DNA from: Podarcis muralis | Lineage: Eukaryota | Length of the DNA stretch: 64,000 nt | Reading direction: 5' to 3' | NCBI RefSeq assembly: GCF_964188315.1 | Contig: NC_135659.1 | Span: 62,248,001 to 62,312,000 of the forward strand | Shown here: piece by piece, positions 1 to 64,000 of the stretch | Numbering within the stretch: position 1 is the first letter of the stretch | How the letters are laid out: each line of letters starts with the position of its first letter | Program-made: the position numbers and the translations under genes | The notes under the pieces: model-generated | Database searches by the model: none | The model's input: the letters and a program-made list of their open reading frames with translations, nothing else | Told to the model about the DNA's origin: nothing

Positions 1-508
1 TATTTACACTCACACTAAGCATTTCTGCAAGGATGCAAGGGTGGTGCATGTGTGTCCCTTTAGATGTTATTGGACTCCACCTCCCATCACCTCAGCCGGC
101 ATGACCAGTGGTTAGGGATAATGACAGCTGTAGACTAACAACATCTGGAGGGCTACTGTGCTCTAATGGAGAAATTGGTGGAGCTAAATGTATTTGTTTA
201 GTTTGTTATATGAATTTAGAATAAACTAAAGTGAAAAGTCATCCAGTAGGTTTTTGACAGCAGCTGTGCAACCCAATTTTGAAAACACTTGAGGTATCCC
301 ACCAGAATATCCAGCTTTTGGCTTGTTTCTATGAAGTTCAGACATCTTAGGAGGGTGTGCACCGGATTTGGACAAATCATTAATCCCAGGCAGAAGCATT
401 GCATTTTGGAAGGATTCTGGGCTTCTTGGAGGTGAAGTGTGATCCGTATGAGACACCCTGAACCAAACAAGGGTCCTCAAAGTACCTTGCAACACCTTGG
501 TGATTCAG

Positions 509-509
<1 letters not shown>

Positions 510-549
<40 letters not shown>
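510..549. repeat. (AC)n microsatellite
   Basis: Seen directly. Similar tracts at 20712-20754 (GT)n and 39816-39861 (AC)n. Confidence 0.98.
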
Positions 550-554
<5 letters not shown>

Positions 555-1015
555 GACAACTTGTCTGCTGAAAGCAATGCTATTGTCTCTAAACCTTTGG
601 TATATAAGGGCAGGGGTGAGGTTTGGTGAGGTTTGATGGAGGGAAAATGCCAGAGTGAGAAGGCAGAGGAGGGAGCTCTGCTGTGACAGACAGATCAGAC
701 AGCTTGTGATCAGAGGGAATTATTTTACCAGTCCTTTTTGAGGGATGATGATGGTGGGATGTTGAAGTAAATGATATTGGTGTGTTTGCTTTTTCACAAG
801 TTTGGATGGATTTTTCCAATCGTCACTCCAGCTTAAATCAAAATATTTTGCTTACCTGTCTGTGTGCAGTGTTATGTGGGGCCCTTACCTAACACCATTG
901 AATCAGTATCCACAAACAAAAATGATAGGGGAGGGGAAGCAAATCCCTCTTAGTTTCCCTCCCACCACCACCAGTGCTAAGACACCTAGGATGTAGATTT
1001 GAGGGGGGTATCAAT

Positions 1016-1180
1016 CATAGCTGTCAACCTTCCCTTTTTTGGTGGGGAATTCCCTTATTCCAGCGCTGTTTCCCGCTGCTTCCCGCTGCTATCCCGGATT
1101 GTTAGATATCCTGTAGACTGTCCCCAGGACAGGTGAGGCTGCTGATCCCTTATTTTCAAATCTGAAAGTTGACAGCTATG
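1016..1180. mobile_element. hAT MITE
   Basis: Perfect TIR CATAGCTGTCAAC/GTTGACAGCTATG. Perfect 8-bp TSD gtatcaat at 1008-1015 and 1181-1188. Confidence 0.92.
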
Positions 1181-2319
1181 GTATCAATGGCTACCCAGGA
1201 TGGAAAGCCTGGAAGCCTCTGCATACAGAAAAATAGCCCTGTAGGAGGTATGGTCTGTGAGTTCAGTGCTACAACAACTGAGATTATTTAAGTAAATCTG
1301 AAGCAAAATGAAACTCAAATGGATTTCCCCCCTCCAGCTTTGATACCAAACCATGTTCCTGATCAAAAGCCACTGAACAGAACCAGAACCAGTGGTGGTG
1401 GCTAACTAGGTAGGTCACAGGATTGTTGCGTGTAAAGAAGCCTGACCTAGATGCCTGAACTGAGCGTGACTTCTCCCTCAGGAAATACTCATCTAAAGAT
1501 GAATTCTCCCATGTTGACGTTGTTGCTTCAGAAATGTTCTGAACAGTCTGATTGGATTATGCTGGAGAAAGTGACAAACTGTAAACCCTGGGTGCTTGTG
1601 TTTGGGCGTCAGGTAAGCCATGGCTAATGGTTCACTGCAAATGTACAGATTATTCCTCCTCACTTGTGAGCGGGATCCATCAACCACATCCTTGACTTAA
1701 TGTTATACATGAACTGGGGATTCTGTTTTGTTTTGTTTCACTTGGCAAGCAGAAAACACACGTTGGTTTCAGGTTGTACTTCATATGAAGCAAAACAAAC
1801 CATAGTCCCTGGTTCGGATATCATGCTAAGTCAACCATGGTTTGTTGCTTCTGCTCAGTAGCAGAGATAAGCAAAATGTGAGGGACCTGCATGTGCATGG
1901 TGAATCATTAACCACAGCTTAATGTGACATGTGAATGCCTTCTGTCTGTTGATCTCAGTATTGTCCACCCTGACTAGCAGTAACTTTTTCCAGATAACAG
2001 GTAGAGGTCTACCAACTTAACCTTCTAGCTAGAGATGCCAGGGATTGAATCTGTGGCCTTCTGCATGTAGAAAACTGGTGCTCTATCATTGATCTATATG
2101 CTGCCCACTCTGATCCTTACACACATTTTTCTCATTTATGCTCAAAAGGAAGCCTTCACTTATATCACCTTCACTTAATATCCCAAGGCTTGATTTTTTG
2201 GACCTCTCATGCTGGTGCCAGGATTTCTTTTAGTTCATGCTCCATAGCTGAGACTGTAAAAACACTACAAACATGCAGAGAGATGGGTTATAAAAAATGA
2301 CCTGTGGGTTAATTGTTTA

Positions 2320-2530
2320 TTATATTTATATTATACCTTTCCTCCAAGGAGCTCAAAATGACATACATTGTTCTCCTACTCAATTTATTCTCATAACAAC
2401 CCTCTGAGGTAGGTTTGGCTGAAAGACAGTGATTGGCACAAGGTCACCCAGTGAACTTCATGGCAGAGTGAGTGGGGATTTGAGCCCCCTGGTCTTCTAG
2501 ATCCTATTCCAACGCCTTACCCACTAGGCT
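2320..2530 (-). mobile_element. Old MIR/Squam3-like SINE
   Basis: Contains cctctgaggtaggtttggctga…caaggtcacccagtgaacttcatggcagag…ggatttgagccc. Related copies at 4236-4448 and 17268-17480. Confidence 0.75.
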
Positions 2531-4235
2531 GCACTATATGTGTTGGAGCCTCCATTTGCCAAAGGCATGTATGTGGCTTGTTCATAGAGCCAGATTTGTT
2601 GCCAGATAGAGAGACTTGGAAACTTGGCCTTATAAGGCCTCTTAAATCTCAAGAGATATAGACATGCTAAGTGACATTTGAACAATTTGCTTTCAGGCTC
2701 AGGCTCCTCATCCATAAAATGGGAACAGTGGTGACCTGCCTCCATAGAGAACAAGCCAAATAAAGACTGCATAACATATTGTGCATTGAAAAGTCTCTGT
2801 GAATGCTAGAGCGGAAGATACTGGCTTTGGATCTTGCAAACTTCTGCATGTGCTTTGGGGTCCAAGATGTTGAAATGGAATGAAAAATAGTCATGTGTTT
2901 GATGGGAAACTTATAGACATGATACTGCCTTGGAGGGGAGCTATTTCCCTGAGAGAAAATGTTTCAATTGCATAAATTTTAGAGGCCCTGCCCTCCTCGG
3001 TCAAGTTAGATGTTGACTCAGCTTCTGACAGGCAGCTCTTGTTTTTCACTTTACACAGTAGCTAAATGTTTTACCCAGAAGCAGCACTTGGGGGAGCTGG
3101 AAGGCAAATGAATGAAGTTGCAGGCAGGTATAGTTTAATGAGGAAGGTATTGTACACCGACAAAGGTGTCTTGGCAGCACTGGGGAGCAAAGCAGACTTT
3201 TGCAAAACAGCTTTTGCAAAACCACAGAGAAATGCCACCTCCCCAGTTTCTATTGCATGTACTGGCATTTGGAATCTTCCCATTTCATGTTGAGCAAACC
3301 TCAGAATGCATCATTGGAGTTCAGCTGTTTCTATAGTATGACTGCTTGAATCTTCCACTCGACTAGAGAGCAGGTGGCTATCCATTGATTTGTCCAAATG
3401 CAAAGTTGTCAACATCTAAAAGATACTTAGCCTGTAATCGAAAGCCCCTTTTTGCCAGGCCGGGGTGGGGGTTAGGAATGGATTAGGCAGAGGTGTAGGA
3501 AGTACTCCTGGTGAGGTCCCCAGCGACGTTCTGGGGGTGGGTAGAGGGAAGGACTGAGGCAGACTGGGAGAGTCACTGGATCCTGATCCAGCTCCACTGC
3601 CATCCCTTGATGGTATCGGAAATGTTCTCATCTTAATCACTTGATTTGCCTGCCCCCCCTCCTTCCACCCTGGCCAGCATGGGCAATGGGGCTGTGGGGG
3701 CAGTGGGGCCTCTGCCCCTCCATCATGCTTCGCCACTTCCTGGCCAGGGATTGGATTGTTCTGTCAGGGGCCACCTCTTGGTTTCAGTGTGTAAAGGTGC
3801 CTTGCTGTATAAGTTGTTACTTCCTGCTAGTGTTTGAGAGGGACTTAACTATGAGGCAGGCTTATAATTAAAAACCAGCCTGTAGAGCTAGAAATACCCT
3901 TCATTTCAGTTTCACCTGTGTCTTGCCAAATTCTGTAAATTTGCACTTTTCTGAGAGAATCTTTGGCCTGTCATAGTTTCTGTTGAGGGTGTTATAACTA
4001 ATCCTCTGTTGGGTCGGTCAGATAATTTTTTTAAAAAAAGCTTGGTTTGATGTTTATGTTCTGGATAGAATGTGGATGGTGGTACTAGGGCTACGACTGA
4101 TGGGCATGTTTAACTAATGGAATACTGGACAATACCGGGATGTTAAAATGTGCTGTTTTAAGTCCCGATGGGATCAGAATGAGAAGGGCAAGCTGTAAGC
4201 TATGGAAGCAGTAGGAAGATCCATTTTCTTTCCTA

Positions 4236-4448
4236 TTGTATTTATATCATACCATGTCTTTCCTGCAAGGAACTCAAAGTGGCGTTCAGGATCCCCTACC
4301 TCCCCATTTTAGCATCAGAGCAACCCCGAGAGGTACGTCAGGCTGAGAGAAGATGACTGTCCCAAGGTCATCCAGTGATCTTTATGGCTCAGTGGGGATT
4401 TGAACCCAGATCCCACAGGCTCTGGTCCAACACTCTATATCTACTCCA
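4236..4448 (-). mobile_element. Old MIR/Squam3-like SINE
   Basis: Similar to the 2320 copy (caaggtcatccagtga…ggggatttgaacccag). Confidence 0.75.
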
Positions 4449-6289
4449 TAATGTGCACATATACACAAAGGGGGTAGTATCTCGTGTGCTATTTTCTTGC
4501 CTGAATGTTGCTGAATATACAACTGAAGAAATGAAATAATTATTTTTGGTTCCCCTGCTCCTCCCCACATTTTACTAATAGATCTGGCACATGGGAAGCT
4601 GACTCTGCTGCCTATCATAATGACAAGTCCCGTCTCAATGCCTGCTGTACTCCCCCATGTCTGTTTTCCAGTCTGTATCCATCTGCTTTATTTCATACTA
4701 TATACTGTAAGACTTGCCTGGGACAACAAGAACCATCTTGTGTGTTGGGCTGGTACTTATTGCAGCAATACCTGACTGCCTTAAAGATCACAGGTAGGAG
4801 TGGGATTGAAAAACCAGGTGCAGTTGTGGCTTGGGAAGGAGCTTCCAGGACATGTAGATGCCTTTTATAGGCAGGCAATGCCTTTCAGCTATGTGCATCT
4901 CATAATATTTTATTACCACTGTGCCAGTTAGGGATCTTTTTATCTGATCAAGCACGCAACGATTTGTGGAAAGCGGAGGGTTTGCAGAGAATTGAATCTG
5001 AAGCTGTGGGTGTTTGGAAGCAGAAACAGAAGATCAGACCTGTACAATTTTTTACCTATGACTTGCTTGGGATTTTTAACCAGTGTGAGTCTCATATTTC
5101 ACCTAATATATCCATTTGAAATACTGAGATTTTCAGGATAGATCAAAAATCTGTTTTCCTTCACTACCACTCTTCCTTGGGCATACCTAATTTAAATTAC
5201 AAACATTCACCTCATATACTACTATGCTTGTCTCAATGTGATTCACATTAATCAAGGTGGTTGGACTTGACTTTTTAAAATTTAACATCCCCTTTAGGTA
5301 TTTATATTTGACTGTGAGAGAGACAGACACAGGTAAAATTGGCAATAGATTTTGTTGTTGTTGAGTTTCCCTGTGTAGAGCCCATCCGGCAGAGTGGATG
5401 TCAAGTTTATTTGATAGTTGTCAGAACAGCTAATGACAATTATCTCTAATAATCAAAAGTTCATTAATATGGTATCAGATTTATTCTACAAGTATGGCCA
5501 AGAGATTTAGGCCACAGTAAAGTGCATACCTTGGAGTAAGTCCCATTGAATTCTATGGGGCTTACTTCTGAGCAGACACATATAGGATTGCAGTGGAGCT
5601 CCTGAATGGGCAGCTTGATGACTCCACCTCTATTTCTAAGTCATCAAATATGGCTGCAAAATGATTTATGATTCCCCTCAGACAGTCAGTTCTCCTCAGG
5701 AAGACGAGAATATCCATTAAAAATACATTATCATTCTGCTGACACAGCAAGATCAAATATTAAGCACTGAGTTGGTGTGTCAGGATGTGCCTGAGATCAC
5801 AATACAGATTTCAGAACATCTGTATTATTGACTGTACCTAAAGCAATATCATGAGCTACCGGTATGTTGTCACTTCAGAACATTGGTTGCAGCTATAAAT
5901 AATTGACTTAAGTGTATTGTAATCTTTGCTACTACTAAGAAAAATTATCTTCAACAATAATAAGCTGATAGCAGAAGGCTAAATTTGTGGTCCCTTTCAA
6001 CTGAATGATATTTGAGCTTCAACTGCTGATAGGTTTTTTGTTGTTTTTTTAATTGTACAGTTTTGGTGATTTTAACTGACTCATTGGCCAAGGTAATGAG
6101 TGTCACTTTCTGTCATGGTTTTTGCTGTCAGTAAGAATTACACCAGTAATTTCTATTAAGTCACTTCGGTCAACTAATCTATTTACAGCCTGTTCACAGG
6201 TCCTTATGTGATCAGTGAAAAGAGTTGGTCCTGGCAAGTATTAACCGCTCTCAGTCTTAACCTGATAACTGCCATTTGTCCAGATTTTA

Positions 6290-6440
6290 ATTTGTCTCAA
6301 TTAATTTTAAGATGTATTTTAATTAATTGATGGCTGTTTTTATGTATACAGTACTGTGTTATTTATATGATGTTAGCCGCTCTGAGCCCGGCTCTGGCCA
6401 GGGAAGGCGGGGTACAAATATAAATGTATTACTATTATAA
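6290..6440 (+). mobile_element. L2-type 3' end
   Basis: tgttagccgctctgagcccggctct…ggcggggtacaaatataaat with a (TAT)-type tail. Confidence 0.65.
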
Positions 6441-7449
6441 TTATCAATTAATTAATTAATCGTACATGTTCCCCTTGCTTTCTTTTGAAGACTGGGGCAA
6501 GTAATGTATGAAAACTATAAAATGAAGTTGTTGGTTTTTTTAAAAAAAAAAAGTTTAAATGGCTCAACCACCCAGCCATTATACATCAGACTGAGTCAAG
6601 TGGTCCTACATCACTTCTGGAAGATGCTGTAATGTTGCCAGAGTTTCCAGAGTATTATTAGCCTAGAGGAGAGTCACTAAGAATGCACATCATTCAGCAC
6701 CTTCAAGCTCACTACTCAGCACTTCCATGAAGCAGCTTCTCTCTGATAACCAACAGTGGTCAAAGTCAGGGCTGGTAAACTTATGCCTCTCCAGATGTTG
6801 TTGGACTCCAACACCCATCACTCCCAGCGAGCAATACCCACTGGTGAGGGATTATGGGAATTGTTGTCCCATCAACAGCTGGCGAACCACAGGTCTTTCA
6901 TCCCTGGCCTATGTAATGGGGTGCATCTGCTACAATCAATCAGGAGGGCAAAATGGGAAAGGACCCCTATATGTAAGGTCTGTCATTGCCAGAAGGCAAG
7001 CAAAGATGTGTAAGTTGACAGTAGGTTGTGTACATTCTCTTCTGTGTAGCAAGACTGAGGAAGATGGTGGCTCAGCGCTGGGCACTAAATCTGGTTCCTA
7101 GAGTCACTGATGTGAAATTCATAGCAGTCTACAGTTCACCATTAACAGCAATCTGGAAAAACATATCTGTACTGACAGTTTTCCTGCCCCAACATGACAT
7201 TTCTTTCAGGTTATTTATCTCCTGTAATTTTGCCTTAATTTTTCAGCAGTAATGGTTTATGTCAAAACCCATTATATCAGAACTATTAAATTCATGGTTT
7301 TCTACAGTCCCCCCCCCCACCTTGGTCTCATTTTATGTAGATAGCTGGTGCAGCATCATCTCAGGGACACAGTAGTTGTGAATTGGTCTGGGTGTGTGGA
7401 TGGATGGGAGGGAGGGAGGGAGGGAGGGGGGAGAGAGGGAGGGAATCAC

Positions 7450-7945
7450 AGCTAAAGACCTGACACATGGCCATCCAACTTTGTTTAAAGAACCTCCAAT
7501 GAAGGACAGTCCACCACTTTGTAAGGACATCCATTCCACTGTCAAACAACCCTTACCATCAGAAGTGGTATTCCTATTAGTCAAAATCTCATTTCTTGTA
7601 ATTTGAGTCCATTGGTTTAGGTCCTACCTCCCTGAGCAGCTGAAAAGAAGCTTGGTTCATCTTCCCTATGACAGCCCTTCACATATATGAAGATGGTTAC
7701 CATGTCATCTCTGTCTTCTATTCTCTAGGCTAAACATAACCAACTTGTTCAACCATTCCTCTTCAGGTTTGGTTTCTAGGCCCTTGATCATTTTGGTCAC
7801 CCTCCTCTGCACATGTTCCAGCTTCTTAATATCTTTCGTAAACTGTGGTGCCTATAATAGAATAGCAGTAGTGCGACCTTCCTTGATGTGGACACTCTAC
7901 TTCTGTTGATGCAGCCTAGAATAACATTAGCCTTTTTTGCAGCTT
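7450..7945 (-). mobile_element. CR1 LINE 3' ORF2 fragment
   Basis: Minus-strand KAAKKANVILGCINRS motif followed by typical downstream CR1 sequence. Confidence 0.85.
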
Positions 7946-10929
7946 TTGTGTGTGTCTTTATGTGTGGACTTGCACATGCGCGCGTACACACACACACACT
8001 TATGTATAACCCAATATACGTTTTTGCCCTGAATCTTTCCAAAGGGTTTAATAAATTTTTTTTTGTTTAATTACTGAAGTGTCACAAATTGTTCTACTGG
8101 TTTTTCAACACTACCTTCTTCTACCCATAGTGCGGAGGTGGTCAACCTGGCACCCTCAGATGTCCAGATGTCCATGAGGTCCCCTCCCATGCAGCTTCCC
8201 TCTATTTAAATCAGGCTTGAAAGAAACATCATGTTGTATCTGATTTGTTTGTATTGGTTGTGGTTTGTGCTTGGTTGCGATTCATGTGTTTCTGCACAGT
8301 TTATCTATTCTTCTAATGTGCCCATGGGCCCCCCAAAAGCTAGCACAGGGTCTCAGCAGAGAGTATACACCCTGATGGAGTCTAATACTTCAGGTGCTTT
8401 GTGGATTTGGAAATTCTAATTCCATCTCAAATGAGGCTAAGAAAAGCTTCTCATATATTTTGAGCTCGCACTGTATTCTGCATTTTTGTTCAGTTCGAAA
8501 GTTCAGACCTGGTAATCATTCTGAAAAGCAATGAGAGACTGTGCGAGAACCTAAATTTAGACATAACCAACTGCAAGCAACGGGGTTTTTTGTTTTGTTT
8601 TTTGCTTCCTATTCCTTTCCTCCCTCCCCAAAGCTATGCGTTAAAATAAAATTTTAAATAGAACTACCATTGAGACTAGAATTGTTTTGACAGCACAGGG
8701 GAGCTATATACATACATATGCAGAGATTCTGGTGTGTGTTCCTAGCATATCAGAGATTCTTCCCAAGCAGAATGTGTATTAAAACGGCCTGTTTCATCTT
8801 CAGGGTGACAAAACAGTCAATACATTATTGATGGTCCCAATAATAAAAACACAGGCAGTGAGGCATTCCCATTCATCATTTTGACACTTCCTTGGTGTGC
8901 TGCCTGGTCCAGCCCATGAGGGAGGAGCCTTCTTTGCCAAATGTACTCTAGGAAGGAGGAAATGCCAGCAGCTTCAACAAATGCAGAGAGCCCATTTCAG
9001 GGGGTGAATGGTGCAAATCTGGCTTTATCTCCTGTGATGGCTAGTTTAAGAGTTCTTGAGCAGTAAGACTGTGCCTTTGTTTTCTGTCGTCCGTTTTGCA
9101 CCTGAAGCAGTGACCAATGCATCCTTGTCAGAAGAGATGAAACTTGCTCTCTCATATCTACGTATTGTTCTGATGTACAGCCTAATATTAGCTGGTGTTC
9201 TGTCCTTGATCAAAGACCTGAATAAATCAAGATTCATTTTCATTCAAACTCTCAGGGAGAAGACTTTTATGGATTAACATTGTCCTATTATAAGCTTATG
9301 CCTTGCTTCCCAATTTTGTACAGCTGTCCAGTAGTATAACATAGGACCTTGTTTGCAGGCCAAGAGGCTCAGGCTCAGGAGGCCAAGCCTAGAAAGCACA
9401 GGAGGTCTTCCCGGTAGCTCTTGCCCCAACATGGCAGTTAGGAGGACTGGGGGTTCCCGCCTTCCCACAGCTCCCGCAGTCTCCTCCTCCCCCAGTTCAT
9501 TCCCAAGCAATCTGAGGCTTCTTTGTCTTGTCTGTCTTTGCTCCACCCTTTTCATACCTCTCCAGATTCTGTTAGACCAGGAGGAAGGGGAGCTAGTCAC
9601 GGCAAGGGGGGAGGCAGCTTGGCTTCTTCACTAGCCTGACTCATTGCTGCCTCGTGCCCTCTCCTCCTCCCCTTCCTCCTCTTCTGCCTCTGATTTTGGA
9701 CTGTCACAGCTTCTTCCTGTTCACTAAACCCTGTTACCTCTTCAGCTTCCAGCACCACCACCTTCGTCTGTTCCCTTTTCTCCCCCTGACCACTGATTGT
9801 TGTCCCACCATCAATCCCCTGGCTCTGAGCCATCTTCCCTTGGGAGTTCCCTTGGGGATTCCCCAGCTGGTGCCTCACACCACCCCTCTGCATTCAGCCA
9901 GTCCATGACAGACAGCTGGATCTTCCTTCCCATGCTTCCTTTTAGTTTTTCTATGTCTCATTCTTACCTGAACTATAGTCTGTCCTTTTTATTCTCTTCC
10001 ATAGACTTAAATTCCTTGGTCCTTAACTAGGTGTGGTAGAAGGCATGCCCACTTTCAGGTATTTGCTTGAAGAATTAAGCTACTGAGAGCAATCATCCCA
10101 TCTGGGGTAGGACTACTGGGTTTCCCCATATTGTAGTTTGGGTGCTCCAGTGTGTAATATCACGGTAAATGTAAGTGCTGTCAGGAAAGTCAGCTGGAGT
10201 TTCCACAGCAAATGAGTAACAGCTGTGCGTTTACTGCACTTCTATAACTGATTGATTGCCTGGAAAGGCCCTTGTGGTCCCAACTCAGTCTAATCATTTC
10301 AACTGAAAACAGATTTAGTCCCACTGATGCCAACTGGAGTAAATCAGTGAGAGATTGTGCCACATTGTCGGCTTTGCCAGCGCAAGAGGATCTGATGCTG
10401 AAGAGCTGTTGGAAAACCGGTACTTGAAATATGAGCAAAAGTATGTGTCCTAAGGGCGAACTGACAGGCCTTGCTCAGGAGTTCCCCTCAACGCACAAAG
10501 ACTTTATGCATGGACATGTGGGGTGGCATGCAGGCCCCACCCTCCAGCATTCCTTGGTGTGTAGGCTTCAGAGGCAGCTCCCAAATGTGGAGATCAGCAG
10601 AATACACTTGGAAACCCTCTTCAGATGTTTTCACTAAGCATGCATACGTCTGAAGAGGAGCTCACATCCAGGAATGTTGGAGGCAGGCCTTGTGTGCAGG
10701 CCTCCTGTCTCCCTCTACATATAAAGCCTCCACATTTTCTGACAAACACTTCAACAAAGCTGTTAAAGTTTGGTGAAAGGGGTTTTGAACACCCGTATGC
10801 AGCATCCTGAGGCATTGGTTTTGAGGGTAGAGAATGTGTTCAAACCACTTCCACTTGTGATAATACTGTATGTTTCTCTTCACCCAAAGTTTCAAAGCTT
10901 CTTTTGAGCCTGGTTTCACGTGTTCTTAA

Positions 10930-11207
10930 GAGCATAAGAAGAGAATGCTAGATCAGGCCAATGGCCCTTCTAAACCAACATCCTTACAGTGTCCACCCAG
11001 ATGTCTATGGGGAATCTGCAAACAAGCCCATAACACAGGGGCCCTCTCCCTTCCGGTAGTTTCCAGCAACTGGAATTCAGAAACAGTACTCTGACTGTGG
11101 AAGCAGAACATAGCCATTGAAGCTAGTAGCCATCAATAGCTCTTTCCTTCATGAATTTGTCCAGTCCTTTTAAAAAAACATCTCTAAGTTGGTGGCCATC
11201 ACTGCCT
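10930..11207 (-). mobile_element. CR1 LINE 3' end
   Basis: cataagaagag..gctagatcaggccaatggccc terminus typical of squamate CR1. A more degraded relative lies at 16555-16790. Confidence 0.75.
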
Positions 11208-12376
11208 TGTACTTTTTAAAATCTGTCCTGAATCTTCCAACATTTTATGAGGGAGATATAGATTTTTACACAGTTGTAATTGTCTGATTTAGGACTCTCT
11301 TTAATCTGTATTGCTGGATAGTGGTGTGTTCTGCCTACCAGTTGAAGTATGGAAAGGGTTTTTTGCAGAGGTGTTTTTGCAGTTGTCCCAAGGTAGTAGA
11401 ACGGTAGAACTGATGGTTGGTAATGTAAATAACTTGGAAGACATGGCCATACAGAGGAAGCTGAATGCCAAAAAAAGAAAATTCCTCGATCATTCAGCTG
11501 CTGTGAACCATATTGATTTCAGAGGGCTTAAGCATATTTAACCCAATGTTGGATTGTGGCCCAGGCCTATGAACATATTCTGTGCTATGTCTACTCATCT
11601 CTCAAACTGAAAAGTTGATTTATTTTAGCAGCTCTGAAACTTGAACCCTGATTTTGAACTGCTGTTTGCAGCTTTCATGCTTATTGGTGCCTGCGACTTT
11701 CTTTTATGTAGCTATTTGATCTCATGGATGGCATGCATGGGCTACTTAAAATTTACCATCTAAAGATGGTAACCATAATCCATCCTTCAGAAACAAAGGC
11801 TTTCACTGGTGCCCCTAGGCTGGCGCCGCAGACTCTGAGCTTTCATTAAAACAAACAAGCAAACCCTAATTCTCTAGCCCTCCTAGAAAGAAAGTTTAGG
11901 GGGCAAAACTGTGCATGTACCTTCTAAGTGATTTCTGTGAAATGAGAGTGTGGTGTGGCTACATTCTATATATTTTCGGGTACTGAGGAATGCTCCCTAT
12001 TGCTACTAGACGGTGTCGGCATCAGTGTACGTAAAATCAGGATTGCGCAATCTCCACAATCAGGACCAGCGGGACATCGCTGACTTTCCGTGGAAAACAC
12101 AAGGTTGTTGCTGGTGGCTGTCTCTCTAATTTTGTTGTGCTACATTCCCCATGGCAACCATTTGACGTTATGCCATTCCCCTGCTGCTCTACAACTATTT
12201 TGCGACTTGCACCCTCAGTACTCTCTCAGTATTTGAAATGTGTCCACCGTTTTACTTGCTGTATGGAGTGATAATCATAGCTGGAATTGGGAAGGGTTGT
12301 TTTGCCTTCTGCAGTATTATGTGGCTCTTAACAGCTTGGCTCTCTTGCTGTGAGTGTTTGGATATTTCATATTGCT

Positions 12377-12514
12377 CAGGAGTGCTGAACCTGTGGCCCT
12401 TCGGATGCTTTTGGGTGGCAGCTCCCATGACCCTTGGCCAGCTTGGGCAATGAACAGGGATGGTGGAAGATATGGACCAGCAAAGTCTGATGGGCCCCAG
12501 GTTCCCCACCCCTG
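12377..12514. mobile_element. Abundant short hAT-type MITE, representative copy
   Basis: Imperfect TIR caggagtgctgaacctg/caggttccccacccctg, with internal ctcccat…gatgg…tgtagt motifs. Related degraded copies near 40-160, 6765-6905, 31640-31735, 51594-51845, 52650-52775, 55385-55520, 60466-60550, 61995-62110 and 63530-63625. Confidence 0.65.
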
Positions 12515-13615
12515 CTATAGTTGTTGCTTCATTCTTATATCTTAATATGGGTTGTAGTTGGGATACACTATCCCATAAGATGGTTGGTGTAGATGTGGCT
12601 CTAGTGCATTAACCATACTGTCTTTGTGAAGCACTGCAATTGGGCTAACATGCTCTTTCTAATATCCCACCATGACATGAATTGTGTAGCCTTTTGCAAG
12701 TTGTAGAGGCCATTGATGTTCATACACTCTTGCCAAAATATGATGTCTTTGAAAGCTGTCACCTTTTTAAGCATTTTGTCTGCCATTTTTCTCATGTTTT
12801 TGTTGCAATTAAAATTTAAAGATGGGTTAGCTACAACCTTGATATACTTTAATGGAGAAAAAATGTTAGTCATGTTCCAGCACTGTTTCATAGATTTACC
12901 AACCTGGATGTTTGGAAATGAAAGCAAAGTAACACATTTTAAGCCTTAATTTAGTTTTGAGTTAGCTTCTCATGGTGTATTCCCATTACAGCACTGTCTT
13001 CAAATGGCCTTTGCCAAATTCTGCACAGCTGTTCTGACAGAAATGTGTGCTTCACACAGCTCATCTTACAAAATGGAGCTGCTTGCATTCAAGAAAACTT
13101 GTGTGAGAGAGAAAGGCAGGCAGTGCACATTAAACATGTTGGCATATTCAGATTTTCTAATTGTGGGAAGCATACACTTCTGAAATGGTGAATTGTTATC
13201 TAAAATTATCTGGGTCTACACTGTGAGAGTTTTAAGGCAGTCAGGTGTTTTGTCCATTAAAAATGACTTCCTGAAACATCTGTCTCTTGTCCAGTATCCA
13301 GTCATATAGGTATGTCATTCTTGGCCCAATTAACTGTGGAGTTGATCTGCATATGTATTCCTGCTTCCCTAGAGGAAGCTTTGGAGGCCACAATCTGAAG
13401 CAGAAGACCTTTATGTAGAAGAGAGGGTTTTTTTTTTGTTTTTACTCATTCTTCTCTGTTGATGTTTACCCCTAAAATCATCTGCCATGAAAGCTGCTTC
13501 CTGGCCTTCCCCGTCCCCTGCTTTCACATTTTGGACAGGGACAATTTTAAGTAAGGTGAAGAAATCTATTCATATTTTCCACACCAGACTGCAGCCTGTT
13601 CAGTTGCATTTCGGA

Positions 13616-13659
<44 letters not shown>

Positions 13660-13660
13660 A
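13616..13660. repeat. (GAAA)n microsatellite
   Basis: Seen directly. Confidence 0.98.
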
Positions 13661-39864: not shown

Positions 39865-42800
39865 TTGTGCTGGTATATTTTACTGAAAATACTTTAAATA
39901 AAACTTTAAATGTTTCTCATATTTTAAATCTAGTTGATTTATCAACTATCACTTTTTTCAAATAACACTAGTTTCAATAAAACAAGATTTCGACTTGCTA
40001 CATAAGTGTTGAAGCTCAGAAGTGTAGCTCCCTAGGAAGAAGAAGACAGATTGGTGGTAGCATCCCTTCACAAAGCTAAGATGTTGTATATAGTATGATG
40101 ATAGAAGTAGAAGAATAACTGATGGGCGATGAACAGGTTTAATCACTTGAAAAGCTTTATCGTGTGATTTCCCCTGATCCTGCCCTCTAGATACAAATTT
40201 GTCTCTTATATGGCTGGGAATTTCCCAGCAGGACTTTTTCTACCAGTAAGACTGGGGGGGAATTATGCAGATTACTGTATTGAAACTAAAATATAATCAC
40301 ATACACACTCTTTCTCACAGATAGTTGCCCTAAGTTTTCTCACATATCCTTCCATTCTTAATTCAAGATACAGTATCTTTGAACTTTCTTGATGACAGGG
40401 GTGTGCAATATTTTTTCTTTCATTTTCCCACTCATTTTAAGTCTTTCATTTTGTTTCCATTCCTTTCAGTTGCATTCATGTTTTGTGCTTTCCATTTATT
40501 TCAATTAGAGGCTCATCTGGTCATCTGCTGCCTATAACTTTGTTGCATTCCATCCAAATAGCATTATTTTTTCTGGTATACTGTAATTCCCCACAAAGTA
40601 TCAGGCCTGTCAGATTTCAGGTGGGAAGGACAAAATGCCCCAACTTTTTCTGTTTGTCAATTTCATTGCTTTGTCCCTTCCTCTCTTTTTGTAACCGGAA
40701 AGGTAGCTGCACTGGGCTGTTGGCTGGCTGGCTGAAACCCAACTGTGTGCACCAGTTTCTGTTTTTCTCAGGAAATTATAGGTCCATTATACAACTGAAG
40801 ATTTGTACCTAGATTTATTTCACCAACCTCAAATATACATGTATCTGCTGTGGTGGAGAGTAGAGGTACTATGGCCTCTTATCTTCAATCCATTTTGTTG
40901 CCGAAAGTTCCAGGGAGAATGGTTTCTCTGACAGAAACTAATACAACTGGATTGTTTAAACATGGCAAATGTTTCAGACTCACTAGGAGCAAGGATTTTA
41001 TTTCAGCCCTATTCCTGGGCCTGGAGTGAGGGGCATTGTGCAAAAGCAAGCAGCCTTTCTCATGCCAGAGTTTGCAGAGCAGGTGCTAATGACATCCTGT
41101 TTTAGTTTTTGGCTATTAATAGCAGGGGTACAATGTGGATATCTAAAGAACAGTAAAATACGAGGGCTGCCTCCTTGAGATGTGCATGAAAATAGCAAAA
41201 TCAGAAAATGTAAGAAGAACTAGGAAACTCACTAGTGTGTTAAGCTAAGTATATTTTTGGTGTAACATGCTGAAATTTTAGTGTAATGCACTGCTGGATT
41301 TCACAGCCTCATCCTCAAAATACACAAACCATTTTGTTTCCCTGCAAATATTCCTTTCCTGAGGAGGGACTCCCGGTGTCACTAGGCTGCATTTCCAATT
41401 GAGATGGATAGAAGAATATAGCATAAAGGAATTGGCCTACTCTTGTAAGAGTCAGACCTTTTGGTCTAATGGTAATCTATGATTCTCTCTGATTTCTGGG
41501 ACAGTTCTTGTCTCTGCATTTAATATGAGGTCCTATATGGGAATTGAACTTCATACATGCAAAGCTGAATGACCCCTTTCCTGATGGGGGAGGGGGTCTT
41601 GTGCAACAAACAGAGCAGGTGTCCCATCGTATACCCACATCCTGGGTTTATGGAGCGTGGTATTGGCAATGTCATGGTCATCACTAGAGTTTCTTAACAG
41701 AATATTTCAAGTATTCGCTGAAAATTGGAGTTTGATCTCCCCCTCTGTGGTGTGCTTATTTTCAGTAGTTCTAGTCTGATTTTGCCCTTCATACCTGCCA
41801 GTCTTTTTTTTTTCTGTTAGGAGATCTCAAACCATCAAAAATTACTCTCATAACAGCCCAGTGATGTGTGACTCACTGACTCAAAACTGCCTAGATTTTT
41901 TTTTTCGTGTTTCAGCTTTTTGTTCTCTCCCTTCTATAAGGAGGTCAGGCTGACATCCATCTTTCCCCCATGAGGTTTTGTAGGGGAAAGAACCCACGTC
42001 TCCTTTATCGATGTCCAGAGCTATAACTACTAAACAACCATACTAGCTGTCTGCGTATAGTTGAGGAAGATAGGGTACTTTAACCAGCAGTAAGTGGGTT
42101 ATGGAAATTACAGGGTGGGTTAACCAAGTAGCAGGTGAGACGTTAGGATTGCAGGATAGGGAACGTAAATGAAAATTGTGCCCATTAAAAAGAAAGGAAA
42201 AAGCCGCAGGCAAAACTAAACTGTAAAAACCAGACCATTGTATCCCACATAAAGGAAGGCCTGTTTGTCATGTGTGTGGCACACACTCAGTCCATCAAAC
42301 GGAGGATTGCCATTTAAGAAAGCAGTAAAATCAACTCTCTGTAGTTTCTCATTCTTTGTGTGTTTGCTCAGGGACCCGCAGGCTAGCTTTTTGCTGCACT
42401 TTAGGTTACATTAAAAGCAGAAGCTGTTACCCTTACAAGATTGCCACACTTCCTGTTTTCAGAGTGACAGGATGAAATGAGCTGTTAACAAACATTGTCT
42501 TGGTAATCTCTTTGTCAGTATCTACTAAAAAGGAGTAATACTATGATCAGTTCCATTTGCACCGAGATGCTAAAAGAAGGAGCCCTCAGGTTTTTAATGT
42601 GTGCATGAGGAGAGAGGACCCAGCCAACAACATACTGTGTATGCGACAATGACCCAAGTACCTACACAAAGACTAGGGAAGTAGATAGGATTAATGCAGT
42701 GTACCTTTTAACAGTGATATGAAAACAGGCACACTTTTTCTGTTGGGATCAAAGTACAGTAGGTTCATAAGGTCTGGTACGTGTGTACTGAGTTTCATGG

Positions 42801-43058
42801 GTGCTCTGACTGACTGCCCAGCTGGTGGTGGATTTCTTCAGTGACCTCATTTTCCTCATTCCCTCCTTGGTGTGCTTCTTGGAACAAAAGCTGCCCAGGT
42901 TCCATGGTGTGCTTTGAAAAAGCTGCTCTGCCTCTTGTTTTGCTTTGGTGAGCTGCTGCTGGGACTCACTGTGATCAGGAGGAGGAGGAGGAGGCAGGGC
43001 ATGCTGCTGAAATGAAGAGTGTAGTGCAGCCTGCCCTGTTGCAGCCGCCATCTCAGCC

Positions 43059-43870
43059 ATGTGGCTGCAGCCCTGGGAGTTTAGCAGTTGCTACCTGGGG
43101 AAACCCCCTGATTCCAGGAAAGGATCCAAGCCCATGAGGCTGAGCTGGAAAAACCCAACAAGTTCATTAAATTGGTGCTCAAGGAAGGGAAGAACCTCAC
43201 TGATACCGCCACAAATATTTTTACTGTCCAAAGAAAGTTACTCCATTCTGTTTCTGCATCTTCAATAAACATTTGGATGGATGAACTCTCTTAACTTTCT
43301 GAACAATTTAGAAGAAGAACAAGAGATACCGGCCCTTGGTGTTAATGAAAGTTTGCTCAAGTCTCTAGAAAGTTTAAGAAAACAGCAACTTAGAGCCGTA
43401 AAGGCAAAAAACGAGAAGTGTGATAAAAGAAACAGAACTACAGTTCGCCAGTACACAAGCATTTAAATATATTGCCTAAGGAAGAAAAAAACCTTCAGCC
43501 ATTGGTGACAGACTACCAAGTGAAACAAAACCGAAAACATTTTTTACAAGCTGCCCCTGGATTAGGATATGTGTACAAGTTACAAGAGTACAAAAACAAA
43601 ACAAATTTGAATTGAATCTGTTTTGGATGCTCAATTTCTACCATCAGGATTGCAAGCTTGCCGAAGATTTGACCACTACAAAGTGGCTCTGCAGATCGAT
43701 ATCCAGACTACAAGAAATAAAAGAATAAAATTAATTGTTTGGAAGGAGCAGGGTTGGGTGTGGGTGACCTGGAAGTTCTCGCAAACAAAATCAAGCACAG
43801 TCCCCAATAACAGAAAACAGTAAATCAGCCTGCAGTTGAAGGCTACCTTTGTGCACATGGGGAAAGGAAG
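43059..43870 (+). pseudogene. ARHGAP10: Processed pseudogene of ARHGAP10 (GRAF2), BAR domain to start of PH domain
   Basis: Frameshifted segments read MWLQPWEFSSCYL / FQERIQAHEAELEKPNKFIKLVLKEGKNL / NFLNNLEEEQEIPALGVNESLLKSLESLRKQQLRAVK / KHLN..QVKQNRKHF..YVYKLQE / FYHQ / HYKVALQIDIQTTRN / NKIKHSP / EGYL. They are collinear with recalled ARHGAP10 ([94 protein letters not shown]..EGYL). No introns; several stops and frameshifts. Confidence 0.88.
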
Positions 43871-44146
43871 ATGCTTCTTTGTTTTCATGATAAGAGTTTT
43901 TGAACACACCTGCAAAGGCTGCTCAGAGTGACCCACACATCTGATGATTGGCATGGGGAGTCAAGATTACTTTTTATAGTCTGGCAATAAATAGATAAAT
44001 ATACCAAGGCTCTGGAGAATTGTCACTGCTGTTTAAGAATTATTGGCTTTTGATTTTATTTTTGAATTTTTTATCTTCTGTATGCATCATAAGGGTAGGG
44101 TGAAAATAGTCTGAATAAATATATTTTAACAAATTAAAGTTGGGTA

Positions 44147-44510
44147 AACGTAAAGGACCCCTGACAGTTAAGTCTAGTTGCGAATGACTCTGGGGTTGCG
44201 GCGCTCATCTCGCTTTACTGGCCAAGGGAGCCGACTTTTGTCCGCAGACAGTTTTTCTGGGTCATATGGCCAGCATGACTAAGCTGCTTCTGGCGAAACC
44301 AGAGCAGCACACGGAAATGCCGTTTACCTTCCTGCCTCAGCGGTACCTATTTATCTACTTGCACTTCGTTGTGTTTTTGAACTGCTAGGTGGGCAGGAGC
44401 AGGGACCGAGCAACGGGAGCTCATCCCATCGCGGGGATTCGAACCGCTGACCTTCTGATCGGCAAGTCCTAGGCTCAGTGGTTTACACCACAGCGCCACC
44501 CGCGTCCCAC
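44147..44510 (-). mobile_element. Sauria SINE, full length
   Basis: Reverse-complement copy of the 19213 element. TSD ttaaagttgggta at 44134-44146 and 44511-44523. Confidence 0.95.
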
Positions 44511-45361
44511 TTAAAGTTGGGTAGGTGCCTCATAAAAGAGTGAATGAACAATGGGTGTGGAAGCACCCTTGGACTGGAAAAGTTCTCTCATTAAACTCTC
44601 ATTTAAAGTACTTATTGCTGAATTGCTGTGAACAAAAGATCCCCCCCCCATGTATACCTGTTATTTTCTTTTATTTCTTACCATGGGCTATTTGCAGGAT
44701 GATGCTTGGTTGGCAGCTCCCTGATGCTCCAACTCAGAATTATGGTGACATCCTTGCTGTGTGACAGATAAGTTTCCAACACAGGTCAATTCTTTTCTGT
44801 GTATCTTTACATTGTTTGCTGGCAATGGAACAGTTGAACCATCTGTCACTAAGCACGGAGGTGCAATAAGAACAAATTAATTCCACACCGCATGCAAGAT
44901 GTCTTGCTGAATGACCCTCTGGGAAGTGCTAGGACTGCTAAAACTTATATTTGTTCAGTGGCAAAATGTAGTGCTAAATTTAAAATGTCTGAGAAAGGAA
45001 ATGGATTTGTCTGTTAACTGGTCAGTTACTGCCTTGTATTCTGAGGCAAAGCAATCTTGCAAGCATTTTTAAATTGATCTTGGGGATGTATTGGTTAAAA
45101 CCTGCATGAACCCCCCACCCATATTTAATAACAAGGTAACAGCTCTACTTCTTGACACCCCTATGCCTCTTGTTTTCTTTATGTAATCTGCTGTAGTGCT
45201 GTCTAGAATCAAAATGAATTCTTGCTGTTTTATGTTGGGTGTACAATTTATTAAGGATGTGCAAAAGCTTCTAATGATTAGAAGGGCTAAAATTAATGTG
45301 TGCAGCGGAGTGAGGGGAATATGTATATTTATTAGAATGTGTTTTGATACATTGCACATAC

Positions 45362-45500
45362 TAGGAGTGCCAGCTTGGCCCCGCGACCATGGGTGCCTGG
45401 GGCCATGGCCCTGGCACCAAAATTTTTGGGTGCCCAGCCCCTTCATGAGGAATTTTGTGGATGCTCGGGCACCCAGAGCCCCAGGGAGCTGGCACCTCTG
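45362..45500. mobile_element. hAT-like MITE, degraded
   Basis: Imperfect TIR taggagtgccagct/agctggcacctctg. Weak TSD (5 of 8). Confidence 0.55.
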
Positions 45501-46704
45501 CTACGTACCATGACTGTCCACACATATATCTATGAATGTGAGGAGGAACCTGCCATTGTGCTGCTGTTTCCCTCTCCACATGTTCACTTCAGCCTTTTTA
45601 AATGTCTGGAAGAGGCTTATTTTCCGGATAGAATAGGCACTGTGTGACTTGGTGCCTACATAATGCGAAATCAGACCATGAGTTTACAGCAGATTCTGCT
45701 TGTTACTGGTAGAAACTAAGGTTGGGAACCCAAGTATGCCATGAGTGACAGTGTGGAAAGAAGCAGTTCTAGAGAACACACAGTCAAGATGAGGAAATCT
45801 AGAACGTCCATTTTATAGCAGAGCTGCATGACCCAGTCCGCTGCCTGCAGTGTTTATAAAGCTTTCAGCAGCAAATATTGCACTAATTGTGGGGATTATT
45901 TTTCCTTTTTAAAATGGGGACTTACCTACTTGAACAGGAGTTGTGAGGGTTATATTTATAAGCTAATTTGATACTGCTGTGATAAATATAATGGAAATAA
46001 TTTTATAATAGGGAGTCTTATGGGATTGTCACTAAAGTATTTGAATTGGAAGGCAAGGGAATTAATGAGGGAATTGTAACTGAATTCTCCTAAGGAGAGT
46101 AAATGAAGGAAAAGAACTGCTTTGGAGCACTTCATACATGTCTTTTCCTAGTAGAAAAATGTGTCCTTGCAGGCTAGGATAGTGACTGTCCCAGGGCTGT
46201 CCAATGAATTTCATGACAACATAGAGATTTGAACTTGGGCTCTCCGCATTCAGATACCCTAGCCACTAAATCACGTGGCCTTCTGTACAGAAATCTGCCA
46301 CAAAATGCAGGAAATACCAGGAAGGTGGAGATTAGCAGGACAGACCATGTCATTTGTTTTTTCTGTCATATACCAGCATTGAAACAGTTTTAAAAGTCAT
46401 TGCAGACCATGTTAGTTTGAGGTTGGTTTTGTGGGATGTACTGTAATGTAGTTCTGTTGTAGCACATCCACTTAAATGAACAAGTCATAGATGGTAATCT
46501 GTGGTCCAGGAAATTATATGTATATATATATATATATAGAGAGAGAGTGTGTGTGTTTTTATATTGTAATTTTATGTTGTGAACCACCCTGAGATCTACA
46601 GGTGATAATTTTCAGACATGGCCTGAAGAGAACAGGTAAAGGCTGCTTCCAGACAGATGGTTGTTGTGGCATCAGTGCTGCTTGTGTATGCAAGTTTTTG
46701 TACC

Positions 46705-46885
46705 CACTGGCAGAGGAATGCGGGGACGGGAGCGCACCGCCCCTGGCAGCATGATCCTGGTGGGGTTCCATCGTGGCTGCCCCCCACCCACGCTGGGCGC
46801 CATGCCCCCGCAGGTAGCGCATCGTGCCCCCAGGATGTGTGCCAGCCCTGCCCCTGCCTGCTCTTTGCCTGAAGCTCCGTCACTG
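46705..46885 (+). mobile_element. GC-rich hAT MITE
   Basis: Ends cactggcagagg…ccgtcactg. Perfect TSD tttgtacc. Confidence 0.9.
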
Positions 46886-46904
46886 TTTGTACCTTCCTCA
46901 TGAT

Positions 46905-47043
46905 CAATGCTTTTTTTCTGGGGTGACTCAGTGGTACTCATTACTGGCACCTTTTTTCTAATGATAACATGTGGCAATTACTGTAACAACTTCATGGCGA
47001 GTACCAGCACCTTTTTTCTTTTCTTTTTTTAAAAAAAGCACTG
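46905..47043. mobile_element. hAT MITE
   Basis: TIR CAATGCTTTTTTT/AAAAAAAGCACTG. TSD ctcatgat/gtcctgat (6 of 8). Confidence 0.8.
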
Positions 47044-47196
47044 GTCCTGATACTGTTATCATAGAAGTGCCAGCACATAACTTAATTTTTTTTCATATGG
47101 TTCTCTTCTTACTGAATAAAATCTCTTAAGTAAAAACAAAACGGCACAGTTGTGCTTAGGTGAGGAGGAAGCAGGCGTAGGGGTGTGGCATTAGAG

Positions 47197-47360
47197 CAGT
47201 GGCGGGGGGGTGGAGAGCAGGCAGGGGCGGGGCTGGGGTGCGTCCTGGGGGCGGGGCGTGCCACCCAGTGCAGGCGGGGAGGCAGCCGCGATGGCACCCT
47301 GCCAGGATCACGCTGCCAGGGGCAGGGTGCTCCCCCCGCATGCCTCTTCCTCCGCCAGTG
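47197..47360 (-). mobile_element. GC-rich hAT MITE
   Basis: Ends cagtggcgg…ccgccagtg. Perfect TSD cattagag. Inverted homolog of the 46705 copy. Confidence 0.92.
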
Positions 47361-47934
47361 CATTAGAGACCACTCACCAAAATGATAACACACATCTGAC
47401 ACCCACCCCAAAAGAAGAAATGCTAAGGAGCGTGTACAGTAGCAGTGACAGGAGTTATTTCTGGTGGCCCAGACTATACAAGGATGCATAGTTTCATCAG
47501 TTGTCCCATGCTGAAGGCATGTCAGAATACCAATCCAGTTTGGAGGAGCTAGTCTCTCAAAATCTCAACACCTGTGGGGGATTACCTTCAAGATGGTAAT
47601 CTCAGTCCAAGCACCATGACATAAAAAATAATAATACAGAGGTGTTGCACAAGACTTTTTAGCAGAAGCTTGTGGCCTTGCACAAGACGTTGGTGTTATT
47701 CTTTTTAAAACCAACAAGTGGAAATAGATGTTGTCCCCCCCAAACCTCCATTTTGCCTGTAGTAAAACATGATCTACAGGCGGCTAATGTTTTCTCTTAC
47801 ACACTTTCAGTTAATTTTTTTGAAAGGTGTGCACATAGAGGTAGAGAAATACCTGCATGCATGCCAGGAATGGGTAAGGCAGTGATGGAATGAAAGGGAA
47901 CACACAACAAGGAAATCATTTCGTAAGAACCACC

Positions 47935-48148
47935 CACTGGTATTGATTAGACAAATTCTGGAGGCTAAAGTGCCTCCACTGTTTGAGGGAATGTGCCTCG
48001 GCATACCAGTTTCTGGGAACCACAAGCGAAAAGAGTGCTGTTGACCATAGGTCCTGTTTGCAGGCTTCCCTTGAGTATCTTCTGGCCACTGTGACAACAG
48101 GATGCTGGACTAGATAACTGGCCTAATCCAATAGGCTGTTCTTATGTG
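47935..48148 (+). mobile_element. CR1 LINE 3' end
   Basis: ttagacaaattctggagg…ggccactgtgacaacaggatgctggactagat…ggctgttcttatgt terminus. Confidence 0.75.
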
Positions 48149-49716
48149 ATCTGGAAATAGCCAACCGCATTCAAATGCGAATTGCACATACAGAAAAATG
48201 GATCTAAATCATCCCTTTGCAGCATCAGTGGAAGCAACCTGTGTCATTTGCACCAAGATAATGCCGAGAGGCATGAATCCTGGCAAGCAAATGCATTTCT
48301 AGTGTCTCATCCTGTTACTCTTCATAGTCACAGCTGTGGTGTTTTTCAGTACTTAAAGTGAGAGGGTGGTAGCCTCAGACAGGATGTAGACACACATTAC
48401 AAAGGAAATGGTAAATGGAATAAGCAAGAGGTAAGCGTAACTTTGCTGTCCAATAGAAAGAGAGTGGGAATGGAATTGTGCTTAGTCACCTCACTGCTGA
48501 ATAATGTTTGGGAGACAGAAATTAAAGACTGGGGGCACTGATTTATCAAGTCCTGTTGGAATCAATTATTATTTGATGGCCTGATGGTATGAGCACCTGT
48601 CATGAAATAGTGCCTTATTAAATGAAGCAGTAGTGGTGCTGTTCCCTTCTAGAACTGGGTCTAAACTGTAGATCCAGGCTGGAGGAGTAAATCTTGCCAA
48701 TAGCACTTTTCTGTTTGTTGATGTAGGTTCTGAGCTGTAAGTTTAAAACATACTACTAAGGAAGCGTATACAATCTCTGCAGACTTCCTTTCTGTCTTAT
48801 TTGTCAATGTTGTGTAAAGATAATTAAAATGTTAATTTAAACACGAAATAACAAGCCACATTGAATCACAGTAGAAAGATGCGTGCCATATCAGTTCTTA
48901 GTTTTCCAGCATCACGTTTGACTAAGCAGTTATATTTGTTTTCCTTCTGTTGTATGAATATACTTTGTAAGTTACACATGTACTTTGTCCTCATTTCCCT
49001 ACAGTCCCTATGCACAAAGTGGACCCGCCTGAAGACAAATACTACGAACCACCTGAAAGCTGAAGGGGGTATGATAGAGCCACCTTTGCGTGTGCCCAGA
49101 GACCTAGTTATTTCTCACGTAAAACCCCCGCATAACCTGTTCTACCAGTAGCAAAATTGGGACAAAAGGGAAATTTGCACTGTGACTTGGAGAAGCTAAG
49201 TAACAGCAGTTATCTTCTCCAAACAGTACAAATGAGATAAGACTCCACCTCTCCCTCAAGCCTTCTGGCAGTCACAGAGGGATTGAGGGAGAGGCAGCGA
49301 TTTCTGTCCTTTGTGCTGTGCTATGGAGAAAGTATGAAATGGATCTTTTGGGGAGGGAGTTGATGGGAAAAATGAATAAATGGAGCCTGGCTAAAAAGCC
49401 AGATGACTGTTTTTGTGGACTTCCGTGAAGTGCCAAGTGTACAAGAAGTAGATGAGACCAAAACTCTTAACAGAGTAGTGGGAAACCTCTGGTCCATGGA
49501 CCAGTCCAGGGGGTCCAATTTGGCTGAGGGAGGGGTGCTGTGGACCTTTGTGCCTACAGAACGGTCAGTCATCAGCACCCGTCTTGTGCCTGCTCATTAA
49601 CACTATAGACTGCATAGAACATATTAGAAGCTCTAGGTCCAGTCACTGGAAACAAAGTGATACTGTTATTTATAGAACACGCTGCCCTTTTAAAGATTAA
49701 TGTGCTCACCAGTATA

Positions 49717-49874
49717 CAGTGGCGTAGCGTGGGGGGTGCAGGGGGGGCCGGCCGCACCGGGCGCAACATCTGGGGTTAGGGCAAATCCACGGGTTAGGGG
49801 GCGCAAATCCACGGGTTAGGGGGCGCAAATTACTTGCCTTGCCCCGGGTGCTGACAACCCACGCTACGCCGCTG
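49717..49874. mobile_element. hAT MITE with internal tandem repeat
   Basis: TIR CAGTGGCGTAGCGTGGG/CCCACGCTACGCCGCTG (16 of 17 complementary). Perfect TSD ccagtata at 49709-49716 and 49875-49882. Confidence 0.93.
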
Positions 49875-51917
49875 CCAGTATAACAACCTACTAGCATACT
49901 GATGCTAGAAAATAAGAAATACAAAAACATTCAGGGTTGTGTAAGTTCTGTGATTGCACTGTGCAAGGGTGGCATTTGGTACTAGGAGCACAATTTCATA
50001 TTCTGAAGAATTCACCCCCAAAATCAATTTCCCAATCCTAAGAAACCTGTGAAATTTCAAGAAGCTTGACTGACTTTCCAGTCCATATGGAGCATGGCAT
50101 CAGTGCTGTGGCATAATAACATAAGGAGAACCTGCTGCATGAGGCCAATGGCGCATCTTAGTCCAGCATCCTGTTCTCACAGTGGCCTCTTAGTGGGAAA
50201 CCTGCAACAAGACCCAAGCACAAGAGCAGTCTCCCCTCCCACGATTTCCATCAGCTGGTATTTCAGAAGCACACTGCCTCCAATGCTATCCGTTGACAGT
50301 CTTATCCTCCATGAATTATCCACTCCTCTTTTAAAGCCGTCCAATTTGACTTTCCCCTTTTCTGTAAATAGCAGAAACATAACACACTATTCAAAGTAAA
50401 CAGATAAATATTTGCACATATTACAGAATTGAGCTTTTGTGATGCAGATTTTTTTTGAGCTATATTTAATGCACCTGGTAAACCGTTCTGGTAATAACAT
50501 GTCTAGCATCATGCCTCATGGAGGATTCTGGGTAACTAAAAGACTTAAACACACGAGCAGAATTCAGTTCAACAGAACTGCTCATTTTGGTTTCCTTTTT
50601 CTCTGGAATCAGTACTGTAAAACCTAACTGTATGAGGACTGCTACGATTGCTAATGTATTTGAACCATTAAGATCTATACTAGAGATGAAGCTTTTCTAT
50701 TCTTTCACCCATGAAAAGTGAGCTGCAGTATGCCAATCACTGCTGTAAAACTGGTCCTTTGCATGGCTCCAATTTGAAAGAAATATCATCTTTATCTTGA
50801 GGCATTCCTGTATTATCTACAGCTTGCCGACTCTTAGTCTTATGAGCTCCGGGACTGGGATGGTCTTTTAATAATAGGTCATTGCCCTTTCTAAGAATAA
50901 AGCATTCATCCTGCAGTTCCTTGGCTTTGTTGCTTTTTATGAGCAGGGTTTCTTTTGAGGTGACATCTGTAGCATTGAGGTTTGGATCTTCTACCTATGG
51001 CAAAAGGGGCAATTGGATTACAGACAACTTCAAACATTCATCTGTTTGTAATTTTAGGAGCTTGGTCTCTCAAGAAATTTATTTCACTAGAAGAATCCAT
51101 CAACAGTGTGGGGCATAACACAATCTTATACTCTTACAGCATGGCTGACATTTTAGTGAAGGTGAAGAGGAAGTAGACTTCGCTTCAAACGCAATGACAT
51201 TCAGATGCACACACCTTGATATAATTTTATGCCTGTCTCCTTATCATCATGTCCCTATTGGTATGTTTCTGTTTGCTTTGAGCAGCCACATGCAAAGGGG
51301 TCATAGTTTAAGGTCTTTCTGTAAATCTCACCTCAAGGTAGGATGCAGTGTTCCCTCTCTCTCAGCTTTTGCTCATAAGAATGATAGAGCACTTGATAAG
51401 GTGCTGTACTGGGACCCAGGAGATTGTGAGCCCTTCCTGTTCATCTTCCAGTTCTTTGGGCACTGGGGTAATTTGCTTTTTTTTCTGTCCCAGATTTCCG
51501 TCTGCAAAATAATATTTTATTACTGAGAGGAGGGTTAGGAGCTTAAAATGTGCACCTTTTTTGCAGCAATCTTTCCTGGATTTGTCCTACTCTCTAGATT
51601 TCCCAAATTTGGATCTCCATCTGTTTCTGGACTACAACTCCCACCATCTCTAGCTAGCAGGACCAGTGGTCAGGGATGGTGGGAACTGTAGTCCAAAAAG
51701 AGCTGGAGACCCAGATTTGGGAAACATAGGAATAGGGAACCTGTGACCCTCCACATGTAGTTGGACTCCAACTTCAGCCAGCATGGACAGCCATTAAGAA
51801 CAATGGAAATTGTAGTCAAGCAACAAGAGGACAAGTTTCCCATTGCTGTTCCTGAAGCAATGCTGTGTGAACATCAGTTTTGTATAGTCTATTTAAAAAC
51901 AAACAAACCAAGAGCCA

Positions 51918-52095
51918 GTTAAGATGCTTGTGGCAACATAAAAGTTAATAGCTTCATTATGGCATAAGCTTTCATGGACTAGAGTGGATTTTAGTCCAGG
52001 AAATTTATTCCATAATAAACCTGTTTAGTCTTTAAGATACCACAGGCCTTTTTGTTGTTTCTCCTGCTCTGGACAGCACAGCTACCTCTCCAGAG
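51918..52095. mobile_element. Penelope-like element terminal fragment
   Basis: aataaacctgtttagtctttaagataccacag…ttgttg…cagcacagctacctctccagag resembles reptile Penelope terminal repeats. Confidence 0.6.
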
Positions 52096-52973
52096 TAGAA
52101 GCAAAACCTGAATTTCCAGCATGGTTGCAAGAGTAAGAAGCCGAATTTACTATTAAGGACATGCAACAGGGAAAAACACCAGGTCCATATGGCTGCTCAC
52201 TGGACTGGTATAAAGAACTGAAGTGTGTTGTTGTTTTAAACTCAAAGCTGTTTTTATAAAGAAACCTATGCATTTGGTGGTTTCTTCTAAACTCAGTTGT
52301 GAGATTATGAATTAATTAGTTCTAAACCCAATAAAGAACATACTCTGGGAATGATAGACTTATAAATACCTTTAATTAACCCAGGTGATAGCCTAGCGAC
52401 TGTGTTGGCAGAGAGAAGTCAGAGAGTTATCAAGACAATTATCCACAAAAATCAAGTTGCTTTTATTTGACAGTGGCATAGACAAGTTATTGCTTTGGTT
52501 TCTTTGATGCTTTTTTGGTTTTTGGACCTACTTTCTCTGCAGAAAGTCCCGGTTTAAATCTGCCACATATCCAGGTTAGTCTGGAAAAGACACCAGAGTG
52601 AAACCCTGGTGAATCGCTCCCAGTCAGTGTAAAGCAGTCCTGTAACTGTAGAGCAGGGATGCTAACCTGTGACCCTTCCAGTGTTGCTGGACTCAAACTC
52701 AGCCCCACCCAGCATGCTAATGATCAGGAAATATGGGAGTTCTAGTCCAGAAAGGTCCAAGGAAACCATTCTGTAATCTATTAAAGATAAAACCCATCTG
52801 CTTACCTTCTCCCACGGCTATGTGCAAGCTGTGTTTTTCTTTCCAAGCCCCAAAATGGAATCCATGACACGATGGTTGGGCACTCACACTGCTGCTGGGA
52901 GTTTTCATTGGCTGAGCATGGGTTGGTAGTCTATGCCCTGCCCAATTCAGCATCCCCACAGGGAAGGGTTGTT

Positions 52974-54095
52974 TTTTTTTTTTAAGATTAATTTTTTATT
53001 AACCGACCAATCACATCAAATCAAACCAAATTACATAAATTCCAAATTACACAGCCGAATTTTAAATTTTTGTTGGGGGTACCCATATTTCAAGTTCTGA
53101 AGGGGATCCAATCAACTTCTTGCTTCTTATTGCTGTTTTAATGTCCACAAATCTAACCTTATGATGTTCACAGTACTATCCAGTCCTTTCTTCTTGTTTT
53201 TCCACATCTCATGTTGTTATTTTCATATATTTTTCCTTTCTCTTTGTGACCTCTGATAGTCTCCACAAGCTGGTTAGACAGTTTGTAATCCTGCGTGGAT
53301 ATTATTATTTTTTATCCAGTAGCCATATCCAGACATTTTCCATGTAACATCACTTCCATACATCAAAACAGTCTTAGCGTCATTAATCTTCACCAGTCTG
53401 CCTCCTTTCTCAAAACCTCTGAGGAGATTCACCAGGAATGCAGTCTGAAAACAAGTCCATTCCTTCTCTCGGCTATAAATCCTTTGGCAAGATGGCGACT
53501 CCGCAAAAGCTATTATTGCTTCTCAATCTCCACAAAGCATACTTTTGGTTAAAGTTTATCTCCACACAGACCTTAATCATCCTGCTTGGGTCAGTTCAAC
53601 CGACGATTCTAATGAGGAGGGGTTCTTGTAAATCACATAGAAGGAAAGTAAAAAAGGTCCCCCCCCCTTCAGTCCCATTGTCAACATACCCAGCCTTTGG
53701 TGTATCTTCATCGTAAAATATTCCTGTTTCTCCAACCCGTCGTCTTCTTTCGCAGAGGTCACTTAAATTAGCAGACTTCACTCCCCTTCTTCACTTGAAA
53801 TATGTGCATTTGCTTCTTTTGTAATTAATTATTCCAAATTGCTGCAGCTAGTGCGCGATCAGAGACAGCATCCAGGAGAGCCGAGGTCCACACGGGGGCA
53901 TTCTGCCTAGGGCCCTCACCCCCTTCTTTCAAATTAGGGGGTGATTTATGGGCACAGCAGGCAAGGGCAGTGTTCCCCATTTCCTTGGGGCAACAAGGGA
54001 GGCTGCCTACTCCCATAACAGCCTCTTAATTACCCCGTGTGGGTCAGAGAGATGGTATTGTCGGCCATCTTCCAATGCGCCCCCTAGTGCCCCCC
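52974..54095 (-). mobile_element. TSD-flanked 1.1-kb polyadenylated retroelement, probably L1-derived and non-autonomous
   Basis: 15-bp TSD cagggaagggttgtt at 52959-52973 and 54096-54110. Poly(A) and AATAAA lie at the left end on the minus strand. The 5' end reads GGGGGCACTAGGGGGCGCATTGGAAGATGGCCGAC. No long ORF. Confidence 0.8.
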
Positions 54096-57000
54096 CAGGG
54101 AAGGGTTGTTAGGAACTGTCCTTACGGTTGGTGGCCCCCGTGGCAGGCTTGCTTCCCATGCTGAGGCCTCTGACATTAAAAGGATTTGATAATCATTCTC
54201 CCCTCCTTTGCCTCAGTTTTTCAACAGGTTATGTTGGTTACACTCCAGCTCATGTAGGTCAGTGTGAGTTTATTGATTTCAATGGAGGAGGTAAGGCCGG
54301 GCCACTTACCCTCATGGACTGCCATTGTCCCCAGTATTGATGGAAAAATCAAATGCATTAATAGTTTGATTATTTAGCACCTGCAGTTCCATCACTCTGG
54401 TGACACAATGCACATTGTTCATTTAATGACTCGCCTCAATATCCCTACTGTGTATCTAAAGTTGTTTATTTCCCTTCTAAATTCTCCAAAGCTCCTAATT
54501 GCATTTCTCTTTGGTGTCCTGGAAGTGTCCCTGTCTGTGACAGGTCTTGATTACTGGTGTGTTTGATTGCATCTAAAGATTAATGGGTACATTTGCATAA
54601 GGCCCCACTTGGGAATCCTCCCCTATGTTCCGATTTGGCTTCCTTTAAAAATACATTGAAATGAGAGAGAAGAGCCTTTGCCTCTCTGTGTGATTCCTGC
54701 ATGCAGTAATTGCTCATTCAGGCTGCACATTCATTGATCTAATTCCTTTTGTGACTGTGAGAAAAGTGATTGGTTAGGAAGCATGCAGGTTGTTAATACT
54801 TCCTGCAATTTTTGCAGTTGGCAGGGAGATTTGTACATGTATTATTTGCATGGAGAATGCACATTCATATATTAAATACCGCTGCAGAGTTTAAAGTTAC
54901 TTGTGGCTTTCAGTTGCATCTTGTGTTGCAAAAATGAACTTGCAGGTAGGACAGGGTTTTTAAATTGCTGCACTAATTAGAGCAAAGTCATGAATCATTA
55001 GGTTTTTTTCTAGTCTTCCACTGACTGACTTATAACCCTAGAACTTCTCTGTATATTAATTTCTTCCAAACTAGTAACACAGTGGTTATTATCTCTAGCT
55101 TCAGGTAGCCTAGGCTTGACTGGGAGCAGAACGATATATTTGGGTGCTTTCAAATTATGCTTTCCTCAGTGATTATCTTACAAAACATTTATGTGTTTGT
55201 TTAATAAACAAGATAAGCTAAGCTAAAATTTATAACCTGCTCTTCTAGTGTCCACCAGGGCAGCTAACAACAATTAAATTATAAAATGGTATTGTACATT
55301 TTATGCAGAGGAATCAACTAGGTATCAATAATATTATTTCTTTGTACCACAGTTGCTCTGCTATTTACAGTGATTACACTTAGACGAGTGGTGGCCAATG
55401 TTTTGCCCTCTAGATGTTGTTGGACTCCAGCGCCCACCAGTCCCAACAGCATGGCCTAAAGATCAGGGAGTGTGGGGATGGTAGTTGAGCAGCACTTGGA
55501 GGGCACCACATCAACTACTCTTGTGCTAGACTGTTTGCAGCAGCTACGATGAGCATACTTCCTGTGTGGACTGAGGTTATCGGGTTTGTTTTGCCTCCCA
55601 TCCAAAAGCACTATCACTGCCGGGAGAAATGGCTATCCGCAATTTCTCTGATAAATTGCATGGTGATAAAAATTATCAATCCTTCTGTGAAATGAAGGAT
55701 CTTGATTTCTGCAGTGCTCATCAGTCCTGCAAATCAAATGAAACAAAGCACAAAATTACCACCTCATCCAGAGTTCGGAGATGCCCGTGGCCACAAGCTT
55801 AAGAGGGGTTTCGGTAGTAAAAGCTCATCAGACTTGTCTTTACTGTAGTAGTTTGGCTCACGGTTCTAAGAATCTGTGCTGAAATCCAAATAGAGTGGGT
55901 TCTCTACCCAACTACAGGGCCAGCCCTATCATTAGGCAGAATGAGACACCCTCCTCAAGTGGTAGATGCTGCATGGCAATATTGGCAGCCCCTTGGTTAT
56001 TCCCCTCTTTGGAAGACAGAGCTGTGTGTGCCCAATGGCCTGTCTTCCACCCCTAAACTTGCCTGCTGTCCATGTACCATCCCATCAGCACCATTGAAGT
56101 AAAATTCTACTGCCAATTCAGTCAGCTTCTGTACACAGAATCGGTGTGGACATGCCATCATGTCTTTTGGCACAGGCAGCAAAGTTTATTGTGCTCGCCT
56201 TGCCCAACACTACCCACATTCTGTAACGAATACTTCTGTGGCTTCCATCATTGACAGTGGGGACTCTCATTTAGTGTGTGAAAGGCTGCGTTCTATATGG
56301 CGTTGCTTGAGAAGTCTTAGCAATGCTGCCTCTACATCAAATGCAGTGATGTATCTCCTTTAAAAAAAAACTTACTATGTGCTTTGCTCACCTCTGGGGA
56401 ATATATTTCCCCTATGCAAGCTCAGGTGGCAACTTAGGCATCACCCCATAGGAATGATATCACCAAAAAAGGAGGACACTGACTTGCATAACGTGCAGAT
56501 TTGTATATATGCAAGCAAATTTAGGTGCTATCATTGTAACTTGAATAGAAATAAAATGCAGCTCACCATAATGTGAAGTGTAGGTGACCTGCATCATCCT
56601 TCACCTGCTGTCTAGGTGTTAACTAGTGAAGGGGACCTTCGGAGCACCTGCTCTCCTTTCTTTATCATTAAACCAAACTCAGCAAACTGAAGACTCTGCT
56701 CTGTAAATTAGCATACTTGGCTACTCTAACGCATTTCACTGGTTCTTATTTTGGTCTTTTCCAGTTAAAACAGGCTGGTACCCTTTCTGCCTTGAACACT
56801 GCCAGTTCCCTTCCCCTTGCATCTCCCACCCACTCGGGGGGGGGGGGGGGCGCTTCTGTTGAGAATTATACACATGGAACAAGTCCTACAAGCCCTCTGG
56901 AGTGTATTTGTGCTGCTAAGCAGGTCTGCTAAGTCCTCCTGTGCCAGAGATAGATACATTTAACAGTGTAAAATGTACAGGAAAAGTGTGCTGGGCAGTA

Positions 57001-58286
57001 ATCACCTAGGGGGCCTCTGAAAAAGGCTATGAGCAACATCTATGTTGGTTTTCTGCTTTTCCCATTTGGGGAATAGGCAAGATCCCAGAGCAGGTTGAAC
57101 CAATGCATCACTGAAATGTCCACTTATCAGATCTGCAACGACGATTCTGCTGTTATCATCGACTGCTCAAATAGCAACCTCTCATGTATCGTATAAGACT
57201 TATATTGTCACAGTAAATGGCTCAGTGGGATAATGGTTCTTACAGGCTAGATGAAACCAGAATGTCACACTAAGAACCATTCTGTTTAACTGTTCAGGAG
57301 AGTCCCACCAGAATAACCGGGTGTTCATCAGAAGATGTCTTTGGGGAGCCTTGTCCCACTGTTGTTTATCAGCATCTGGTATTCAGTGATACATAGAGTC
57401 AGGATGTGGAGGCTCCACTTAGCTATAATGACTAATTGACATTGATTGGCATGTCCTCCATGAAAGATGCTGAACACTATGCTGAGGGAATGGTGTGCTG
57501 CTTCTCCAACCACTTTGGGAATATATCACATGCTGTGATGTCCTTTGCAGGTGCCCCAATAGAGGTGGAAGCTCAGAAGGCATTTCTGTACTCTGGACCA
57601 CTTTTCTAACAAAAATTGCAATGCATTATATGTCATAGAAAGTTCTGATGGGGGGCGGGAGGTCAGTATGTTCATTGGGTAACTACATATAGATGTGTTT
57701 GTGTTTGTTTAAGAGCTTGTATGGCAACATCCTTTGCCCCTCCGATCAGCCAACAAAATTTTTTTTTAACATCTTTGCAAAAGTAACTTAACGTCATTTA
57801 AGTACTGAACTGTGTTTATTCCATTGGTAGAGAAATTGGAAGGGATTTTGTACAGTGAACACACCCACCCCTAACAGCCAAGTTCATTCTCTCCCCTCAT
57901 GGTCTTCCTTTTGGTTAGCACCTGGGGAAGGAGTTCCCATTCATGTACATACCTTACTTTTAACCTGTTTGTTGAACTTAACAAAACTTAGGCATTTTAG
58001 AAATGATTGTTGCTACTAGAAAAGCTGCTGCTACTACTGTGTGATGGTGATAAATAATGTGTAGGCATGTAAGAACAATCTGCATCTATATTGGGATTGT
58101 GTTTAAGGTGTAATATTGCTTTATTGCTTGCCATCCTGGGTTCCTTTGGGAGGGTGGGCAGGATATAAATTTAATTTTAAAAAGCAATAAATAAGAATAA
58201 AACATACAAAATGAAGCGGGATGTCATAGGATCATGTCAAAAGCTGCATGAGCCAACTGAAGTGTTCTGTTTTGTTGGTGTTCTAG

Positions 58287-58406
58287 AATGTAACAAAACC
58301 GGTGGAAGAAAAAGAAGAAAAACCTAAAGCTCCTACTGTCCAAGAGTTGAAGGAGAAGATTGACAATTACAACTCAAAAGTCAACAACTGCTTGCTGATG
58401 AAGCTG
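58287..58406 (+). CDS. RASSF5: RASSF5 common coding exon
   Basis: Bounded by ttctag and gtatgc. Encodes NVTKPVEEKEEKPKAPTVQELKEKIDNYNSKVNNCLLMKL, similar to human NVCKPVEETQRPPTLQEIKQKIDSYNTREKNCLGMKL. Phase 0/0. Confidence 0.95.
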
Positions 58407-61165
58407 GTATGCACTGCGTTTTCTGTATTACTTGTTACTTTTAGGACAGTAGTGTAGGCTCTTGTCATGCAAGCTACAAAACAGTATATTGAAGCTGGTC
58501 TTCTTTTGCCCCCTGTGGCAATTGTAGTGGAGATATTCCTAAGTTCAAAGGTGAACCAATCTCTACCTCATGCCCCTTGTACTCATTGGGGAAATGTACA
58601 CTTTCCCCCCCACCAATAACACATACAACAAATGAAACCCTGACTTTGGAGAGTTGCCGTTTCCCCAACTGGGGTGGCCACCTAATTCCTGTGGCGATGT
58701 GTGGGGAGGAACTCATCCACAGCTGATGCTTTATAGAGCTGACCACAAAGACAAAATATAAAAAGTATTGATTTTTACCTCTATCCGTCCCTATCTTTTG
58801 GGTAGTCTTATTATGAGAGTACAGCATAGCTCAATGATTCATAATCAATAAGTTCATTAAGAATGGACCAGGGCTTCGCAAGGAGTAAATGGAAAAAAGA
58901 AGCAGCGTTCACACTTATCACTACTCTGCTTTTCAGAGGTAGAGTACTTGAGCGCCAGTCTGTGTCAATTCCTTTCACACCGTGTTGGTCGATGTGCATG
59001 ATTGCGTTTAGATTGTACATTACTTCATGGATGCTGCTGTGCTTACCGGAATTGATCAATATAGCAAAGCTGACATAACATCCCAGCCAAACGGATATAT
59101 AACATCCTGAGCAGTACAGCTGCTGCCATCAATCTGTTCAGTATTTTGGTTGACCATCTTTCATATCAAAACAACTACTTCTGGAGCCGATTTTTGAGGG
59201 TGCATAGGAGTTGGGGCCAGCCCAAGGCATTTTGGCCCCTGAGCTGAACCACAAAATGGTGTCATCATCCCCGCCCCCTGGGCCAGGGAAGATGGGGTAA
59301 GGGAAGATCTACATCAGGAACAGGGGAGGAATAAATATCTACATTGGTAACAAGGATGGGAGGCCAGCAGTGCCTCCAAATCACCAAGAGGCCACTGTAG
59401 ATGCAGCATGGGGAGGGGGCTGCTGAGGAGATGGCAGATCTGATCTCCAAGGAGCATGCCACAGTGGTTGGTGCCACTACAGTGGCAGCAGCGGGCAATG
59501 CATTCCTTGGAGGCTGTATCTGCTGCCCCTGTGGACCTTGCCACCTGATGTGGTTGCTTCCATGGGTGGATTCTGCAGTGGGGTTGGGAGAGAGAAAGGG
59601 AAGTCTCTTTCATTAACGGATGGGCAGCATGGGATTTCACCATTGGCTCTAGTAATTGTGCACAGGTCTTCTGGTAAGGAAAATAACTTGAAGTGCCTCT
59701 TTTAAGCAGCAAGTCCAAAGGACAGACACTCTTTGAATACAGGATTTGGATAGATCTCTCCATCAGCAGAACTCCTTCGGAGCTTATTTTGTGAACCTGC
59801 AGTGTAATTGGTGTGAGCCATATAGCAGCTGGGCAAAACTGTTCTGTAGCTAATTTTGAATCTTCAGCTTAAGCATTCTGTAGCCACTACAGCAAATGAT
59901 TTTCCACAAATAGCTCTATTGTTCTAGCCCAGATGAGTCAAAATTAACACAGCCCAGCCACCTCCCACTGTGGTTCAGCAGCTGCCCCAGATCTCATGCC
60001 CATATGGAAGCAGAAGTGTTCATTTTTTTCCATCACAGGAAATGTACCATCCAAGGTACCAGGACCTTTGATAATTTGCTTTCAGTTGGTATTCTTGGTT
60101 ATGTTCTCATCTGGAGAAACAACAGCCTAAACTCTGCAGATACACAAAGAGAAGGCCCATTCAGAATTCAGACAAAGGAAAGGGGATGGCTTTTTCACCC
60201 AACTCACGTTGGCCTGTGAGTCTTTCAACAACGACTTTGCCTTGCTAAGCCTTGCTTGTGGCTTAGAATGCCCCCAGAGAATGAGTAGGAGTCATTGCTA
60301 GTGCAAGTCAGTAAGTGATGCTCACTCTTGTCGCTTACCATCCTGTTTTCTGGCCCTTGTTGCTCCATAATATTTGTCAGGTCACAAGACTGCAGGACTG
60401 ATACAAGCCATAAGTGGCAGAATTTAAAAGAATAAAGTCAGAAGCCTTAATAACCCGATATTCCAGGGTTGGGGAGAAACTGTGGCTCCCCCGGGATGAT
60501 GGGAATTGTAGTTCAGCAGCACCTGAAAGTTCATAGGCTCCCCAACCCTTCTGTACTCCTTGGTTCACTCCATTTGTCTCAGTTCTTTCATGCTCCTCTG
60601 GTCTCTAGACCCTACATGTACCCTTCTCCTCAAGCTAGAGTCTGTCCTCATTTGCACATAATGCTAAATTTCTTGTAGGTTTCATAGCATCAAAAAGCTA
60701 AGAAAAGAGCTTATTAAACTAACATTTTGTTTTAAACCAGGTTCCCTGTTTCACATGTAACACTAAGCCAACATCCTTTAAAAGAAAACTCATCTCTGAC
60801 AAACTCCTCTTCCCAGCTGTACAGGCAGAGGAGAGCCCAATTTTTCACTTGGACTTAAACCAGGGTTGTCAACTTAACACTCAACCATGGTTTGGAGTTA
60901 CATGCAAACACCGCCTATGTGTGCTTTTGCCTGAGGGAAGTGAGAATTCAAAGCAACTGCACTAGCTCAGCCCATCAGTACTGAAGGTTTCCCCCACCCC
61001 ATTCAGTTGTTTCTGTCAATAGTCAGTGAATGGCTCTGAAAGCTTTATGTTAGCTTTTATGGAAATAATTCCTGTGTCCCATATTTCAAAAAATTCAGCA
61101 AACAAAATAAATGCCACCAACCCTGCTTTTTAACATCTTTTCAACCTTCATTTTAATTCCATCAG

Positions 61166-61463
61166 AATGATGACGGCACTTACACAGGCTTCATCAAAGT
61201 TCACCTGAAACTTCGCCGGCCTGTGACGGTGCCAGCAGGGATCAGGCCGCAGTCCATCTACGATGCCCTCAAGGAGGTCAACATGGCCAACATGACAGAG
61301 AAGAGAACATCCTTCTACCTGCCACTGGATGCCATCAAACAGTTGCACATCAGCAGCAGCACCACCGTGAGTGAGGTGATCCAAGGACTTCTGAAGAAAT
61401 TTATGGTGGTGGACAACCCACAGAAATTTGCACTTTTCAAGCAGATGCAGAAAGATGGTCAAG
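61166..61463 (+). CDS. RASSF5: RASSF5 exon encoding most of the Ras-association (RA) domain
   Basis: Bounded by catcag and gtgag. Encodes NDDGTYTGFIKVHLKLRRPVTVPAGIRPQSIYDALKEVN...FYLPLDAIKQLHISSSTTVSEVIQGLLKKFMVVDNPQKFALFKQMQKDGQ, near-identical to mammalian RASSF5. 298 nt, ends in phase 1. Confidence 0.97.
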
Positions 61464-62600
61464 GTGAGATAGTGTTCCCTTTTGAGACAGTAATAACAAT
61501 AAAGTGATCAGGATTCAAAGAAGAGCTGCTTGCTTCTTCACTGAGTCCTGCTCTCCACCTTCTCCCACCTGGCCTGGGAGGGCAGGGCCCTGACTCACTC
61601 CAGCAACAAAAGCTGAGGCTGCTGAACAGTTTCTTTAGTTTGGGGTTTGTTTAGGAGTTTTTTTGTTGCTGCAGTTGATACTAAAATTTTTTGTATCTTT
61701 AGATCATATGCTTTATATGGAAGTTGTTCAGTTTGGTTGTGCACTCATTCATGTGTTTCATTTCTTGTTTATAGCTATAATAATTTATTATTTATACCCC
61801 GCCCATCTGGCTGGGCTTCCCCAGCCACTCTGGGCGGCTACATTTGTTATGTTTGTAATTCTGTAAATCTTTTTATGTTGTAAGCTGCCTTAAGCATAGT
61901 TTTAACTGTGGGAAGGCGGCATACAAATAAAATGATGAAGACGATGCTAGCCTGTTTCTATCTCTTTGTTTCAAAACTGTTTATGTTTATAATGGTAAAG
62001 TCCAGAGATGCCTCCCCAGATCTGGTGAGATCCAGGTGTTCTGGGCTGCAACTTCCACTACCCCAACCATTGAGCTGTGTAGTCTAAATTATCTGGAGGA
62101 GAGTCTGGTAAAGGTTGCTCTGTAAGCCCCATTTGTGCTTAAGACTACTGTCCCGTCCCCCCGCCACTTTTACAGAATGGTCCCAGGTAGTTGTAGTAGA
62201 AGGCTATGGAGAAATTATGACTCAAATGGATACAACTGGATGCTTGTAGTTTGTCTTGGAGCCAACTGGAAGTGTTACTAATCTGCCCTATTACAGATTT
62301 CCTTGAGGGATATACTGTAAATGGCTGGCGCTAACCCTCAGTTCTGGAGAATTTAAAATAAATGTTTATGAAATGCTGTAGTGGTTCACAGCTAGCCACT
62401 CCTTTGGGAAAGGGAGGGAAAGAACCGCAAAACATCACTTGGATGCTGTAGCCTTTCTTTCTTTCTTTCTGTCCTCTCCTTGACGTTCTGTGGGCCTTCA
62501 CAACATGGAGAGGTGTGGGAGGGCTTTTTTATAGTTGAAATATGTGCCCTCCTTTTCAAAGGCCTCAGGTCATTCTCTCATGTTTTTGTCCCCTCTGCAG

Positions 62601-62716
62601 TTCTATCCCAGAAGCTCTCGGTAACAGAGTACCCTTTGTACCTCCGGCTACTAGCAGGCCCTGACACAGACATTCTCAGTTTTGTGTTGAAGGAAAACGA
62701 AACAGGGGAAGTTGAG
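62601..62716 (+). CDS. RASSF5: RASSF5 exon encoding the RA domain C-terminus
   Basis: Bounded by ctgcag and gtaaga. Encodes (V)LSQKLSVTEYPLYLRLLAGPDTDILSFVLKENETGEVE. 116 nt, phase compatible with the previous exon. Confidence 0.96.
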
Positions 62717-64000
62717 GTAAGACTGGAAGCTGCTTGCCTTTCAAACCTGCACAAACACGTTCTGCTCTCAGAAAGCAGGCAGTCACATCGCACAAGCAGC
62801 CATTTGCAGTGGGTGGAAAAAGCACACTTCCTGCTCTTGTGGTTCCCTTCTTTGTTACGGATTATTCGGTGCCAGCATTTGAAGATGGAAGGAACAGAGG
62901 CAAATAAAAGGCTCCTTGAGCCAGGAGTCTTTTAAGGCTACATTTGATTCGCCTTTCTTTATTGTTTACACTTGGCTTTCTTTAAAGTTTGACTGTACCT
63001 GTAACAAGTCAGCCTTTTTGCAGAGTTCTGAGCCATAATCCTTAAAATGCTTGTTTTTAAAGTTTTGGAACAGGGAGCATATGGTAAATCTTCAAAAGGT
63101 AGATGAGCTTGGTGCAATATTGCAGATTAGTCATTTGCATCCATAGATTCCCCAAATACATGCTTTCTCCACTCTCACCCTACCCTCACATCATCTGGAT
63201 GCACAGAGACAGCAATATAGCAAACAGATAATTCCACTGTGTTTTTAAACTAGAGGACTGAGCTAAAGTATGGAATTACACTATTTCCTTTTTCTGTTGA
63301 GCACAAGAAACAACTTCAAAATTAAGAATAGGCATGGCTTCCAGAACTCTGCCATAAGCTGCTTTTCAAAATACAGTTTGCTGGCAAAATGGAAGTTCTT
63401 AGAGGAGCAAGGATTCCCCGTAAAGTACACTTGCTTAGAAACCTGATCTGACTGGAAGCCCCAGGTCTTCAACACCTTAAAGAGTTACCTTCTCTCTTTA
63501 TTCTTCCTCTTATGGCAAGAATGGGGAAGCTGTGGCTGTTGTTGGGAGTCCCAACTCCCATCAGTCCCGGACAGCCAGACAATGATCAGGCAATGTTTAT
63601 CTCAAGGCCCACAGGTTCCCCATTTCTACCTGCGGGCATCATGTTCTGTAGACCCAGCTCTTACAGAGCACATTGGTAATACAAAATGTTGAAATTCATG
63701 CACAGAATGGGTTTTTTCTTAGGGTCATAATATCTCAAGAATCTCATGTATTTACACATTTCACTCAATCTCTGGATGGTGACTGTGATTTAAAGGGGTG
63801 CATATATACATTGCTTCTTTTTTACTTTATTTTGCCATGTCTCTAGTTCAAAACATGCCATCACTAAAGCCCCAAACCACTTTTAATACTCCAAAGCTGA
63901 AAAGTGGATTGGCTGGTGTCTTTGAAAGGGAAACAACCATCGCTTGGGATTTTTGCCTTGAACTGCTGTGCTTACAGAATTATTCCCCAACCCATTCTTT

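What the first reader, a model, noticed from the sequence alone, without database searches (positions are those of the whole stretch)
43059..43907. Hidden intronless ARHGAP10/GRAF2 retrocopy inside the RASSF5 intron
Seen: several short ORFs in different frames join into a collinear BAR-domain-to-PH-domain peptide across about 850 contiguous nt. Established: in ARHGAP10 this region is spread over roughly eight or more exons, so the absence of introns indicates retroposition. Residues LQP, AHEAELE, GKNL and LQI.IQ favour ARHGAP10 over ARHGAP26, ARHGAP42 or OPHN1. The heavy decay suggests an old event. Processed pseudogenes are relatively uncommon outside mammals, and this one lies in the same orientation as the host gene.
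Basis: partly seen in the sequence, partly recalled or inferred. Interest (0 to 1): 0.72.

Follow-up and report, generated by a model that had tools for sequence, protein, structure and literature searches.

The report
Dead ARHGAP10 retrocopy in lizard RASSF5 intron
A broken, intron-free copy of the first third of the cell-shape gene ARHGAP10 lies inside an intron of RASSF5 in a wall-lizard genome; it is a real but ordinary, very old processed pseudogene with no sign of activity.

Summary
Window 43059-43867 (+) aligns collinearly to residues 1-278 of squamate ARHGAP10, that is the whole BAR domain, the linker and the first 11 residues of the PH domain. The match needs 6 frameshifts and crosses 3 in-frame stops. 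Identity is 141/291 (about 56% over residues present). The alignment score is 452, against 43±6 for shuffled DNA.

The paralog is ARHGAP10. A tree puts the copy inside the amniote ARHGAP10 clade, with fish ARHGAP10 and ARHGAP26 outside it.

The copy has no room for introns: 809 nt cover 278 codons. The parent's intron 1 site (after residue about 52) and the exon 1 to exon 4 interval known from Xenopus are both crossed without interruption.

It lies on the same strand as RASSF5, in the roughly 37-kb intron between an isoform-C-type first exon (about 21.4 kb) and the next exon (about 58.3 kb).

It is old: at least 0.27 substitutions per site, so on the order of 10^8 years. It is present in 20 sequencing runs from 7 studies of one species. 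Two bulk RNA-seq runs show no reads on it and no splice joints.

It keeps the 5' end but lacks everything after residue 278. No poly(A) tail or target-site duplication is recognisable, so how it was truncated remains open.

Verdict: an ordinary ancient processed pseudogene, of low interest.

The parts
42750..43058 (+). Probable remnant of the ARHGAP10 5' UTR carried in with the copy. The boundary is approximate and inferred.
   Evidence: GC is 0.52, against 0.42 in the flanks. CpG observed/expected is 0.10, with excess TpG (1.58) and CpA (1.45), as expected of a decayed CpG-rich leader. No parent UTR sequence was available to compare.
43059..43867 (+). Decayed ARHGAP10 coding sequence, codons 1-278: start codon, complete BAR domain, linker and the first 11 residues of the PH domain. 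It has 6 frameshifts and 3 in-frame stops.
43868..44133 (.). Unassigned tail. It is either read-through sequence from the parent's intron that ends at an AATAAA (43986 or 44114), or ordinary RASSF5 intron.
   Evidence: No ARHGAP10 homology lies beyond 43867. The junction reads AGGAAGATG, one base short of a splice-donor-like AG|GTAAGA. No A-run is present. GC is 0.33.
44134..44523 (-). Later insertion of a tRNA-derived lizard SINE (44147-44510) with a perfect 13-nt target-site duplication, TTAAAGTTGGGTA. It is not part of the retrocopy.
   Evidence: The duplication lies at 44134-44146 and 44511-44523. Two more copies sit at 26027-26388 and 19213-19556, 84-89% alike.
21362..21481 (+). RASSF5 isoform-C-type first coding exon, the upstream edge of the host intron. 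Coordinates are approximate.
   Evidence: The peptide MTVDNSMSSGYCSLDEDLEDCFF... was found with a probe recalled from memory.
58287..58406 (+). Next RASSF5 exon, the downstream edge of the host intron. Coordinates are approximate.
   Evidence: It matches 14 of 24 residues of the stretch of PDB chain 3DDC_B (RASSF5) printed. The RA-domain exons follow at about 61166-61463 and 62600-62716.

Best explanation
This is an ancient, non-functional processed pseudogene. A spliced ARHGAP10 (GRAF2) mRNA, or its 5' part, was reverse-transcribed and inserted into what is now the large intron of RASSF5, in the sense orientation. LINE machinery was most likely responsible. The insertion carried the leader and codons 1-278. 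It has since decayed neutrally, collecting frameshifts, stops, small indels and CpG loss. A SINE later landed 270 bp downstream. Shown here: the homology, the paralog, the absence of introns, the disabling mutations, the position in RASSF5, and presence in many individuals. Inferred: the LINE-mediated mechanism, the extent of the 5' UTR, the age, and why the 3' two-thirds are missing. For the missing part I favour a source transcript that read into the intron after the exon ending at residue 278 and was polyadenylated there. This is a weak preference, about 0.35. The alternatives are a later deletion or internal priming.
For: Collinear BAR_3 hits in three frames. Frameshift-aware alignment to residues 1-278, score 452 against 43±6 for shuffles. 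tblastn E = 1.6e-20. Top library hits are ARHGAP10. The tree nests the copy within amniote ARHGAP10, on an end branch of 0.89. Intron evidence: 809 nt cover 278 codons. Twelve or more gene-call fragments from genomic contigs of several species match ARHGAP10 up to residue about 52 and then diverge, with GT-type codons, which marks intron 1; the copy runs straight across that point. In Xenopus gap10, RIRAHE lies in exon 1 and FRKEQL in exon 4, and the gene has 23 exons (PMC13495083). Gene-model irregularities suggest further junctions near residues 104, 128, 162, 199 and 278. Host exons lie on both sides on the same strand. The same broken sequence occurs in other individuals. No other ARHGAP10 piece is found elsewhere in the window.
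Against: The two classic hallmarks of LINE-1-type retroposition were not found. There is no poly(A) tract at the 3' end and no target-site duplication. The copy is complete at the 5' end and truncated at the 3' end, the reverse of the usual pattern. At this age both hallmarks would be erased, so their absence is inconclusive. Apart from intron 1, the parent's intron positions rest on a paper about Xenopus and on gene-model irregularities, not on the lizard gene itself.
Confidence: 0.9

Rival explanations
1. The insertion was originally a longer, ordinary retrocopy with a poly(A) tail. A later deletion removed everything after codon 278. In this view the match between the break and a likely exon junction is coincidence.
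For: Old intronic DNA suffers many deletions. The alignment itself shows 25 missing residues and several small gaps. No poly(A) tract is visible.
Against: Homology stops exactly where ARHGAP10 and ARHGAP26 differ by a 2-residue indel, a typical sign of an exon junction. The next bases also resemble a splice donor. Neither point is decisive.
Confidence: 0.3
2. The copy was truncated at birth, without a poly(A) tail. Reverse transcription started internally on the mRNA, or switched template, as in the published class of 'tailless' retropseudogenes.
For: The 5' end is intact, the 3' end is missing and there is no A-tail. Earlier notes of this scan report tailless small-RNA retrocopies in this genome. 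These are leads only.
Against: That class is defined largely by clear target-site duplications, and none is recognisable here. The parent mRNA at residue 278 could not be inspected for a priming site.
Confidence: 0.2
3. The copy is not RNA-derived. It is a DNA-level fragment duplication of ARHGAP10, or a piece captured by a transposon, that later lost its introns.
For: Only the lack of a poly(A) tail and of target-site duplications.
Against: Precise loss of about eight introns from a dead fragment has no known mechanism. The flanking ORFs have no transposon domains. No repeat in the window includes the copy.
Confidence: 0.02
4. The resemblance is due to chance or low complexity.
For: None.
Against: The alignment score lies about 68 standard deviations above shuffles. 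tblastn gives E = 1.6e-20. The Pfam hits are collinear.
Confidence: 0.005

Closest known systems
Processed pseudogenes (retrocopies) of vertebrate protein-coding genes, as catalogued in RCPedia and the 2026 survey of Vertebrate Genomes Project assemblies (bioRxiv 10.64898/2026.06.26.734816)
   Same: It is an intron-free copy of a multi-exon parent. It lies at an unrelated locus, is disabled by frameshifts and stops, sits in an intron of another gene, and has a length (about 0.8-1.1 kb) in the usual range.
   Different: It is complete at the 5' end and truncated at the 3' end. No poly(A) tail or target-site duplication is recognisable. It is much older than most lepidosaur retrocopies, 90.6% of which that survey calls species-specific.
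ARHGAP10 / GRAF2, the parent gene (Podarcis muralis protein P0032; domains BAR 6-248, PH 268-367, RhoGAP 397-545)
   Same: Residues 1-278 are collinear with the copy. About 56% of the residues present are identical. In the tree the copy nests inside amniote ARHGAP10.
   Different: The copy lacks almost all of the PH domain and all of the RhoGAP and SH3 domains. Its reading frame is destroyed.
Tailless retropseudogenes: copies that are intact at the 5' end, truncated at the 3' end and lack poly(A). This comparison rests on my own knowledge and on earlier notes of this scan.
   Same: The 5' end is intact, the 3' part is missing and no A-tail is present.
   Different: The source is an mRNA rather than a small RNA. 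The defining target-site duplication cannot be shown.

Membership tests
Processed pseudogene / retrocopy | Significant homology to the mature mRNA or protein of a parent gene located elsewhere | tested here: met
   Residues 1-278 of ARHGAP10 align with score 452 against 43±6 for shuffles, and tblastn E = 1.6e-20. The locus is RASSF5.
Processed pseudogene / retrocopy | Absence of the parent's introns | tested here: met
   809 nt cover 278 codons. The intron 1 site after residue about 52 is crossed without a break. The exon 1 to exon 4 interval of Xenopus gap10 is also contiguous.
Processed pseudogene / retrocopy | Poly(A) tract at the 3' end | tested here: not met
   No A-run follows 43867 or either AATAAA at 43986 and 44114. 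At 0.27 or more substitutions per site a tail could have been erased, and the copy may be truncated at the 3' end.
Processed pseudogene / retrocopy | Target-site duplication flanking the insertion | tested here: inconclusive
   The repeat search over 42300-44600 gave only chance-level short matches. The insertion boundaries are not defined, and decay is expected to have erased the duplication.
Processed pseudogene / retrocopy | Disabling mutations and no expression (pseudogene rather than retrogene) | tested here: met
   There are 6 frameshifts and 3 stops. Two bulk RNA-seq runs show essentially zero depth and no joints. The tissues are unknown, and only about 12% of each run was read.
ARHGAP10 (GRAF2) orthology group, as opposed to ARHGAP26, ARHGAP42 or OPHN1 | Nests within the ARHGAP10 clade in a tree that includes fish ARHGAP10 and another paralog | tested here: met
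   ARHGAP10 against ARHGAP26 has 100/100 support, and the copy lies inside amniote ARHGAP10 (93/97). The alignment score is 452 against ARHGAP10 and 282 against ARHGAP26. No full-length ARHGAP42 or OPHN1 sequences were obtained. Nesting above the fish-tetrapod split of ARHGAP10 excludes them by inference.
Tailless retropseudogenes | 5'-intact, 3'-truncated copy without an A-tail but with a clear target-site duplication | tested here: inconclusive
   The first three properties are seen. The duplication is not.

The most novel reading that the evidence does not exclude
Two readings remain open. First, the insertion may predate deep squamate splits. Its decay suggests roughly 130-200 million years. 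It carries K254, which is shared by non-gecko squamates, but lacks four states derived on the Podarcis lineage. If so, it would be a clean presence/absence marker for a large squamate clade. Second, its exact stop at a probable exon junction may be a fossil of a prematurely polyadenylated ARHGAP10 transcript that encoded only the BAR domain.
Probability: 0.25. Interest if true: 0.3.

Novelty: new member of a known kind. Interest (0 to 1): 0.12.

Why it matters
It matters little beyond annotation. The locus should be masked or labelled as an ARHGAP10 processed pseudogene, so that gene predictors do not build false BAR-domain exons into RASSF5. If orthologous copies exist in other squamates, it could serve as one rare-genomic-change marker and as a neutral-rate calibration point. 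Nothing suggests a function.

Tried and rejected
- PDB sequence search with two pieces gave no GRAF BAR structure.
- The word-index protein search with a 60-residue piece was blank. Its length filter excludes full-length proteins.
The parent gene's exon-intron map and the intron after residue 278 could therefore not be read.
- Search for a target-site duplication gave only chance-level matches.
- Rfam found nothing in 41000-46000.
- Pfam on nine flanking ORFs found no transposon or viral domains.
- The bacterial promoter/terminator scan is irrelevant to a vertebrate and was ignored.
- Placing the copy within squamates to date it failed: its position inside amniote ARHGAP10 is unresolved, and it falls next to turtles with 91/34 support. 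Single informative sites conflict with each other.
- RNA evidence for exonisation: none. X17 and X19, guessed to be RNA, look like low-pass DNA, with scattered contigs of depth 2-4 in the flanks as well.
- Earlier-findings search for ARHGAP10, GRAF and RASSF5 found nothing.
- Full-length ARHGAP42 and OPHN1 sequences were not obtained, because the best 120 hits were all ARHGAP10.

Full report
**What is there.** Translating 43000-43950 in the three forward frames gives a series of short open pieces. Read in order, they spell the N-terminus of a GRAF-family protein. They begin with an ATG at 43059 (MWLQPWEFSSCYL) and run through FQERIQAHEAELEKPNKFIK, NFLNNLEEEQEIPALGV, NYSSPVHKHLN, DYQVKQNRKHF, FYHQDCKLA, HYKVALQIDIQTTRN and LANKIKHSPQ, to AVEGYLCAHGER. 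Three of the pieces hit Pfam BAR_3 at consecutive profile positions 13-64, 81-127 and 128-182. Each hit is below the gathering score on its own, but together they are collinear.

**Is it more than chance?** A frameshift-aware dynamic-programming alignment against Gekko japonicus ARHGAP10 (P0001) joins 43059-43867 to residues 1-278. It has 141 identities in 291 columns, six frameshifts (near 43098, 43292, 43425, 43589, 43663, 43716) and three in-frame stops (43109, 43718, 43808). Against Podarcis muralis ARHGAP10 (P0032) the same method scores 452. Twenty shuffles of the DNA give 43±6, and the reverse complement gives 58. Plain tblastn gives E = 1.6e-20 within the window and finds no other ARHGAP10 piece anywhere in the 64 kb. 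In P0032 the BAR domain is 6-248, PH is 268-367 and RhoGAP is 397-545. The copy therefore holds the full BAR domain, the linker and only 11 residues of PH. The broken frame is not an assembly artefact. Contigs from two other studies cover 43027-43323 and 43052-43301 with at most one substitution and no gaps.

**Which paralog.**
- The word-index search was blank and the PDB has no GRAF BAR structure. I therefore ran the piece 43112-43291 against the 1.84-billion-protein representative library.
- The best named hits are ARHGAP10 of Gekko, Apodemus and Varanus. ARHGAP26 representatives and one model named oligophrenin-1-like rank lower.
- A search with the Gekko protein returned Podarcis muralis and P. 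raffonei ARHGAP10, among 3512 relatives.
- I built a maximum-likelihood tree of 27 reference sequences plus the read-through with X at the breaks. It separates ARHGAP10 from ARHGAP26 at 100/100 and places the copy inside amniote ARHGAP10 (93/97). Fish ARHGAP10 lies outside.
- Because the copy nests above the fish-tetrapod split of ARHGAP10, ARHGAP42 and OPHN1 are excluded by inference. I could not obtain their full sequences.
- The alignment score against ARHGAP26 is 282, against 452 for ARHGAP10.

**Intronless.**
- The 278 codons occupy 809 nt, which leaves no room for introns.
- Direct evidence for one parental intron comes from 12 or more gene-call fragments predicted on short genomic contigs of several species. 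All match ARHGAP10 up to ...LIAATK(S), residue about 52. They then run into unrelated sequence that begins with codons consistent with a GT donor. The copy is continuous across this point.
- A paper on Xenopus gap10 states that ARHGAP10 has 23 exons. It lists guide RNAs encoding RIRAHE in exon 1 and FRKEQL in exon 4 (PMC13495083). At least three introns therefore fall between residues 26 and 120, and all are absent here.
- Irregularities in gene models hint at further junctions near residues 104, 128, 162, 199 and 278.

**Host gene.** ORFs at 61223-61507 and 62480-62935 match the RA domain of RASSF5/Nore1 (PDB 3DDC_B; E = 3e-40 and 5e-12; Pfam RA). Using peptides printed by that search, plus short probes recalled from memory, I located two more exons on the + strand. 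One lies at about 58287-58406. The other is an isoform-C-type first coding exon at about 21362-21481.

**Boundaries.**
- Upstream, 42750-43058 is GC-rich (0.52, against 0.42 in the flanks). It is almost free of CpG (observed/expected 0.10) and has excess TpG and CpA. This fits a decayed CpG-island leader, but it remains inference.
- Downstream, homology stops at residue 278 (EKR). This is exactly where ARHGAP10 and ARHGAP26 differ by a two-residue indel, which is typical of an exon junction.
- The next bases, AGGAAGATG, are one T short of AG|GTAAGA. AATAAA motifs follow at 43986 and 44114.
- These points suggest, weakly, a source transcript that read into the intron and was polyadenylated there. 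Later deletion or internal priming cannot be excluded.
- No A-tract and no target-site duplication are recognisable.
- A tRNA-derived SINE at 44147-44510 (- strand) has a perfect 13-nt duplication and two more copies in the window, 84-89% alike. It is a later, unrelated insertion.

**Age.**
- The copy's end branch in the tree is 0.89 replacements per residue, while amniote ARHGAP10 BAR domains are 91-98% identical to each other.
- For each aligned codon I counted the fewest base changes that would give the parent's residue. This gives 130 changes in 253 codons, or 0.225 per non-synonymous site (0.27 after Jukes-Cantor correction). It is a lower bound.
- With the rate used for Podarcis muralis, 1.98e-9 per site per year (PMC8760935), this means on the order of 130-200 million years. 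It is a rough extrapolation.
- Single sites are compatible with this but not decisive. The copy has K254, as in all non-gecko squamates, and Y165 and A267, as in Podarcis. It lacks S45, V169, L258 and D248 of Podarcis.
- It is several-fold more diverged than the neighbouring SINE copies.

**Population and expression.** Twenty runs from seven studies, all carrying one species label, hold the stretch. Sixteen of them hold at least half of its sampled words. In two bulk RNA-seq runs, with about 12% of each read, depth over the copy and its flanks is essentially zero. All reads fall on the multi-copy SINE, and no splice joints touch the copy. The tissues are unknown, so this is weak negative evidence.

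**Context and verdict.** A 2026 survey of 244 vertebrate genomes reports that retrocopies dominate lepidosaur pseudogene profiles, and that 90.6% of them are species-specific. Earlier notes of this scan list other retrocopies in this genome, which those notes identify as a wall lizard, Podarcis. The only unusual feature is that the 5' end is complete while the 3' end is missing.

Noticed in passing
window 21362-21481, 58287-58406, 61166-61463, 62600-62716 (+): RASSF5 exons: an isoform-C (RAPL/NORE1B)-type first coding exon, a shared exon and two RA-domain exons. No C1-domain exon was found in the window by a simple pattern search, so the isoform-A exons probably lie upstream of the window or are split.
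   Followed up: partly
window 44134-44523, 26027-26388, 19213-19556: Three copies of a tRNA-derived lizard SINE, 84-89% alike. The copy at 44147-44510 has a perfect 13-nt target-site duplication. RNA-seq reads pile up on the SINE at high depth, with many variants, so they come from other copies in the genome.
   Followed up: partly
window 31328-32234 (-): A 133-residue ORF (31833-32234) looks, from memory, like the C-terminal end of a BovB/RTE-type LINE ORF2. Beside it is a 96-nt direct repeat (31328-31423 and 31808-31903, 92% alike) that starts with TTG repeats. Pfam gave no hit.
   Followed up: no
window 42749-43060 (-): A 103-residue antisense ORF lies over the putative 5' UTR remnant. It has no Pfam hit. 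The window contains 45 ORFs of 90 residues or more, so this is most likely chance.
   Followed up: partly
window 42300-43855: Low-pass contigs of other individuals show a few single-base differences in and around the copy (for example C>T at 43207 and A>G at 43855). This is consistent with neutral polymorphism.
   Followed up: no
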